Of a stretch of DNA of 64,000 nt, positions 1 to 64,000 are shown in pieces. Location of the stretch: assembly GCA_029553505.1 (NCBI GenBank), contig JAKPKY010000167.1, forward strand, positions 3,501-67,500, in the 5' to 3' direction. How positions within the stretch are numbered: position 1 is the stretch's first letter; the number at the start of each line of letters is the position of its first letter. Below the pieces are notes generated by a model, which saw only the letters and a list, made by a program, of their open reading frames with translations, was not told the DNA's origin and ran no database searches. The DNA comes from Planctomycetota bacterium. Its GTDB lineage: Bacteria; Planctomycetota; Phycisphaerae; SM23-33. The position numbers and the translations under genes are program-made.

Positions 1-1
1 G

Positions 2-412
2 GAGGCCGTCACCTCCGTCGAGTTGCTCCGCTACATCCGCCGCGAGTACCCCGGGAAGTTCCACATCGGCGTAGCATTCAACCCCTACGAGCCGCAGGAC
101 CACGAGTTGGAGAAGATGCACCGCAAGGTGGACGCCGGCGCGGAATTCATCACCACCCAGCCGGTCATCGAGTCGCACCCCGCCGTCGAGTCGCTGTGGC
201 AGTTCGGCCTGCCGGTGGTCATCGAGTGCTGGATGTCCAAGAAGATCCACCTGCTGTCGGAGTGCGTGGGCTACGAGATTCCCGAGGACACGCCGTACGA
301 CCCGGTTTCCAATCTCCAGACGCTGATGGCGAAGTACCCCAAGTGCGGGTTCTACCTGGCGATCCTGGGCTTCAAGACGCAGTTCCCGATCCTCAAGGAC
401 GTGTGGAAGTAG
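2..412 (+). CDS. methylenetetrahydrofolate reductase (MetF/MTHFR)-like protein, C-terminal part; 5' end lies outside the window
   Basis: The frame is open to the window edge, with no stop between nt 2 and 23. KVDAGAEFITTQPV resembles the GADFIITQ signature of MTHFR TIM-barrel proteins. The stop is 13 nt before etfB. Confidence 0.55.
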   Translation, partial: EAVTSVELLRYIRREYPGKFHIGVAFNPYEPQDHELEKMHRKVDAGAEFITTQPVIESHPAVESLWQFGLPVVIECWMSKKIHLLSECVGYEIPEDTPYDPVSNLQTLMAKYPKCGFYLAILGFKTQFPILKDVWK

Positions 413-425
413 CGCGGAGGCGAGC

Positions 426-1214
426 ATGAAGATCGTGGTGTGCATCAAGCAGGTTCCGGCGACGCACGAGGTCTCGATCGACCCGGAGACCAAGCGCCTG
501 AAGCGCGAGAGCGTGGAGGCGGAGGTCAACCCGTTCGACCTCTACGCGATCGAGGAAGGCCTGCGCCTGCGGGAGCGGTTCGGCGGGGAGGTCGTCGCGC
601 TGTCGATGGGCCCGCCGCAGGCGCAATGGGCGCTGCGCGAGGCGCTGAGCATGGGCGTCGACCGCGGGTTGCTGCTGAGCGACAAGGCGTTCGCCGGCTC
701 GGACACGTGGGCGACCTCGTACGCCCTGGCGCGGGCTGTCGAGACCGTCGGCGCGGTGGACCTCGTGCTGTGCGGAAAGCAGGCGATCGACGGCGACACG
801 GCACAGGTGGGCCCGGGCATCGCGGCGCACCTGGGCTGGCCGCAGGCGACGTATGTCTCGCACGTCCAGGACGCCGGCGCCAAACACCTCACCGTCACGC
901 GGATGAATGAGGACGGGCACGACGTCGTGCAGATCGACCTGCCTGCCGTCCTGACCGTCGTCAAGGACATCAACACGCCGCGCGTTCCGAAGCTGCGCGA
1001 CTGCCGGACGGCGCTGCGGGCGGAGGTGGCGGTTCTGACGGCCGACGCCGTCCGCGCTGAACCCGCGCGGATCGGGCTGGACGGTTCGCCCACGCGCGTC
1101 GTGAAGATCAACCCCCCGCCGCCGCGGGGCGGAAAGACCCTCGTGCTGGACGGCTCGCCCGCCGAGACCGCCCGCCGACTGGTCCACGAACTGCGGATGA
1201 AGTCCCTCGTCTAG
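426..1214 (+). CDS. etfB: electron transfer flavoprotein beta subunit
   Basis: MKIVVCIKQVP start, NPFDLYAIEEGLRL and LVLCGKQAIDGDTAQVGP blocks are typical of EtfB/FixA. The size (262 aa) fits, and etfA follows after 12 nt. Confidence 0.9.
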   Translation: MKIVVCIKQVPATHEVSIDPETKRLKRESVEAEVNPFDLYAIEEGLRLRERFGGEVVALSMGPPQAQWALREALSMGVDRGLLLSDKAFAGSDTWATSYALARAVETVGAVDLVLCGKQAIDGDTAQVGPGIAAHLGWPQATYVSHVQDAGAKHLTVTRMNEDGHDVVQIDLPAVLTVVKDINTPRVPKLRDCRTALRAEVAVLTADAVRAEPARIGLDGSPTRVVKINPPPPRGGKTLVLDGSPAETARRLVHELRMKSLV

Positions 1215-1226
1215 ACAGGATGACGC

Positions 1227-2246
1227 ATGCATACTCCGACTGAAACGGATCGCGCGCAGTACCGCAACGTATGGGTGATCGCCGAGCACCGCGACGGGAA
1301 GCTCAAGGGCGTGACGTTCGAACTGCTGGGCGCCGCGAGGCGCCTGGCCGACGCGCGCCAGAGCGAGGTCTGGTGCGTCCTGCTGGGCTCGGGCGTCCGC
1401 GCGCTGGCCGGCGAGTGCATCGCCCGGCAGGCGGACGTGGCGCTGGTGATGGACGACCCGCGCCTGGCGGAATTCGTGGACGAACTCCACGCCGACGCCC
1501 TGACGAAACTCATCGAAAAGCACAAGCCCGAAATCGTCGTCTGCGGCGCCACCGCGCGCGGGCGGGCGCTGATCCCGCGCGTCGCGGTGCTCACCAACTC
1601 GGGCCTGACGGCCGACTGTACCGGGCTCGACATCGACCCGGAAACCGGCGTGCTACTCCAGACGCGACCCGCGTTCGGCGGGAACATCATCGCGACCATC
1701 AAGAGCGTCTCCCACCGCCCGCAGATGGCGACGGTGCGCCCGCGCGTGATGGCCGAACCCGAACCCCAAACCGCCCGCAAGGGGCGCGTGATTTCCGAAC
1801 CGCTCCCGACGGCCGTCCAGCACGCGGCCCGCATGAAGGTCCTCCAGGCCATCACCAACACCGCCGAGGGAATCCACCTCGCCGATGCCGATTTCATCAT
1901 CACCGGCGGGCGCGGGCTCCGCGGAAAGAAGGGCTTTGAGCTGCTCCGCCGGTTCGCGCACCTCGTCGGCGGCGCCGTCGGCGCCAGCCGGGCCGCCGTC
2001 GACGCCGGGTGGATCGACTACGCACACCAGGTCGGACAGACCGGGCAGACCGTCCAGCCGAAGGTCTATATGGCCTGCGGCGTCTCCGGGCAGATCCAGC
2101 ACCTCGTCGGAATGCAATCGTCTGACATCATCATCGCCGTCAACAAGGATCCCAACGCCCCGCTGATGAAGCTGGCCGACTTCGCCGTCGTCGGGGACGT
2201 CTTCGAAATCCTCCCGGCCATGATGGACGAAATCCGGCGGGTCTGA
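1227..2246 (+). CDS. etfA: electron transfer flavoprotein alpha subunit
   Basis: The C-terminal FAD block YMACGVSGQIQHLVGMQSSDIIIAVNKDPNAPLM is typical of EtfA/FixB. The protein is 339 aa and has no N-terminal ferredoxin domain. Confidence 0.9.
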   Translation: MHTPTETDRAQYRNVWVIAEHRDGKLKGVTFELLGAARRLADARQSEVWCVLLGSGVRALAGECIARQADVALVMDDPRLAEFVDELHADALTKLIEKHKPEIVVCGATARGRALIPRVAVLTNSGLTADCTGLDIDPETGVLLQTRPAFGGNIIATIKSVSHRPQMATVRPRVMAEPEPQTARKGRVISEPLPTAVQHAARMKVLQAITNTAEGIHLADADFIITGGRGLRGKKGFELLRRFAHLVGGAVGASRAAVDAGWIDYAHQVGQTGQTVQPKVYMACGVSGQIQHLVGMQSSDIIIAVNKDPNAPLMKLADFAVVGDVFEILPAMMDEIRRV

Positions 2247-2322
2247 ACCGCCCTCTTGCATCCCGCCGCCGGGACGTGTCACAATCGTTCTGCGCCCATT
2301 TCCGGGTGACAGGAGACCCGTC

Positions 2323-4815
2323 ATGCAAACGCTCCTCGCCGCGTCGCTGCTGACCGCGTTGGTCCTCGTTCCCACGGCCGCCGGGGCGGACGACTTCGTG
2401 CCGTTCGTCATTCCCGCCGACGTGAATCCCGCTTCCGAGATCGCCTTCCGCGGCGAGCCCATCGCTGTGGACAGCCCGCGCGTCGTCGTGCGAGACGGGC
2501 ACTTCTTCGTCGGCGACAAACGCCTTCGCATCTGGGGCGTGAACTGCTGCTTCGGCGCCAATTTCCCCACGCACGACGAGGCGGAACGCATCGCGGCACG
2601 CCTGGAGGCCTTCGGCGTCAACTCCGTCCGCTTCCACCACATGGACCACAGCCCGTTCCCCAACGGCATCTGGGACCCCAAGGATAACCGCAAGCTCTCC
2701 GACGAGGCGCTCGACCGCCTGGACTATTTCCTCGACCGCCTCGCGCGGCGGGGCATCTACGCCAACCTCAACCTGCACGTCTCGCGCAATCACGGCACGG
2801 TGCTCGAACTGCCCGACTCGAAATCCGACTACGACAAGATCGTCGACATCTTCACCCCGCAGCTCATCGACGCGCAGAAGGACTACGCGCGCCGCCTGCT
2901 GACGCACGTCAACGCCTATCGCAAGGTCCGCTACGCCGACGACCCGGCCGTGGCGTTCGTGGAAATCAACAACGAGAACAGCCTGTTCATGTGGGGCGCG
3001 GAGTCCAAGCTGCCGAACCTGCCGGAGTTCTATGCGAAGATCCTCGCCGGGCAGTGGCAGGACTGGTTGAAAGCGAAATACGGCGCGACGGACAAGCTCG
3101 CGGGCGCGTGGAACGCCCGCGCCGAACCGCTGGGCGAAAACGTGCTGGCGGGTTTCTCGGCGACGCGCGACGACGGCGCGCCCGCCTGGAACCTGGAGCG
3201 CCACGGGCAGTGTGCGGCCAAGTCGGCCGTCACTGACGCCGGCCTGAGCGTGACGATCTCCCGCGCCGACGGGACCGACTGGCACATCCAGCTCAACCAG
3301 TCCGGTCTGAAGCTCCGGGAAGGGCAATACTACACGCTGACGTTCAGCGCCCGCGCCGACCGGGCGCGCCCCCTGGGCGTCACCGTCCAGCAGGCGCACG
3401 AGCCGTGGGCCAGCCTGGGGCTGTCGCAACGCGTGTCGCTGACGACGGAGTGGAAGCAGTTCCGCCTGGGGTTCACCGCGTCAGCCGGCGACGACAACGC
3501 GCGCGTGAACTTCTCTATGGGAACCCGAGACGCGGGCGTGACCTTCGGGCCGGTACAGCTTCGCACCGGCGGACAGGTCGGACTCGCCAAGGGCGAGCGC
3601 CTGGAGGATCGCAACGTCGTCCTGTTCGCCGACTGCGAGGTTCCCGCCCGCGAACTCGACCGCATGCGATTCCTCGCCGAGACGGAAAAGGCCTACTTCA
3701 GCGGCATGCGCGGGTTCGTGCGGGACGATCTCGGCTGCAAGGCCCTGGTGACGGGGACAATCGTCTTCGGGCCGCTGGGGCTCTGGGCCCAGGGCGAGAT
3801 GGATTTCATCGACGCCCACGCCTACTGGCAGCACCCGCACTTCCCGGGGCGCCCGTGGGACCCGGGCAACTGGATCGTCGAGCCCCGCGCGATGGTGGAC
3901 AAGCCCGGCCAGTCCACGCTGCCGGGCCTGGCCTCGGCGCGGCAGGCGGGAAAGCCCTTCACCGTCAGCGAGTACAACCACCCCGCGCCGAATCCCTACC
4001 AGGCCGAGTGCGTACCGATGATCGCCGCCTTCGCCGCCTGCCAGGACTGGGACGGCGTCTGGCTGTTCGCCTACTCGCACCGCACGGGCGCCAACGGGTT
4101 CGATCACTACGACAGCTTCTTCGACATCGCCGCCAACCCGTCCAAGTGGGGTTTCGTGCCGGCGGGGACCGCCCTGTTCCGCAACGGGCGAGCCAGCCGG
4201 GAATCCCAGACCATTCGCGGCGTGGACTGGCTGCGGCGCGGCGAGGACGAACTGGCCGCCCTTCACGCCAAGTATGGCAGCAACCTCCTGCGGGCCGCGG
4301 TGTATGACTACGAACGGGTCATGGGCCTTTCCCGCACGAAAAACGGCGAGGGATTCGTTTGGACGAAGAATCCGACCGGCTGGACCTGGACGGCGGGCGA
4401 CGGCGCGTTGCTGACGGCCGGCGGCCCGGACGCCTTCGTCCTGGTGACGAAGGGAAAACCGGACGTGGAAAGCGGGAACCGTTTCGCCGTCGTGACGGCC
4501 ACCCCGCTCGACGGCAAGGCCCTCGACGACAGCAAAAGGCTCCTCGTCGCCGTCTGCGCCCGGTGCGAGAACACGGACATGAAATTTTCCGCCGACCTTC
4601 GCACCGTGGGTCGCAAGTGGGGCAAGGGTCCGGTGCGCGTGGAGATTCCGCGGATGGAAATCCCCCTGCCCGGTCGCGGGTGGACCTGTCGCGCCCTGAA
4701 GCCCGACGGCATGGGCGGCGCGGACGTGGCGCTGACCGTCAAGGAAGATTCGTCAATGCACCTGCCCGTCTCCGCCAAAGACGGAACGATGTGGTACCTT
4801 CTGACGCGGGAATAG
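2323..4815 (+). CDS. secreted clan GH-A (GH5-like) glycoside hydrolase with an internal CBM4_9-like module
   Basis: Signal peptide MQTLLAASLLTALVLVPTAAGA. TIM-barrel motifs VNSVRFHH, VEINNENS (NE acid/base) and FTVSEYN (candidate nucleophile). Residues ~285-413 (DWHIQL, YTLTFSARAD, VNFSMG) look like a carbohydrate-binding beta-sandwich. Confidence 0.6.
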   Translation: MQTLLAASLLTALVLVPTAAGADDFVPFVIPADVNPASEIAFRGEPIAVDSPRVVVRDGHFFVGDKRLRIWGVNCCFGANFPTHDEAERIAARLEAFGVNSVRFHHMDHSPFPNGIWDPKDNRKLSDEALDRLDYFLDRLARRGIYANLNLHVSRNHGTVLELPDSKSDYDKIVDIFTPQLIDAQKDYARRLLTHVNAYRKVRYADDPAVAFVEINNENSLFMWGAESKLPNLPEFYAKILAGQWQDWLKAKYGATDKLAGAWNARAEPLGENVLAGFSATRDDGAPAWNLERHGQCAAKSAVTDAGLSVTISRADGTDWHIQLNQSGLKLREGQYYTLTFSARADRARPLGVTVQQAHEPWASLGLSQRVSLTTEWKQFRLGFTASAGDDNARVNFSMGTRDAGVTFGPVQLRTGGQVGLAKGERLEDRNVVLFADCEVPARELDRMRFLAETEKAYFSGMRGFVRDDLGCKALVTGTIVFGPLGLWAQGEMDFIDAHAYWQHPHFPGRPWDPGNWIVEPRAMVDKPGQSTLPGLASARQAGKPFTVSEYNHPAPNPYQAECVPMIAAFAACQDWDGVWLFAYSHRTGANGFDHYDSFFDIAANPSKWGFVPAGTALFRNGRASRESQTIRGVDWLRRGEDELAALHAKYGSNLLRAAVYDYERVMGLSRTKNGEGFVWTKNPTGWTWTAGDGALLTAGGPDAFVLVTKGKPDVESGNRFAVVTATPLDGKALDDSKRLLVAVCARCENTDMKFSADLRTVGRKWGKGPVRVEIPRMEIPLPGRGWTCRALKPDGMGGADVALTVKEDSSMHLPVSAKDGTMWYLLTRE

Positions 4816-4848
4816 AATCCGGGATTTCCCGTCGCAAGCGCGGCGGCG

Positions 4849-5097
4849 CTACTGCACCGGGACGACCTCGGTAACGGCGGGGACTTTTTCCTTCAGGTGG
4901 CGCTCGACGCCCATCTTGAGGGTCATGGCCGCCCCGGGACATCCCCGGCACGCGCCCTGGAGACGCACGCTCACCTTGCCCGTCTGCTCGTCGACGCCGA
5001 CCAGTTCGATGTCGCCCCCGTCCGCCTGGAGCAGCGGGCGGATTTTCTCGATCACGGCGGCCACCTGGTCGGTCATGCTGGATTTCTGCTCGGTCAT
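4849..5097 (-). CDS. NifU C-terminal domain (Nfu-type) Fe-S assembly protein
   Basis: IRPLLQADGGDIELV and ACRGCPGAAMTL (CxxC) are the Nfu/NifU C-terminal signature. I set the start at MTEQK (ATG 5097) rather than the track start at 5124. Confidence 0.8.
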   Translation of the reverse strand: MTEQKSSMTDQVAAVIEKIRPLLQADGGDIELVGVDEQTGKVSVRLQGACRGCPGAAMTLKMGVERHLKEKVPAVTEVVPVQ

Positions 5098-5250
5098 TGC
5101 GATTCCTCTCTGGTCCGGCCTCAAAGCGGGCCGGCTTGGCGAAGCAAATCATTATAGCGGTCTGCCCGCATGCCACAAGGCGACAAAACCGCCCCTTTGC
5201 ATCGAGCCCGCGCGGGCGATATCCTGTCGGAGGCTTCGGCGGAACCGACC

Positions 5251-7713
5251 ATGATCCTTCTCCTGCCGGCGATTACGACAGTGGAGCTGGCCCAGCCTGT
5301 CTGGCTGCTGGCGGGGTGCGCCGCCGCGCTGCCGCCGATCCTCGCGCTGCGGGCGCGCCGTCAGGGACGCCGCGCCGCGCGATGGTCCGTGGCGCTCCAG
5401 ATGCTGGCAATCCTCGCCGCGGCGGCCGCACTCGCCCAACCACTCGTCCCACTCGACGGGCAAGCGAACCTGCCCGTGCTGATCTTCCGCGACGTGTCGG
5501 TCTCCGCGCGACACCAGCGCGAGCCTCCGCTGCCGGTGCCGCCCGCAATGGTCGCGGAACGATACGATTTCGCCGCGGGCCTGTCTCGCGAAGGCGCTCC
5601 GCCGGATGCAGCGCAGACAAACCTCGCTCCGGCGCTTCGCTTGGCGGCGGGGCGCGCGGGCCGGGCGATCGCAGCCGTGTTCCACACCGACGGGCAGTTC
5701 CAGGACGACTGGTCTTCCGCAGCCGCGGCTCTGGGACAAGCGGGCCTGCCCGTCTTCGTCGTGCCGATGCGTTCGCCCCCGCCCGATTCCCGCGTGCTCG
5801 CGCTGGACGCCGCCCGCGCGCCCGGCGGCGCCGTCGAGCTGACGATCAGCGTGCAGTCGTCGGCCGTCGACCGCCGCACGCTCACCGTCCGCCGGGTGTC
5901 GCCCGCGCCGGCCGTGCTGCTGACGCGCGAGCTCCGCCTGCTGGGCGGAGAGCCCGTCACGCTGACCGTGACCGACGCGGCCGCGCCGTCCGCCCGCGCG
6001 GCCGTCTACCGCGCCGATCTGTCCGCCGGTGACGCCTGGCGGGAGAACGACACGATCTCGGCCGTCATGCTGCCTGTCGCGCGGCGCGCGGCCTTGGTCG
6101 CCCCGCCGGAGACGGTCGCGGCGCTGCGCGGCGCGCTGGGGGCCGGCGCAACGGCGATGAACCCTGCCGCCGCCCCAACAGACGTGCAGGACTGGATGGA
6201 CTACGACGCCGTGGTCCTGATCGACTCCACCGGGCAATGTCTCAATCCGGGCCAGCGCGAAGCCCTCGCCGAGTATGTGCGGGGCGGGGGCGGGCTGGTG
6301 TTTGTCGGCGCGGGCCCGCACGGTTCGCCCGCTGACCGCGACGACCCGCTCAACCGTTGTGCCGCCCTGCTGGCCAACCCCTACGAGCGAAAGGCGCTCA
6401 AGGTGGTCGTCGTGCTGGACGGCTCCGGCTCAATGAGCGATCGCGCCGGCGGACGGCGAAAGTTCGACCTGGCGGCGGAAGCGACAATCTCACTCCGCCG
6501 GCACCTCACACCGCGCGACCGCCTGGCGGTCATTGCCTTTTCCGACCAGGCCCGTCTTGTGTATGACAGCGGCGACGCGCCGCCCGATTTTTCTGTCCTG
6601 CACGAGGCGCTGCGGAGCGTCGAGCCCACCGGGCCGACCCATGTCGTGCCCGCGCTGACCCTGGCGGCAGAGCAGACCGTCCCGGCCGACGCCGACGGGC
6701 TGGTGCTGCTGCTGAGCGATCTGGCGACGCAGGACCGGCAGTTCGACGCCGACGCGCTGGCGGCGGCGCTGCGCCGCGCCAGGCTGGCGCTGGCGGTGGT
6801 GGCCACGGGCGGCGAGGCAAGCGCCGACGCCCCGCTGGCCAGGCTGGCGGAAACAATGAACGCGCCGCTCGTCCGCCGGGCGGACCTGGCGGCGCTGGCG
6901 GGCGTGTTCGCGTGGTTCCTGCGCGACGCGCGCGGTGATGGATTGCTCGCCGGGCCCGTGCGCGTGGAAGCGGTCGGCCTGCCGTTCGGCGCCGACCCTC
7001 GCCGTCTCCCCCCGGCCGGGACGATCCTGCTGTGCGCCGCCCAGCCGCAGGCCGAGGTGCTCGCCCTCGCTGCCGACCAGCCTGTCCTGGCGCAGATGCA
7101 GGCGGGGCTGGGACGGGTCGTCTCGCTGGCGGTCCCGCTGGACCTGCCCGCCAACGCCGCCTGGCGGGATTCCCCCGGCGCTGTCGCCCTGCTTGCCGGC
7201 GCGATGCGCTGGGTGCGCCGCCCAGCCGCCGACGGACGATTCGACGTCTCGCTCGCGCGGCAAGGGCGTGCGCTGCGCGTGGAGGTCGTCGCCCGAGAGT
7301 CCGGCGCGGCGATGAATGCCCTTTCGCTGGTCGCCCGCGCGGCGGCCCTGTCCGGCGGCGAGACGGTGGAGATTCCGCTGCCCCAGGCGTCGCCGGGTCA
7401 GTACGCCGCGACATTTGCCCCGCCGCCGTCCGATGCGGTCGTGGAAATCCTGCACGACGGGCGGGCGGTCTGGCGCGGCGCCTCGGGCGAATCCTGCGGG
7501 TCGGAATTCACGCATCTCGGCGCCGATGAGGTGGCGCTGACCCTCCTAGCCCGGCGCGCCGGCGGGCGCGGGGTCCGAGCGGCCGACCTGCCCGGCGCGC
7601 TGGAGCAATTGCGCCTCCGTCAACTCACACCGGTCTGGCCGGCGCTGCTGGCAGTGGCGCTGGCGCTGATGCTGCTGGAATGGGCAACGGCCAGACTGCT
7701 GCGCGAGGCGTAA
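5251..7713 (+). CDS. BatA-like membrane protein with N-terminal double-TM segment and VWA domain
   Basis: MILLLPAITTVELAQPVWLLAGCAAALPPILALRARR resembles the aerotolerance-type N-terminal double-TM domain. VVVVLDGSGSMSD is a VWA MIDAS-like motif. There is a C-terminal TM (TPVWPALLAVALALMLLEW). I chose the ATG at 5251. Confidence 0.7.
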   Translation: MILLLPAITTVELAQPVWLLAGCAAALPPILALRARRQGRRAARWSVALQMLAILAAAAALAQPLVPLDGQANLPVLIFRDVSVSARHQREPPLPVPPAMVAERYDFAAGLSREGAPPDAAQTNLAPALRLAAGRAGRAIAAVFHTDGQFQDDWSSAAAALGQAGLPVFVVPMRSPPPDSRVLALDAARAPGGAVELTISVQSSAVDRRTLTVRRVSPAPAVLLTRELRLLGGEPVTLTVTDAAAPSARAAVYRADLSAGDAWRENDTISAVMLPVARRAALVAPPETVAALRGALGAGATAMNPAAAPTDVQDWMDYDAVVLIDSTGQCLNPGQREALAEYVRGGGGLVFVGAGPHGSPADRDDPLNRCAALLANPYERKALKVVVVLDGSGSMSDRAGGRRKFDLAAEATISLRRHLTPRDRLAVIAFSDQARLVYDSGDAPPDFSVLHEALRSVEPTGPTHVVPALTLAAEQTVPADADGLVLLLSDLATQDRQFDADALAAALRRARLALAVVATGGEASADAPLARLAETMNAPLVRRADLAALAGVFAWFLRDARGDGLLAGPVRVEAVGLPFGADPRRLPPAGTILLCAAQPQAEVLALAADQPVLAQMQAGLGRVVSLAVPLDLPANAAWRDSPGAVALLAGAMRWVRRPAADGRFDVSLARQGRALRVEVVARESGAAMNALSLVARAAALSGGETVEIPLPQASPGQYAATFAPPPSDAVVEILHDGRAVWRGASGESCGSEFTHLGADEVALTLLARRAGGRGVRAADLPGALEQLRLRQLTPVWPALLAVALALMLLEWATARLLREA

Positions 7714-7734
7714 GGTTGCGTCCGATAGCGGGGG

Positions 7735-8082
7735 TCAGCGGAGCTTCTCGACGAACTGGATACCCACCCCGATCATTGGGCCGATTTCCTCGGTCCAGAT
7801 GACGCGGCTGCGGTATCGCACCGTCCGCGTCCGGTCGCGGCGGACGCGGCGCTCGGCGGAGAGCGGAACGTCGATTTCCAGCACCAGCTCTCGCCCCGTC
7901 TCCAGCGCATCCCTGGCGGACACCAGCACGTGCACGCCGTCTTCGGAGATGTTCGTGGTTCGCCCGCGTGCCAGAATTCTTCCGCGCGCGTGGCAGACCC
8001 TCACGGGATAACTCGCGGGTGCGCGTCGGCAGCGGCGGCGCTCCGCGACGACGACAGACAGTTCCGGCAAGGTCGGGTTCAT
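7735..8082 (-). CDS. PilZ domain protein (putative c-di-GMP receptor)
   Basis: RRRCRRAP (RxxxR-like) followed by TTNISEDGVHV (D/NxSxxG) are the two PilZ motifs. The start is at the internal ATG (8082), giving 115 aa. Confidence 0.7.
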   Translation of the reverse strand: MNPTLPELSVVVAERRRCRRAPASYPVRVCHARGRILARGRTTNISEDGVHVLVSARDALETGRELVLEIDVPLSAERRVRRDRTRTVRYRSRVIWTEEIGPMIGVGIQFVEKLR

Positions 8083-8206
8083 ACGTACGACGCTCTTCCA
8101 TGAAGTTCCGGGAAGTTCCGCGGCGCCGATCCGTCGCGGCAAGGCGGACGCCCGTTCGCCGCGCGCGAACCGCGCCAGCGATGCTCCAAAAGGGAATATA
8201 AGATAC

Positions 8207-8240
8207 ACGGGCGATCGGCGCACAATTCCCGATCGCCCGT
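8207..8240. other. perfect 12-bp inverted repeat with a 10-nt spacer
   Basis: ACGGGCGATCGG-CGCACAATTC-CCGATCGCCCGT lies in the divergent PilZ / XRE-S24 intergenic region. A second hairpin, CCGGCCG-GTCTCA-CGGCCGG, is at 8254-8273. Confidence 0.7.
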
Positions 8241-8499
8241 TGCGACCCCCGCCCCGGCCGGTCTCACGGCCGGATTAGCTCAGCCGGCATCTCCGAGCCG
8301 ACCGTCGCCTGACTGTGGTGGTCCTCGCTCGCGGCGTTCGTTCGCCAAACCGTAAATCGCATGGTCGAAGAGGACGCAATGCTTCGGAATCCAGGCACCC
8401 CTGCCGCTGCAATAATCCCAAGGCTAGGTGCAACACCCTAACGGTCTGTTGTGTCGCGTTGCCCCTTGACATTTGAGCCCGCCCGGTCCAAGATGGTTA

Positions 8500-8519
8500 G
8501 AAGCGCTAAATTTCGCTTC
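8500..8519. promoter_or_regulatory. candidate operator palindrome GAAGCG-N8-CGCTTC
   Basis: GAAGCGCTAAATTTCGCTTC lies just downstream of a TTGACA (8466-8471)-N17-CAAGAT promoter-like element and 64 nt upstream of the XRE-S24 repressor ATG. Confidence 0.35.
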
Positions 8520-8582
8520 TTGCGAATCTTATATACCTTATCGGGTAGATGTGCAAGAAATATTTACGCGTTTGTGAAATTT

Positions 8583-9518
8583 ATGCCAACCCAAGCCCGA
8601 CCCGACATTTGCCGCCGTATTGCCCAAATCCGGCTGGAATTGACCGGACAGCGTGGCAAGTCCCGCTTTTGCAAAATGTTGGGGATTTCTCCGAGCACCT
8701 ACGAATACTATGAGTCGTCTCGGGTGCCGCCAGCCGAGGTGCTGGTGAAGATCGCCGACACGGCCGGGGTGGACCTGCGCTGGTTGTTGACGGGGGAGAG
8801 CCACCCGACCGCGAGGGTCCCCGCCGACCACCCCGCCCTCCAGCGGGCGGCGAAGATGCTCGCGGACCACCCCGACGCGGCGGCGCCGCTGGCGGCGTTT
8901 CTGGACATCCTGGCCGCGAGCTTGAAATTTCCGCCGAAGGCTTCGCCGGCGCAGGCCCCCGCCGCCGAGCCGGTCCCGCCAGCGGGCAAGGATACGTGGA
9001 TTCCCATCCTGGGGCGCAGCGCCGCCGGGGTGGCGGCGTTCTGGGCGTCGGCCGAAGACGCTCGCGGCGTCACGAAGCTGGAGCAGATCGTCGAACGCCA
9101 CGCGCGCAAGGCGCGGCACGCGGCCCCGGCGGCTGCCGCTCTCGCCGATGGGCCTGCCCAACCCGTGCAGATCGTCACGCTCAACGAGCCCGACGCCGAC
9201 GACGTCGTCCAGTTCGTCGCCGCCGGAAGTCTACGCGCCCGCTGGCCTGACGCCTTCGCCCTGCGGATCGACGGCGACTCCATGTCGCCCGACATCCGCC
9301 ATGGCGACCTGGTGGTTTTGAGTCCGTCGGTCCCGGCGGCCGAGGGCAAGCCCGCCGTGGCGCAACTGGTCGACCAGATCGGCGTGACCTGCAAGCTCTT
9401 CCGTCGCGAAGGCGAGACGGTCCACCTCGTTCCCGTCAACGAGCAATACGCCCCGCAGCGTTTTCCCGCGTCGTGCCTGGCGTGGGCGTTGCGGGTGCTG
9501 GCCCGCGTCCGCCCCTGA
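8583..9518 (+). CDS. XRE-family HTH / S24 (LexA/CI-type) self-cleaving repressor-like protein
   Basis: N-terminal HTH (KMLGISPSTYEYYESSRVPPAEVLVKIADTAGVDLRWLLTGE). A linker of about 130 aa rich in Ala/Pro. C-terminal S24 peptidase block IDGDSMSPDIRHGDLVVL with a downstream Lys (VTCKLFRREG). Start at ATG 8583. Confidence 0.75.
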   Translation: MPTQARPDICRRIAQIRLELTGQRGKSRFCKMLGISPSTYEYYESSRVPPAEVLVKIADTAGVDLRWLLTGESHPTARVPADHPALQRAAKMLADHPDAAAPLAAFLDILAASLKFPPKASPAQAPAAEPVPPAGKDTWIPILGRSAAGVAAFWASAEDARGVTKLEQIVERHARKARHAAPAAAALADGPAQPVQIVTLNEPDADDVVQFVAAGSLRARWPDAFALRIDGDSMSPDIRHGDLVVLSPSVPAAEGKPAVAQLVDQIGVTCKLFRREGETVHLVPVNEQYAPQRFPASCLAWALRVLARVRP

Positions 9519-9571
9519 CGGCGGCGGAACCTGTTTGACACCGGACCCCTCAGGCGGCAGAGTATCTCCCC

Positions 9572-11614
9572 ATGAACCCGGAACCAAACATTTCTCCTTC
9601 CCACGGGCCGCGATGGCACTACCTTCTGACGGCAGGCGTCGCGAGCGTCATCCTGTTCTGGCAGCTTGGTGCGCCCGCCATGGACGATCACGAGTGCAAG
9701 CTCGCCCTGGCGGCCAAGAACATGACCGAGCGGACCGACTGGCTGTACGAGGGCGTGGGGGAGGAATTCCAGGCCTATCCCATCCCGCCGGCGACGGCGT
9801 GGAACTACTGGCTGGTTCCGGTGGAGAATGGTCGGCCCCGGCTGGTCAAGACGCCGCTGCCGTACTGGTCGGCCGCCGGCGTGGCGATCGCCAGCGGCGC
9901 GGGGGTCAACGAATGGACGGCGCGGTTGCCGTCGGCCTGCGCCGCGATGGTCCTCGTGCTGGTGACGCTGGCGCTGGGTCGGCGAATGCTCTCTCCCCGC
10001 GCCGCCCTGCTGGGCGCGCTGATGCTGGCGACGGCCGTGGGCGTGCAGAAGTGGGGACGCAACGCACGGCCTGAGATGCTTTTGTGCACGCTGATGACCT
10101 GCGCGATGGCGGTTTTCTACCTTGCCCTGCGTGCGACGAGCCGCGCCCGGCGGATCGGCGGGATGGTCGCGTTCTGGCTGCTGATGGGGCTGGCGAACCT
10201 CGCCAAGCAGTTCGTGCCGCTGATGCTGGTCTGGCCGCTAGCGGCGTATGTGCTGTGGCGCCACGACGCCCGCTCGCGCGGCGACGATGCGGCCCTGGGC
10301 TCGCTGCGCCGCCTGCTCGTGCTGACGGCCATCGGCCTGGGCGTTCACCTGGCCGTCATGAACCTCACCGCCACCGACTGGTGGCAGGCGCGCCGCCTGC
10401 CGACGGGCAAGGTTGCCTACGGCGTGATGGCTCTGGGCTTCGCCCTTCCGATGCTCTGGTACCTGCTGCGGACCCGCGGGTGGGGCGCGATCGGTCGCCT
10501 GCTGCCCACGGCCATCCCGGGCGCTGCCGTCATGTTCGCGATGTTCGTTCCCTGGCTGTGGTACATGGAAAAACTCTTCGGCGGGTACGCGGGGGGCATC
10601 TTCTCGCACCAGGTCACCGAGCGGGCGGCAGGCATCGGCGACTGGACGGTGGAGGTTCCCTGGTACTACCTGATTCCGCTGGTGACGCTGACGCTGCCCT
10701 GGCTGGGCATGCTCCCCGGGGCGCTGGCGGCACCGCTGATGCGCCGGTTCCGCGAGCGGCGCGAGGCGCTGGCGTACCTGCTGCTGTGGTGCGTGGGGAT
10801 ATTCACGCTGTTCACCGCGGCGGCGGCCAAGCGAGAGCATTACATCCTGCCGATGATTCCGGCGGCGTGCCTGCTGATGGGCTTCATCGCCGAAGACGTG
10901 TTCTGGCGGCACGAGTGGATCCGCCCGGCCCTGACGCGCCTGCTGGGCGCGGCCTACGGGCTGGTGGGCCCGGTGGGCCTGATCGTGACGGGCGTGGCGG
11001 CGGTGGTCTCGCCGGACCGCGCCAAGTGGGTCTACATGATGGTGGTGGCGGCCGTCGCGGCTGTGCCCATGACCGCCGCCGGCGTGCTGTCCCTGCGCCG
11101 CCGGTTCGCGCTGGTGCCGGGGCTGCTGGTCGCGGGCATCACGCTGGTCTACGTGGGGTTCTTCTCCTCCGGCGACCTGTGGGACCCGCGCGACCGCGTG
11201 CGCGATTTCGCCGTCGAGGCGGACCGGCTCTTCCGCGCCGAGGGCGACGGCGCCGTCGCCCTGCACTGGGGCGATCCGCAGGCCAAGACCGCCTTCTACT
11301 TCGGGCGATTGCTCCCCTCGACCCACTGGAAAATCATGCGCCAGGGCGGCGATCCGGACACGCTGCACCGGCGCGTCCTGGACTGGCTGGCCGACTGCCC
11401 CGAACCCGCGCCGTGGATTCTCGGCTATGAGAAGATGCTTAACCGCAAAACCGGAAAGGTGGAGCGCCTGAGCGACGCGGCCGACCTGTGGCGGATCGGC
11501 TACCGTCCCGTACTGCTGATCGAGGGAAAACAGGACAAGCGCTTCACCTTCGCGCTGTACCGCCGGCTGGAACGCCCGGAGGCGGCTTCCCGTCCCGGCG
11601 CGACGGCGCCGTAG
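9572..11614 (+). CDS. GT39/ArnT-like (PMT_2 family) membrane glycosyltransferase
   Basis: Multi-pass membrane protein. The N-terminal third (KTPLPYWSAAGVAI, RLPSACAAMVLVLVTLALGRRML) resembles the ArnT/dolichyl-phosphate-mannose transferase family. The last ~130 aa form a soluble C-terminal domain. Confidence 0.65.
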   Translation: MNPEPNISPSHGPRWHYLLTAGVASVILFWQLGAPAMDDHECKLALAAKNMTERTDWLYEGVGEEFQAYPIPPATAWNYWLVPVENGRPRLVKTPLPYWSAAGVAIASGAGVNEWTARLPSACAAMVLVLVTLALGRRMLSPRAALLGALMLATAVGVQKWGRNARPEMLLCTLMTCAMAVFYLALRATSRARRIGGMVAFWLLMGLANLAKQFVPLMLVWPLAAYVLWRHDARSRGDDAALGSLRRLLVLTAIGLGVHLAVMNLTATDWWQARRLPTGKVAYGVMALGFALPMLWYLLRTRGWGAIGRLLPTAIPGAAVMFAMFVPWLWYMEKLFGGYAGGIFSHQVTERAAGIGDWTVEVPWYYLIPLVTLTLPWLGMLPGALAAPLMRRFRERREALAYLLLWCVGIFTLFTAAAAKREHYILPMIPAACLLMGFIAEDVFWRHEWIRPALTRLLGAAYGLVGPVGLIVTGVAAVVSPDRAKWVYMMVVAAVAAVPMTAAGVLSLRRRFALVPGLLVAGITLVYVGFFSSGDLWDPRDRVRDFAVEADRLFRAEGDGAVALHWGDPQAKTAFYFGRLLPSTHWKIMRQGGDPDTLHRRVLDWLADCPEPAPWILGYEKMLNRKTGKVERLSDAADLWRIGYRPVLLIEGKQDKRFTFALYRRLERPEAASRPGATAP

Positions 11615-11720
11615 CGTTCGGCGGAAGGGAGGGGCGATTTTCGTTGCGTCATCCGCGCCCCCGCCGGGACAATCACCGGCTCGGGCCTTCTCACCTTCGT
11701 GCCCGCGGAGACCCTCGAAC

Positions 11721-12689
11721 ATGTTCGCGCTGATGCTGCTGGGCGGACTCGCGCTACTGGTTGTCGGCGCGAACTGGTTGGTGGATGGGGCGTCGGCCGT
11801 CGCGCGACGCCTGGGCGTCTCGGACCTGGTGATCGGGTTGACCGTCGTCGCTTTCGGCACCAGCGCGCCGGAGCTGGTGGTGGACGTCTTCGCCGCCGCG
11901 CGGGGCAACACCGACATCGCCGTCGCGAACATCCTCGGTTCGAACACCTTCAACATCCTGGCGATTCTGGGTCTGTCGGCCCTGGTCCGTCCGTTGGCGG
12001 TCGCCCAGAGCACCGTCTGGAAGGAAATCCCCCTGAGCCTGCTGGCGGCGGTGCTGGTCGGCATCCTCGGCAACAACGCGCTGCTCGATGGCGCGGGCCC
12101 CAACGCCCTGACGCGGACCGACGGCTTGGTGCTGCTGGGCTTCTTCGTGATCTTCCTGTACTACGTGCTGGGCATGGCCAAATCGTCCGCGAACCCGCCG
12201 GACCCGCCGGGGCAGATTTCGCCCCCCGCGATGCGCCTGCCCGCTGCCTGCCTGCGGATCGGCGCGGGTCTGGCGGCCCTGGCGACGGGGGCGCATCTGG
12301 CCGTCGCCGGCGCCGTCGACACCGCGACGCGACTGGGCGTCAGCGAGCGGGTCATCGGATTGACCATCGTGGCCGTGGGAACCAGCCTGCCGGAGCTGGC
12401 GACTTCCGTCGTCGCCGCCTACCGTCGCAACGCCGATCTGGCCGTCGGGAACATCGTCGGGTCGAACCTCTTCAACATCTTCTTCATCCTGGGCGTCAGC
12501 GCGTGCATCCGCCCGCTTCCGATGGGCGGGCAAGTCAACTTCGACGTGGCGGCGACGGTCCTGGCCAGCCTGCTGCTGTTCGTCTCGATGTTCACCGGCA
12601 GGCCCCGGCACGGAATCCAGAGGTGGGAGGGCGCGGTCTACCTGGCCGCCTACGCCGCGTACCTGGGCCTGCTCCTCGGGAAAAACTGA
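11721..12689 (+). CDS. Ca2+/cation antiporter (CaCA, YrbG/NCX type)
   Basis: Duplicated alpha-repeat motifs: GTSAPELVV + NILGSNTFNILAILG, and GTSLPELATS + GNIVGSNLFNIFFILG. Confidence 0.85.
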   Translation: MFALMLLGGLALLVVGANWLVDGASAVARRLGVSDLVIGLTVVAFGTSAPELVVDVFAAARGNTDIAVANILGSNTFNILAILGLSALVRPLAVAQSTVWKEIPLSLLAAVLVGILGNNALLDGAGPNALTRTDGLVLLGFFVIFLYYVLGMAKSSANPPDPPGQISPPAMRLPAACLRIGAGLAALATGAHLAVAGAVDTATRLGVSERVIGLTIVAVGTSLPELATSVVAAYRRNADLAVGNIVGSNLFNIFFILGVSACIRPLPMGGQVNFDVAATVLASLLLFVSMFTGRPRHGIQRWEGAVYLAAYAAYLGLLLGKN

Positions 12690-12707
12690 CCCGCCATTCC
12701 GGGGCGC

Positions 12708-14543
12708 TTACCGCTCGGGGAAGATCATCGCCTCGGCGAATTCCATCTGGAAGTTCGCGTCCTGCGACAGTTCCACGTGGCGCGCATCGCGAGCGAGCTG
12801 TTCGGCCTGTTTGCGCATGTTCGTGGACAGCAGGGCCCATTTGGCCCCGTTGAGCGAGGCGTTTCCGACGTAGTGTATCCGTTCGCGCGCGATGTCGGTG
12901 GGCAGCAGCCCGATCCGCTGGGCGTTGCTGCGGCGGATGAAACTGCCGAACCCGCCGGCGATGAGCACGCAGTCCAGGTCGCCCGTGGACAGCCCCGCCT
13001 GGCGCAGGAGGATGGCGATTCCCGCGCGGATGGCGCCGGCCGCCAGTTGCAGTTCGCGGATGTCGCGCTGCGTGAGCGTCACCGCGCCCCCGTCGGACCG
13101 CCGGGCGAGTACGAATTCCGTCTGCCCGTTGCGTCCCTCGCGCACCCGTTCGCGCAGAGGCGCGGGCACGGTTTCCGGAAGCTCCTTCGGCGGATACATG
13201 CGCCCTTCGGGGCTGACCACGCTCGCGCGGAGAAGCTCCGCCACCGCGTCCACCAGCCCGCTGCCGCACAGGCCGACCGGTTCGGCCGCCCCGATGACGC
13301 TGCACCGCACGTCGCCGTCGAAGACGACCTTTTCGATCGCGCCGCGGGTTGCCCGCATTCCGCAGGAAATGCGCGCGCCCTCGAATGCGGGACCCGCCGC
13401 CGTTGAGGCGGCATGCATCGCGCCGTCGTGCGAAAGCACGATCTCCCCGTTGGTCCCGATGTCTACCAGCAGCGCCGGTCCCTTCTGCTCGGAAAGGCGC
13501 GTCGCCAGGACGCACCCCACCGTGTCGCCCCCCACGAACCCGCCGATGACGGGGAAGACGTACGCCGCCCCGCGCGGGTGGATGGCGATCTCCAGTTCCG
13601 CCGCCCGGAACATCAGGCCCCGCCCGCACGTCGGACTGAACGGGACCTGCCCCAGCGGTCGGACGTCCAGGCCGCACAGCAGGTGCTGCATGGTCGTGTT
13701 GCCCGCGAACGTCACTTCGTAGATGCGTTCGCGCGGGACGGCTGCCTCGGCGCACATCTCGTCGATCAGCTTGTTGACCGTTCCCACGACCCCCGCGCGC
13801 AGGTCCTTCAGCCCGCGCGAAGAGCCCGCGTGCTTGATCCGCGAGAGCACGTCGTCTCCGTAGCGCGTCTGCGGATTCACCGTCGAGGCCACCGCGAGTT
13901 CCTCGCCCGTGCGCAGGTCCAGCAGCGCGCCCACGAGCGTCGTGGTGCCGATGTCGAAGGCCGCGCCGTAGCACTGGGCCGACGTGTCGCCCGGCTCGAG
14001 GTCGATCAAGTGGTGGTCGGTCTGGACGGCCGTCCCGCGCCATTGCCACTCACGCAAGCGAGCGGGCAGTTCGCGCAGCAGCGACAGATCGCTCTTGATC
14101 GCGCCGAGTTTCTCACCGAGGCGCATCAGGTCCGGCTCCGGGTCGGCCAGCGTGGGCGCGTCGAGCTGGAGGGGGACCTTACGGACGGCTGGCAGGATTT
14201 CTGCCGCCTTGCCTTCCGTACGGGTGAGAATCTGGTGCTGATCGGCGAAACGCGAGCCGGGAGGCACGTAGACGACTGCCTCTCCGCAGATGCCCGTCTG
14301 GCACGCCAGGCGCCAACCCGCCTCGATCTGCTCGGTGTCGAAGATCTTCCGTTCGGCCGGCGTCGGCTCGCAGGCGCCCCGGGTCACCTGCACGCGGCAT
14401 TTCCCGCACGTGCCCACGCCCCCGCACGGCGTGTCGATGGTGAGTCCCACGCGCCCTGCCGCCTCCAGCACCTTTGTGCCCGGAAGCACATAGACCGTTT
14501 TCCCGTGCGGCTCGAACGTTACTCGCACCTGCTGGTCCGTCAT
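12708..14543 (-). CDS. RACo-like 2Fe-2S / ASKHA (DUF4445) protein, putative corrinoid reductive activator
   Basis: N-terminal plant-type ferredoxin (CGGVGTCGKCRVQV). ASKHA-type phosphate motifs AFDIGTTTLVG and LLVDIGTNGEIVL. I chose ATG 14543 (MTDQQVRVTF). Confidence 0.8.
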   Translation of the reverse strand: MTDQQVRVTFEPHGKTVYVLPGTKVLEAAGRVGLTIDTPCGGVGTCGKCRVQVTRGACEPTPAERKIFDTEQIEAGWRLACQTGICGEAVVYVPPGSRFADQHQILTRTEGKAAEILPAVRKVPLQLDAPTLADPEPDLMRLGEKLGAIKSDLSLLRELPARLREWQWRGTAVQTDHHLIDLEPGDTSAQCYGAAFDIGTTTLVGALLDLRTGEELAVASTVNPQTRYGDDVLSRIKHAGSSRGLKDLRAGVVGTVNKLIDEMCAEAAVPRERIYEVTFAGNTTMQHLLCGLDVRPLGQVPFSPTCGRGLMFRAAELEIAIHPRGAAYVFPVIGGFVGGDTVGCVLATRLSEQKGPALLVDIGTNGEIVLSHDGAMHAASTAAGPAFEGARISCGMRATRGAIEKVVFDGDVRCSVIGAAEPVGLCGSGLVDAVAELLRASVVSPEGRMYPPKELPETVPAPLRERVREGRNGQTEFVLARRSDGGAVTLTQRDIRELQLAAGAIRAGIAILLRQAGLSTGDLDCVLIAGGFGSFIRRSNAQRIGLLPTDIARERIHYVGNASLNGAKWALLSTNMRKQAEQLARDARHVELSQDANFQMEFAEAMIFPER

Positions 14544-14625
14544 GCGTTCGCTCCCTATCACCAAAGCAATAGTCTGCAATATCCGCCGTGGCAACGCAAC
14601 CGCTCGGTGGATAAGATTACGCCCC

Positions 14626-15132
14626 ATGAAGATCGGGATCGTCTCCGACTCGCACGGTAAGACACGCCGCCTGCGCGCCGCGCTGGAGATTCTGCGTGCC
14701 CGCGGGGCCGAGGCGATCGTCCACTGCGGCGACCTGTGCTCCCTGCCGTGCGTGCAGGCCCTGGGCGACTGCGGGCTGCCCGTCTACGCCGTCGCGGGGA
14801 ACATGGACCGCCACGTGGCGGAGCTGGCGGCGCAGGCGGCCGAGGCGGGCGTGACGTTCTCCCCCGAAGTCGTCGAGGCGCCGCTGGGCGACGGGCGGTT
14901 CCTCGTCGCCACGCACGGAAACGACCAGGCCGTGCTCGAAGAACTCGTCGCCGGGCAACAGTTTCCCTACGTCTGCCACGGGCACACCCACCGCGCCGCC
15001 GACGATCAGGTCGGCGCGGCGCGCGTCATCTGCCCCGGTGCGTTGCGCCATCCGCGGCATCCCCATCACCCCACCGTCGCCCTGCTGGACACCGCAACCG
15101 ACACGCTCGAATTCCTCGACGTGCCGAGATGA
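14626..15132 (+). CDS. YfcE/MJ0936-family metallophosphoesterase
   Basis: Ordered metallophosphoesterase motifs: MKIGIVSDSHG, VHCGDL, GNMD, CHGHTH. Confidence 0.8.
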   Translation: MKIGIVSDSHGKTRRLRAALEILRARGAEAIVHCGDLCSLPCVQALGDCGLPVYAVAGNMDRHVAELAAQAAEAGVTFSPEVVEAPLGDGRFLVATHGNDQAVLEELVAGQQFPYVCHGHTHRAADDQVGAARVICPGALRHPRHPHHPTVALLDTATDTLEFLDVPR

Positions 15133-15231
15133 CGGCCGCGGCTCTTTCGGCGCCGATACTTCCCACTCGCCGTCCCGCACGCCCCATGAAACCCTTGGTC
15201 GTTGGCGGACGGGTCTGCTAGAATCCCGGCC

Positions 15232-16014
15232 ATGAATGAGGATGCGGACCAACTCGCACGGGCGGCAAGGCAGTTGATCGACACCGACGATCTGTTGGGC
15301 GGCGGCTTTCTTCCCGCAGAGCACCACCCGCTGCCGGAGGTTCAGACGTCCGCGCCGGCGGCAGGCGCAGAAGCCCCGGCCGAGATGACTCCCGCCCAGA
15401 AGGCTGCGATGCTCAAGGCGCTCGACGAGGAGGAAGTTCGCACTTGCACGCTCTGCGGCCTGCACCGTACACGAACGCACACGGTCTTTGGTGAAGGCGA
15501 CCCGTCGGCGGCGCTGGTGTTCGTGGGTGAAGGCCCCGGCGCCGACGAAGACGCGACCGGCCGACCGTTCGTCGGGCGCGCGGGCGAGCTGCTGACGAAG
15601 ATGATCGAGGCGATGGGCCTGACGCGACAGGACGTGTTCATCTGCAACATGGTCAAGTGCCGCCCGCCGGGCAACCGCACGCCCGCGCCCGACGAGATCG
15701 CCGCCTGCTGGAGCTACCTCATCCGCCAGCTCCAGATCATTCGCCCGAAGGTTCTCGTGACGCTGGGCAATCCTTCCACGCAAGGTCTTCTCAACACCCG
15801 CGTGGGAATCACCCGCCTGCGCGGGCAGTGGCAGAAGCTGCCGGAACTCGCGCCGGGCCTGGGCGGCATCGACGTCATGCCCACCTTCCACCCCTCCTAC
15901 GTGCTGCGACAATACACGCCCGACGTCCGCGGAAAGGTCTGGAGCGACCTGCAAGCCGTGATGAAACACCTCGGTCTGGCGCCGGCCGCCCGCAAGGGCG
16001 CAACCGGGCGGTGA
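15232..16014 (+). CDS. uracil-DNA glycosylase, family 4
   Basis: CTLCGL Fe-S cysteines, FVGEGPGADED, PFVGRAGELL, VKCRPPGNRTP, and FHPSY near the C terminus. An alternative TTG start is at 15202. Confidence 0.85.
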   Translation: MNEDADQLARAARQLIDTDDLLGGGFLPAEHHPLPEVQTSAPAAGAEAPAEMTPAQKAAMLKALDEEEVRTCTLCGLHRTRTHTVFGEGDPSAALVFVGEGPGADEDATGRPFVGRAGELLTKMIEAMGLTRQDVFICNMVKCRPPGNRTPAPDEIAACWSYLIRQLQIIRPKVLVTLGNPSTQGLLNTRVGITRLRGQWQKLPELAPGLGGIDVMPTFHPSYVLRQYTPDVRGKVWSDLQAVMKHLGLAPAARKGATGR

Positions 16015-16091
16015 CATACAGTTGACACCCCCTTCCGACCGGCCGAAAATGCCTCCGTTGTCAGGCGACACTTCACGGATCGGATGGGGTC

Positions 16092-17012
16092 ATGCGCCAC
16101 CGGGCAGCCTGGACACTGGTAGAAGTGGTAGTGATCGTTGCGGTCCTGGCCTTGCTGGGAGCGATACTCCTTCCGTCTCTGACGGCTGCGAGAGACAGTG
16201 CCCGCCTGGCGGGCTGCGCCGCAGCCATGCGGGACGTTCACCTGGGGCTGATGACTTACACCGCGGAGAACCGCCGCCGACTGCCCCCGTTCGCATTCAG
16301 CGACATCGTCGGAAACGTGGCGATCTCCGGGCATTGGGGCGGCGCCACACAGGCGAACGATCCAGCCATTTTCGGCCGGCTGGTCGGACTCCAGGCGATC
16401 AACCTGTCTGTCCTGGCCGAGGAAGGTAAGTTCTCGGTTCGACGATTGGTCTGCCCCGGCGCCGATGCCGATCTGCTCGAGGGGCAGGCCAGCTACTTCC
16501 CCCACACGTTCCGCTTCAGCACCTATTGCCTGCGCATGCCGCCCAGCGACGCCCTCTTTGACGCCGCGCCGGGCTTGCGGAACTTCGGCGGAAAAACGCT
16601 GGGCATCTACGCACAGGCGGCCGGCGGGCAGCGCGTTCGCGTCGGTACGACGTATCAGGAGGTTCCGCTGACGCGGACGGATCGCGCGTATTCCTTGGCT
16701 GCTCCGGCGGCGTGCGGAAACGGCACGTTCGATTTCTCGCAAGACGCCGTCGTCTCCGATTCGTTCTGGCGGCAGGGGCATTCCGCACCGGCGGCGCAGA
16801 CGCCAGGCCCACTCGCGGCACCCGTGCGGGCAGGCTGGTGTCATGGCAAGCGATTCAACGTGCTGGCGGGGCATGGCGCGGTCCGAACTGTCGCCGACGA
16901 TGGGACGGTGGCCGACCACACCGTCTCGGCGGGCGGAACGCTCGCCGACGACGACGCCAACGGAACCACCCACGCCGAGCGCGTCTGGCAGTTCTTCGAC
17001 GCCGCGCCGTGA
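16092..17012 (+). CDS. DUF1559-like pseudopilin-type protein (atypical prepilin N-terminus)
   Basis: N-terminal hydrophobic helix with a conserved Glu (AAWTLVEVVVIVAVLALLGAILLPSL). C-terminal HGKRFNVLAGHG resembles the H-X9-DG motif of planctomycete DUF1559 proteins. Confidence 0.55.
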   Translation: MRHRAAWTLVEVVVIVAVLALLGAILLPSLTAARDSARLAGCAAAMRDVHLGLMTYTAENRRRLPPFAFSDIVGNVAISGHWGGATQANDPAIFGRLVGLQAINLSVLAEEGKFSVRRLVCPGADADLLEGQASYFPHTFRFSTYCLRMPPSDALFDAAPGLRNFGGKTLGIYAQAAGGQRVRVGTTYQEVPLTRTDRAYSLAAPAACGNGTFDFSQDAVVSDSFWRQGHSAPAAQTPGPLAAPVRAGWCHGKRFNVLAGHGAVRTVADDGTVADHTVSAGGTLADDDANGTTHAERVWQFFDAAP

Positions 17013-17052
17013 TCTGCCGTGCAATCCACCAAGCGTCTGGTACACTCTGGAC

Positions 17053-17826
17053 ATGCGGATCCTGCTGAGCAACGACGACGGCATCGACGCGCCGGGCCTG
17101 GCCGCGCTGTACCACGCCGTGTCCGACCTGGGGGCTGTGACGGTGGCTGCCCCTGATTCGCCGCAGTCGGCGACAGGGCACGGCATCACGCTCAAAAGCC
17201 CCCTGACCGTGCGCCGCTTGCGGGCAGGAGAGCACGCCGGCGGATTCGACGGCCTTCGCGTGGACGGGCGACCCGCCGACTGCGTCCGCCTGGCCATCCG
17301 CTCGCTGATGCCCGAACCCCCGCAGTTCGTCCTGAGCGGCATCAACTGCGGCGCCAACGTGGGAATCAATATCTTTTACTCGGGCACGGTGGCTGCCGCG
17401 GCGGAGGCCGCCATGCTCGGATACCCCGCCATCGCGTTCTCCGTCCGCAGCGGCGAGGGCGAAATCGACTGGCCGACCGTCGCGCGCCTGTGCCGCGCCG
17501 TACTCGATCGCCTGCTGCCGGCGCTGAGGCCGGCGGAACTGGTCAACGTCAACATCCCCTCGCTCGCCGAGGGCCCGCCGCGCGGCGTGCACGTCGTGCC
17601 GCAATCGACGGCCGGGCTCACCGACACCTACCTCCGCCACATCGACGAGGAAGGAACCGAACGCTTCCGCCTGGCCGACGAGTACGGCTTCGTGCGGCGC
17701 GAGCCGGACACCGACGTCGTCTCGCTGTCGGAAGGATTCATCACCGTCACGCCCCTGCACGTGAACATGACCGACGGACGACGCCTCCGCACGCTGCGGG
17801 AACTCGACTGGCCCCCCTTGCCGTGA
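17053..17826 (+). CDS. surE: 5'/3'-nucleotidase SurE
   Basis: MRILLSNDDGIDAPGL and SPQSATGHGIT signatures. Start at ATG 17053, in frame within the longer track ORF. Confidence 0.9.
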   Translation: MRILLSNDDGIDAPGLAALYHAVSDLGAVTVAAPDSPQSATGHGITLKSPLTVRRLRAGEHAGGFDGLRVDGRPADCVRLAIRSLMPEPPQFVLSGINCGANVGINIFYSGTVAAAAEAAMLGYPAIAFSVRSGEGEIDWPTVARLCRAVLDRLLPALRPAELVNVNIPSLAEGPPRGVHVVPQSTAGLTDTYLRHIDEEGTERFRLADEYGFVRREPDTDVVSLSEGFITVTPLHVNMTDGRRLRTLRELDWPPLP

Positions 17827-17920
17827 TTCACCCTTGCCAAGCCCCCGCGCGACGACGATAATGCGCCCGGCATCTCCGAGAGCCCGGACCCGGTACGAAC
17901 GTTTTCGCCTGGAGCGACCC

Positions 17921-18790
17921 ATGTCAGCGAGCTTTGCCTGCATCGCGGGGGAGGAAATCTGCCGCCAGTGGAACGCCGGACGGATCGCCGGCGAGCGCAT
18001 CGGTCCGCGCGGAACGCCGTTCGGCTCCAGCGGCGAACTCTACCTCATCGAGTCCGACGGGCACGAGATGTACCTGCTGCCCCGTCACGGGCTGGGGCTG
18101 TCCAAGACCGCCCCCCGGCGGATCAACTCCCGCGCGAACCTCTACGCCCTGAAGGACCTGGGCGTGCAAACGGTGCTGGCCTGGGGGCCCGGCGGGGCCG
18201 TCACCCACAATATCGCCGTCGGAGACCTGGTCATCCTCGACGACCTGATCGACCGCACCTACCTCCGCGACAAGACGTTCTTCGAGGACAAGCCCTTGGG
18301 CTTCCTCCGCCAGTTCCCCGTCTTCTGCCCGACGCTGCGGCGCGTGCTGGCGGAAGTGCTCCACGAGATGAAACTCGTCTACCACGCCACGGGAACCGCC
18401 GCCGTCTGCGAGGGCCCGCGCCTGGAGACGCCGGCTGAAATCCGAATGCTCGGCACCGTCGGCGCGGAGGTGGTCACCCACACGTTCGTGCCCGAGGCGT
18501 TCCTGGCCAAAGAACTCCAGATGTGCTACGCGGCGCTGTGCTACGTGGTGAACTACGCCGAGACGGGCAGCCGGCACCGCCCGCTGGCCGTCGGAGACCT
18601 CTTCGGCGGACTCACCCAGGCGTCCGACGCGGACCGGCTCGCCGGCGCGGTCGGCGCGATGAGCCGGATCGCCGCGAACGTGGCAGCCGCCCTGCCCGAA
18701 CACGCCCCGGGCTGCGAGTGCGCCGCCTCGATGGCCGGGAACGTCCGGGAATTCGACCTGCCCGACGACTGGCGCAAGTGGTTCGAGTAG
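17921..18790 (+). CDS. S-methyl-5'-thioadenosine phosphorylase family (PNP/MTAP) protein
   Basis: LLPRHG, INSRANLYALKDLGV, CEGPRLETPAE and YVVNYAETG blocks are typical of the MTAP family. Start at ATG 17921. Confidence 0.75.
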   Translation: MSASFACIAGEEICRQWNAGRIAGERIGPRGTPFGSSGELYLIESDGHEMYLLPRHGLGLSKTAPRRINSRANLYALKDLGVQTVLAWGPGGAVTHNIAVGDLVILDDLIDRTYLRDKTFFEDKPLGFLRQFPVFCPTLRRVLAEVLHEMKLVYHATGTAAVCEGPRLETPAEIRMLGTVGAEVVTHTFVPEAFLAKELQMCYAALCYVVNYAETGSRHRPLAVGDLFGGLTQASDADRLAGAVGAMSRIAANVAAALPEHAPGCECAASMAGNVREFDLPDDWRKWFE

Positions 18791-18805
18791 CGATCCAGGG
18801 CGAGG

Positions 18806-19777
18806 TCACTGCTTCCGTAGGAACTCGTCGACCTCGCGCGCGGTCGGCAGCGAGGGGATCGCCCCGACGCGCGTGCAGGCCAGCGCCCCGACGGCGTTGG
18901 CCCGGCGGATAATTCGCGTCAGCTCCGCCGCGTCGAGATCGCCCAGCTTCACCCCGCGCCGCCAGTGGGCCAGCAGCTCAACGATCAGGCAGGCCATCGC
19001 GCCGTCGCCCGCGCCGGTGGGCTCGACGCATCGCACGGTGAACGCGTCCACGTGCCCGCTCCGCTGCGCCGTGGCGAAACTCGCGCCGTCCGGGCCTTCC
19101 GATCGCACCACCAGCTGCACGCCGCGGTCGAGCAGCGCGCCCGCCCCTGCCGAAAAATCAGCCCGTTCCGTGACGAACTCCCACTCCTCCAAGCTGACCT
19201 TGGCGACATGCGCGCCGTCGAACCCCTCGAGAATCCGCTCGCGGGCGGCGTTCGCGTCGCGCCAGAGCGAGGGGCGCCAGTTGGGATCGTAGCTGATCAT
19301 CGCGCCGCCCTCGGCCGCCAGGCGCCTCGCGCGATCGGTGGCGGCGCGGGGTCCGGCGTCGATGCGGCTGATCGAGCCAAAATGGAACGCCTCGGCCTGT
19401 GCGAGGTATTCCGCGTCGAGATGGGCGACGTCCAGGCGCATGTCCGCGCCGGGGTTGCGGTAAAAGGCGATGTCCTTCCGCCCATCGCTGCGGGCGGCGA
19501 TGAACGCCAGGGTGGTCCGCACATCGTCGATCGTCGCCAAGCCCGAGACATCCACGCCCGCCCGGGCGACGGTATTGCGGAGGAACTCGCCAAACGGGTC
19601 GTCTCCGACCGCGCCGACGAATCCGCACGATTCCCCCAGCCGCGCCACGGCGACGGCGACGTTGGCCGGCGCCCCGCCCGGCGCCTTGACGAACGTGCTG
19701 GCCTCCGCCAGCGAGACATCCGCCTCGGCCGCGCAAAAATCGATCAGCAACTCGCCCAGGCAGATCACGCTCGGCAT
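18806..19777 (-). CDS. PfkB-family sugar kinase (fructokinase-like)
   Basis: N-terminal GELLIDF...GGAPANVAVAVARLG and C-terminal EPTGAGDG PfkB signatures. Start at MPSVICLG (19777). Confidence 0.8.
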   Translation of the reverse strand: MPSVICLGELLIDFCAAEADVSLAEASTFVKAPGGAPANVAVAVARLGESCGFVGAVGDDPFGEFLRNTVARAGVDVSGLATIDDVRTTLAFIAARSDGRKDIAFYRNPGADMRLDVAHLDAEYLAQAEAFHFGSISRIDAGPRAATDRARRLAAEGGAMISYDPNWRPSLWRDANAARERILEGFDGAHVAKVSLEEWEFVTERADFSAGAGALLDRGVQLVVRSEGPDGASFATAQRSGHVDAFTVRCVEPTGAGDGAMACLIVELLAHWRRGVKLGDLDAAELTRIIRRANAVGALACTRVGAIPSLPTAREVDEFLRKQ

Positions 19778-19825
19778 CAGGCTCCTCCCGTCCTGTTGTT
19801 GTCTCGCTGCCAAAGACAAATCCGT

Positions 19826-19908
19826 GGGTGGCACGGGCTGCTGCAGCCCGTGTTCCTGCGTCTGCGGGAAAACTCACGAACACGGCTTGCCAGCAAGCCG
19901 TGCCACCC
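19826..19908. repeat. REP-like palindromic element pair (two inverted ~28-nt units)
   Basis: GGGTGGCACGGGCTGCTGCAGCCCGTG (19826-19852) and, inverted, CACGGCTTGCCAGCAAGCCGTGCCACCC (19881-19908). Each unit is itself a 9-10 bp hairpin. Related copies lie at 63765-63833. Confidence 0.8.
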
Positions 19909-19922
19909 TCCTTGAGACGAGC

Positions 19923-20216
19923 CTACGGAACGATCGGGCTCCACACGTCGTCGGTCATGCGCTGGATTTCCAGCTTCTCCGTCTTTTTCTTCGTCTTCGG
20001 CTCAAATCCGAGAAGCTCGCGGAGGTCATCCCAGAACGACGACTCCTTTTCGAGATTCGTCTGCTTTCCGAACCACGCGGAATCGGCCGTACCCGTCCTC
20101 GAGGGCATTCCGGAGTCGAAGTAGGTCACGGAGGGCCCGTCGCCGTTGCCGTCCTGCGCGCAGCCACCTGCCAGGAGCATCGCCGCCGCCAGGATGCATG
20201 CCGCATACTTGCCCAT
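19923..20216 (-). CDS. small lipoprotein, unknown function
   Basis: MGKYAACILAAAMLLAGGC has a lipobox (LAGGC). GC3-rich codons. It is the last gene of the ribBA string. Confidence 0.55.
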   Translation of the reverse strand: MGKYAACILAAAMLLAGGCAQDGNGDGPSVTYFDSGMPSRTGTADSAWFGKQTNLEKESSFWDDLRELLGFEPKTKKKTEKLEIQRMTDDVWSPIVP

Positions 20217-20225
20217 GGTTGTACC

Positions 20226-21464
20226 TTAGAGGTTCTCGAGCATGTGCCCGAGCTTGTCCTTCTTGGTCTTCAGGTATCCGCGGTTGCAGTCGTGGGCGGG
20301 AATCTCCAGCGCCACGCGCTCGACGATAGTCAGCCCGAAACCTTCCAGGCCGTATACCTTCCGCGGATTGTTGGTCATGAGCCGCAGCTTCGTCAGCCCA
20401 AGATCGCGGAGAATCTGGTTTCCGACGCCGTAATCGCGCCGGTCGGCCTCGAAGCCCAGGTGCAGGTTGGCCTCGACGGTGTCCATGCCCTGCTCGATCT
20501 GAAGCTTGTACGCGCGGAGCTTGTTGACCAGCCCGATGCCTCGTCCTTCCTGGCGGACGTAGACCAGCGCGCCCTTTCCTTCTGCCGCGATCCGCTCCAG
20601 TGCGGTCCGCAACTGCGGGCCGCAATCGCACCGCAGCGAGCCGAACACGTCGCCCGTGAGGCACTCGCTGTGGACGCGGATCAGGACCGGTTCGTCGTGC
20701 ACCACAGGCTTTCCGTCCTTGTCCAGATCCCCCACGCCGCCGATGCACAGGGCGATGTGCGGCTCGGGATCGACCACCGAGGAATACGCGATGAGCTTGA
20801 ACTGCCCCATCTCCAGGTCGAGGGGGATCTCGACCGCCCGCTCGATGAGCCGCTCGGAGCGCAAGCGGTGGCGGATGACGTCGGCCACCGAGCACATCTT
20901 GAGTTTGTGGGCGGCGCAGAACTTCTCGAGGTCGGGCCTGCGAGCCATCGTGCCGTCTTCGTTCATGATCTCGCAGATGACGGCGATGGGTTTCCGCCCC
21001 GCCAGCCGGGCCAGGTCTACGGCGCCCTCGGTCTGGCCGGTGCGGACGAGTACCCCGCCGTCGCGCGCCCGCAGGGGAAAGATGTGCCCCGGCCGCGCCA
21101 GGTCGCCCGGTCGCGACGCGTCGTCGCAACAGATGCGGATCGTCCGCGCCCGGTCCGCAGCGGAGATGCCCGTGGTGATGCCCGTCGCGGCGTCCACGCT
21201 GACGGTGAAGGCCGTGCCGAACCGCGTGGTGTTCTCCGGAGTCTGCGCGTGCAGGCCCAACTCGTCGGCGCGGGCGTTGGTCATCGGCAGGCAGACCAGC
21301 CCCCGCCCGAACCGGGCCATGTAATTGATCTGCTCGGGCGTGACGGTCTCGGCCAGGCAGACCAGGTCGCCCTCGTTCTCGCGGGATTCATCGTCCACCA
21401 GAACGATCATCCGCCCCGCGCGGAGTTCGTCGAGAATCTCATCGATCGGAGACATCAGGCTCAT
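20226..21464 (-). CDS. ribBA: bifunctional 3,4-dihydroxy-2-butanone-4-phosphate synthase / GTP cyclohydrolase II
   Basis: RibB half (MIVLVDDESRENEGDLV) and RibA half (RVHSECLTGDVFGSLRCDCG). The start is ambiguous (21455, 21464 or 21494). Confidence 0.9.
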   Translation of the reverse strand: MSLMSPIDEILDELRAGRMIVLVDDESRENEGDLVCLAETVTPEQINYMARFGRGLVCLPMTNARADELGLHAQTPENTTRFGTAFTVSVDAATGITTGISAADRARTIRICCDDASRPGDLARPGHIFPLRARDGGVLVRTGQTEGAVDLARLAGRKPIAVICEIMNEDGTMARRPDLEKFCAAHKLKMCSVADVIRHRLRSERLIERAVEIPLDLEMGQFKLIAYSSVVDPEPHIALCIGGVGDLDKDGKPVVHDEPVLIRVHSECLTGDVFGSLRCDCGPQLRTALERIAAEGKGALVYVRQEGRGIGLVNKLRAYKLQIEQGMDTVEANLHLGFEADRRDYGVGNQILRDLGLTKLRLMTNNPRKVYGLEGFGLTIVERVALEIPAHDCNRGYLKTKKDKLGHMLENL

Positions 21465-22128
21465 GGGAAAACGCTCTCGTCGTGTTGGTTTCATCCAACG
21501 GTTTCTGGCCTTCGGCGATGAACCGCAGGCCCAGGCGGGTGTAGGACCCTGCCGCCACCGTGGACAGCGCCACGACCGCCCATCCGCTCACCAAGGCGGT
21601 CCAGCGTCCCAAGCCGTCCAGCAGGGCGTCCATGTCCGGCGCCAGCAGGACAGCCAGAACCATCACCAACTGCCCGAAGGTGGCCGTCTTTCCCGCCAGC
21701 GTGGGCTGAACCCGGAACCGGTCCGTAACCAGATATACTACCACAAACCCGATCATGACGTACAGGTCTTTGCCGACGACCGCGACGACGACCCAGTTGG
21801 GCAGCTCGTGGCCCCGGACGGCCGAGGCGGGCAGCGACAGCAACACCACCGAGCAGATGATCAGCGCCTTGTCCGCCAGTGGATCGAGAATCGCCCCGAG
21901 ACGGGTTCGGGCGTTCAGTCGCCTGGCGAGCACGCCGTCGAGGAAGTCCGAAACGGCCATCAGCGCGAACACGGCGACGGCGGCGTGCCGCGCCCAGCCC
22001 AGGTGTGGGTCGTTCTGGTTGATGACCAGAACGATGAACGGCGCCAGCAGCAGCAGGCGGATCATGCTGACGCGATTCGGCCAGTTGAGGGTGCCCCAGG
22101 GCCTGACTTTGCCGGTCGGTTCGCCCAT
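21439..22128 (-). CDS. CDP-alcohol phosphatidyltransferase (PgsA-like)
   Basis: Motif DFLDGVLARRLNARTRLGAILDPLADK (DGx2ARx8Gx3Dx3D), with multiple TM segments. The 3' end overlaps the ribBA start by 17-56 nt depending on which start is chosen. Confidence 0.8.
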   Translation of the reverse strand: MGEPTGKVRPWGTLNWPNRVSMIRLLLLAPFIVLVINQNDPHLGWARHAAVAVFALMAVSDFLDGVLARRLNARTRLGAILDPLADKALIICSVVLLSLPASAVRGHELPNWVVVAVVGKDLYVMIGFVVVYLVTDRFRVQPTLAGKTATFGQLVMVLAVLLAPDMDALLDGLGRWTALVSGWAVVALSTVAAGSYTRLGLRFIAEGQKPLDETNTTRAFSHEPDVSDR

Positions 22129-22158
22129 GCTCGGATCCCGCCCGCCCCGCCGGGAGGG

Positions 22159-22713
22159 CTATTTTCTGCCGGCGCGCTTCTTGATGTCCAGGTGGAACCA
22201 CAGGGCCCCAACGAGCAGTACCGCCGCCAGCGGCAGCGACACGGCGATCAGCGCGGGCCCGAACTGTTGGATTCGCGAGGGCGCCAGATGCGTCATTCCG
22301 CTCCGCGCGGCGCGCCCCATCAGGAGCATCACGCCCGTAAAGGCGCTGAAGCCCAGCAACAGCACCCCGACGACCAGCAGCAGGGGGATCATGGTGCTCT
22401 TGAACTGGTGGGCGTGGGCCTTGCCCGACTGGCGCGCGTAGGCTGCGGCGCGGGCCTTGCGGGCGTTCGGATCGACCACCAACCCGTTCAGGTCCACCGG
22501 CGGCTCCAACTCGGCCAGGGGAATGGCGCCGTCGCCCTCGGCGGCGTCGGCGGCTGCCAGTGCCTGGGCGGCGTCGTCCTCGTTGATCGGGTGTTCCAGG
22601 GGGTTGTCCACCGGCGCCTCGGGCGGGGTCTCCGCGCCGGCGTCGCTTTTTCCCCCCGCCAGGGCAGCCAGCGCGTCGCTGGCGTCGATGGGTTCTTTCT
22701 GCTCGTCGGTCAT
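22159..22713 (-). CDS. hypothetical membrane protein (acidic N-terminus, two TM segments)
   Basis: GC3-rich ORF in an operon-like string with the PgsA-like gene and ribBA. TM segments MIPLLLVVGVLLLGFSAFTGVMLLM and ALIAVSLPLAAVLLVGALWF. I recognise no motif. Confidence 0.5.
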   Translation of the reverse strand: MTDEQKEPIDASDALAALAGGKSDAGAETPPEAPVDNPLEHPINEDDAAQALAAADAAEGDGAIPLAELEPPVDLNGLVVDPNARKARAAAYARQSGKAHAHQFKSTMIPLLLVVGVLLLGFSAFTGVMLLMGRAARSGMTHLAPSRIQQFGPALIAVSLPLAAVLLVGALWFHLDIKKRAGRK

Positions 22714-22806
22714 GACATTCCTTTACGCACGCTCTTGGGTACAACGTAGAATACTATAATCGGACTATCCCGGGATTGGCAGGTCAATTTTTCCCTCGTC
22801 GAGGGC

Positions 22807-23685
22807 TTGGACATGAACATCCGCAACGCCTTTCGAGCCGGAAGCTTCTACGAGGAAACCCCCACCTCCTGCCGGCATCACGCGGGCAAACTGCTGGACA
22901 GCGCCCGCCTTCCGGACGATCTGCCCGTCACGCTGTACGGGGGGATCGTCCCCCACGCAGGTTGGGTGTACAGTGGTCGGCTGGCCGCCATGACCTTCAA
23001 GGCGCTCGACCAGGCCGGACCGCTGGAAACCGTCGTCCTGCTCGGCGCCGATCACACCGGCGCCGTCGCGATGGCCGAGGTGTTCAACTCGGGCATCTGG
23101 CGAACGCCCCTGGGCGACGTGCCGGTGGACGCGGACCTGGGCGGGGCGCTGGTCGAAATGGGTACACCGTTCCGGGCGAACCCCGAGGCCCACCGGCACG
23201 AGCACTCCATCGAGGTGCAGGTCCCCCTGCTGGCGGCGCTGCGCGCGGGGGTGAAGATCGTCCCGGTGGCCGTTCCGCCCGACGCGCAGGCCGTCGAAAC
23301 CGGCCGGGCGCTCGGACGCCTGCTGGCCGAACGCTTCCCCCGCGTCCGCGTGGCGGGGTCCAGCGATCTGACGCACCACGGCGGGCACTTCGGCTCGCCC
23401 GGCGGGCACGGCAGCGTTGGCGAACAGTGGACACGGCAGAACGACCGGCGTATGATCGACCGCATCGTGGCGATGGACGCCGAGGCGATCGTCGCCGAGG
23501 CCCTCCGCCACGAGAACGCGTGCGGCGCGGGGGCCATTGCCGCTACCGTCGCCGCCTGCCGCGAGATGGGCGCCACGAAAGGCGTGCTGCTGGATTACAC
23601 CAACAGCTATGAGGTCATCCACGAGATGTACCCCAACACCCCCGACGACACGACCGTCGGATACGCCTCGATCGTGCTGGCCTGA
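22807..23685 (+). CDS. Memo-like / AmmeMemoRadiSam system protein B family
   Basis: GGIVPHAGWVYSG, HEHSIEVQVPLL and SSDLTHHG blocks are characteristic of the MEMO1 family. Confidence 0.8.
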   Translation: MDMNIRNAFRAGSFYEETPTSCRHHAGKLLDSARLPDDLPVTLYGGIVPHAGWVYSGRLAAMTFKALDQAGPLETVVLLGADHTGAVAMAEVFNSGIWRTPLGDVPVDADLGGALVEMGTPFRANPEAHRHEHSIEVQVPLLAALRAGVKIVPVAVPPDAQAVETGRALGRLLAERFPRVRVAGSSDLTHHGGHFGSPGGHGSVGEQWTRQNDRRMIDRIVAMDAEAIVAEALRHENACGAGAIAATVAACREMGATKGVLLDYTNSYEVIHEMYPNTPDDTTVGYASIVLA

Positions 23686-23701
23686 AGGACACCCGCTGGC
23701 T

Positions 23702-24691
23702 ATGAAGTTCGCCATCATCGGTTCGTACGGACACCGGAATTTCCTGCTGAACAGTCTGAGCAAGCTCCCGGAGAGCAAGCTGGTCGCTGCAGCCTTGTGG
23801 GGCGACGACGACCCGCTGCCGAACGTTCTCCGCAAGTACCAGACCGACATTCCGGTCTACGACGACTACCGTCGCATGCTCGACGAGGCGCGCCCGGACG
23901 TCGTGGGGATCTTCATGCCCCTGCATCGCCTGGCGGAGGCGTCGATCGAGGCCGCCCAAAGAGGTTGCCATCTCCTCAGCGAAAAGCCGCTGGCCACCAC
24001 GCTGGCGGACCTGGAGACGCTTCGCGGCGCAGTTGCCAGGGCGGGAGTGGAAATTCGAGCGTGCTTCAACCTGCGCGGGTCCCCCGCGTTTCAGGCGGCG
24101 CGGGACGCGATCCGGACCGGCCGCATCGGCACGCCCATCCTCGCCTTCGGACAAAAGAGCTACCCCTTCGCCGACCGCGACAAGTTCTTCGCCAGCCGGG
24201 AAACCTATGGCGGCACGATTCCCTGGTGCGCGATCCACGCGATCGACTTCGTGAGCTGGTGCTGCGGGCGGGACTACGCGCGGGTCGCGGCGCTGCACTC
24301 CAACGCGGTCCATCCGTCCCATCCGGGCATGGAGGACAACGGGGGGCTGCTGCTGGAATTCCAGGACGGTGGAACCGCCCTCATCACATTCGACTACCTC
24401 CGCCCCTGGTCGAACGAGAAACGCTGGTCCTGGGGCGACGATCGTCTGCGGATCGCCGGCAGCGAGGGCGTCGTCGAGGTCGTCGACGAAGGCTCGCGCT
24501 GCGTACTGATGACCCCCGCTGGGCGCGAAGAACTCCCCCTGCCGGGCGAACGCGACCTGCTGGAAGAGTTCGTCGCATTCCTTCAGACGGGACGGACGGA
24601 TCTGCTGACCAGCGCCGAATCGTTCCGCGCCACCGAGGTGGCCCTGAAGGCCCGTGACGCCGCCGACAGCCGGCAAATGGTCGATCTGTAA
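23702..24691 (+). CDS. Gfo/Idh/MocA-family oxidoreductase
   Basis: Rossmann-type N terminus (MKFAIIGSYGH) with the LSEKP motif typical of the family. Start at ATG 23702. Confidence 0.8.
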   Translation: MKFAIIGSYGHRNFLLNSLSKLPESKLVAAALWGDDDPLPNVLRKYQTDIPVYDDYRRMLDEARPDVVGIFMPLHRLAEASIEAAQRGCHLLSEKPLATTLADLETLRGAVARAGVEIRACFNLRGSPAFQAARDAIRTGRIGTPILAFGQKSYPFADRDKFFASRETYGGTIPWCAIHAIDFVSWCCGRDYARVAALHSNAVHPSHPGMEDNGGLLLEFQDGGTALITFDYLRPWSNEKRWSWGDDRLRIAGSEGVVEVVDEGSRCVLMTPAGREELPLPGERDLLEEFVAFLQTGRTDLLTSAESFRATEVALKARDAADSRQMVDL

Positions 24692-24707
24692 CGCCTCTGG
24701 AGTCGCC

Positions 24708-26582
24708 ATGAAACCGAAATTTTCACTTGTGCTGGTTGTGTCGTTGCTGCTGTCCACCCCCTCTTATTCAGCGGAATCCACCATGCCCTCGACCGCTCCC
24801 GCATCGGTGCTGAAAACGCTTCGTCGGGACCACCCCAGGCTGCTGCTGACCGACGCCCAGCTGACTGATCTGAAGGCCGCAATCGAGCGAGGCGACGACG
24901 CGCTGCTGGCCAAGTGTCATCGCGACGTGCTCCGTAGCGCGGACAAGTGCCTGCGCAAGGAGCCGCTTCGGCGCGTCCTGGCCGGGCCGCGCCTGCTGGG
25001 CGTCTCCCGTGACTGCCTGAACCGCGTTTACGCGCTCGGACTGGCGTATCGGCTGACCGGGAAGGAGCAATACGCCGCGCGGGCGGTCGAAGACCTGTTG
25101 GCCGTCTGCGCGTTCGAGGACTGGAATCCGTCGCACTTCCTGGACACGGCCGAGATGAGCCACGCCGTCGGGATCGGGTACGACTGGTTGCATTCCTACA
25201 TGGACGCGCCGACGCGGGCGAAGGTTCGCGATGGCCTGGTGCGCCTCGGCCTGAAGCCTGGGTTCGAAGCCTACGAGGGGGCCCGGTTCGGCTGGTGGCG
25301 GAAATCGACGCACAACTGGAACCAGGTCTGCAACGGTGGACTGATCTGCGGCGCGCTGGCGATCGCAGAGGACGAGCCCGAACTGTGCGGGCGGATCGTC
25401 TCGGAGGCCCTCGCCTCGCTGCCGAAGGCGATGGCCAGCTACGCGCCCGACGGCGGGTGGATCGAAGGACCGGGATACTGGGCCTACGCCACAAACTACG
25501 CCGCCTACGGGCTGGCCGCCCTGCACAGCGCGCTGGGGACGGATTTCGGCATCTCCAACGCCGCGGGATTCGAAAAGACCGGGCGGTTCCCCCTCCACCT
25601 GACCGGGCCGACCGGATTGTACTTCAACTTCGCCGACGTCCACGAAAACGCCCGCCGGCGGACGCAGCCGGTGCTGTTCTGGCTGGCGAAGCGATTCGAT
25701 GATCCGGCGTTGGCCGTCGCAGAACGAGCCGCCCTGGAACACCATTCCGCCGACCCGCGCCACCTGATCTGGTACGTCCCCGCGCCGGACCGCCAGCCGG
25801 GGCCCCTGCCGCACGACGCCTTCTTCACCGGCGTCCAGGTGGCCTGCCTGCGCAGCGCCTGGTCCGAAGACGCCCTCTTTGTCGCCGTCAAGGGCGGCGA
25901 CAACCAAGCCAACCACGCCCACCTCGACCTGGGCAGCTTCGAGTTCGACGCGCTGGGGGCCCGATGGGTTCGCGATCTCGGCAGCGACGATTACAACCTG
26001 CCGGATTATTTCGGCAATTCCCGCAAACAGAACAGTAAACGCTGGAGTTACTACCGTCTCGGAAGCCTCAGCCACAATATTCCCCTCCTCGACGACGAAA
26101 ACCAGAATTGCCTGGCGAAAGCAAAGATCGTCCGCTTCGTCGCCGACGAGGACGCGGCACTGGCCGTCGTGGACCTGTCCGAGGCGTACGCGCCCAAGGC
26201 GACACGCGCCACGCGCGGGCTGGCGCTGCGCGACGGACGGACGCGCCTGCTCGTGCAGGATGAATTCGAGCTGGCGGTGCCCGCCGAGATTTCCTGGGGA
26301 ATGACCACCGACGCAGCCGTCGAGGTTTCCGGCGACACGGCCGTGCTCAAACTCGGCGACAAGACGCTTCAGGCGAAAATTCTTTCGCCCGCCGGGGCGA
26401 AGTTCGAGGTCGTCTCAGCCGAGCGCCAACCGCCCGAAAAGCCCAACACGGGCGCTCGTCGGCTGATCGTCCGCGTACGCGCCGAAAAGGGCCTGACGCG
26501 CCTGGCCGTGCTGCTGTCGCCCGTGCGGGCTAATCGCTCCCTTCTCCCAGCGCCGGCGCTGAAGCCCTTGGCGAAATGGTGA
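24708..26582 (+). CDS. secreted heparinase II/III-like polysaccharide lyase family protein
   Basis: Signal peptide MKPKFSLVLVVSLLLSTPSYSA. NHAHLDLGSFEFD block and an alpha/alpha N-terminal region as in the heparinase II/III / alginate-lyase superfamily. The last 10 codons lie inside direct repeat R1. Confidence 0.7.
   Translation: MKPKFSLVLVVSLLLSTPSYSAESTMPSTAPASVLKTLRRDHPRLLLTDAQLTDLKAAIERGDDALLAKCHRDVLRSADKCLRKEPLRRVLAGPRLLGVSRDCLNRVYALGLAYRLTGKEQYAARAVEDLLAVCAFEDWNPSHFLDTAEMSHAVGIGYDWLHSYMDAPTRAKVRDGLVRLGLKPGFEAYEGARFGWWRKSTHNWNQVCNGGLICGALAIAEDEPELCGRIVSEALASLPKAMASYAPDGGWIEGPGYWAYATNYAAYGLAALHSALGTDFGISNAAGFEKTGRFPLHLTGPTGLYFNFADVHENARRRTQPVLFWLAKRFDDPALAVAERAALEHHSADPRHLIWYVPAPDRQPGPLPHDAFFTGVQVACLRSAWSEDALFVAVKGGDNQANHAHLDLGSFEFDALGARWVRDLGSDDYNLPDYFGNSRKQNSKRWSYYRLGSLSHNIPLLDDENQNCLAKAKIVRFVADEDAALAVVDLSEAYAPKATRATRGLALRDGRTRLLVQDEFELAVPAEISWGMTTDAAVEVSGDTAVLKLGDKTLQAKILSPAGAKFEVVSAERQPPEKPNTGARRLIVRVRAEKGLTRLAVLLSPVRANRSLLPAPALKPLAKW
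26551..26582 (+). repeat. direct repeat R1 (left flank of the PEP-CTERM island)
   Basis: CGCCGGCGCTGAAGCCCTTGGCGAAATGGTGA is 30/32 identical to 31454-31485. Weaker similarity extends ~30 nt downstream. Confidence 0.85.
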
Positions 26583-26590
26583 CCGGCTGG

Positions 26591-26663
26591 CCGTTTCCAC
26601 GGCACCGAGATGGCCCTGAAGGCCCGCGACGTCGCCGACGAACGGCGGATGGTCGAGTTGTGA
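26591..26663 (+). pseudogene. remnant of the 3' end of a Gfo/Idh/MocA paralog
   Basis: 26603-26663 aligns without gaps to 24631-24691, the end of the intact Gfo gene, at about 50 of 61 nt by hand count. The stop is at the same position. TEMALKARDVADERRMVEL* versus TEVALKARDAADSRQMVDL*. No upstream gene body is present. Confidence 0.65.
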
Positions 26664-26695
26664 CGAGCGCCCCGCCGAAACGCGGAAACCGCCTC

Positions 26696-27691
26696 TCAAG
26701 GTGAGCTTCCTGCTCGTCGACGCCCTTTGCGTTTCCGCAGGCCCACCAATCCGCCGAAGGACAGCAGGACGGCAGTAGCCGGTTCCGGCACAGAGACGGT
26801 GAAATCGACGCCGGTGACGCTTTGAATCCAGCCCGTATAATCCGCCACCGAGGTCAGGCCGCCGATGTCTCCATAGCTCCCATCCGCCGTGCCGTCGTAA
26901 GCGAGAATGAAGGAGTTCACCCCCACCAGGTAGGTTACGCCGTCAATGATCACGAACGCGCCGCCGCCGCTGTCTCCGGAAGCAACCATATACTCATATG
27001 CCAAGGCCGAATCCGCGCTCCAGGGGTACCCGTCATTGCTCGATGAGGGATTGTCGAAATCGAAGAGCAGGATGGAATCGTCCAAGGAGGAGAAGAACGG
27101 ACGGGTGCCTCCCGTGATCTCGATCAGGTTCACCCCGGCGTGCAACACCCCTCCGGACCCTGTCGCTCCCGTCGTGCCCGTGCCGGTTTTACCGTATCCC
27201 GAGAGATAAACCACTTGCCCGACCAGGCTACTCGTCGTGCCGGAATACAGCAGAACCCCGTCGGAAGCCACATTCGAGTCGCTCAGTTGGATCAGGGCGA
27301 TATCGCCCCCGGCAGAGGCATTTCCGGACCAACCGTCATAGACATAGACCGCGGAGGACGTGTAGCTGGTCCCATTGACGGTAAAGGTAAACGTCGTCGA
27401 GGAAGAGGCAACATGTGCTGCCGTCAAAACCCAGCCTTCGCCAAGATAGGTTCCGGAGGCGTATCCGCCGCTCCAGGATATCTTTCCCACGGAGCTGATC
27501 GCGTCCACTCCCGCCAGTGCAGCGTCGTAGTCGGTGTAAGTCTCTCCGGAGACAATCACTCCCGCCGGACAGAGCGACGGCGCTGTCAGAAGCCATTGAA
27601 AGACAACCAACCAGCCGCAACGGGTTCCTCGCCTCACGGAACCACCTCCCTTTCCTCTGCGATTCCTCGCCCGCAACGGAAAATCACGCAT
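26696..27691 (-). CDS. trypsin-like (S1) serine protease with PEP-CTERM sorting tail
   Basis: Catalytic triad contexts WVLTAAHV, GGDIALIQL and GDSGGGAF. C-terminal VPEPATAVLLSFGGLVGLRKRKGRRR. The ATG overlaps the stop of the upstream gene (ATGCGTGA). Confidence 0.8.
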   Translation of the reverse strand: MRDFPLRARNRRGKGGGSVRRGTRCGWLVVFQWLLTAPSLCPAGVIVSGETYTDYDAALAGVDAISSVGKISWSGGYASGTYLGEGWVLTAAHVASSSTTFTFTVNGTSYTSSAVYVYDGWSGNASAGGDIALIQLSDSNVASDGVLLYSGTTSSLVGQVVYLSGYGKTGTGTTGATGSGGVLHAGVNLIEITGGTRPFFSSLDDSILLFDFDNPSSSNDGYPWSADSALAYEYMVASGDSGGGAFVIIDGVTYLVGVNSFILAYDGTADGSYGDIGGLTSVADYTGWIQSVTGVDFTVSVPEPATAVLLSFGGLVGLRKRKGRRRAGSSP

Positions 27692-28235
27692 TCCTACGGG
27701 CGTGCCCGGACAGGCTCGCCCCTCCCATCCGTCGGTTCGGTCCTGTCCGGGATTTGCGGATCAATCCCGCTGCCCCCAACGCAAACAGAATGAGGCTGGC
27801 GGGTTCTGGCACAGGACTCGTGTCGATCCCGAAGCCTTCCCCGAACTGCGGTTCTTCTTCAGCGCCGAAATCGCCGCCCAAACCGGATTGCGCCCCTTCC
27901 TCAATCCCGAACTCAGGCCAAGAATCCAACCACGACCCACTCGAGCCGTAATTCGATTCATCCTCGATGGGAGGCACTGCCGTCAGCAGGGAGGACGGCC
28001 AGACAGCATCCAACGCCCAGCGACGGTTCAGCCGCCAGGAAATCGGATGCAGCTCGACGTAGCCCATGGGATTGCAGAACTGCCCCCCCACCGTGGAATC
28101 CAGAAAGCCGTCATTGTTCCAATCCGACGCCGTGTACCCGGTGCTTTCCAGCAGGTCCTGCGGGCCGATCACGTCGCCCGCTGCCAGGGCCGCCAGGAGC
28201 GCCACAATCGCCAGCATCACAGGCCAATGTTTCAT
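27684..28235 (-). CDS. acidic PEP-CTERM protein, unknown function
   Basis: Signal peptide MKHWPVMLAIVALLAALAAG. VPEPASLILFALGAAGLIRKSR near the C terminus, with an unusual ~20-aa extension after the basic patch. Confidence 0.65.
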   Translation of the reverse strand: MKHWPVMLAIVALLAALAAGDVIGPQDLLESTGYTASDWNNDGFLDSTVGGQFCNPMGYVELHPISWRLNRRWALDAVWPSSLLTAVPPIEDESNYGSSGSWLDSWPEFGIEEGAQSGLGGDFGAEEEPQFGEGFGIDTSPVPEPASLILFALGAAGLIRKSRTGPNRRMGGASLSGHARRNA

Positions 28236-28266
28236 GGGAAATCCTCCTGGGAATCGCGCTCGTCCC

Positions 28267-28953
28267 TTAGCGACAACCGGCTCGCCTCAGACGGCGGCGC
28301 GACAGCATCGCTGCCGCCGACAGACACAGCAATATCGCGGTGGCCGGCTCCGGTACACTGGGCGAACCCTCGTCCCCAAACGTGCCCTCCTCCGGCTCAG
28401 GCGGGATGACGCCGGTCAGGTCCAGCGTGTACGCGAGGTCAAAAGATTCGCCAGCCAGAAGGGCTTGGTCGAATACGACCGAAATGGTGGTGATGTAATA
28501 GCCGTAGTAATCGTACGAAACGTCGATGTCCATCGAGTAGCCCACCCCGTCGATGTCCAGGGACCCATCCACAAGCGTGGCGACGCGAAGCGTGATGGTA
28601 TAGCCGGTGAACGCCTCCGTGGTGTTGTTGACAATGGTCTTGGTCACGTCCATGTAGTTCTCATTTGCGGTCTTCTGGAACCATGTTGAGGTGGTCCCGC
28701 CCGATTCCCAACTCGAGCTGTATTCCTGCCGGCCGCGGAAATACCAGTAGTTCGCGTCGCTGCCGTCCTGTTGGAGATAGGAAGATGTGGTTTCAGAAAA
28801 CCACACCGTACCGGAGTCGTTGTCGAAAGTCGGATCAGGAGTCACCTGAAAATCCATCGACGAAGAAGTGATCATGATCTCCGCTGGAGCGGAATTCCCC
28901 CCCAACAGCAGGCACGCCAACACCACAACCGTTCCCAACTTGAACTTGAGCAT
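28267..28953 (-). CDS. PEP-CTERM protein, unknown function
   Basis: Signal peptide MLKFKLGTVVVLACLLLGG. A Ser/Thr/Tyr-rich beta-looking body. C-terminal VPEPATAILLCLSAAAMLSRRRLRR. Start at ATG 28953. Confidence 0.7.
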   Translation of the reverse strand: MLKFKLGTVVVLACLLLGGNSAPAEIMITSSSMDFQVTPDPTFDNDSGTVWFSETTSSYLQQDGSDANYWYFRGRQEYSSSWESGGTTSTWFQKTANENYMDVTKTIVNNTTEAFTGYTITLRVATLVDGSLDIDGVGYSMDIDVSYDYYGYYITTISVVFDQALLAGESFDLAYTLDLTGVIPPEPEEGTFGDEGSPSVPEPATAILLCLSAAAMLSRRRLRRAGCR

Positions 28954-29052
28954 CTGACGCCTCCATTTCCTCACTTCGCCCGGGCAGAGCCTGTTGAGCC
29001 GCGCCAAAGACGCCTTTGGCACCGTTGCGCCCGGGATGTGATATCGAGCACT

Positions 29053-29070
29053 GAGCAAACAGAGCAAACA
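29053..29070. repeat. perfect tandem 9-mer GAGCAAACA x2 in the island control region
   Basis: GAGCAAACAGAGCAAACA lies about 100 nt upstream of the PEP-CTERM operon ATG (28953, minus strand). Confidence 0.7.
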
Positions 29071-29270
29071 CTACAATCCTGCTTCTATGAGCATATTTAT
29101 GTCGCCGCAGGTCGATCGAATACAACCGCCCATAACGAAAAAGATGTTCGCGGGACACCTTGCGTAAAGAGGGGGATAAATAAGAATTTCAAAAGAATCC
29201 GGTTGTGAAGATGCCGTTTGCGGCAACTTAACAAAAATATGGTTTCTGAGAGGGCGGTGTTTCCCGCCTC

Positions 29271-29289
29271 GGTTCACAATATGGTTCAC
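29271..29289. promoter_or_regulatory. direct heptamer repeat GGTTCAC-N5-GGTTCAC
   Basis: Two identical heptamers spaced 12 bp apart, about 107 nt upstream of the sigma-fusion ATG (29396). Its function is not established. Confidence 0.35.
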
Positions 29290-29395
29290 CTGGATAAAAG
29301 ATATATGGAGATAGAAAATCAGAAACACGAGTTTGAAGGTGCGCGGTAAAATTGTCTTATCAACAAAGAGGCACCGGCTATCAGGGGACATCGGC

Positions 29396-31465
29396 ATGGA
29401 CGACATGGAACTTCTTCGTCGCTACACCGCTTACGGCGACAAGGAGGCCATTTCCTGCCTGGTCCAGAAGTATCAGAAGATGGTTTTCGCGGCGTGCCTG
29501 CGCCGCCTGGGATGTGCGGCCGACGCGGAGGATGCGACGCAGCAGGTTTTCCTGGCCATGATGCGGCACGGCGGGGGGATCCACTCCAACGTGAAGCAAT
29601 GGCTGTATCGCTGCGCCCTCAACGTTTCCGCATCCCTGATTCGCTCCAGGCGGAACCGCATCCGCCGCGAATACGAGAAGGGACGACAGAGTCCCGCTTT
29701 CGGCGGCAACGGCGAAGCGGAGCGGAAAGAGACCCTCACCATTCTCAGGCGGTGTCTGGGCGAATTGGACACCACGGATCGGAAAGTGCTCCTCGAAACC
29801 CATGTCCATGACATGACGCAGCAGGCCATCGCCACGTCGCTGGGCGTGACGCAGCAGGCGGTGGCTAAGCGGATCGGGAAAGCGCTTTATCAGCTTCGTC
29901 GCGAGCTGTCGTCTCGAGGCGTAATCTTCTCCTTGCTCGCTGCCACAGTGCTGCTGGTTAAGCGTGCGGCGGCTGCCGCGATCCCACAAAGCATCAAGGG
30001 CGCCTTGTCCACCGTCCCGTCCGCTTCTCTCGCTACCAGCGGCACCGCCACGGCCGGCACCGCTGGCGTGATGAAGGTCGGCGCAGCGGCAGCACTCGCG
30101 TTGGCCGCCGTAGCGACGTATGAATACGTGGGAAAACGGCAATCCGACCCCCCCGCCAACCCGGCAAAGGTCGTCAGCTTGGCATCCGCCGAAAAACCCC
30201 CCGCTGGAGGCGGAATGGTTGTGCCTGGTTGCTTCCCCTGCAGTTCGCCGTTCGCGCCGCCGATTTTCCCGGCCGGAGGTTCGTTGGCTCAGGAAATGCC
30301 AGCGGCTGGGCAAGCGTCTCGTCCGACTGCAAGAAGAGGAGCGGAGGCGTCCGATCCGCCTCTGGCCAACCGGCAGGCAACGGCCCTTTCGGGCCGGCAG
30401 GATTCATTGGCCGACAGGCAAAACGAAATTGGCCGACAAACCGCACCTTCGCCAACTTCTGACTTCCGCGGGACGTTCCATTCCAGACGGTTCGACGCGT
30501 CGGCGGCGAAAACCTCCGGCTCGGAAGCGGCGCAACGCGATTCAACCGAGAAGTTCCAACCCGAAGCAACGGTGGAGGAAATCGCGAAATCGGCATTGGG
30601 AAACGTTTCCAGGGCATTTCTGTCCTTGGAGGCAATTCCATTCGAAGAGGAAAATCGGCGCGCGGATCGTCGAGTGCTTTTCCCCCCGGACCGACAAATT
30701 GAAAGGGGAGAGGTCACGAAATGGGACACGCCGTATGTCCTGCGGAATCACACGACGACCCCCAATCCTCTTGCGTCAGCTCCCTGTGTTGCATTTGGCG
30801 AGAGCTTTGCGGACGTCGGAGGAAACGGAACGATTTCCCCGAGCTTGCCCCTTTCAAATGCGGCTCCGCCGTCGTTGCACACCAGCGGCATCCTCGGCAC
30901 ACCCAAGGAGACGATTGTCCCAGCCGGCACCCTGTTGGCTGCCGCCGGGACGCTCGATGGACGGCTGATTAACCAGGGGATGTTGGCTACAGACGGCGCC
31001 AACGCAAATCTCCACCTGACCGGACTGGTCAGTGGGGCAGGTTCATACACCGGATGCGTTGTCTTTTCAGGCGGATTCTCGCCGGGCAACAGCCCTGCCG
31101 CCGTGTCTTTAGACTCCGCCATTTTGGACAAAGACAATGTGCTGACGATGGAACTTGGAGGCCTGATCGCCGGGAAAGAATACGATCAACTCCTCATCAA
31201 GGATCTCTTGACGCTGGGCGGACACCTGGAGGTCAAGCTGATCGACGGTTTTGTTCCGCAATGGGGCAACAGCTTCACCCTGTTCGGCGGCAATCTCAGC
31301 GGTCGGTTTGTCGACATGGCCCTGCCCGAGCTGAACGACGGTCTGCGATGGGATACCGGCAGTCTCTACGGCACCGGCAGTTTGCAAGTAGTGCCCGAGC
31401 CGACCTCGCTGAGCTTGCTCACCGCCTGCCTGGCCGCACTGCTCCGCCGATCCCGCCGGCGCTGA
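29396..31465 (+). CDS. ECF sigma-70 family domain fused to hydrophobic segments, a long extracytoplasmic-type region and a PEP-CTERM tail
   Basis: Region 2-like LVQKYQKMVFAACLRRLGCAADAEDATQQVFLAMMRH. Region 4 HTH MTQQAIATSLGVTQQAVAKRIGKALYQLRREL. Hydrophobic segments VIFSLLAATVLLV and VGAAAALALAAVATYEYV. C-terminal VVPEPTSLSLLTACLAALLRRSRRR. A Shine-Dalgarno-like (ribosome-binding) AGGGGA lies 8 nt before ATG 29396. Confidence 0.75.
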   Translation: MDDMELLRRYTAYGDKEAISCLVQKYQKMVFAACLRRLGCAADAEDATQQVFLAMMRHGGGIHSNVKQWLYRCALNVSASLIRSRRNRIRREYEKGRQSPAFGGNGEAERKETLTILRRCLGELDTTDRKVLLETHVHDMTQQAIATSLGVTQQAVAKRIGKALYQLRRELSSRGVIFSLLAATVLLVKRAAAAAIPQSIKGALSTVPSASLATSGTATAGTAGVMKVGAAAALALAAVATYEYVGKRQSDPPANPAKVVSLASAEKPPAGGGMVVPGCFPCSSPFAPPIFPAGGSLAQEMPAAGQASRPTARRGAEASDPPLANRQATALSGRQDSLADRQNEIGRQTAPSPTSDFRGTFHSRRFDASAAKTSGSEAAQRDSTEKFQPEATVEEIAKSALGNVSRAFLSLEAIPFEEENRRADRRVLFPPDRQIERGEVTKWDTPYVLRNHTTTPNPLASAPCVAFGESFADVGGNGTISPSLPLSNAAPPSLHTSGILGTPKETIVPAGTLLAAAGTLDGRLINQGMLATDGANANLHLTGLVSGAGSYTGCVVFSGGFSPGNSPAAVSLDSAILDKDNVLTMELGGLIAGKEYDQLLIKDLLTLGGHLEVKLIDGFVPQWGNSFTLFGGNLSGRFVDMALPELNDGLRWDTGSLYGTGSLQVVPEPTSLSLLTACLAALLRRSRRR

Positions 31466-31485
31466 AGTCCCTGGCGAAATGGTGA
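31454..31485 (+). repeat. direct repeat R2 (right flank of the PEP-CTERM island)
   Basis: CGCCGGCGCTGAAGTCCCTGGCGAAATGGTGA. It overlaps the stop codon of the sigma-fusion gene. Confidence 0.85.
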
Positions 31486-31516
31486 TCCACCGGTTGTTCC
31501 CACCGGCGAACCGAAC

Positions 31517-31546
31517 TTGCCTCCACAGGCGAACTTGGCTTATAAT
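31517..31546 (+). promoter_or_regulatory. sigma70-like promoter for ribH-nusB
   Basis: TTGCCT (31517-31522)-N18-TATAAT (31541-31546), 34 nt upstream of the ribH ATG. Confidence 0.4.
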
Positions 31547-31579
31547 GCCCCGTTGCCCTACCAGGCAGGAGCGCAGACC

Positions 31580-32074
31580 ATGAAAGAATATCACGGGAAT
31601 CTCACGACCCCCGCGCGGGCGAAATTCGCCCTCGTCGTCAGCCGGTTCAATGAATTCGTGACCAACAAGCTGCTCGGCGGCGCGCGAGACGCCCTGAAGC
31701 GTCACGGCGTGGACGACGCGAACGTCGAGGTGTTCTGGTCGCCCGGGAGCTTCGAAATTCCGCTGCTGGCGCAGAAGCTCGCCGCCTGCGGGCAGTACGA
31801 CGCTGTCGTCTGCCTGGGCGCGGTCATCCGCGGCGGAACCGACCACTACCAGTATATCGCCTCGGAGGTCGCCAAGGGCGTGGCGCAGGCGTCCCTGAGC
31901 ACCGGCGTGCCGTGCATCTTCGGCGTGCTGACGTGCGACACGATCGAGCAGGCCATCGAACGCGCCGGGACCAAGGCGGGCAACAAGGGCGCCGATGCCG
32001 CCGTCGCCGCCATCGAGATGATCAACCTGCTCCAGCAGATTCCCTCGCCCAAGGCGGGCAAAGCCAGATCGTGA
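31580..32074 (+). CDS. ribH: 6,7-dimethyl-8-ribityllumazine synthase
   Basis: [42 protein letters not shown] signatures. AGGAG lies 8 nt upstream of ATG 31580. Confidence 0.9.
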
Positions 32075-32511
32075 GCAACCGTCACCGGGCAAGACGCCTC
32101 GCCCTTCAGGGGTTGTGCTGCCTCGACGTCCAGGGGCGACACGCCTTGGAGGGAGTCGAGCATTTCATCCGCGACAGCCGCGAGGAACCCGGCGTCGCCA
32201 CCGACGCGCGGAAACTGCTCGCCGACACCCTCGAAGAGCTCGAATCCCTCGACCGCTTGCTGGCGCGCCACGCGCGCCACTGGGAACTGGGGCGTCTGGC
32301 GCTGGTCGACCGGAACATTCTTCGGCTGGCCGCCCACGAGCTGCTCACAGGGCAGACGCCCGTCAAGGTCGTCATCACCGAGGCGCTCCGGCTGGCCAAG
32401 GAATTCTCGATGGCCGAGAGCCCGCGCTTCGTCAACGGCGTGCTCGATGCCGTCGCACGGGAAATCCAGAAGGACACCGCCCGGGAAGACAGGCCGGCGG
32501 ACGATTCGTAA
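32071..32511 (+). CDS. nusB: transcription antitermination factor NusB
   Basis: [17 protein letters not shown] terminus and [13 protein letters not shown]-terminal block. The GTG start overlaps the ribH stop (GTGA). Confidence 0.85.
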
Positions 32512-32598
32512 CCGCCCGCGCGGGAGGAAACCCTTGAAATTCCCGTCGGCGGAAGGTCTGCTGCTTCCGGCGGGCGCATCTTCAAGACCGAGAGAACC

Positions 32599-33516
32599 AT
32601 GGCACTGTTTCGCAAGGCGCTGGAAAAACTGACCAAGGGCCTCAGCCGGACTAAGGACCGCTTTCTCGGCGGCCTGCGGAACCTGCTGACCGGGCGGAAA
32701 CTCGACGAGGACCTACTCGACGAGTTGGAGGAAAAGCTCATCGAGGCGGACATCGGCGTGGCGACGGCCATGAAGATCCGACAGGACCTCCAGGAAGCGT
32801 TCCAGCAGCGGCGCATCGAGCGGGGTGAGGACGTCCTGGAATTCCTCAAGACCGAGATGAAAAACCTCTGGCCGGAATGCGACCGCTCCGTGCGCTTCGC
32901 GCCGGAAGGCCCGACGGTGATCCTCGTGGCGGGCATCAACGGCGCGGGGAAGACCACGTCAATCGCCAAGCTCGCCTACCAGTTCAAACAGCAGGGCAAG
33001 AAAGTGGTGCTGGCGGCAGCCGACACATTCCGGGCGGCCGCAGTCGAGCAACTGACCATCTGGTCGCAGCGGATCGGTGTGGAGATCGTCAAGGGGGGCG
33101 GGAGCGACCCCGCCGCCGTCGTTTTCGACGCCTGCGACGCCGCCCGCGCCCGCAATGCCGACGTGTTGCTGGTGGACACGGCCGGCCGGCTGCACACCCA
33201 GGACCACCTCATGCGCGAGCTGACCAAAATTCGCGACGTCGTCGCCCGCAAGCTTCCCGGCGCGCCGCACGAGGTGCTGCTCGTGCTCGACGCCACCACC
33301 GGGCAGAACGCCATCAACCAAGCCAAGGCGTTCCTCCAGGCCATCGACGTGACGGGCATCTTCCTGGCCAAGCTCGACGGCACGGCCAAGGGAGGCATCG
33401 TGGTGGCCATCCGCAACGAGATTCACCTGCCCGTCAAGTTCGTGGGCGTCGGCGAAACGTACGAAGACGTCGAACCGTTCGACCCGGAACGCTTCGTCGA
33501 GGCGCTGTTCGCGTAA
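32599..33516 (+). CDS. ftsY: signal recognition particle receptor FtsY (short form, NG domain only)
   Basis: [15 protein letters not shown] (G1), DTAGRLH (G3), [10 protein letters not shown]-like [10 protein letters not shown] (G4). Confidence 0.9.
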
Positions 33517-34263
33517 TCAGGCGCGGCAGGGGGGCTCGTTCTGGACGGACCGCAGGAGGGCCTCCGCCGCGGCGAGTTGCGCTGCATCGCCATCGACGGC
33601 GATCCACACCGCGCCTTCGGCGCCGTAGACACCGCCAGCCGCAATGAGCCGCGCCGACGCGCCGGTCAGCAAGCGAACCGCATCGAGTTCGGTGAAGATC
33701 TCCCCCGGCACGGGCAGCAGGCGCGGGCCTTCCGCGCCGGGCGCGTTGCAGGCGCGGGCCAGGTCGTCCACGTCGTCCAGGACGCGCTTTTCCAGTCCGA
33801 CCGGGAGGATCAGGCGGACGCGCCGCCCGACGACCGCCTGCATGGCCGCGCCGATAGTCCCGCCCTTGGGGTCGCCGATGTAGACCGCCGCCTGCCCTGC
33901 CGCGTCGAAGGCGTTGCACCCCTTGACGATCACGTCGCCCGCGCGGAGCTGGTCGACGACGTCGAAGATCGTTTTTCCCCGCTGCCACTGCCCGTGGAGG
34001 AGCACCACGTCGCCAGCGAGCTTGGCGCTCGGCGCGTCGCCGCCGCCCGGGGGCACGGTCATCCCGCGACGGAATCCCACGCGCGAGAAGCCTTCCGCCT
34101 GCCCCATCGCCGCCAACAACTCTTCCGCCACGTACCCGTTGGTCGTGCCGGCCACGAGCACCACCGTTCCGTCCGCCAGCGCCGCGCGCACGGCGGGATG
34201 GACCGCCATCGCCTTTCCGATCAGGCGTTTGCCCGCCGCCGGCGTCATTACGAATTGCTTCAC
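33517..34263 (-). CDS. conserved hypothetical protein (no motif recognised)
   Basis: GC3-rich 248-aa ORF with a plausible start (MKQFVMTPAAGKRLIGKAM). Its stop codon directly abuts the ftsY stop (TAA|TCA). I do not recognise the family. Confidence 0.5.
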   Translation of the reverse strand: MKQFVMTPAAGKRLIGKAMAVHPAVRAALADGTVVLVAGTTNGYVAEELLAAMGQAEGFSRVGFRRGMTVPPGGGDAPSAKLAGDVVLLHGQWQRGKTIFDVVDQLRAGDVIVKGCNAFDAAGQAAVYIGDPKGGTIGAAMQAVVGRRVRLILPVGLEKRVLDDVDDLARACNAPGAEGPRLLPVPGEIFTELDAVRLLTGASARLIAAGGVYGAEGAVWIAVDGDAAQLAAAEALLRSVQNEPPCRA

Positions 34264-34382
34264 GTGTTTTCCTTTCTTTTCGCTTATTCACCCTCAAGCA
34301 CACCACGCTTGAGGGTGGCGCCCATTGTCGGTTCAAGGTAGCCCGTGGCGAACAGACATGCAAGCCGCCGTCCGAGGCGCAT

Positions 34383-34412
34383 GAAAAAGGCCGCACCCTG
34401 CGGTCCGGCCTT
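34383..34412 (-). terminator. intrinsic terminator after the HU/IHF gene
   Basis: On the minus strand: AAGGCCGGAC-CGCAGG-GTGCGGCCTT (10-bp stem, one mismatch) followed by TTTTTCAT. Confidence 0.75.
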
Positions 34413-34496
34413 GATTCCCCGCGAGATCGTTTCCCCACGTCGGTACCAGCGAGAGCGGCCGACGACGCGGGATGCTTCCATGAGTGCCGTCCGGTG

Positions 34497-34826
34497 TTAT
34501 GTCACCGGCGGCAGGTTGGGCGAAGCGGGTTCCTCGTCCAAGCCTTCCTGGAGCTTGATCTTCATCATCCGCCCCACCTTGAATTTGACGGTCCGTTTCG
34601 GCGGAACGTGCACCCGCTGGAGCGTCTTGGGATTCTGCGCGATCCGGGCGGCGCGCTCCTTGGTCTCGAAGACCCCGAAGTCGCGAAACTCCAGCCGATT
34701 GCCGCGTCCCAATTCATCGATCACCTCGTCGAGGAAATTCTGCACCACCCTCTTGACGAGTACGCGTTTGTAATTGGTCTGATCCGCAATGCGATCGACC
34801 AATTCCTTCTTCGTCACCGTATGCAT
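34497..34826 (-). CDS. HU/IHF-family DNA-binding protein
   Basis: KKELVDRIA, FLDEVIDELGRGNRLEFRDFGVFETKERAARIAQNPKT and VPPKRTVKFKVG follow the HU/IHF fold pattern. Confidence 0.85.
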   Translation of the reverse strand: MHTVTKKELVDRIADQTNYKRVLVKRVVQNFLDEVIDELGRGNRLEFRDFGVFETKERAARIAQNPKTLQRVHVPPKRTVKFKVGRMMKIKLQEGLDEEPASPNLPPVT

Positions 34827-35277
34827 GGATATCCCCTTTGCCTCAGTGACCGAGTATTCGTATCCATCCGGAAAATCCGGCTACACGCAACCACTTAGAA
34901 GCGACGGCGGCTCCCGTTCCGCCACAAGTCATCATATAGCAAAGACTTTGTGCGGGCAAGGCTTTTTTGCGTCGTCGTAACCACACCTGTTGCAGCCGCC
35001 TTGCGGCCAATCCGCTCGCTCGTCCAAAGCCTCAATGCGAACCGGATGTTCCGACCGTCGTTTCCGCCGCGACATGCTTAACCAATTGTATGCATTGCGG
35101 ATATACGTTTTCCCAAAAACTTCAACCCCTTTTGTTGTGTCTGTTGGCCGGGCAGCACGACATCGCGGAAAAACGCGGTTTTCCGGCTAACCGACCGGCC
35201 GGTGGGCTGTCTTGCCTATCGAACGATACAGTGGACAGCTGAAAACCGAAACTCCCAAGCGTCGAAAGGACAAGACC

Positions 35278-35676
35278 ATGAAAACCACACGAACCATTGG
35301 AATGCTGACGATTGCGGCGATTCTTCTGCTGGCCGGAACGGAAGCTTTCGCAAGGGACTCTCATCACGGCGACCGGCACTCGTCCTGGGGCGGCAGAACC
35401 GGCACGACCGTTCTGGTCAACACGAACGCGGGATTCGGCGGCTCCGGCGTCTATTACACCACTGGTCGCAGCGGGTATTACACGCCCTCGACCTACACGA
35501 CGTACTACCACGGCGGTCAGCCGGTCGGATGCACCTGGGGCGGCGGCACGGTCTATCCGCCGGTGTATCGCCATCAGACAAATCGGTTCCAGCATCATGA
35601 TCGACACGATTTCACTCGCGGTTTGTCCCGCGGAAACTCGGACGTGAATGTGTCGGTCATCATCCGCTTCCGCTGA
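35278..35676 (+). CDS. small secreted Gly/Tyr/Thr-rich protein with His-rich ends
   Basis: Signal peptide MKTTRTIGMLTIAAILLLAGTEAFA. Followed by a canonical terminator. No family recognised. Confidence 0.5.
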   Translation: MKTTRTIGMLTIAAILLLAGTEAFARDSHHGDRHSSWGGRTGTTVLVNTNAGFGGSGVYYTTGRSGYYTPSTYTTYYHGGQPVGCTWGGGTVYPPVYRHQTNRFQHHDRHDFTRGLSRGNSDVNVSVIIRFR

Positions 35677-35716
35677 GAAGGCGGGAGTTGCACGATCCTT
35701 GTGCAACGAAGACAAT

Positions 35717-35753
35717 GAGCCCGGGCCGTAAGGGTCCGGGTTCGTTGTTTTTC
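35717..35753 (+). terminator. intrinsic terminator after the small secreted protein gene (possibly bidirectional with GH35)
   Basis: GAGCCCGG-(11 nt)-CCGGGTTC stem followed by GTTGTTTTTC. It is preceded by a second hairpin, GTTGCAC-GATCCTT-GTGCAAC (35687-35707). Confidence 0.7.
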
Positions 35754-35770
35754 GAGCGAGGCAGCGCGGC

Positions 35771-38443
35771 TCAGGATTGGAACGGGCCTCGCGGGCGGAT
35801 TTCCAGGCGTGACCGGCTGGGGATGTTGCCCTGCTCCTCGAAGACCATCAACTCGTTCTCGTCCTTCAGCCAGCATTCCGGCAGCAGCCAGGACTGTTGC
35901 GGCCCAACCGTCCAGAATCGTCCCAGGTTGATTCCGTTGAGGAACAATTGGCCCTTCTTCGCGCCGACGATATGGAGGTACAGGGGTCGGTCGCGGTGCG
36001 GGGCCTTGAAGGAGCAAACGTACCAGGCGGGCTGGTCTTTCCCGACGACATGCCCGCCGGGCTGCGGTACGAGCCACGGACGGAAGCCCCACGCCGCGTG
36101 TTCCGTGAGATTCTCGCCCAGAACGTGGAACGTCACCTTGTCCAGCAACTTGGGCGAAACGTCGCCCCAGAGCATCAGGCGGACGACGTTACGTCCTTTC
36201 TTCAATTCCGGTCCGAGGGTCACGTCGGCGAAATTCCCGCCTCCGTGGCGCGCGTAGAATCCCACCTGACGCTCGTTGCACAGGATGGCCACGTGGTGCG
36301 GAAGATCCTGGAATGACAAGTGCAACGGTGTGACGCGCGTCAAGGGGATGCTCAGTTCGGCCGAATATACTGGCGCGCCTTCGAGTTGCGGCAGGAGGTG
36401 CGTCATTGCGCGAGGCACGATCCGGCGGGAGAAGTCGTCCATCTTCCGGATCCTGAACTTCCGGGTCCGCAGGAGCTTGGCGTCGTAAACAGGTCCGCGC
36501 AGGCCCTTCAACTCGCCCAGGCCCGTGCCGCCATTGAACCGTCCGAGATTGTCCACGAGCATCGTCAGGACGTTGCGCCCGCGGCGGAAGGAAGCTCCGA
36601 TGGGTGAGCGCGTCGCGCCCTCCCCTCGCCCCCACGTCCCGATCAGCGCGCCGTTGAGATAGATTGTGGCACGGTCGTCGCATTCCGGCAGAAACAGGCT
36701 GCGACTCCGCGGGCGTTCCTCGTCGATCTCCGCGCGATACCACACGTAGCCGTAGTGGATGCCGAGGCGGTCGATGTCCTTGGGGCGGTCCAGCTTCTCC
36801 CAGGACAGGTCCGCGGCGACGGGTTCCGTGCAGACGGCCAGGCGGGTCCACTGGGACAGCTTCGGCGCGGTCGGCTTGGCCGCCGGGGGCGGTTTGACCT
36901 TGCGATGCGTGAGTTTTCCGTCCAGCGGCAATACCGCGTACTGCTTGGCGCCCCGGAGAACCACCGGCTCGTCCTCGAACGTCTCCCCCACGGACACCGG
37001 ACCCAGCAGCAGTTGCTCGTCCACCAGCCAGGTCCGCTGCGCCAACTCGGAGTGGATCAGCGCGACAGTCAGTCCGCCCATTTCGACGAGTTTGGGTTCC
37101 TCTCCAGCGGGCACGGCGGCACTGACCTTCGCGCCGTTGACAGAGAACGTCGCCTCGAACCCCGCCGGACCATGCAGGACCAGCAGACGGTTTCCGAAGA
37201 ATCCCAGCGGCGTGAGGTTGGCGTAGTCCAGGCGGTCGTTGGCGGTGAGTTTCAGGTCGCTGAACACGGCGGCCGCCCCCAGCGGCGCTAACGGAACGGT
37301 GAGTTCGCGCCCGTCGTGCAGGGAGATTCGCGCGGAGGCGATGTCGTCGCAGCCGTTGTTGGTCACCACGGCCAGCCGGCCGGCTGATCCGGACAGGTTC
37401 AACACACTCGTGCCGCTGTGGACGGCGACGGCGGGGGGCAACATCTCCATCGTCGCCAGAAACTTGCCCATGTTCCGGGCAAGCATATTCACCAGGCGGG
37501 TGAGGTAGTATTTTTCCGTCAGTTCTCCACCTTCGGCCAGCGGGGCGTCGTAGTCGTAGCTGGTGGTCTGGTAATGATCCGCGCCGGTGCAGAGCCTGCT
37601 GCCCCAGAACTCGAAGTTCGTGCCGCCGTGCCACATGTAGGCGTTGCACTGCGCCCCGCAGCCGAGAATCTCCATCGCTCGCCGCGCCGTTTCGCGCGGG
37701 CCCTTGACCTGGTGCTGGCCGCCCCATCGCTCGAACTGGCCGTCCCAGAACTCGGTGACCAGCAACGGTTTGTCCGGCTGGGCCAGGCGCAGCCTCTTGA
37801 GCTGCTGCACTGCGCCGTCCCACAAGTTCGCGCATTCCACGGCGTTCTCGACGCGCGGTTCGGTGAGGAAGTTGCACGTGAGCACCGGCACGTCAAACCC
37901 CGCACGGGCGAACAGTTGGCTGATGAACGTCAGGTAGTTCGCCCGGTCGGGCATCGTTGTCATCCGGTATTCATTTTCGTTCTGGATGGCGATGATGTTC
38001 CCGCCGCGCGTTACCTGGAGGTCGGCCAGGCGCGGAAGCACCTGGCGGAAATACTTGTCGAAGTAGTGCATGAAGGCGGCATTACTGGTGCGATAGGCGA
38101 TTCCCGTCTTGGTCGTCAGCCAGGCGGGCAGCCCGCCGAAGTCCCATTCGGCGCAGATGTACGGTCCGGGACGGAGGATAACGTACAGGCCCAGTTCGCC
38201 GGCCATCCGAACGAACGCCGCGATGTCGCGATTGCCCGAGAAATCCCACTGCCCTTCGCGCATCTCGTGGTAATTCCACGCGACATACGTGGATATGCAA
38301 TTGAGCCCGGCGTTTCGGGCCTTGACCAGCCGATCGCGCCACAGTGCGGCAGGAACGCGAAAATAGTGGATCGACCCGCTCGCCAGCCAGATTCGCTCGC
38401 CGTCGATCAGAAAGCTGCGTCCGTCATACGTGACATTCGCCAT
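35771..38443 (-). CDS. beta-galactosidase, glycoside hydrolase family 35
   Basis: GLNCISTYVAWNYHE, GLYVILRPGPYICAEWDFGGLPAWL and IQNENEY are classic GH35 blocks. I prefer ATG 38443 because the 38 codons up to the GTG at 38557 use AT-rich third positions unlike the rest of the gene. Confidence 0.85.
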   Translation of the reverse strand: MANVTYDGRSFLIDGERIWLASGSIHYFRVPAALWRDRLVKARNAGLNCISTYVAWNYHEMREGQWDFSGNRDIAAFVRMAGELGLYVILRPGPYICAEWDFGGLPAWLTTKTGIAYRTSNAAFMHYFDKYFRQVLPRLADLQVTRGGNIIAIQNENEYRMTTMPDRANYLTFISQLFARAGFDVPVLTCNFLTEPRVENAVECANLWDGAVQQLKRLRLAQPDKPLLVTEFWDGQFERWGGQHQVKGPRETARRAMEILGCGAQCNAYMWHGGTNFEFWGSRLCTGADHYQTTSYDYDAPLAEGGELTEKYYLTRLVNMLARNMGKFLATMEMLPPAVAVHSGTSVLNLSGSAGRLAVVTNNGCDDIASARISLHDGRELTVPLAPLGAAAVFSDLKLTANDRLDYANLTPLGFFGNRLLVLHGPAGFEATFSVNGAKVSAAVPAGEEPKLVEMGGLTVALIHSELAQRTWLVDEQLLLGPVSVGETFEDEPVVLRGAKQYAVLPLDGKLTHRKVKPPPAAKPTAPKLSQWTRLAVCTEPVAADLSWEKLDRPKDIDRLGIHYGYVWYRAEIDEERPRSRSLFLPECDDRATIYLNGALIGTWGRGEGATRSPIGASFRRGRNVLTMLVDNLGRFNGGTGLGELKGLRGPVYDAKLLRTRKFRIRKMDDFSRRIVPRAMTHLLPQLEGAPVYSAELSIPLTRVTPLHLSFQDLPHHVAILCNERQVGFYARHGGGNFADVTLGPELKKGRNVVRLMLWGDVSPKLLDKVTFHVLGENLTEHAAWGFRPWLVPQPGGHVVGKDQPAWYVCSFKAPHRDRPLYLHIVGAKKGQLFLNGINLGRFWTVGPQQSWLLPECWLKDENELMVFEEQGNIPSRSRLEIRPRGPFQS

Positions 38444-38877
38444 CTTCGGTACCCCGGCGTTCTTGACTTTCGAAACGGCTGCTTGAGGCACAGGACATGT
38501 TCTGCTTGTCAAAAGTGTAAGCAACGCCTTGACCCATGCAACAAAAAAAGAGCGCACGGAGGGTTACGCACTCCCAGAGCACAAAACGGAATCCTGCCGG
38601 GAGCGGTTCGGGATGCATAACACGAATAATCAATATCTGTTTTATTACAAAGGAGATACGAGAATCTTATCCATGATAGTCAGACCGACAGACAAGGAAC
38701 GTGGCAGGGAATGAATTATCGGACGTTACCGAGCGTAGCTTCTTTTATTATAGAACCTTACACTACATATTCAGTAGGAATGATGGTTCCTTATGCTTAT
38801 CTGCCTTGCCGGAGGGAGTTGACTGATTGTGGATTCTTCGGGCAGACCTGACAGACCGTCAGGATTGTCGGGAAGGC

Positions 38878-38906
38878 TTTACTGTCGCCCCCGGTCCGCA
38901 TATAAG
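38878..38906 (+). promoter_or_regulatory. sigma70-like promoter placed for a leaderless or near-leaderless transcript of the 38915 gene
   Basis: TTTACT-N17-TATAAG ends 8 nt before ATG 38915. No Shine-Dalgarno (ribosome-binding) sequence lies between them. Confidence 0.3.
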
Positions 38907-38914
38907 TAGGTCTC

Positions 38915-40582
38915 ATGCGAATCCCTTGTGCAATCTTCTTGGCTGCGCTCCTCGTGGCTGGCGCTGCCCGCGCCCAGCCGGACCGGCACATTGCCCCGCC
39001 GGAGGTCTCGCGTGCGGAAGGAACCGCGCTGGCGCATTTGGCGCGTGAGGCGATGCTTCGCTACCTCGCCCGCCGCACGCCAGCGGCGGAGCAGCCCATC
39101 CCACCCGACCTGCGGGCGCTGGACGCCCGTCAGTATCCGGTCGCCATGACGCTCCGCAGCCGTGGGACGGTCCTGGCGAGGGTCATCCGCGCGGAAGCGT
39201 CCACGGCGCGGAACCTCTTCGCCGCCTCGCTGGAGGCCATGCGAAGCCCCGCCCTGCCCGACCGCGTGACGCGCCAAGTGATCGAGTCGCTGACGATCGA
39301 GGTGGAGGTGCTGTCTGCGCCGACCGCGGTCGTGGCGGATCGGGTGGATTCATTCTACGTGGCGGCGTTGACGGGGCTGCGCCTGGATCGCGGCGTGCAC
39401 ACCGCGTACGTGTTGCCCTCGACGACGTACTTTTTGGATGCCGATGCCGAGAGCGCCCGGCGGGGCTGCCTGGTGCAGATTCCCCTCGACCGTTCCAGCA
39501 CGTCGAACGAGTCGCGTTGGAGCGTCTTCGCATCGCGCCAGTTCGTAGGATACGCCGACGGGCAGACGGTGGCGCTGTATCGCGGAAAGATCCTGGTTCC
39601 GCCGGAAGTCATCGACGACAAGCTGCTGTCCGACGCGGCAGGACAGGTGGCCGCCTACCTGGCGCGACGGCAGTCGCAGACGGGCCTGTACCAGACCGAC
39701 TGGGACACGCCCGGACAGCGGGACCACCTCTACGCCGCATGGGCGATGGCCCGTTTGGCGAAACGGACGGGCTCGCCCCTGGCCACTGCCAGCGTCAATC
39801 GCGCGCTCGGGGCGGCCATGCTTTCGCTCAAGACCAACGACGACCGGGGATACGTCGCCAGCGGCGACGCCGACGACCAGCTCGCAGCGACGTCGCTGAT
39901 GCTGCTGACCGTCGTCGAGATGCCCGTCAGCCCAGAGGCGTCGGCCGTGCGGAAGCAGCTCGTGAACGCCCTGCTGGGGGGGCTCGGCCCGGACGGAATG
40001 CCCCTGTCACGTCTGGACGGACAGGGAAAGACGACCGCCGCGCTGCCCGACGCGTGCCTCGCGCTGGCGGCGTTGCGGTCGGCTGGCGTTGACTCGGCCA
40101 AACTCGCGCCCTTGCGCGACGCGCTGGCCAAGGCCACTCCCGCCGACACCGAGGGCCTGGCCTGGAAGCTGCGTATCGGCCTGCCGATGGAAACTCGCGA
40201 CGCGCCCCTCAGCGAAGCGCAGAAAGCGGCACTGCTGCCCCGCCAGTCCGACGAGACGGCCCTGCCCGACGATCGCGGCGGATTCGCGCCGCCCAACGCC
40301 GCGCCGAGCGTTGTGCTGACCGGCTTGTGGGCGCAGCATCTCGCCAGGACGCTGCCGGAACTGCGAAAGCTCAATCCCCCTGAGCCATCCGCTCGCGCCG
40401 CGACGCAACTGCTGAGCGCCAGGCGGTTCTGCTACCAGCTCCTCTACAAGCCGCGCGAGGGGTATTTCTCCGAGCATCCCGACGAGTTGCTCGGCGCCGT
40501 GCGTGAGCGCCCGGGCTCAGCCCGCGCGACCGTGCGCTCCTGCGCCGCGTCGCTCGAGGCGTTCCTCGCTGTGCCGGAGTAG
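38915..40582 (+). CDS. secreted protein with a degenerate AMMECR1-like N-terminal domain and a ~380-aa C-terminal region of unknown function
   Basis: Signal peptide MRIPCAIFLAALLVAGAARA. LAHLAREAMLRYL...YPVAMTLRSRGTVLARVI...ESLTIEVEVLSAP parallels the AMMECR1 pattern (GVFVTL..G.LRGCIG...IEVSVLS.P), but the RGCIG Cys motif is replaced. Confidence 0.5.
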   Translation: MRIPCAIFLAALLVAGAARAQPDRHIAPPEVSRAEGTALAHLAREAMLRYLARRTPAAEQPIPPDLRALDARQYPVAMTLRSRGTVLARVIRAEASTARNLFAASLEAMRSPALPDRVTRQVIESLTIEVEVLSAPTAVVADRVDSFYVAALTGLRLDRGVHTAYVLPSTTYFLDADAESARRGCLVQIPLDRSSTSNESRWSVFASRQFVGYADGQTVALYRGKILVPPEVIDDKLLSDAAGQVAAYLARRQSQTGLYQTDWDTPGQRDHLYAAWAMARLAKRTGSPLATASVNRALGAAMLSLKTNDDRGYVASGDADDQLAATSLMLLTVVEMPVSPEASAVRKQLVNALLGGLGPDGMPLSRLDGQGKTTAALPDACLALAALRSAGVDSAKLAPLRDALAKATPADTEGLAWKLRIGLPMETRDAPLSEAQKAALLPRQSDETALPDDRGGFAPPNAAPSVVLTGLWAQHLARTLPELRKLNPPEPSARAATQLLSARRFCYQLLYKPREGYFSEHPDELLGAVRERPGSARATVRSCAASLEAFLAVPE

Positions 40583-40592
40583 CGCCGTCCGG

Positions 40593-41645
40593 CTACAGCC
40601 GGACTTCCCTTCCGGTCTCCTGCGACTTGTAAAGTCCCGCCAGCGCCGCCATCACCGCGCGGGTCTGTTCCGGCGGCACGGGCGCCGGGCGGTTGCCCAG
40701 GATCGCCTCGGCGAACGCCTTGATCTCGTTGTGGTGCGCGCGGGTCTTGCTCTCGCGGACGGAAATCGACGAGTCGAGGAAGTCGTGCTCCGTGTGGGAG
40801 TAGATCTCGCAGTCGGGCCATTTGACGCCCGCCTGGACGCCGAACAGTTCCACGCGGTTGTCGTTCTGTCCCTTCATGTTGAGCATGAAGCTGCACTCCA
40901 GGCTCAGCGCCGCGCCGTTGGCGAAGCGGATCATCCCGGCTGCGAAGTCCTCGACGTCCATGCCCTTCTTGTCATAATCGGCGTCGCCCCAGGCGCTCCA
41001 CGCTTCCTTTCGCTTGGCGATCTTGGTGACGCTGATGCCGCTGACGGAGATCGGATCGAAGTTGTCCATCAGGAACATCGCCAAGTCGAGGATGTGCACT
41101 CCGACGTCGATGCAGCATCCGCCGCCCTGCTTGTCGTGGTAGAGGAAGCTGCCCCAGGTGGGCAGCCCGCGCCGACGGTTGTACCACGCGCGGGCGTAGT
41201 AGATCTCGCCCAGGTTGCCCGCCGCGACGTACCGCTTCAGCGCCACGCTGCGGTCCTCGAACCGCATGTGCTGGGCGCACATGAGCTTTCTTTTGGCCTT
41301 CTCGGCCGCCGCGATCATCTGGTCCACTTCCTGGGGGTTCAGGCCCAGGGGCTTCTCGCACAGCACGTGCTTGCCCGCGCGGAGGGACATCAACGTCTGC
41401 TCCTTGTGCAGGCGGTTGGGCGTGACAATGTCGATCACGTCCAGGTCTTTCCGGGCGACCAGTCGCTTGGCGCTGGCTTCGACCGTCTCGATGTGGAACT
41501 CCTCGGCGCGCTTCAGTGCCGCGTCGCGGTTGACGTCGGTGATCGCCACCAGTTCGCAGTCGGGCAACTTGGTCCAGCCTTCGCAGTGCAGGTGGCTGAT
41601 CCCGCCCGCGCCGATCATGCCCACACGCAGTTTTCGCTTCGCCAC
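40593..41645 (-). CDS. Gfo/Idh/MocA-family oxidoreductase
   Basis: LRVGMIGAGGISHLH Rossmann N terminus, VLCEKP motif, 350 aa. Confidence 0.85.
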   Translation of the reverse strand: MAKRKLRVGMIGAGGISHLHCEGWTKLPDCELVAITDVNRDAALKRAEEFHIETVEASAKRLVARKDLDVIDIVTPNRLHKEQTLMSLRAGKHVLCEKPLGLNPQEVDQMIAAAEKAKRKLMCAQHMRFEDRSVALKRYVAAGNLGEIYYARAWYNRRRGLPTWGSFLYHDKQGGGCCIDVGVHILDLAMFLMDNFDPISVSGISVTKIAKRKEAWSAWGDADYDKKGMDVEDFAAGMIRFANGAALSLECSFMLNMKGQNDNRVELFGVQAGVKWPDCEIYSHTEHDFLDSSISVRESKTRAHHNEIKAFAEAILGNRPAPVPPEQTRAVMAALAGLYKSQETGREVRL

Positions 41646-41747
41646 GTCACGTCTCCTTCACCAGGGATGCCCGGGAGCCTGTCCCGGAAGTTGACCAGCG
41701 GAACAGTCTGACCGCCCGGGCGGGAAAGTCAAGCCCCCTCCGGACCG

Positions 41748-42377
41748 CTATCGCCGCGCGGTGATCCGGAAGGCCAGCTGCTCCATGCTGGCGGCCAGGT
41801 CCACCGGGTGCACCGCCACGCCGGGCGGAACCTGGAGCATGGTGGGGGCGAAGTTGAGGATTCCGCGGATGCCTGCAGCGCAGAGGCGGTCGGTGACCTC
41901 CTGGGCGGCTTCGGGAGGCACGGCCAGCGCAGCCAGGCGCACGTTGAACCGCGCCACGACGTCGGGCATCTCGTCGAGGTGCTGCACGCGGGCGGGGCCG
42001 AACTGCTTTCCGATCTTGGCGGCAGAGATGTCGAATGCGCCGACGACCATGAATCCCTTGCGGGTGAACCCCTTGTAGCGGAGCAGGGCGCGCCCCAGGT
42101 CGCCCGCCCCGACGACGATCACGCTCCACGTGCGATCGGTTCCCAGGATGTGGCGCAATGCGTCGCCCAGCGGGCCCACGCGATACCCGACCCCCGGACG
42201 GCCGAACTGTCCGAGATAGGCCAGGTCCTTGCGGACCTGTGCGGCCGTGATCATCAACGCCTCGGCCAACTCGCCGCTGGAAACCGTCGCGACGTTCCGT
42301 TCGGCGAGCAGCTCGAGATGGCGCAGGTAGAGGCTGATCCTCTGGACGGCCGGCCTGGGAATGGTGTGGCTTCTCAC
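41748..42377 (-). CDS. rex: redox-sensing transcriptional repressor Rex
   Basis: Winged-helix block SSGELAEALMITAAQVRKDLAYLGQFGRPGVGY, followed by the Rossmann VIVVGAGDLGRALL. Confidence 0.85.
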   Translation of the reverse strand: MRSHTIPRPAVQRISLYLRHLELLAERNVATVSSGELAEALMITAAQVRKDLAYLGQFGRPGVGYRVGPLGDALRHILGTDRTWSVIVVGAGDLGRALLRYKGFTRKGFMVVGAFDISAAKIGKQFGPARVQHLDEMPDVVARFNVRLAALAVPPEAAQEVTDRLCAAGIRGILNFAPTMLQVPPGVAVHPVDLAASMEQLAFRITARR

Positions 42378-42471
42378 GCGATCTCCCGTTGCCCGTGCGG
42401 CACGATTCGGCGACAGTCATGATACCGCCCAGGACCGCGCGCCTCAAGCGCCGACGAACGGGGTTTGCCGC

Positions 42472-42500
42472 TTGACGCGACCGCGCGGCGCTTCTATCAT
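42472..42500 (+). promoter_or_regulatory. sigma70-like promoter for the 42545 gene
   Basis: TTGACG-N17-TATCAT, 45 nt upstream of the ATG. Confidence 0.35.
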
Positions 42501-42544
42501 CCGGGACAGTTCATGGCGAACCCGTCTGGAAGGAATGAAGGCTT

Positions 42545-43654
42545 ATGCTCAGGAAACTTCTGACCCGTGCGTGCTGGATCGGCGTGTTTTTCGCAGGCCT
42601 GAGCCTGTCGCAGGCGGCCCCGCCGTCGCTGGATATCCCCCCCGAGGCGCTGGAGAGCGGGTTGCTTCCGATGCACATCGCGAAAGTCCGCGCCCGCGTG
42701 GAGTACTGGGCACAGGCGCTGGCCGATGCCAGGACGCCCGAGGACATCGTCGCCGCACGACAGGGAATGGTCCAGGACTACCGCGGATTGGAGAGCTTGA
42801 GCTTCAAGTACCACTACGCCAACGAGACCGCCAAGGCCGTCGTGAAACGCCTCGGAACGTTCGGCGACGAACTCAAGGCGATCCGCGACGTGAACCTGGC
42901 GCTGGCGGCCCGGCAGATGCCGCAGGTGCCGATCCAGGCGGCGCTGGACAAGATGGCCTCATCGTCCAACCCCGCGGTGCGTTACCTCGCCTGGCAGGGA
43001 TACGGACAGGTGAAGATGCTCGTGCTGGCGCAGGGGGAAACTTTCGCGACGAAGATGCTCGCCACGTTCAAGGACCGGGCACAGGCCGAAGACTCCCCCC
43101 TGGTCTGCGGGGAAATCTTCGGAACGCTGTACCTGCCCTCCGTCAGCACCGTGACGATTGAGAAGGGCGTTCTCGCCAAGGCGCAGACGGTTTCGGTCGA
43201 AACGTTCCGCGCGGTCTGGCCGGGCGTCTGCCAAGGCGCTCTCGACGGTGACGCCAAGAAGATGGACGCCGTCCGCAAGGGGCTCATCGTCCTGAGCCTG
43301 ATGGGACAGGACGGCGGATACAAGGACTCCGTCAAGGGCGCCGACGGGCTGGCGCAGATGGTGCTGGACGGCCTGTGGTGCGCGGGAAAGGTGCTTGATC
43401 GGGCTAAGGGAGAGGGCGAGATCGTCAACGACTGCGTCCAGACGCTGCGAGAGGGCGAACGGGCCCTCAATGCCGCGACCGGCAAGGGCAAGACGCACGT
43501 GGAGGCCGCCCTGGCCGACACGAAAGATCGCGGCGCGGCAGTGCTGCTGTCTGTCCTGAAGTGGGTGGACGAACTGAAAAAGGACTACGGCGTCAGCGAG
43601 CCGAAGCTCCAGGCCTCGCCGACGACCGCTCCCGCCTCCCAACCGGACAAATGA
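42545..43654 (+). CDS. secreted hypothetical protein (helical-repeat-like)
   Basis: Signal peptide MLRKLLTRACWIGVFFAGLSLSQA. A promoter-like element lies upstream and a canonical terminator downstream. No family recognised. Confidence 0.55.
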   Translation: MLRKLLTRACWIGVFFAGLSLSQAAPPSLDIPPEALESGLLPMHIAKVRARVEYWAQALADARTPEDIVAARQGMVQDYRGLESLSFKYHYANETAKAVVKRLGTFGDELKAIRDVNLALAARQMPQVPIQAALDKMASSSNPAVRYLAWQGYGQVKMLVLAQGETFATKMLATFKDRAQAEDSPLVCGEIFGTLYLPSVSTVTIEKGVLAKAQTVSVETFRAVWPGVCQGALDGDAKKMDAVRKGLIVLSLMGQDGGYKDSVKGADGLAQMVLDGLWCAGKVLDRAKGEGEIVNDCVQTLREGERALNAATGKGKTHVEAALADTKDRGAAVLLSVLKWVDELKKDYGVSEPKLQASPTTAPASQPDK

Positions 43655-43688
43655 CCGCCCGACTGCGAGCGGAACGACGAACTTTCGA

Positions 43689-43722
43689 CAGGCCGGCACG
43701 CGAGCGCCGGCCTGTTTGTTTC
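43689..43722 (+). terminator. intrinsic terminator after the 42545-43654 gene
   Basis: CAGGCCGGC-ACGCGAGC-GCCGGCCTG is a perfect 9-bp GC stem, followed by TTTGTTTC. Confidence 0.8.
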
Positions 43723-43799
43723 ATAGCAGCCCGCTGCGCCTTTCGGTATGATGGCGCTTCGCCGGGTCCGGCCCGGCCGAAACGACGACGAGACGCCCG

Positions 43800-45719
43800 A
43801 TGAAATGGTTCTACCTCATCTCCCTGCTGTGCGTGGCGGCGCTGGTCGCCTCGCCCTTGCTGTTCCTCCACGGCGCGCCGAAGGCCGAGGACGAATACGC
43901 CGGGCAGGTCGTCCTCTGGGACAGCTACAGCGCCGAGGTGAAGTCCATCGACCCCGCCACCTGCGGAGACACCACCTCCTCCGGGATCCAGGGGAACGTC
44001 TATGAGGGGCTCTACGGATACCACTTCCTCAAGCGTCCGCCGGAGGTGATCCCGCTGCTGGCCGACGGAATGCCCACCGTCTCACCCGACGGGCTGACGT
44101 GGACGATCCGCATCAAGGACGGCGTGATGTACCACCGCAACCCCTGCTTCGGGCTCGACGCACAGGGCCGACCTCGCACCCGCACCGTCCGGGCGGAGGA
44201 CTTCGTGCTCGCGATGAAGCGCTGTGCCGACTACCACATCAACACCGGGCTGGCCTGGGCATTCCTCAGCGAGCGCATCGCCGGGATCGACGCCTGGCGC
44301 GAGAAGTCCCGCGGGTACAAGGCGGGCGACTTCTCGCGGTACGACCTTCCGGTCGATGGCCTTCGCGCCCTGGACGAACGGACGCTCCAGATCCGCCTGA
44401 CCGAGCGGTTCCCGCAGTTCATCTACGTGCTGGCGATGCACGTTTATGCGCCGGTGCCCCGCGAAGCGGTGGACTACTGGCTGGGCACGGAAGACAACGG
44501 CGCCGGCGGACGGCGCGCCATCCCGCCCGAAAAGCGGTCTGCCGAGTTCCGCGCCGCCGAGCAGGTGGTCGGCACCGGCCCGTACCTGTTGAAGACCTTC
44601 GAGCGCAAGAAGCGCATCGTCCTGGCGCGGAACCCGGATTTCCGCGACGATTTCTATCCCTCCGAAGGCGAGGGCCCGTCGGGGGACTACGCCGGCGACA
44701 AGGCGGCAGGGCTGCTCGACGACGCCGGAAAGAAAGTCCCCTTCATCGACGTGATCCATCTGGACTACGTCTCGGAGCAATACTCGGCCTGGATGCAGTT
44801 CCTCTCCAAGCGGACGGACATGAGCGGGATTCCGCGCGAGGCGTTCGAGCAGATCATCACGCCGGGGCGCGACCTGACGCGGTCATGGCGGGCGAAGCAC
44901 ATCTACCTGGAGAAATACGCCTCACCCGCGATCTACTGGGTCGCGTTCAACATGGAAGACCCCGTCCTGGGGCGCAGCAAGTCGCTCCGCCAGGCGATCT
45001 GCCTGGCCTACGACGTCGACAGCGAGATCAAGGTCCTCCACAACGGGCGGGGCCGGCGGGCGGTGAACATCGTGCCCAGCACGTTCAAGGGGCACAAGGA
45101 GGCGGGCCCCGGGCCCTACTACCGCCTGGACCTCGCCGCCGCCCAAAAAAAACTCGAAGACGCCCGGCGGGAACTCGCGGCGGCTGGAGCGCTCCGCGAC
45201 GGGGAGATCCCCGAACTGAAAATCGACCTGCCCGGGCGCGAGGGATACTACGTCCGCATGGGCGAGCTCATGCAGCAGCAGTTCGCCAAGCTGGGGCTCA
45301 AGGTCAAGGTCGTTCTGAACGACTGGCCGACGCTCCAAGAGAAGGTGCACAACAAGGCCGTCCAGATGTATACCATGGGCTGGCACGCCGATTACCCCGA
45401 CGCGGAAAACTTCCTCCAGCTGTTCTACTCGCCCAACATCGCCAAGGGAACCAACAACGTCAACTACTCCGACCGCGAGTTCGACCGCTGGTACGAGCAG
45501 GCGCGCGTCATGGACGACACGCCCGAACGCACCGCCCTGTACGTGAAGATGATCCACAAGATCTCCGAGGACGTTCCGGTGTTGCTGCTGAGCGAGCCGG
45601 AGAGCTTCCTGCTGGCGTACGACTGGGTTCACAACATCAAGCCGCACCCGGTCGGGTACGGGTTCACGAAATATCGTCGCATCGACGCGCCCCTGCGGGC
45701 CCGGCTGGGCGGGAGGTAA
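43800..45719 (+). CDS. ABC transporter substrate-binding protein, family 5 (Opp/Dpp type)
   Basis: N-terminal TM/signal anchor. 639 aa. Family-5 SBP-like blocks (SIDPATCGDTTS, GTGPYLLKTFE, MGWHADYPDAENFL). First gene of a five-gene ABC operon. Confidence 0.8.
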   Translation: MKWFYLISLLCVAALVASPLLFLHGAPKAEDEYAGQVVLWDSYSAEVKSIDPATCGDTTSSGIQGNVYEGLYGYHFLKRPPEVIPLLADGMPTVSPDGLTWTIRIKDGVMYHRNPCFGLDAQGRPRTRTVRAEDFVLAMKRCADYHINTGLAWAFLSERIAGIDAWREKSRGYKAGDFSRYDLPVDGLRALDERTLQIRLTERFPQFIYVLAMHVYAPVPREAVDYWLGTEDNGAGGRRAIPPEKRSAEFRAAEQVVGTGPYLLKTFERKKRIVLARNPDFRDDFYPSEGEGPSGDYAGDKAAGLLDDAGKKVPFIDVIHLDYVSEQYSAWMQFLSKRTDMSGIPREAFEQIITPGRDLTRSWRAKHIYLEKYASPAIYWVAFNMEDPVLGRSKSLRQAICLAYDVDSEIKVLHNGRGRRAVNIVPSTFKGHKEAGPGPYYRLDLAAAQKKLEDARRELAAAGALRDGEIPELKIDLPGREGYYVRMGELMQQQFAKLGLKVKVVLNDWPTLQEKVHNKAVQMYTMGWHADYPDAENFLQLFYSPNIAKGTNNVNYSDREFDRWYEQARVMDDTPERTALYVKMIHKISEDVPVLLLSEPESFLLAYDWVHNIKPHPVGYGFTKYRRIDAPLRARLGGR

Positions 45720-45725
45720 GCGACG

Positions 45726-47087
45726 ATGACCCGCTTCATCCTCCGCAGGCTTATCCAGGCGATCTTCACCGTCTTGGGGGTGATGCTCCTGACGTTCCTT
45801 CTGTTCCGCGTGGTCGCGGGCGACGTGTCGGCGAATTTCGTCAATCCCAAGCAGGGGGAAAAGGCCCGCCGCGCCTGGCTCCAGAAACACGGATACGACC
45901 GCCCGCTGCTGTTCAACGTGCACGCCCGCCTGTACGTGGACGATCTGGCCGGGGGTGACACGCCGCTGGCCGTGAGCGACCGGTCGGGCGAGGCGTCGGA
46001 GGCGCTGGGGCTGAGCCTGGCCGGCGAGGACCAGCGCGGCGACGCGAAGCACCGTCTCGTCGGGCGCGCGGTCTTCCGTCTGCGCGACGACACGCCGACG
46101 GAGAAACTCACGCAGGACCGCCCACTCGCTGCGGCGCCGCGTCCGGCAGAGCCCGCTTCGGCCCCGGCGACAGCCAGCGCCCCCGCCTCGCCCCGCGCGG
46201 TGCTGGTGCTCCAGCCGTCCCAGGGCAGCGCCTTCGAGGTCGACCTGACCGGCGCCGCGACGGCCGGGGAGATCGTCCGCCGCATCAACGCCGCGCCGGG
46301 CAACGCCGGCAGGTGCCGCGCGGGAATCACCGACTGGTCGCCCGCGGATTTCTTCGACTCGCAGTTCTTCGCCCACCTGTCCGACTCGCTGCGCCTGCGC
46401 GGGCGCAGCTACGCCACCGACGAGAAGCTCCTCGACATCATCGTGTCCCGCGCGGGGTACAGCTTGGCCATCCAGCTGCCCGCGCTGGGCCTGGGATGGG
46501 TGCTCGGGATGATCCTCTCGTGCTTCGTGGCGTACTACCACGACACGTGGATCGACCGCGCGGGCGTGTTCCTGAGCGTGCTGGGCATGTGCGTGCCCTA
46601 CCTGGCGTACATGATCCTGGGGCAGTGGGTGATGTTCCAGCTGTATCCGCCGGCGGCGTGGGGCCTGTCCAGCCCCGTCAACATCTACGTGCCGGTGCTT
46701 ATCGCCGTCGTCGCCGGGTTGGGGCAGGACGTGCGCTTCTACCGCACCATCATCCTCGACGAGATCCACCGCGACTACGTCCGCACGGCCCGCGCCAAGG
46801 GAGTTCCGCTGCCGGGAATCCTCTTCCGACACGTGCTGAAAAACTGCATGCTCCCGATCCTGACCAACCTGGTGACGGCGATCCCGTTCCTGATCCTGGG
46901 CAGCCTGCTGCTGGAGCGGTTCTTCGGCGTGCCGGGGCTGGGCGATCTGATGGTCTCGAGCATCACCAGCCGCGACGTGCCGATCATGACGGATCTGACG
47001 TTCCTGACGGCCGTGGTGTACGTCCTGGGGTTGCTGATTACCGACATCCTCTACGCGGTCTTCGACCCGCGGGTCCGACTGCGATAG
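45726..47087 (+). CDS. ABC transporter permease (OppB/DppB type) with an enlarged first periplasmic loop
   Basis: MTRFILRRLIQAIFTVLGVMLLTF N terminus, EAA-region DYVRTARAKGVP, C-terminal DILYAVFDPRVR. It is 453 aa, against roughly 310-340 aa for typical members. Confidence 0.8.
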   Translation: MTRFILRRLIQAIFTVLGVMLLTFLLFRVVAGDVSANFVNPKQGEKARRAWLQKHGYDRPLLFNVHARLYVDDLAGGDTPLAVSDRSGEASEALGLSLAGEDQRGDAKHRLVGRAVFRLRDDTPTEKLTQDRPLAAAPRPAEPASAPATASAPASPRAVLVLQPSQGSAFEVDLTGAATAGEIVRRINAAPGNAGRCRAGITDWSPADFFDSQFFAHLSDSLRLRGRSYATDEKLLDIIVSRAGYSLAIQLPALGLGWVLGMILSCFVAYYHDTWIDRAGVFLSVLGMCVPYLAYMILGQWVMFQLYPPAAWGLSSPVNIYVPVLIAVVAGLGQDVRFYRTIILDEIHRDYVRTARAKGVPLPGILFRHVLKNCMLPILTNLVTAIPFLILGSLLLERFFGVPGLGDLMVSSITSRDVPIMTDLTFLTAVVYVLGLLITDILYAVFDPRVRLR

Positions 47088-47096
47088 GAGCGCACC

Positions 47097-48030
47097 TTGG
47101 GCGACGTGGCACACAATCCGACAGGCGGCGCGACGGTCCCGCCGAGGCTCGGAAGGAGCCTCTGGTCGGACGCGCTGCGCCGCCTGCTGCGCGACAAGGC
47201 CGCCGTCGTGTGCTTCGTGGTCATCGTGATCTACGCGCTCGTCGCAATCGTCTCGCCGCTGGTCCTGAGCGGCTGGAAAGACAGCTACAACTACGACAAC
47301 ATCAACGCCCCGCCGTCGCATTCGCACTGGCTGGGCACCGACGTCTTCGGGCGGTCCGTCCTCGAAAAGACCCTCCTGGGCGCCTCGACCTCCATGACGG
47401 TGGGGTTCTGGTCGAACATCCTGGCCGTCCCGCTGGGGATGATCCTCGGCGCGGTGGCGGGGTATTACGGCGGCTGGCTCGACGACGTGATCGTCTGGCT
47501 GTACACCACGCTGGCGAGCATTCCGGGCATCATCCGCCTGATCGCGCTGAAGTTTGCGTTCATGGACCACAAGCTGCTGGCGGGCACGCCGCTGGAGATG
47601 GACCTGGACGGGCTGGCGGGCCTGTGTTTGGCGCTGGCGGTGACGAGCTGGATCGGCACGTGCCGCCTCGTGCGGGCCGAGGTCATGAAGGTCCGCGAGT
47701 TGGACTACGTGCTGGCGGCGCGGGCGACGGGGCGGCGCGGGTTCAGCATCCTGCTGCGCCACGTGCTGCCCAACGTGCTGCACATCGGAATCATCACGTT
47801 CTCGCTGGGATTCGTCGGCGCGATCACCTCGGAGGTGATCCTGAGCTACCTGGGCCTGGGCGTCAAGGAGATGCCCAGTTGGGGGCAGATGATCGACGCG
47901 GCGAGGATGGACCTGGTGGTGGGGCGCTGGTGGGAACTTGCCGGCGCGGTCGGCGCGATGTTCTTCATCGTGCTGGCGTGGAACGTGTTCGGCGACCGCT
48001 TGCGCGACGCCCTCGACCCGAGGCTCAAGA

Positions 48031-48038
<8 letters not shown>
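47097..48038 (+). CDS. ABC transporter permease (OppC/DppC type)
   Basis: [23 protein letters not shown] (EAA region) and [14 protein letters not shown] terminus. Confidence 0.8.
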
Positions 48039-49143
<1,105 letters not shown>

Positions 49144-49150
49144 GAGAACG

Positions 49151-50209
49151 ATGCCGCAAGCTCAAGACAACCTGATCCTGACGGTAGAAGGCCTCAAGAC
49201 CTACTTCCCGGTGCGCGGCCGGCGGGGGCGACACGTCCGCGCAGTCGATGGCGTGGACCTTTCGGTCGCGCGAGGCGGTACGCTGGGGCTGGTCGGCGAG
49301 AGCGGCTCGGGCAAGACCACCGTCGGGCGGACGATCCTGCGCCTCCTCGAGCCGACCGCCGGCCGGGTGGTCTTCGACGGGCGGGACGTCTTTTCGCTGT
49401 CAGCCGGCGAAATGCGCGCCCTGCGCCGCCGGATGCAGATCATCTTCCAGGATCCCATGAGTTCGCTGAACCCGCGCATGACGGTGGGAACCATCGTCGC
49501 CGAACCGCTGGCGGTGCACGGGCTCGTGCCGCGGAACCGCCGGGCCGGCCGCGTCGGCGAACTGCTGGAGCGCGTCGGGCTGGCGCCCGCCTACGCCCGG
49601 CGCTACCCCCACGAGTTCTCCGGCGGGCAGCGCCAACGGATCGGAATCGCCCGCGCCCTGGCCAGCCAGCCGGATTTCATCGTCTGCGACGAACCCGTCA
49701 GCGCCCTGGACGTCTCCATCCAGGCGCAGATTCTCAACCTGCTGGCCGACCTCCAGCAGGAACTGGGCCTGGCGTACCTGTTCATCGCGCACAACCTTGC
49801 CGTGGTGGAACACTTCGCCGACGAGGTAGCCGTGATGTACCTCGGGCGGATCGTGGAACGCGCATCGCGCGACGCGCTGTACGCCCGCCCCATGCACCCC
49901 TACACGCGGGCCCTGCTGCACGCGGTTCCCGTGCCAGACCCCGCCCGCGCCGTCGCGCACGACCGCCTGCCGGGCGAGGTGCCCAGTCCCATCGACCCGC
50001 CCGCAGGCTGTCCGTTCCACCCGCGCTGCCCACTGACGCGCCAGGTGGCCGACCGGCTGCCCCAGACGAAGACCATCACCATTCTCTCCGACGGCGCGCC
50101 TGCGCGCGTCGTCCAGCAGTGCATGTGCGAGACGCCGGTGCTGCGCCCCTGCCGCGACGATGCCTCCCACTGCCACGCCTGCGTCCTCCAGCAGCGTGCG
50201 GAGGCGTAG
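49151..50209 (+). CDS. ABC transporter ATP-binding protein (OppF/DppF type)
   Basis: Walker A GESGSGKT, signature FSGGQRQR, Walker [20 protein letters not shown]. Confidence 0.85.
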
Positions 50210-50294
50210 CGCGGAGGCGTGGTTGCTCCGCTTCGCTCCGCAATCCACGGCACCCTGCGCAGATACCGTCCGGGTGGGGACGACGTTCGCTTTT

Positions 50295-51071
50295 TCACTC
50301 CTCGGTCGGCAGGCCGGTGTTCCTGGCGGCCGCCGCGTCGAGAATCAGCGTGAACAGCCCGTGCTCGGGGCGGACACCCGCGGCAGGCAGGTCGCCCGGT
50401 GCGCCGCAGCCCTTATCCAGCAGGCGCGCGACGACGTCGGCTTTGTCTTCCCGCGTCACCACCATCAGCACGTTGCGCGAGGCGTTGATAAGCGGGTAGG
50501 TGAAGGTCATGCGATGGCGGCTGAGGACCGGCACGAAATTCGCCACGACAAGTTTCTTTTTTTCCTTCAAGGCGTCGGTCCCGGGGAACAGGCTGGCGGT
50601 GTGCCCGTCGGCGCCCATGCCCAGCAGGATGAGGTCGAAGCGGGGGATTTTCCCGCCGTTTTCTGCCGGGACGAACCGGCGGATGGTCTGCTCGTAGCGG
50701 GCGGCGGCGGAGGTGAGGTCTTCCGCGTCGGCGGGCATGGGGTGGACCTGCTGCGGGGGAATGGGCACGTGGTCCAGCAGGGCGCGCTGGGCCATGCGGT
50801 AGTTGCTGTCGGCGTGGTCGTGGGGAACGTCGCGCTCGTCGCCGAAAAAGATTTCCACGCCGGACCAGGGCACGTCGCCGCTGACGCTCTCTGCCGCGAG
50901 GTGCTGGTAGAGCGGGTGGGGCGTGGTTCCGCCGGCCAGGGCGATCCGGCAGGCGCCGCGGTCGGCCACGGACTCGCAGACGATGATCTTGAACAGTTCG
51001 AGGGCGGCCTGGTTGGCCTGTTCCTCGGTCTTGCGGACAATGACGTGGATCGGTTGCGTCGTGTCGGACAT
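50295..51071 (-). CDS. pgl: 6-phosphogluconolactonase
   Basis: IALAGGTTP, FFGDERDVPHDH and LLGMGADGHTASLFPG blocks. Start at MSDTT (51071). Confidence 0.8.
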   Translation of the reverse strand: MSDTTQPIHVIVRKTEEQANQAALELFKIIVCESVADRGACRIALAGGTTPHPLYQHLAAESVSGDVPWSGVEIFFGDERDVPHDHADSNYRMAQRALLDHVPIPPQQVHPMPADAEDLTSAAARYEQTIRRFVPAENGGKIPRFDLILLGMGADGHTASLFPGTDALKEKKKLVVANFVPVLSRHRMTFTYPLINASRNVLMVVTREDKADVVARLLDKGCGAPGDLPAAGVRPEHGLFTLILDAAAARNTGLPTEE

Positions 51072-51153
51072 GAGCTCTCGCCTTTCGCTGATCAGACTAC
51101 CGCGCGACGTGCGAGCCTTCAACCGTTCGAAAAATGCCGATCAAAAAGACTCA

Positions 51154-51230
51154 CGCAGAATACGCAGAGACCGCTGAGAAAAAATTCGTTTTGTTCTTCT
51201 GATTACTCTGCGTCCTCTGCGATCTCTGCG
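51154..51230. promoter_or_regulatory. array of five CGCAGAG-type heptamers (2 forward, 3 inverted, 9-bp phasing)
   Basis: CGCAGAA-TA-CGCAGAG (51154-51169), then 34 nt that are AT-rich, then TACTCTGCG TCCTCTGCG ATCTCTGCG (51204-51230). The array sits between the UPF0210 stop and the pgl start. Confidence 0.6.
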
Positions 51231-51249
51231 GTTGATTCGGTTTTCCGTT

Positions 51250-52623
51250 TTAATTCCCCAGCGACTGGATGGGGGCGGGAATCCGCCCGCCGAAGCGGAC
51301 GAACGCGTCGCTCGCGCCGGCGTTGCGGACTTCCAGGACGGCTGCGGAGCCGAACAGCCCACCGAATTCGACCGTCTCGCCCGCCTTGGCGCCGGGGACG
51401 GGGATGATGCGGACGGCCGTGGTCTTGTTGTTGATGACGCCGATGGCCATCTCGTCGGCGATGATCGCGGCGAGGGTTTCCGGGGACGTGTCGCCGGGGA
51501 CGACGATCATGTCCAGCCCGACGGAGCAGACGCTGGTCATGGCTTCGAGTTTTTCCAGGGACAGATGCCCCGCGGCGACGGCGCCGGCCAGTTCGGCGTC
51601 TTCGCTGACGGGGATGAACGCGCCGCTGAGCCCGCCGACGCTGCTGGAGGCGAAGGCGCCGCCCTTTTTCACCGCGTCGTTGAGCATGGCGACAGCCGCG
51701 GTGGATCCCGGCGCGCCGATCCGCGCCAGGCCCAGCGTGCGGAGGATCTCGCCCACGCTGTCGCCGATCTGCGGGGTGGGCGCCAGCGAAAGGTCCACGA
51801 TTCCGAACGGCACGTTGAGCTCCGCCGCCACCTCGCGCCCGATCAGTTCGCCCACGCGCGTCACGCGGAAGCTGGTGATCTTGATTTCCTCGGCCAGGTC
51901 GCCCAGGGTGAGTTTCTGTCCGAGGGCGATGCGGCGTTTCAGCGCGCTGCACACCACGCCGGGCCCGGACACGCCGATGTTGACGGCGGCTTCCGGTTCG
52001 CCCTCGCCCACCATCGCGCCGGCCATGAACGGATTGTCCTCCGGGATGTTGGCGAACACGACGAGCTTGGCGGCGCCGAAACCCTTTTGGTCGGCCGTCG
52101 CGGCGGCGATCTGCGGGAGGATCCGCCCCATTTCCAGCGCGGCGTCCATGTTGATGCCCGCCTTGCGCGACGCCACGTTCACCGACGCGCAGACGCGTTT
52201 CGTCCGGCTGAGCACCTCCGGAAGGGAGTGCATCACCACCGCGTCGGCCGGGGTGATGCCCTTGTGCACCAGCGCGGTGAACCCGCCCACGAGGTCCACG
52301 CCGCACTCGCCGGCTGCGGCGTCGAGCGTGCGTGCGACCTCGAGGGCGACGGATTTCCCGTGCCCTGCCAGCAGGTGCGAGACGGGGGAGATCGCCAGGC
52401 GCTTGTTCGTCACGCCGATGCCGTACCGCCCGCTGACGCGGTTGCACGTCTCCACCAGCCGGCCCGCCCGGCGGAGAATCTTTTCGCGCAGCTTGCGGCA
52501 GAGGTGCTCGGAGTTCGGCGCGGCGCAGTCGTCCACGTTCAGCGCCAGCGTCACCGTCCGCACGTCGAGGTGCTCGGCGTGCAGCATCTGGATGGTCGTC
52601 AGGATTTCGTCGGTGCGAAGCAT
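51250..52623 (-). CDS. UPF0210 / DUF711 ('PFL family') protein
   Basis: At 457 aa, the N terminus MLRTDEILTTIQMLHAEHLDVRTVTLALN and the size match my recollection of UPF0210 proteins. It follows an ACT-domain gene, as is usual for this family. Confidence 0.7.
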   Translation of the reverse strand: MLRTDEILTTIQMLHAEHLDVRTVTLALNVDDCAAPNSEHLCRKLREKILRRAGRLVETCNRVSGRYGIGVTNKRLAISPVSHLLAGHGKSVALEVARTLDAAAGECGVDLVGGFTALVHKGITPADAVVMHSLPEVLSRTKRVCASVNVASRKAGINMDAALEMGRILPQIAAATADQKGFGAAKLVVFANIPEDNPFMAGAMVGEGEPEAAVNIGVSGPGVVCSALKRRIALGQKLTLGDLAEEIKITSFRVTRVGELIGREVAAELNVPFGIVDLSLAPTPQIGDSVGEILRTLGLARIGAPGSTAAVAMLNDAVKKGGAFASSSVGGLSGAFIPVSEDAELAGAVAAGHLSLEKLEAMTSVCSVGLDMIVVPGDTSPETLAAIIADEMAIGVINNKTTAVRIIPVPGAKAGETVEFGGLFGSAAVLEVRNAGASDAFVRFGGRIPAPIQSLGN

Positions 52624-52633
52624 GGGATCCCTC

Positions 52634-53200
52634 TCACCTCGTCAGGCGGAGCTGGTTGGTCGCCACGAAGATGTTCTCGTGCTGGAGCTTGACGGTGAAG
52701 CCCGCTTCCTTGCCCATCTGCTCCAGGTCCACCTGGAGCATCGCGACGTCCCACCGGGCGGGCACGTCCACCTCGCCGATGAGCACGAAATCGTCCCCCT
52801 CGCGGTGCCAGTAGAAGTCGGAGATGTTGATGTCCTTTCCGGCCAGGTACTGGCTGATGCGGTGGATGATGCCGGGCTTGTCCGTTCCGAAGGCGGTGAC
52901 GACGAACCGGTCGGTCTGGCCCTTGGTCTGGGCGTAGGCCGGGGGGACAAATGCGCGAGCGACGACCTCCAGGCCCGACGGATCGGCGCGGCGCACCCGC
53001 TGGGCGAGCGCCTCGGGGGAAATCACTTCGGGCAGCGAGACGATCATGATGAGGGTGAAATAGCCTTCGAGGACGGTCTGGCTGCACGAGTCGATGTTTC
53101 CGCCCATTTCCGCGATCGTGCGCCCGACGGAGGCGACGATTCCGGGGTGGTCGTCCGACATCACGTTCAGCACATAGGCGTGGGCGAAGCGGGTTTTCAT
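52634..53200 (-). CDS. tandem ACT-domain protein (GcvR-like architecture)
   Basis: Two ACT-like units: VLNVMSDDHPGIVASVGRTIAEMGGNIDS and VVTAFGTDKPGIIHRISQYLAGKDINISD. Confidence 0.7.
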   Translation of the reverse strand: MKTRFAHAYVLNVMSDDHPGIVASVGRTIAEMGGNIDSCSQTVLEGYFTLIMIVSLPEVISPEALAQRVRRADPSGLEVVARAFVPPAYAQTKGQTDRFVVTAFGTDKPGIIHRISQYLAGKDINISDFYWHREGDDFVLIGEVDVPARWDVAMLQVDLEQMGKEAGFTVKLQHENIFVATNQLRLTR

Positions 53201-53334
53201 GTCCTGCCTTCCTTCCGGGAGGCATCATACAACGCCGGCGGCGGCGCGGGAAGCCCGCGGGACGGGCTTGGTCGGGCGCGGGGAGGAATGATTTTGCAAG
53301 ACCGCCCCGCCTTGCGTGTTGTAGAATGCCCGGG

Positions 53335-53817
53335 ATGGAGATACGACCGGCCAGAATCGAGGATTGCCCCCGCATCTGCGAGCTGATTAACTACTACGCG
53401 GAACGCGGGCGCATGCTCCACCGCAGCCTGGAGAGCGTCTACGACGCGCTGCGCGAATTCCAGGTGGCGGTGGAAGATGCGCGCATCGTCGGGTGCGTGG
53501 CGGTGGACGTGTTCTGGTCGGACCTGGCGGAGATCAAGTCGCTGGCGGTGGCGCCGGAGTTCCGGGGTCGCGGGCTGGGCCGGCGGCTGATCGAAGCCGC
53601 CCTCGCCGACGCGCGGAAGCTGGGCGTCGGCAGGCTCTTCGCGCTGACGTACGAGAAGGAATTTTTCGAGCGCGTGGGGTTCGAGATGATCGACCGCGAC
53701 ACGCTTCCGGAGAAGGTGTGGCGCGAGTGCTTCCAGTGCCCCAAGTGCGACGCGTGCGACGAGACGGCCATGGTGCGCCGCGTCGATCGCGGGCGCGCGA
53801 ACAGGGAAGGCCAATGA
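53335..53817 (+). CDS. GNAT N-acetyltransferase (short ArgA-like)
   Basis: Acetyl-CoA motif FRGRGLGRRLIEAAL. C-terminal Cys cluster CFQCPKCDACDE. The stop overlaps the next ATG (ATGA). Confidence 0.75.
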   Translation: MEIRPARIEDCPRICELINYYAERGRMLHRSLESVYDALREFQVAVEDARIVGCVAVDVFWSDLAEIKSLAVAPEFRGRGLGRRLIEAALADARKLGVGRLFALTYEKEFFERVGFEMIDRDTLPEKVWRECFQCPKCDACDETAMVRRVDRGRANREGQ

Positions 53818-54611
53818 CTGCCGCCGAGCCGATCATCCGCCTGGAGAAGGTCAGCAAGTCGTTCGGGCCCGTCAAGGTGCTCGACGGGGTGGACCTCGCC
53901 ATCGAACCGGGCAAGACGACGGTGGTCATCGGGCCGTCGGGATGCGGAAAAAGCGTGCTGCTGAAACACATCGTCGGACTGCTGAAGCCCGACCGCGGGC
54001 GGGTGTTCTTTCGCGACCGGGACATTTCGGTCATGCGGGAGCGCGAACTGGTGGAGGTCCGCCGGCACATCGCGTTCCTGTTCCAGGGCGGGGCGCTGTT
54101 CGACTCGATGACGGTCGAGGAAAACGTGGTTTTCCCGCTGATCGAGCACGACATCGGCACGCCCCAGGAACATTCGGACCGCTGCCGCGAGGTGCTGGCC
54201 CTAGTGGGGCTCAACGGCCTGCAGGACCGCTTCCCCGAGGAACTCTCCGGCGGGCAGAAGAAGCGCGTGGCGCTGGCCCGCGCGATCGCCCTGGGCCCGG
54301 AAGTGATCCTCTACGACGAGCCGACGACCGGTCTGGACCCCATCCGGGCCGACCTGATCAACGAAATGATCCTCAAGCTCCAGGACGCACTGGGCACCAC
54401 CGCGGTGGTGGTGACGCACGATATGGCCTCGGCGCGGAAGGTGGGCGACCGGATCGTGATGCTCTATCGCCAGCGGTTCATCGCCGACACCACCCCCGAC
54501 CAGCTCGACCACATCGATAACGAGGCGGTCGGGCGATTCATCGAGGGTCGCGCCAGCCAGGAAGAGCTGGAGCAGTTGCAGAGCGGGCGCCTGCTCGCCC
54601 GCGAAGAATAG
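53814..54611 (+). CDS. MlaF-like ABC ATPase
   Basis: Walker A GPSGCGKS, FQGGALFDSMTVEENVVFPL, LSGGQKKRVALARA, ILYDEPTTGLDP. Overall pattern as in the MlaF/TTG2A family. Confidence 0.8.
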   Translation: MTAAEPIIRLEKVSKSFGPVKVLDGVDLAIEPGKTTVVIGPSGCGKSVLLKHIVGLLKPDRGRVFFRDRDISVMRERELVEVRRHIAFLFQGGALFDSMTVEENVVFPLIEHDIGTPQEHSDRCREVLALVGLNGLQDRFPEELSGGQKKRVALARAIALGPEVILYDEPTTGLDPIRADLINEMILKLQDALGTTAVVVTHDMASARKVGDRIVMLYRQRFIADTTPDQLDHIDNEAVGRFIEGRASQEELEQLQSGRLLAREE

Positions 54612-54625
54612 AGGGGACCGGACCC

Positions 54626-55723
54626 ATGAAGGAAACTTCGCGCAATGTCCTGGTGGGCGTGACGGTGCTGGTCGCCCTGGCCATGCTCGGCGTGATGGTG
54701 GTGGCGTTCACCGGGCTTCCGGAGATGTTCCAGCCCGGATACACGATCCGGTTCCGGGCGCCCACCACGCTCGACGCTCGCGAAGGCGATCCGGTCCACA
54801 TTTCCGGCATGCGCGTGGGGCGGATCACGAGCGTCAACTTCACCGACCCGGACAACCCGGCCGGGGGGGTGACCTTCACCGCGCGGATCCGCGGCGACCT
54901 GCGCCTGCCGGGCAACGCCCGCGTGATGTTCTTCACGCGCGGGCTGGCGGGCAACGCCTACGTCGAGATCAAGGCCGAGGGCGAACCCCAGCGCGGGCCC
55001 GACGGCAAGGCGCTGGCGTTCATCCCCACCGACGGCAGCGGGATGCTGCCTACCGTGCACATCGGCGGCGGCGCGGTGCCCCAGGAAGTCCTGGACGCCC
55101 TGCGGGACCTCAGCCAGGGCTTCCGCGAAATCGCCAAGCTGGCGCAGAACCTCAACGCGATGCTGGCCCCGCCGGAGCCCGCCTCGGCGCCGGCCACCGG
55201 CGGCGCGCCCGGAACGGAACCGGCGGCGCAGGCAGCGGGGCTGGGCGGAACCCTCGCCAAGATCGACCGCACTCTCGACGCGATCCACGCGGTGCTCGGC
55301 GACGCGGAAAACCAGGCGAACCTCAAGGCGTCGCTGGCGAACCTTTCGAAGGCGGCCGCCAGCGCCCACGAGGCGATGGGCGCGCTGAAGACCTTCGCCG
55401 ACGACGCCCGCCAGGTGACCACGCGGGCTGCGTCCGCCGCCGATGACATCTCCGAGACCGCCCTGGCAGCGCGCCAGCGGATCGACGAGCTGGCGAAGAA
55501 GCTCATCGACAACACCGAGAAGATCTCGCTGTTGCTGACGACGTTCCACCAGGCCGCCGCCAAGCTTGAAAGCGGCGACGGATCGGCCGGAAAACTCCTC
55601 AACGACCCGAAACTCTACAACAACCTCGTGGAGGCCTCTCAGCAGATGACCGGGCTGATGAAGGACTTCCGGGCGCTGGTGGACGAGTGGAAGAAATCGG
55701 GCGTGCAGATCAAAGTCAAATGA
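54626..55723 (+). CDS. MCE/MlaD-family protein with a long helical C-terminal extension
   Basis: N-terminal TM (VLVGVTVLVALAMLGVMVVAF), MCE core (GDPVHISGMRVGRITSVNF), then ~230 aa of Ala/Leu-rich helical sequence. Confidence 0.75.
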   Translation: MKETSRNVLVGVTVLVALAMLGVMVVAFTGLPEMFQPGYTIRFRAPTTLDAREGDPVHISGMRVGRITSVNFTDPDNPAGGVTFTARIRGDLRLPGNARVMFFTRGLAGNAYVEIKAEGEPQRGPDGKALAFIPTDGSGMLPTVHIGGGAVPQEVLDALRDLSQGFREIAKLAQNLNAMLAPPEPASAPATGGAPGTEPAAQAAGLGGTLAKIDRTLDAIHAVLGDAENQANLKASLANLSKAAASAHEAMGALKTFADDARQVTTRAASAADDISETALAARQRIDELAKKLIDNTEKISLLLTTFHQAAAKLESGDGSAGKLLNDPKLYNNLVEASQQMTGLMKDFRALVDEWKKSGVQIKVK

Positions 55724-55769
55724 CTTTGAGCCTAGGCTCTCACCCGGGCAAGTCGCTATACTTCCGCTC

Positions 55770-58037
55770 GTGAGAGTCGGATCGAACATCGTGTCCTTGC
55801 GCTGGGTGACCGTCGCGGCGTGGTTCGCGGCGGCCGCGGCGCTCATCGCTTTCGCGCCGCGCGAACCGCAGGGCGAGGAGCCCGAAAGCTTCCTGCCCGA
55901 CGACGCGCCGGTCCGTCGGGCGCAGGCGCTGCTCCGCCAGGCTTTCCCCCAGCGCAGCGGGTTGAGCGAAGCCGCTGTGGTCTTCGAGCGCCATGGGCGG
56001 GCACTGGATACGGACGACCTGGGCGCCATCGAGCGGTTCGCCGACCGTCTGCGCGCCCAGGCCGGCGCGGAGCGCGAAGGCGGCACGCTGGCCGGCGTGA
56101 CCGTGCGATCGCCCGCAAGCGTCGCCGTGCCGAAAATTCCCCTCGTGGGCCTCGATACCGTGCCCAACCCGCTGGTCAGCCCCGCCTCGGATCGCGGGCA
56201 GGCGGCGCTGGTGGTCGTTTCCGTGCCGTCGAACTTCATCACGCGGCGTTCCGACCGCGTGGTCAAGCACGTGCGGGAAATGCTCGCCCGCCTGCGCGAC
56301 GACGAGCAACTGCCCGCCGGGCTCGACGTCGCCGTCACCGGGCCCAGCGGATACGGAAGCGATTACGCCCTGGCGGCCAATCGCAGCCACGAGCAGACCT
56401 TCCGCGTCACCGTCGTCGCCGTGCTGGTCATCCTCCTGCTGGTCCACCGCGCGCCGCTGGCGGCGCTGGTGCCCCTGACGGCCATCAGCCTGGCCGCCGT
56501 GGCGGCGCTGAAACTGCTGAACATCCTGACATTGTTCGGAATGCAGTTCGGCACGGCCGAGATCATCTTCGTCGTCGTCCTGCTCTATGGTGCGGGGACG
56601 GACTACTCGCTGCTGCTGATCAGCCGCTACCGCGAGCAACTCGACGCAGGCGCGCCGGGCGCGCAGGCGGTCGCCGAGGCCATCGACGCGACGCTGCCGG
56701 CGATTCTCGCCTCGGCCGGGACGGACGCCGCCGGGCTGTTGACCCTCGTGTTCGCCTCGTTCGGAATCTTCCGCACGACAGGCCCCGCCGTGGCGCTCGC
56801 CCTGACGATCGCGTTCCTGGCGTCGGTGACGCTGGTGCCGGCATTCCTGAGCCTGCTGGGCCCGCGCGTGTTCTGGCCGGGGCGGCGCGGGCAGCGCCCC
56901 GCGCGGGTCAGCCGGTTCTGGCCGAAACTCGCCGGCGCGGTCACCGCGCGCCCGGGCGTGGTGTTCGTGGCGACGCTGGCGCTGCTGGCCGTGCCCGCGA
57001 TCCGGGCGGTCAAGCTGCCGTGGGTCTACGACACGCTCGCGTCGCTGAAAAGCTCCTACGGGGCCGCGCGCGGCGCGGAGATGGCCCGTCGCCACTGGCC
57101 GATCGGGGAGATCGCGCCGGTGGTGGTCATCGCCCACAGCGACGCGACGCTGGACGCACCCGCCTGGCGCGAGCTGTCCGACCGCCTGACGCGCGCCGCG
57201 AGCAGCGCCGCCGGCGTGACGAACGTTCGCAGCCTGACCCAGCCGTTCGGCAAGGGCGTCTCTCCGGCGGCCAATGCCGCCGTCGCCGCGTTCGCCTCCG
57301 GAAAGGTCAATGGCGAATATCTCAGTGCCGACCGGCGGACGATGCGCCTCCAGGCCGTCCTGGACGGACCGCCGCTGACGCTGGAGTCGATGGACGCCGT
57401 GCGCCGCATCGCCCAGGCCGCCCGCGACGCCCTGCCGGCATCGCAGGCGAAGCACGTGACGATCCAACTGGCCGGCGCGACGGCGGAAATCCTCGACGTC
57501 CGCGAAGTCACCCAGCGCGACTTCTACCTGGTCGCCGCCCTGTCGCTGGCGATCATCCTGTCCATCGTCCTGGCGCTGCTGCGGGACGTGATCCTGACGA
57601 CCTTCATGGTCGCCTCGACCGCGCTGAGCTACCTGGCGGCGCTCGGGGTGGCGTACTGGGTGTTCGCCGGCTGGCTGGGCGAGCCCGGGCTGGACTGGAA
57701 GGTCGAGGTCTTCCTGTTCGTGGTGATGATCGCGGTGGGGGTGGACTACAACATTTTCCTGGCCGCCCGCCTGGGTCAGGAGGCCGCCGGGGGCGACAAG
57801 CTCCGCGCCGTCCGCCAGGCGGTCATCCACACCGGTCCGGTGATCTCCTCGTGCGGGATCATCATGGCCGCCACGCTGGGCAGCCTGATGGCGGGCGACC
57901 TGAAGCTCCTTCAGCAACTGGGGTTCGCGTTCGCCGTGGGGATGCTCATCGACACGTTCGTGGTCCGCCCGCTGCTGCTTCCGGCGTTCATCGCGATGAC
58001 GGGGCGCATCGGGCGCGTGTCGGGGCTCTCACACTGA
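55770..58037 (+). CDS. MMPL-family (RND superfamily) membrane transporter
   Basis: Two homologous halves, each with an MMPL block (GAGTDYSLLLISRYRE and VGVDYNIFLAARL). About 12 TM segments. GTG start. Confidence 0.8.
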   Translation: MRVGSNIVSLRWVTVAAWFAAAAALIAFAPREPQGEEPESFLPDDAPVRRAQALLRQAFPQRSGLSEAAVVFERHGRALDTDDLGAIERFADRLRAQAGAEREGGTLAGVTVRSPASVAVPKIPLVGLDTVPNPLVSPASDRGQAALVVVSVPSNFITRRSDRVVKHVREMLARLRDDEQLPAGLDVAVTGPSGYGSDYALAANRSHEQTFRVTVVAVLVILLLVHRAPLAALVPLTAISLAAVAALKLLNILTLFGMQFGTAEIIFVVVLLYGAGTDYSLLLISRYREQLDAGAPGAQAVAEAIDATLPAILASAGTDAAGLLTLVFASFGIFRTTGPAVALALTIAFLASVTLVPAFLSLLGPRVFWPGRRGQRPARVSRFWPKLAGAVTARPGVVFVATLALLAVPAIRAVKLPWVYDTLASLKSSYGAARGAEMARRHWPIGEIAPVVVIAHSDATLDAPAWRELSDRLTRAASSAAGVTNVRSLTQPFGKGVSPAANAAVAAFASGKVNGEYLSADRRTMRLQAVLDGPPLTLESMDAVRRIAQAARDALPASQAKHVTIQLAGATAEILDVREVTQRDFYLVAALSLAIILSIVLALLRDVILTTFMVASTALSYLAALGVAYWVFAGWLGEPGLDWKVEVFLFVVMIAVGVDYNIFLAARLGQEAAGGDKLRAVRQAVIHTGPVISSCGIIMAATLGSLMAGDLKLLQQLGFAFAVGMLIDTFVVRPLLLPAFIAMTGRIGRVSGLSH

Positions 58038-58130
58038 CACGCCGCGGCGATTGACTGCCCGCCCCGCGGGCGGTAGGCTACCCGATTGCACAGACTGCGC
58101 GCCGCTGCGCGCGGAAACAGGAACCGAGTC

Positions 58131-59084
58131 ATGCGCAAGACAATCCTCCTATTGGCCCTGCTGGCCGGCGCGTCAGTCGCGCGGGCCCAGACCGCCGCCG
58201 CGCCGCCGGCTGCCACCCAGCCCGCGGCGGAGAGCGCCGTCATGGCCCGCGTCAACGGCAAGGTCATCCCCATGACCGAGCTGACCGACCTGCTGATTCG
58301 CGGGTACGGCCTGCCGCTGGCGGAACACCTGATCGCCAACGAGCTGGTGCGCCAGGCAGCCGCCGAAAAGGGCATCAAGGTCACGCCGGCAGAGGTCGAG
58401 GCCGAGCATCAGCGCACCCTCGCCAAAGGCTTCGGCGGACTCGAGGACGCCAAGCAGCGCGAACAGGCGCTCCAGCAGTACCTCGAGCAGCGCGGGCTGA
58501 GCCGCCGCCAATGGGACATGACCATGTGGCGCAACGCCGCCCTGCGCCGACTGGCCGAGGGACGCGTCCAGGTCACCGACGAGATGCTCCGCGCGGAGTT
58601 CGGAAACCGCTACGGGCGGCAGGTGGAGGTCAGCCACATCCAGACCGCCACGCTGGCCGACGCGCGGGCCGCGCTGAAGCTGCTGGCGGAGGGGCAGGAC
58701 TTCGCCGCCGTCGCGCGGAAGCTCTCGCTGCACCCGTCGGCGCAGAACGGTGGAAAACTGCCCGCCATCGGCGCCGCCACGCCGGTGCCCGTTCCGGGCA
58801 TCCGCGAGGCCGCGCTGGCGCTCAAGAAGGTCGGCGACGTCTCCGAGCCCGTCCAGGCGGGCACGACCTTCCACATCCTCCGGCTGGACCACATCATCGA
58901 GCCGAAGGACGCGAAGTTCGAGGACGTCAAGGACGCCCTGGCGACCGAGCTGCGCGACCGCCAGATCCAGGCGCTCCAGCAGCAGATTCTCATGGACATG
59001 ATCCGCGACGCGCAGGCGAGCGGAAAAATCGAATACGTCAATCCCATTCTGAAGGCCCAGGCCGAAGAAAGGTCCAAGCCGTGA
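58131..59084 (+). CDS. secreted parvulin-type peptidyl-prolyl isomerase (SurA/PpiC-like)
   Basis: Signal peptide MRKTILLLALLAGASVARA. Parvulin block VSHIQ...GQDFAAVARKLSLHPSAQNGGKL...VSEPVQAGTTFHILR. Confidence 0.7.
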   Translation: MRKTILLLALLAGASVARAQTAAAPPAATQPAAESAVMARVNGKVIPMTELTDLLIRGYGLPLAEHLIANELVRQAAAEKGIKVTPAEVEAEHQRTLAKGFGGLEDAKQREQALQQYLEQRGLSRRQWDMTMWRNAALRRLAEGRVQVTDEMLRAEFGNRYGRQVEVSHIQTATLADARAALKLLAEGQDFAAVARKLSLHPSAQNGGKLPAIGAATPVPVPGIREAALALKKVGDVSEPVQAGTTFHILRLDHIIEPKDAKFEDVKDALATELRDRQIQALQQQILMDMIRDAQASGKIEYVNPILKAQAEERSKP

Positions 59085-60334
59085 CTACCGGTTCCGAATT
59101 TTCCGTCGAGGTCTCGTCGCGCATCCGGCGACTCCCGCCATACCTGTTCGGGCAGTTGAACAAGATGAAGATGGAGAAGCGCCGCCAGGGCGTGGACATC
59201 ATCGACCTGGGCATGGGCAACCCCACCGACCCGCCGCCGCGCGCGGTCGTCGAGAAGCTCTGCGAGGTGGTGCAGGATCCCCGCGTGCACGGGTACAGCC
59301 AGTCCATCGGCATCCCCCACCTGCGCCGCGAGGTGGCGAGGCTCTACGAGCGCCAGTTCGGCGTGACGCTCGATCCGGAGACCGAGGTCATCGCGACCAT
59401 CGGCTCGAAGGAAGGCTTCTCGCACATGTGCCTGGCGCTGATCAGCCCGGGCGACACGGCCATCGTGGGCGACCCCTACTTCCCCATCCACGTCTACGGC
59501 GTGGCGCTGGCGGGCGGGAACGTCATCAACGTGCCCCTGGGCAATGACCAGGCGTTCCTGCGGCGGATCGCCTACGTCGTCGAGCACCTGTACCCCAAGC
59601 CCAAGCTGCTGATCCTGAACTACCCGCACAACCCGACGGCCATGACCGTCGACGACGTGAGCTTCTTCGAGCAGGTCGTGCAGCTCGCCCGCAAGGAGAA
59701 GATCCTGGTGATCCACGATTTCGCCTACGGGCGGACGGCGTTCGACGGGTACAAGCCGCCGTCGTTCCTCCAGGCGCCCGGCGCGAAGGACGTGGGCGTG
59801 GAGTTCTGCACCATGTCCAAGCCGTACAACATGGCCGGGTGGCGCATCGGCTTCTGCGTGGGCAACCGCGAGATGATCAAGGCCCTCGCGACGATCAAGG
59901 GGTACTACGATTACGGCATCTTCACGGCCGTGCAGGTCGCCAGCATCGTCGCCATGCGCAACGGGGAGATCGACGTCGCCCACCAGTCGGAAATCTACCA
60001 GAAGCGGCGCGACATCGTGGTGGAAGGCCTGCGGAAGATCGGCTGGGAAGTCGAGAGCCCCCGCGCGAGCATGTTCGTGTGGGCGAAGGTTTCGGAGCAG
60101 CACCTGGCCGGGCAGGGAACCATCGACTTCTGCCTGCGCCTGATGGACGAGGCGGAAGTCGCCATCGCCCCGGGCCGCGCGTTCGGCGAGAACGGGGAGA
60201 AGTACGTCCGCATCGCCATCGTGGAAAACGAGCAGCGCCTCCGCCAGGCGATGCGCAACATCGACGGCGCGCTGAACAAGGGCATCAAGGCCCCCACCGC
60301 CACCAAGCTCAAACGCAAGGCCGGCAAGGAATGA
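59081..60334 (+). CDS. class I/II PLP-dependent aminotransferase
   Basis: RLPPYLFGQLNKMK N terminus, NYPHNPT, and the PLP-lysine block SKPYNMAGWRIGF. The GTG start overlaps the PPIase stop (GTGA). Confidence 0.85.
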   Translation: MTTGSEFSVEVSSRIRRLPPYLFGQLNKMKMEKRRQGVDIIDLGMGNPTDPPPRAVVEKLCEVVQDPRVHGYSQSIGIPHLRREVARLYERQFGVTLDPETEVIATIGSKEGFSHMCLALISPGDTAIVGDPYFPIHVYGVALAGGNVINVPLGNDQAFLRRIAYVVEHLYPKPKLLILNYPHNPTAMTVDDVSFFEQVVQLARKEKILVIHDFAYGRTAFDGYKPPSFLQAPGAKDVGVEFCTMSKPYNMAGWRIGFCVGNREMIKALATIKGYYDYGIFTAVQVASIVAMRNGEIDVAHQSEIYQKRRDIVVEGLRKIGWEVESPRASMFVWAKVSEQHLAGQGTIDFCLRLMDEAEVAIAPGRAFGENGEKYVRIAIVENEQRLRQAMRNIDGALNKGIKAPTATKLKRKAGKE

Positions 60335-60339
60335 AACCC

Positions 60340-60355
60340 ATCGTCAATTGACGAT
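60340..60355. other. perfect 16-bp palindrome ATCGTCAATTGACGAT
   Basis: It starts 6 nt after the aminotransferase stop codon. There is no loop, so it fits a dimer-binding site better than a terminator. Confidence 0.5.
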
Positions 60356-60367
60356 TGCTCGGGGTGT

Positions 60368-60457
60368 CGCGCGAAGTTCGTAGTGACGCCCTAAGGCGTA
60401 TTTTTCTCATGCCCTGACGGGCACACTACGAACCGCGTGCGCGGCTGCGCCGCGCAC
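60368..60457. other. multi-hairpin structured intergenic element between the convergent aminotransferase and queD genes
   Basis: The outer stem CGCG-AA-GTTCGTAGTG (60370-60385) pairs with CACTACGAAC-CGCG (60424-60437). It encloses the hairpins ACGCC-CTAA-GGCGT (followed by ATTTTTCTC) and GCCC-TGAC-GGGC. A perfect 9-bp hairpin, GTGCGCGGC-TGC-GCCGCGCAC (60437-60457), follows. Confidence 0.6.
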
Positions 60458-60497
60458 CCTGCCCACTCGAAGAGGACGCCTGTCGTGCGAGGAAAAA

Positions 60498-60860
60498 CTA
60501 CGTTCCGCGGTAGACGCAGCGGGAGGTTTCGGATTCCCAGATCGTCACGGCCGAGAGCCCGGGAACTTCCTGCGCGATGCGGTCCCAGAGATATTTGGCG
60601 AGGATTTCGCTGGTGGAGTTTTCCAGCCCGGGGATCTCGTTGAGGTAGCGGTGGTCGATCCGGTCGAGCACGGCCTGCACCGCCCGCTTGATCTGGGCGA
60701 AGTCCATGACCCAGCCGAGGCGCTCGTCCACCGGGCCGGTGACGTGGATGTCGACGCGGTAGCTGTGCCCGTGCATCCGCCGGCACTTGTGGTCGGGCGG
60801 GAGATTGGGCAGCGCGTGGGCGGCGTCGAAGCGGAATGTCGTGATCAGTTCGGCCTGCAT
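60498..60860 (-). CDS. queD: 6-carboxy-5,6,7,8-tetrahydropterin synthase
   Basis: FRFDAAHALP, CRRMHGHSYRV, GWVMDFAQIK signatures; 120 aa. Confidence 0.9.
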   Translation of the reverse strand: MQAELITTFRFDAAHALPNLPPDHKCRRMHGHSYRVDIHVTGPVDERLGWVMDFAQIKRAVQAVLDRIDHRYLNEIPGLENSTSEILAKYLWDRIAQEVPGLSAVTIWESETSRCVYRGT

Positions 60861-60886
60861 GGCAAATCTTCCTGAAACGCGATTCG

Positions 60887-61534
60887 TCAGACTCCCCGGT
60901 CCTTGTCCGGCCAGAGGATTTTATGCAGTTGGAGCCCCAGCCGCACGCGCAAACCGTCGGCGAGGATCCACTCCGCCAGTTGTGCGGGGTCGAGCTCTCC
61001 AGCGACGGGCGAGAACGTGACGGCCAGCCGGTCGCACAGGCCGCGCTCGGCGCAGACGCGGCGGGCGTGCTCGTAGTCCTCGCGCCCGGCGAGGACGAAC
61101 TTCACCTCGTCGCCGGCGGACAGGCGGGCGAGGTTCTCCCAGCGCGTCGAGGCGCTGGCGCCGCTGGAGGGGCACTTGACGTCCATGATCTTGACGACGC
61201 GCGCGTCGACGCCGGCTAGGTCCACCGAGCCGTTGGTCTCCAGGAGCGTCTCGTAGCCGGCGTCGCACAGGGCGCGGAGCAGCGCGGGCGTGCCCGGCTG
61301 GACCAGCGGCTCGCCGCCGGTAACTTCCACCATCGCCGTGGCGTACCGCGCCACCTCGGCGAGCACCTGCGTGACGGTCCGCTCCTCGCCGCCGTCGCGC
61401 GCGTAAGGGGTGTCGCACCAGCGGCAGCGCAGGTTGCACCCGGCCAGGCGCACCAGGACGCAAGGCCAGCCGGTGCGCGTGCCTTCGCCCTGGAGGCTGC
61501 GGAAGATCTCGCTGACGCGGACGGTCTCGCTCAT
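60887..61534 (-). CDS. queE: 7-carboxy-7-deazaguanine synthase (radical SAM)
   Basis: EIFRSLQGEG and the cluster motif CNLRCRWCDT. An alternative ATG is at 61543. Confidence 0.85.
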   Translation of the reverse strand: MSETVRVSEIFRSLQGEGTRTGWPCVLVRLAGCNLRCRWCDTPYARDGGEERTVTQVLAEVARYATAMVEVTGGEPLVQPGTPALLRALCDAGYETLLETNGSVDLAGVDARVVKIMDVKCPSSGASASTRWENLARLSAGDEVKFVLAGREDYEHARRVCAERGLCDRLAVTFSPVAGELDPAQLAEWILADGLRVRLGLQLHKILWPDKDRGV

Positions 61535-61594
61535 GCCCGTCATTGTATCGGGAATCGCGCCCGATGGCTGGCCTGCGGCGCGGAAAAAGGCATA

Positions 61595-62947
61595 ATGGCG
61601 TCGGAAAAGGAATCGCCCATGCAGACAAAGTCCCTGGGAATCATCCTCGTGCTCGGCGCGGCGCTGCGGTTTGGGCTTCTGGCGGCCGGGGCGGTGCACG
61701 GATCGGAGAACCTGTTCACTCCGGACACGGCCGGGTACGTGGAACTGGCGCAGTCGCTGGCGCGCGACGGGACGTTCGAGCGGGACGCCCAGCCGGAGCT
61801 GTTTCGCACGCCGGGGTACCCGATTCTGCTGCTTTTCGGGAGCATTTTCGGTCCTTATTGGGCCTTTTCCGTGGCGGCTGCGCAGGTTTTTCTGGACATT
61901 TTGCTGGTGTATTTGACCTATCTGCTGGCGAGCCTGCTGTGCGGCCGGCGGGCGGCGATCTGGGCGGCGCTGTTCCAGGCGGTCTCGCCGCTGGCGGTGG
62001 CGGCAAGCTGCCGGATTCTCACCGACGCGCCGTTCGCGCTGCTCTGGACGCTGTCGTTACTCCTTGCGGCGCATCACTTTCGCAGCGGGGCGTGGTGGTC
62101 GCTGCTGTCGGCGGCGGCGGTGGCCGGCGCAGCGTGCTACCTGCGCCCGGCGGGAATCCTCTACGCCGGCGCCCTCGGCGTGGTGCTGCTGTTCCGCGCC
62201 CGGCGGTTCGCGCGGGCGGCGGCATTCGCGGCCGTCATCGGCGCGATGCTGGCGCCGTGGGTCATCCGCAATGCCGTGGTAGCCGACTACTGGGGATTCT
62301 CCAACCTGCCCGACGACGTGGCGTTCGGCTACCAGGCCCCGGCTGTGCTGGCGGCGCTGGACGGCACGAACCTGGAGGTCGGCCGGCGCGAGATGGAACA
62401 GCGCCTCGCGCGCGAGCTTCCGCCGGGGCCGATCTCCGCGGGCGAGCTGTCGCGCCGCAAGGGCGATCTGTCGCGCCGCGTGGTGCGCGAGCATCCGTGG
62501 ACGTACCTGAAGCTCCACCTGCGCGGCGACCTGGCCGTGTGGATGCCCGCCGCCACGGACGTCGCGGAGATCGCCGGCCTGACGTCGGGCAATCGCGGCA
62601 CGATGGAGGTGCTGCACGCACAAGGCCCGCTGGCGGCGGCGCGGCACTACTTCGGCGGGCGGACGTGGGCGCTCTGGCTGTGCGCGCCGCTGGTGCTGTT
62701 GGCGGCCGTCAAGCTATTGCTGGCGCTGGCCGGGGCGGTGCGGATCGCCCGCGCGGGCCCGCAGGCGGTGCACTGGGCGATGGCGCTGGCGATCCTCGTC
62801 GCGTCGCTGATTCCCGGCCCGGCGGGGCATCCGCGGTTCCGTGTGCCCGTCGAACCGCTGCTGAGCCTTCTGGCGGGCGTGGCCGTCGCGGCGATGCTCG
62901 ACCGCCGCGCGCGGCGTCAGGCCTGCCCCACCATCACCACCGACTGA
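61595..62947 (+). CDS. GT39/PMT_2-like membrane glycosyltransferase
   Basis: LGAALRFGLL...PDTAGYVELAQSLARDGTFE...FRTPGYPILLLF is a typical N-terminal pattern of ArnT/PMT_2-like proteins. Multi-pass. An alternative start is at 61619 (AAAGGAA 8 nt upstream). Confidence 0.6.
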   Translation: MASEKESPMQTKSLGIILVLGAALRFGLLAAGAVHGSENLFTPDTAGYVELAQSLARDGTFERDAQPELFRTPGYPILLLFGSIFGPYWAFSVAAAQVFLDILLVYLTYLLASLLCGRRAAIWAALFQAVSPLAVAASCRILTDAPFALLWTLSLLLAAHHFRSGAWWSLLSAAAVAGAACYLRPAGILYAGALGVVLLFRARRFARAAAFAAVIGAMLAPWVIRNAVVADYWGFSNLPDDVAFGYQAPAVLAALDGTNLEVGRREMEQRLARELPPGPISAGELSRRKGDLSRRVVREHPWTYLKLHLRGDLAVWMPAATDVAEIAGLTSGNRGTMEVLHAQGPLAAARHYFGGRTWALWLCAPLVLLAAVKLLLALAGAVRIARAGPQAVHWAMALAILVASLIPGPAGHPRFRVPVEPLLSLLAGVAVAAMLDRRARRQACPTITTD

Positions 62948-63675
62948 CCAATCAGCGGCGGCACGAGACGCTCCCACGCCGCCAGGAACGGAACCATGCG
63001 GTCGAACAGGCGCGTCGCGCCGGGGGTGACCCCCGTCCTGCCGCGAACCCGCCCCTGCCACCACCACCCCAGCATGCCCAGGGCGTTGAGGTATCGCGCG
63101 GAGACGGGCCGCAGACCCGCCTGGCGGAAGGCGCCCCCCAGCGACCGCCGGGTGTACCGGCGCACGTGCCCCAGCGCGCGGTCCATCTGCCCGTACAGGA
63201 ATCGCAGCGCCGGCACGAGCACGATGACGCGCCCGCCCGGCGCCAGCAGCTCTCGCATCCGGCGCAGCGCGCCCACGTCATCTTCGATGTGCTCCAGCAC
63301 GTTCAGGCATACCACCGTGTCATACTGCCCTGCCGGAACTTCCGGACCGGGGCACTGCTCGATCGCCCCCTGCACCACGCGCACGTTCCGGTGCGCGGCG
63401 AACCGGTTGCGAAGGTGCCGGCAGTATGGCTCGAACGGTTCGAGGCACACGATCTCGTCCACGTTCAGAAGGAACTGCGTGATATTCCCGATGCCTGAGC
63501 CCACTTCCACCACGCGCTTTCCGAGATGCTCGCGCACCTGGTCGAAGATCCAGTGGTTGTAATGGTAGACGGTGGCGAGGATTTCCAGGCCGCGCGAGAC
63601 GGCGTCGTCGGGCCGGGCGGGGATATCCACCGGCGCCAAGGGTGGCGCGGTTTCCTTGGATTGCGGTTCGGGCAT
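62917..63675 (-). CDS. class I SAM-dependent methyltransferase
   Basis: Motif I VVEVGSGIGN, LNVLEHIEDD, post-II PGGRVIVLVP. The 3' end overlaps the convergent GT gene by 31 nt. Confidence 0.8.
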   Translation of the reverse strand: MPEPQSKETAPPLAPVDIPARPDDAVSRGLEILATVYHYNHWIFDQVREHLGKRVVEVGSGIGNITQFLLNVDEIVCLEPFEPYCRHLRNRFAAHRNVRVVQGAIEQCPGPEVPAGQYDTVVCLNVLEHIEDDVGALRRMRELLAPGGRVIVLVPALRFLYGQMDRALGHVRRYTRRSLGGAFRQAGLRPVSARYLNALGMLGWWWQGRVRGRTGVTPGATRLFDRMVPFLAAWERLVPPLIGQSVVMVGQA

Positions 63676-63731
63676 AACGCGACACTCTACGCGACGGTGT
63701 GGGTGCAGGCAAGCCGTTGCCATTCCAGGCC

Positions 63732-63856
63732 CTGTCGAAAACTCCTTCCAAGATGTGCCAACAAGGGTGACACGGCTTGCTTGCAAGCAGTGTTCTTGTG
63801 GCTACACGGCTTGGCAAGCAAGCCGTGGCACCCCCGGATTCGGAGTTTTCAGACAG
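63732..63856. repeat. MITE/REP-like composite element with 14-15 nt terminal inverted repeats
   Basis: CTGTCGAAAACTCC (63732-63745) versus GGAGTTTTCAGACAG (63842-63856, reverse complement CTGTCTGAAAACTCC). Inside are two inverted 28-29 nt units: GGGTGACACGGCTTGCTTGCAAGCAGTG (63765-63792) and CACGGCTTGGCAAGCAAGCCGTGGCACCC (63805-63833). Both are homologous to the 19.8-kb units. Confidence 0.75.
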
Positions 63857-63859
63857 AAG

Positions 63860-64000
63860 CTACGCGCGACGGAAGAAAGCGAATCGTCGCGCCCCGAGCA
63901 CGCGCGGTCGCCACAAGGCGTCGATGGTGGGCACGGCCGTATTCATCGCCAGCACGGCAAGGTAGAACGGGATCGGCGTCTCGAAATACAGTTGCAGCAG
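63860..64000 (-). CDS. C-terminal end of an unidentified (probably membrane) protein; 5' part lies outside the window
   Basis: My own reverse-strand translation reads LLQLYFETPIPFYLAVLAMNTAVPTIDALWRPRVLGARRFAFFRRA*. Codon usage is GC3-rich, the frame is open to the window edge, and the stop (TAG) is at 63860-63862. Confidence 0.35.
   Translation of the reverse strand: MLQLYFETPIPFYLAVLAMNTAVPTIDALWRPRVLGARRFAFFRRA

Follow-up and report, generated by a model that had tools for sequence, protein, structure and literature searches.

ECF sigma factors with built-in transmembrane (TM) extensions are known, but to our knowledge a defined signal has been assigned to almost none of them. Equally, the biochemistry of exosortase and its PEP-CTERM substrates is still largely inferred, and we know of no regulatory link of PEP-CTERM/exosortase sorting outside the proteobacterial sigma-54 system. 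IutY of Pseudomonas putida is an ECF243 sigma/anti-sigma hybrid which is activated by Prc and then by RseP (PMC8999054). In Actinobacteria, SCO4117 (ECF52) and the groups ECF48 and ECF53 combine a sigma domain with a ZAS, a TM helix, a Pro-rich region and a carbohydrate-binding domain (PMC8999054). The extensions of planctomycete ECF sigma factors evolved by domain accretion (PMC7671368). Canonical PEP-CTERM substrates start with a cleavable signal peptide (97%) and lack any further TM helix (Haft 2006, PMC1569441). Proteobacterial PEP-CTERM genes use PrsK, PrsR and sigma-54, whereas Rhodopirellula is devoid of PrsK, PrsR and sigma-54.

In this study, we describe an ECF sigma factor predicted to bear a PEP-CTERM sorting signal, a signal which otherwise is normally present on exported surface proteins only. 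It is encoded in a 64-kb window, the whole stretch of DNA that was analysed, by a gene with the order sigma, TM, linker, beta-helix and PEP-CTERM (29396..31465, + strand; 689 aa plus stop codon in the ORF listing). The start ATG at 29396 is backed by the MDDLELL N-termini of orthologues and the stop codon is at 31463-31465. The ORF is uninterrupted, its longest possible form starting from a TTG at 29333. An independent gene call in a JGI assembly, protein P0001, gives the identical 689 aa. The ORF, the domain matches and P0001 together bear out the preliminary description of this locus, in which sigma domain, membrane anchor, extracytoplasmic region and PEP-CTERM tail were seen as a single continuous polypeptide.

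The ECF sigma domain comprises residues 1-175. Sigma-70 region 2 (residues 22-87; 29459..29656, +) is matched by PF04542 Sigma70_r2 with E 1.3e-10 (41.3 bits, GA 24). Region 4 (residues 116-168; 29741..29899, +) is matched by PF08281 Sigma70_r4_2 over residues 116-167 with E 8.9e-9 (35.3 bits, GA 25.7) and by PF04545 with E 2e-7. Moreover, TIGR02937 (sigma70-ECF) scores 69.7 bits against a cutoff of 42.9 over residues 18-171, so that the two regions recognised initially from the sequence alone are confirmed by Pfam and NCBIfam matches above the curated thresholds. Pfam revealed no match to region 3 or region 1 in the protein. With regions 2 and 4 and without regions 1 and 3, it is an ECF (group 4) sigma-70 factor. 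Concerning the curated ECF subfamilies of NCBIfam, all subfamily and equivalog matches are far below cutoff, including TIGR02989, the Rhodopirellula/Verrucomicrobium family (48.4 bits versus 124.55). AF2 models residues 1-175 as a compact two-domain fold with pLDDT >90. The best Foldseek matches of this fold are ECF sigma structures including AlgU, SigW and SigK (E 1e-8 to 1e-6), with E. coli sigmaE at rank 10.

The nearest sequence relatives are planctomycete and Verrucomicrobia ECF sigma factors with TM extensions (TonB_C, WD40, CarboxypepD_reg, DUF1559 and others), which share the sigma domain, a post-sigma4 RRGV..S..LAA.L motif, a basic/Gly-Ala loop and a single TM. Both hydrophobic stretches that had been noted behind the sigma domain are present. 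Stretch 1, a conserved post-sigma4 helix (residues 175-189, GVIFSLLAATVLLVK; 29918..29962, +), and stretch 2 (residues 228-242, VGAAAALALAAVATY; 30077..30121, +) are separated by a basic loop rich in Gly, Ala, Ser and Thr (residues 190-227; 29963..30076, +), which judging from its charge counts is probably cytoplasmic. Since Kyte-Doolittle hydropathy and a simple sum over the Hessa biological scale did not tell the three short helices of the protein apart, topology was read from charge bias and homology. Stretch 1, in the area of which AF2 places a helix at residues 178-195, corresponds in the alignment to RRGVxxSxAALAAAL in the sigma-TM-TonB_C relatives, a motif that in those proteins is too polar to be a TM. 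Stretch 1 is thus probably cytoplasmic or membrane-peripheral and not membrane-spanning. In the sigma-TM-TonB_C fusions and other relatives, the one TM aligns at the place of stretch 2; K227 just before stretch 2 is invariant, and a conserved TYE(C) motif follows directly. Stretch 2 would be an N-in/C-out signal-anchor TM. In 17 family members taken together, the loop from stretch 1 to stretch 2 contains 50 K/R versus 2 D/E, the 25 residues past stretch 2 contain 34 K/R versus 54 D/E and the final eight residues 58 K/R versus 1 D/E. The beta-helix, dockerin and trypsin modules found in the family are of extracytoplasmic types. We infer that the sigma domain is cytoplasmic, that the periplasmic part, made up of linker and beta-helix, is a loop of about 420 aa with a TM helix at each end, and that the PEP-CTERM helix brings the Arg tail back to the cytoplasm. 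The topology problem raised previously, that both stretches might span the membrane, does not arise with a stretch 1 that aligns with a non-TM motif and precedes a strongly basic loop; the proposed location of the outer domain beyond the cytoplasmic membrane is favoured by the charge bias (n=17) and the alignment of both stretches.

Stretch 2 is followed by a disordered linker rich in Ala, Pro, Ser and Arg (residues 243-490; 30122..30865, +; AF2 pLDDT <50), which is presumably periplasmic and measures about 250 aa instead of the approximately 300 aa first estimated. Pfam and NCBIfam scans of the linker gave zero matches. Its codon-position signal is weak, and its length and sequence vary across the clade with low conservation. 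The adjoining module of about 175 aa (residues 491-664; 30866..31387, +) is modelled by AF2 as all-beta with pLDDT >90, and Foldseek matches it to the passenger of the autotransporter Ssp (8e7f, E 1.3e-3). The beta-rich module of about 170 aa expected in front of the PEP-CTERM tail is hence present and folds as a beta-helix (AF2, Foldseek), but it occurs in about one third of the family only. It has 44 homologues, many of them annotated as PEP-CTERM, PATR or 'T5SS/PEP-CTERM-associated repeat', and homologues sit in the PATR- or TIGR04393-annotated proteins P0019, P0083, P0090 and P0093. Residues 440-689 gave no match to PF12951 (PATR) or TIGR04393 up to E 10.

The ORF terminates in VVPEP-TSLSLLTACLAALL-RRSRRR, that is Pro-Glu-Pro, a hydrophobic helix and a basic cluster at the extreme C-terminus. 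This putative PEP-CTERM sorting signal (residues 665-689, VVPEPTSLSLLTACLAALLRRSRRR; 31388..31462, +) thus displays the textbook order of VPEP motif, short helix and RRSRRR and is conserved in the clade, but its profile scores fall just under the curated cutoffs, with 17.4-19.1 bits for PF07589 (GA 20.7) and 15.5 bits for TIGR02595 (cutoff 16). PF07589 is matched at E <=0.001 by six of 42 clade members, and P0003 has a weak precomputed PF07589 match. In an alignment of the 42 members, P667, E668 and P669 are each at least 90% conserved. Conservation across the clade argues that the PEP-CTERM tail is functional rather than accidental.

Orthologous fusions, for which a search had been recommended, were found: the same architecture is present in approximately 40 clusters of a single sigma-domain clade, the clusters being 50%-identity protein clusters from Planctomycetota metagenomes. 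PEP tails were detected by regular expression in about 37 of the best 150 cluster representatives, and three further proteins have variant tails. Full-length orthologues are 47-61% identical. In a neighbour-joining tree of the sigma domains only, the PEP-tailed proteins all group in a single clade, apart from a small sister pair. In contrast, none of the approximately 135 other extended sigma factors sampled (sigma-TM-extension relatives) has a PEP tail, which marks a separate sigma-domain clade. Between TM and tail, clade members swap a beta-helix, trypsin plus dockerin or plain low-complexity sequence, and an open in-frame linker of 230-550 codons is kept across the clade. Database annotation of these proteins reads merely 'sigma-70 family RNA polymerase sigma factor', and a cluster look-up for taxonomy and names returned almost no annotation. 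The sigma-PEP proteins appear to be a conserved, previously undescribed planctomycete family, on a comparison that does not reach the earlier planctomycete ECF groupings. The 479-aa relative P0005 (locus L003) was considered as a natural sigma-only form and rejected, because in the long-read contig its beta-helix resumes in another frame and ends in a poly-C run.

The idea that the protein is a self-contained sigma/anti-sigma found no support. Anti-sigma domains (zf-HC2, RskA, FecR) were found in none of 42 clade members. Residues 176-480 of the protein have no Pfam or NCBIfam match and hence no recognisable class I ASD, ZAS HxxxCxxC, FecR_N or RskA; the TM comes only about 50 residues after sigma4, and Cys is absent from residues 176-242. 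As no anti-sigma domain was found, tethering alone would have to silence the sigma factor. Like IutY, the protein is one polypeptide with an N-terminal ECF sigma domain, one TM and a periplasmic C-terminal part, for which release by sequential proteolysis is presumed. However, IutY has a FecR-type anti-sigma and periplasmic domain and a TonB-dependent receptor as partner, whereas the clade protein is devoid of ASD and FecR, its disordered spacer ends in a second membrane helix with PEP-CTERM signal, and the protease associated with it is an S1 PEP-CTERM enzyme. With SCO4117, for which proteolytic activation has been proposed (PMC8999054), it shares the order of sigma domain, TM, Pro-rich extracytoplasmic spacer and beta-rich, binding-type module. 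Unlike SCO4117, it has no zinc-finger anti-sigma motif (no zf-HC2 match in the protein or the clade), it belongs to another phylum, and the C-terminal PEP-CTERM anchor is unique to the planctomycete clade.

The sigma gene is part of a 4.8-kb cassette (26696-31465) into which all four PEP tails of the window fall, three further PEP-CTERM paralogues being encoded within the adjacent 2.7 kb. Gene A (28267..28953, - strand), divergent from the sigma gene, encodes a secreted PEP-CTERM protein of about 228 aa (PF07589 21.1 bits, above GA). Its orthologues in the same place of loci L001 and L002 are 50-60% identical. Gene B (27684..28235, -) encodes a small secreted PEP-CTERM protein of 183 aa (PF07589 27 bits), with orthologues 38-47% identical, again in the same place in L001 and L002. 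Synteny of genes A and B holds in three loci whose flanking genes differ. Gene C (26696..27691, -) encodes a trypsin-like (S1) serine protease (Trypsin E 6e-13) with the catalytic motifs TAAHV, DIAL and GDSGG and a PEP-CTERM tail of 19.8 bits (GA 20.7). It is 50% identical (E 3e-77) to the protease domain that the sigma-PEP protein P0128 contains as a fusion and 39% identical to the protease neighbours of P0007 and P0113. A PEP-CTERM S1 protease adjoins the sigma gene in the window, L003, L004-6 and L057; in six of 42 clade members an S1 protease is fused in-frame into the sigma protein. In L001, L002, L046, L054 and L056 the S1 protease is absent, and it could be cargo or a regulon member instead of an activator.

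The intergenic region of the divergent genes contains a conserved block, GCGGTTGTATTC-N12-GC.AC.TA (29098..29129, -), shared by the window, L001 and L002. It lies about 165 nt upstream of gene A, in a single copy per locus and at a constant distance to the gene A start, and may be the promoter or operator of the divergent PEP-CTERM operon. It is unlike the canonical ECF GGAAC/CGT promoter and was not found upstream of other genes. At up to two mismatches the window contains one true copy and two other matches at chance level; a metagenome scan with the 19 specified bases gave only the window twin L048 and chance matches, and no evidence of further regulon members. Rfam gave no match in the intergenic region, RNAalifold on the three leaders gave a positive covariation term, and a scan for sigma-70 promoters and terminators gave no informative signal.

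The locus thus resembles PEP-CTERM/exosortase (EpsH) systems in the PEP motif, short TM helix and basic cluster, in the clustering with PEP-CTERM genes, in the Ser/Thr/Ala/Pro-rich body of low homology and in the long intergenic regions with a conserved upstream motif (PMC1569441). The difference to canonical substrates is at the N-terminus, where the clade protein has a predicted cytoplasmic, DNA-binding sigma domain and an internal signal anchor (residues 228-242). As stated in the preliminary description, the window revealed no exosortase gene: none was found among its scanned ORFs, the scanned multi-TM ORFs being two PMT_2 and one MMPL, nor in the fetched loci. Likewise, neither the window nor the fetched loci yielded an RseP homologue, with multi-TM ORFs scanned in part. 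The scan covered the largest multi-TM ORFs of the window, which encode the PMT_2 and MMPL proteins, from a set that also includes ORFs of 322, 229, 453 and 313 aa.

As to function, we give about even chances to the reading that the protein is a one-component ECF sigma factor tethered to the membrane, which belongs to a Planctomycetota-specific clade and is released by periplasmic proteolysis. Tethered at both ends, the sigma domain would be kept from RNA polymerase and promoters. The periplasmic part would then be cut or trimmed by the cognate S1 protease, as a DegS-like site-1 enzyme, and/or by exosortase, whose cut at the PEP motif would expose a free C-terminus. The shortened periplasmic stub would become a substrate of an RseP-type site-2 protease, and the freed sigma factor would switch on transcription of the divergent PEP-CTERM operon, with its own gene as a further probable target. 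This site-1/site-2 protease cascade is proposed by analogy with DegS-RseA-RseP-sigmaE, where likewise a membrane-anchored protease of trypsin fold (S1) has a genetic link to an ECF sigma factor held at the membrane. In contrast to DegS, the clade protease is of the PF00089 type, has a PEP-CTERM anchor and no PDZ domain, and its predicted substrate is the sigma protein itself and not a separate anti-sigma factor. If true, expression of surface cargo would be tied to the state of the sorting and proteolysis machinery.

A link between exosortase and sigma release is plausible. Beside the exosortase coupling first suggested, the loci point to another candidate partner in proteolysis, the PEP-CTERM trypsin-like protease that neighbours the sigma gene in some of them and is fused to it in others. 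That exosortase itself gates activation is a more tentative proposal, to which we give clearly less than an even chance. The protein would be a surrogate exosortase substrate: after PEP cleavage the cognate PEP-CTERM S1 protease, or else tail-specific proteases, would break down the linker, and a site-2 protease would release the sigma factor. Transcription of PEP-CTERM cargo would then mirror how active the sorting machinery is or how much capacity it has. In planctomycetes, such a circuit would play the part that PrsK/PrsR/sigma-54 has in Proteobacteria, and it would give exosortase its first assigned regulatory output.

Two other readings we consider unlikely. Stretch 2 might be a cleavable internal signal peptide (AVA|TYE) of a polyprotein, from which signal peptidase would split PEP-CTERM cargo from the sigma domain and a remnant. 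Signal-peptide peptidase or RseP, which degrades remnant signal peptides, would then free the sigma factor stoichiometrically with cargo export, so that release would be coupled to export and not to exosortase or the S1 protease. The short, Ala-rich stretch 2 with an invariant Lys before it, the conserved (A/V)x(A/T)-TYE(C) motif following at the periplasmic face and the homology of the C-terminal part to stand-alone PEP-CTERM proteins would fit this. However, the motif is limited to an inner subclade, and relatives with stretch 2 in the equal position bear TonB_C or WD40 and are thought to be membrane-anchored. With much the same low probability, the sigma factor might never be released and act while tethered, regulated by transcription or conformational change in a ToxR/CadC-like manner, and the PEP-CTERM helix might merely bring the protein together with exosortase or to the site of cargo export, or stabilise a TM hairpin. 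The lack of an anti-sigma domain in the protein and the 42 clade members, the many planctomycete ECF sigma factors with very diverse TM extensions and without known proteases, and the absence of the S1 protease from several loci speak for it. Yet a sigma factor has to form a complex with core RNA polymerase, and IutY, the only characterised TM-extended ECF sigma factor, needs proteolytic release (PMC8999054). A permanently tethered sigma factor also leaves the recurrent adjacency and fusion of the protease unexplained.

Less probable again is a fortuitous fusion, of the kind proposed for planctomycete ECF extensions generally (PMC7671368). A duplicated sigma2-sigma4(+TM) unit would have landed before a PEP-CTERM gene, the tail being carried along without a dedicated role. 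In favour, such extensions arose several times from unrelated sources in planctomycetes (Pinto and da Fonseca 2020, PMC7671368), and the linker has a weak coding signal and low conservation. Against this, the tail is kept in about 40 50%-identity clusters though the region from TM to tail is replaced, its distribution follows the tree of the sigma domains, and the linker has stayed open and in frame over 230-550 codons. Finally, an assembly or frameshift artefact joining an ordinary sigma gene to a separate gene, for which the likewise open frame +1 over residues 239-524, the weak codon-position GC signal within the linker and the frameshift in P0005 might speak, is highly improbable, as the 689-aa product recurs in the independent JGI assembly, the same architecture is seen in dozens of independent assemblies, the break in L003 lies in a long-read contig and ends in a poly-C run, and a variant with stretches 1 and 2 as a two-span N-terminal hairpin, which would leave the C-terminal region cytoplasmic and the tail meaningless, is contradicted by the charge bias.

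At least one planctomycete ECF extension would hence not be a fortuitous fusion, because it has been maintained together with its sigma domain. The family may couple gene expression to the sorting or proteolysis of surface proteins. A clade of sigma factors carrying a sorting signal and coupled to a protease would offer a testable handle on the control of surface-protein genes in Planctomycetes and, with a transcriptional read-out, on what exosortase processing does to its substrate.

The preliminary description, which placed an ECF sigma factor, hydrophobic stretches, a beta-rich region and a PEP-CTERM tail in a single ORF, holds, since HMM matches, the AlphaFold2 model and Foldseek matches agree on this architecture. 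The sigma ORF is unbroken in the window; its longest form runs from TTG 29333, with an ATG at 29396. The N-termini of all orthologues read MDDLELL or MEDMELL, and we therefore take ATG 29396 as the real start of a 689-aa product (29396-31465, plus strand). Both proposed sigma-70 regions have significant Pfam matches, Sigma70_r2 (residues 22-87, E 1.3e-10) and Sigma70_r4_2 (residues 116-167, E 8.9e-9), and the match to NCBIfam TIGR02937 (sigma70-ECF) reaches 69.7 bits, where the cutoff is 42.9. By sequence the protein belongs to the ECF sigma family but to none of the curated ECF subfamilies tested (NCBIfam). Residues 665-689 (VVPEPTSLSLLTACLAALLRRSRRR) consist of a PEP motif, a short helix and a basic cluster. 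This tail satisfies the sequence definition of the PEP-CTERM system, although its HMM scores lie slightly under the curated cutoffs (PF07589, 17.4-19.1 bits vs 20.7; TIGR02595, 15.5 vs 16), and the cleavable N-terminal signal peptide that usually accompanies such a tail is absent. AlphaFold2, supplied with an alignment of 50 sequences, modelled the sigma domain (residues 1-175) and an all-beta domain (493-667) with pLDDT >90, a helix at 178-195 with pLDDT 60-76, a disordered region at 203-490 with pLDDT <50 and a terminal helix at 669-686. Foldseek matched the N-terminal part to solved ECF sigma factors including AlgU, SigW, SigK and E. coli sigmaE; its match for the beta part is an autotransporter beta-helix, the Ssp passenger (8e7f, E 1.3e-3).

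The sigma-PEP fusion is conserved. A protein identical to the 689-aa product (P0001) is called in a JGI assembly, and the search for orthologous fusions yielded the full-length orthologues P0002, P0003 and P0004 (47-61% identity). The family profile was searched against 1.84 billion cluster representatives, and about 37 of the best 150 have an N-terminal sigma domain together with a C-terminal [VP]PEP-helix-Arg tail. In a neighbour-joining tree built from the sigma domains only of 181 extended sigma factors, the PEP-tailed proteins all fall in one clade plus the small sister pair P0113/P0115; none of the approximately 135 other sigma-TM-extension proteins in the tree carries the tail, their extensions being TonB_C, WD40, CarboxypepD_reg, DUF1559 and others. 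Seven in-clade proteins were missed by the tail test. The clade includes variant tails in P0218 (GEP), P0233 (PEV) and P0207 (a longer basic tail) and the fragments P0134 (177 aa) and P0103 (269 aa); a recognisable tail is missing from P0193 and P0108 as recorded. In the alignment of 42 clade members P667, E668 and P669 are conserved at >=90%, and almost nothing is conserved between TM and tail. The SPGxSP beta-helix module occurs in only 13/37 members, and linkers measure 230-550 residues with 40-62% Pro/Ala/Ser/Thr/Gly. Close relatives come from MAGs of Planctomycetaceae, Pirellulales and other Planctomycetota, and databases name them only as sigma-70 family factors. A 2464-bp ENA metagenome contig (L048, ERZ795030) matches the window exactly over a 39-nt intergenic block region, and its translation of the neighbouring gene A agrees with that of the window at both ends; the source organism was thus assembled independently in that metagenome.

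Composition alone cannot exclude an indel in the window linker, because its codon-position signal is weak and frame +1 is open there too. The frame +1 ORF at 30120-30968 (plus strand, 282 aa) covers the entire linker and is not supported as coding; it probably arose because the sequence there is GC-rich and under little constraint. Comparison of relatives, as far as sequences can tell, does exclude an indel as the source of the fusion: the suspected frameshift is countered by P0001 in the JGI assembly, by P0002-P0004 and by the clade-wide architecture. P0005, considered as a sigma-only relative, was rejected as a frameshifted copy in a long-read contig. At its locus (L003, 11409-12239) the beta-helix part resumes out of frame and closes with a poly-C stretch encoding PPPPPPPP, which indicates a putative pseudogene or long-read homopolymer error. 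The upstream trypsin gene of this contig looks split too (104 aa + 282 aa).

Two spans would leave the C-terminal region in the cytoplasm, at odds with a functional PEP-CTERM signal. Both hydrophobic stretches of this earlier concern are indeed present (residues 175-189 and 228-242), but homology, charge and module type argue against a cytoplasmic C-terminal region. Stretch 1 (RGVIFSLLAATVLLVKR) aligns with RRGVxxSxAALAAAL, a motif following sigma4 in all wider relatives; in sigma-TM-TonB_C proteins, whose C-terminal domain must be periplasmic, this motif is too polar for spanning, and the counterpart of stretch 2 in the alignment is the one TM of these proteins, which is clearly hydrophobic. 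Among 17 family members, K/R versus D/E residues number 50 vs 2 in the loop between the stretches (residues 190-227), 34 vs 54 in the 25 residues past stretch 2 and 58 vs 1 in the last eight residues, so that under the positive-inside rule loop and tail would be cytoplasmic and the middle outside. The middle modules across the clade (beta-helix, dockerin repeats, trypsin domain) are of extracytoplasmic types. Plain hydrophobicity does not separate the three short helices; as stretch 1 is uniformly hydrophobic in the closest subclade, it may be membrane-embedded without spanning. In the likely topology the sigma domain lies inside, stretch 2 acts as a signal anchor, ~420 aa loop through the periplasm and the PEP-CTERM helix leads back to the cytoplasm. 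Alignment A7 shows that members of an inner subclade (P0001-P0004, P0097-P0102, P0109) share the motif (A/V)x(A/T)-T-Y-E-(C) where stretch 2 is predicted to reach the periplasm (residues 240-244, window 30113-30127). The non-PEP relatives aligned lack this motif, which could be where a protease or signal peptidase cuts.

All four detectable PEP-CTERM tails of the 64-kb window belong to four adjacent genes (26696-31465): the sigma gene, the divergent gene A (28267-28953, ~228 aa), gene B (27684-28235, 183 aa) and gene C (26696-27691), the last three on the minus strand. Genes A (50-60% identity) and B (38-47%) are syntenic beside the orthologues P0003 (locus L001) and P0004 (L002). Since this synteny is kept while the flanking genes of the three loci are entirely different, the sigma and PEP-CTERM genes behave as a cassette. 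The cassette genes have a GC3 of 0.69-0.74 vs ~0.73-0.95, mostly >0.8, in nearly all other window genes; other low-GC3 ORFs are few, e.g. 35212-35676 (0.69) and 14617-16071 (0.73). The intergenic region 29000-29400 has ~47% GC, and the neighbours in the window are a heparinase II/III-like gene on one side and, from translated sequences, ribH-nusB-ftsY on the other. Low GC3, the AT-richer intergenic region and neighbours unlike those in L001 and L002 suggest that the unit is mobile or was acquired recently.

The window, L001 and L002 each contain one copy of a block, GCGGTTGTATTC-N12-GC.AC.TA, some 165 nt upstream of the gene A start; it is a candidate regulatory site that could be assigned to no promoter class. 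The gene A leader (window 28954-29130, minus strand; L001 3767-3940; L002 5943-6125) is conserved at the DNA level over ~165 nt, with a mean column identity of 68% in the three-locus alignment, though the proteins are only 50-60% identical; it has no match in Rfam. Its U-rich tract could pair with the GAGGA ribosome-binding region. Not every locus has the same divergent partner. At the P0097 and P0007 loci an upstream gene for a surface protein with Ig-like repeats replaces genes A/B (L054 2-844; L055 1-549; L004 1-1560; L006 1-1495), so that here, too, the partner is predicted to be secreted or at the surface; Big_13 matches come from the P0007-locus copy in L006, and the other copies have similar repeats, e.g. 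TVDGVDYAAVNNG. The window also holds two PMT_2-type (GT39/GT83-like) multi-span glycosyltransferases (9572-11614, 61595-62947). Such enzymes glycosylate Ser/Thr-rich periplasmic or secreted proteins, or lipids, and these two might conceivably be linked to the Ser/Thr/Pro-rich PEP-CTERM proteins.

Gene C encodes a trypsin-like serine protease (Pfam Trypsin, E 6e-13; motifs TAAHV, DIAL and GDSGG). A homologous PEP-CTERM S1 protease adjoins the sigma-PEP gene in three further loci, divergently in L003, directly downstream in L004-L006 (39% identity) and convergently in L057 (39%, E 3e-54). In 6/42 clade representatives (P0127, P0128, P0150, P0159, P0207, P0233) the sigma protein itself contains the protease domain, placed between linker and PEP-CTERM tail; gene C and the fused domain are 50% identical over 263 residues (E 3e-77). 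This fusion gives a Rosetta-stone type link between sigma factor and protease. No protease lies within reach at L001, L002, L046, L054 and L056. A calpain-type Peptidase_C2 (with or without a PPC domain) and an AraC-family regulator (Cupin_6 + HTH_18) occur within a few kb at the P0006 and P0100 loci, an AraC-family gene follows the trypsin gene in L004 (5421-5960), and the P0100 contig encodes a second extended sigma factor of 681 aa.

We consider proteolytic release about as probable as all other readings together. The protein would enter the membrane as a hairpin whose two helices are joined by a long, flexible loop in the periplasm and, while tethered, would be unable to serve as a sigma subunit. 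Once proteolysis had cut the loop, a site-2 cleavage within stretch 2 would free the sigma domain. Site-1 cleavage could fall to the S1 protease, by analogy to DegS. In a more tentative version, exosortase would cut at the PEP motif and so expose a C-terminus that could be trimmed tail-specifically, as IutY is by Prc (PMC8999054). Among the ORFs scanned in the 64-kb window, as initially noted, and in the fetched loci there is no exosortase gene. Exosortase genes can be unlinked from their substrates, and in Rhodopirellula PEP-CTERM proteins occur together with an EpsH homologue while the sigma-54 regulators PrsK/PrsR/PrsT are missing (Haft 2006, PMC1569441). It is unlikely that export itself frees the sigma factor through cleavage of stretch 2 as an internal signal peptide, and just as unlikely that the factor is active while tethered or merely localised by its tail. 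A fortuitous fusion, as envisaged by Pinto and da Fonseca (PMC7671368), is rather less probable still, since the clade-wide co-inheritance of tail and sigma domain speaks against it. An artefact, or a cytoplasmic C-terminus, is scarcely credible.

The proposed working mode of release resembles that of the TM-extended, protease-activated ECFs IutY/ECF243 and SCO4117/ECF52. These groups are, however, defined by anti-sigma domains, and none is found in the sigma-PEP protein or the 42 clade members, so the idea of a self-contained sigma/anti-sigma is not supported. The sigma-PEP protein does exist and is conserved; our full-text literature search found no paper on a PEP-CTERM/ECF sigma fusion, so that within its reach the feature is undescribed. 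One-component, membrane-tethered ECF sigma factors are already known; the PEP-CTERM-tailed form is new, and from the mechanism that we infer for it, the freed sigma factor would switch on the divergent PEP-CTERM operon.
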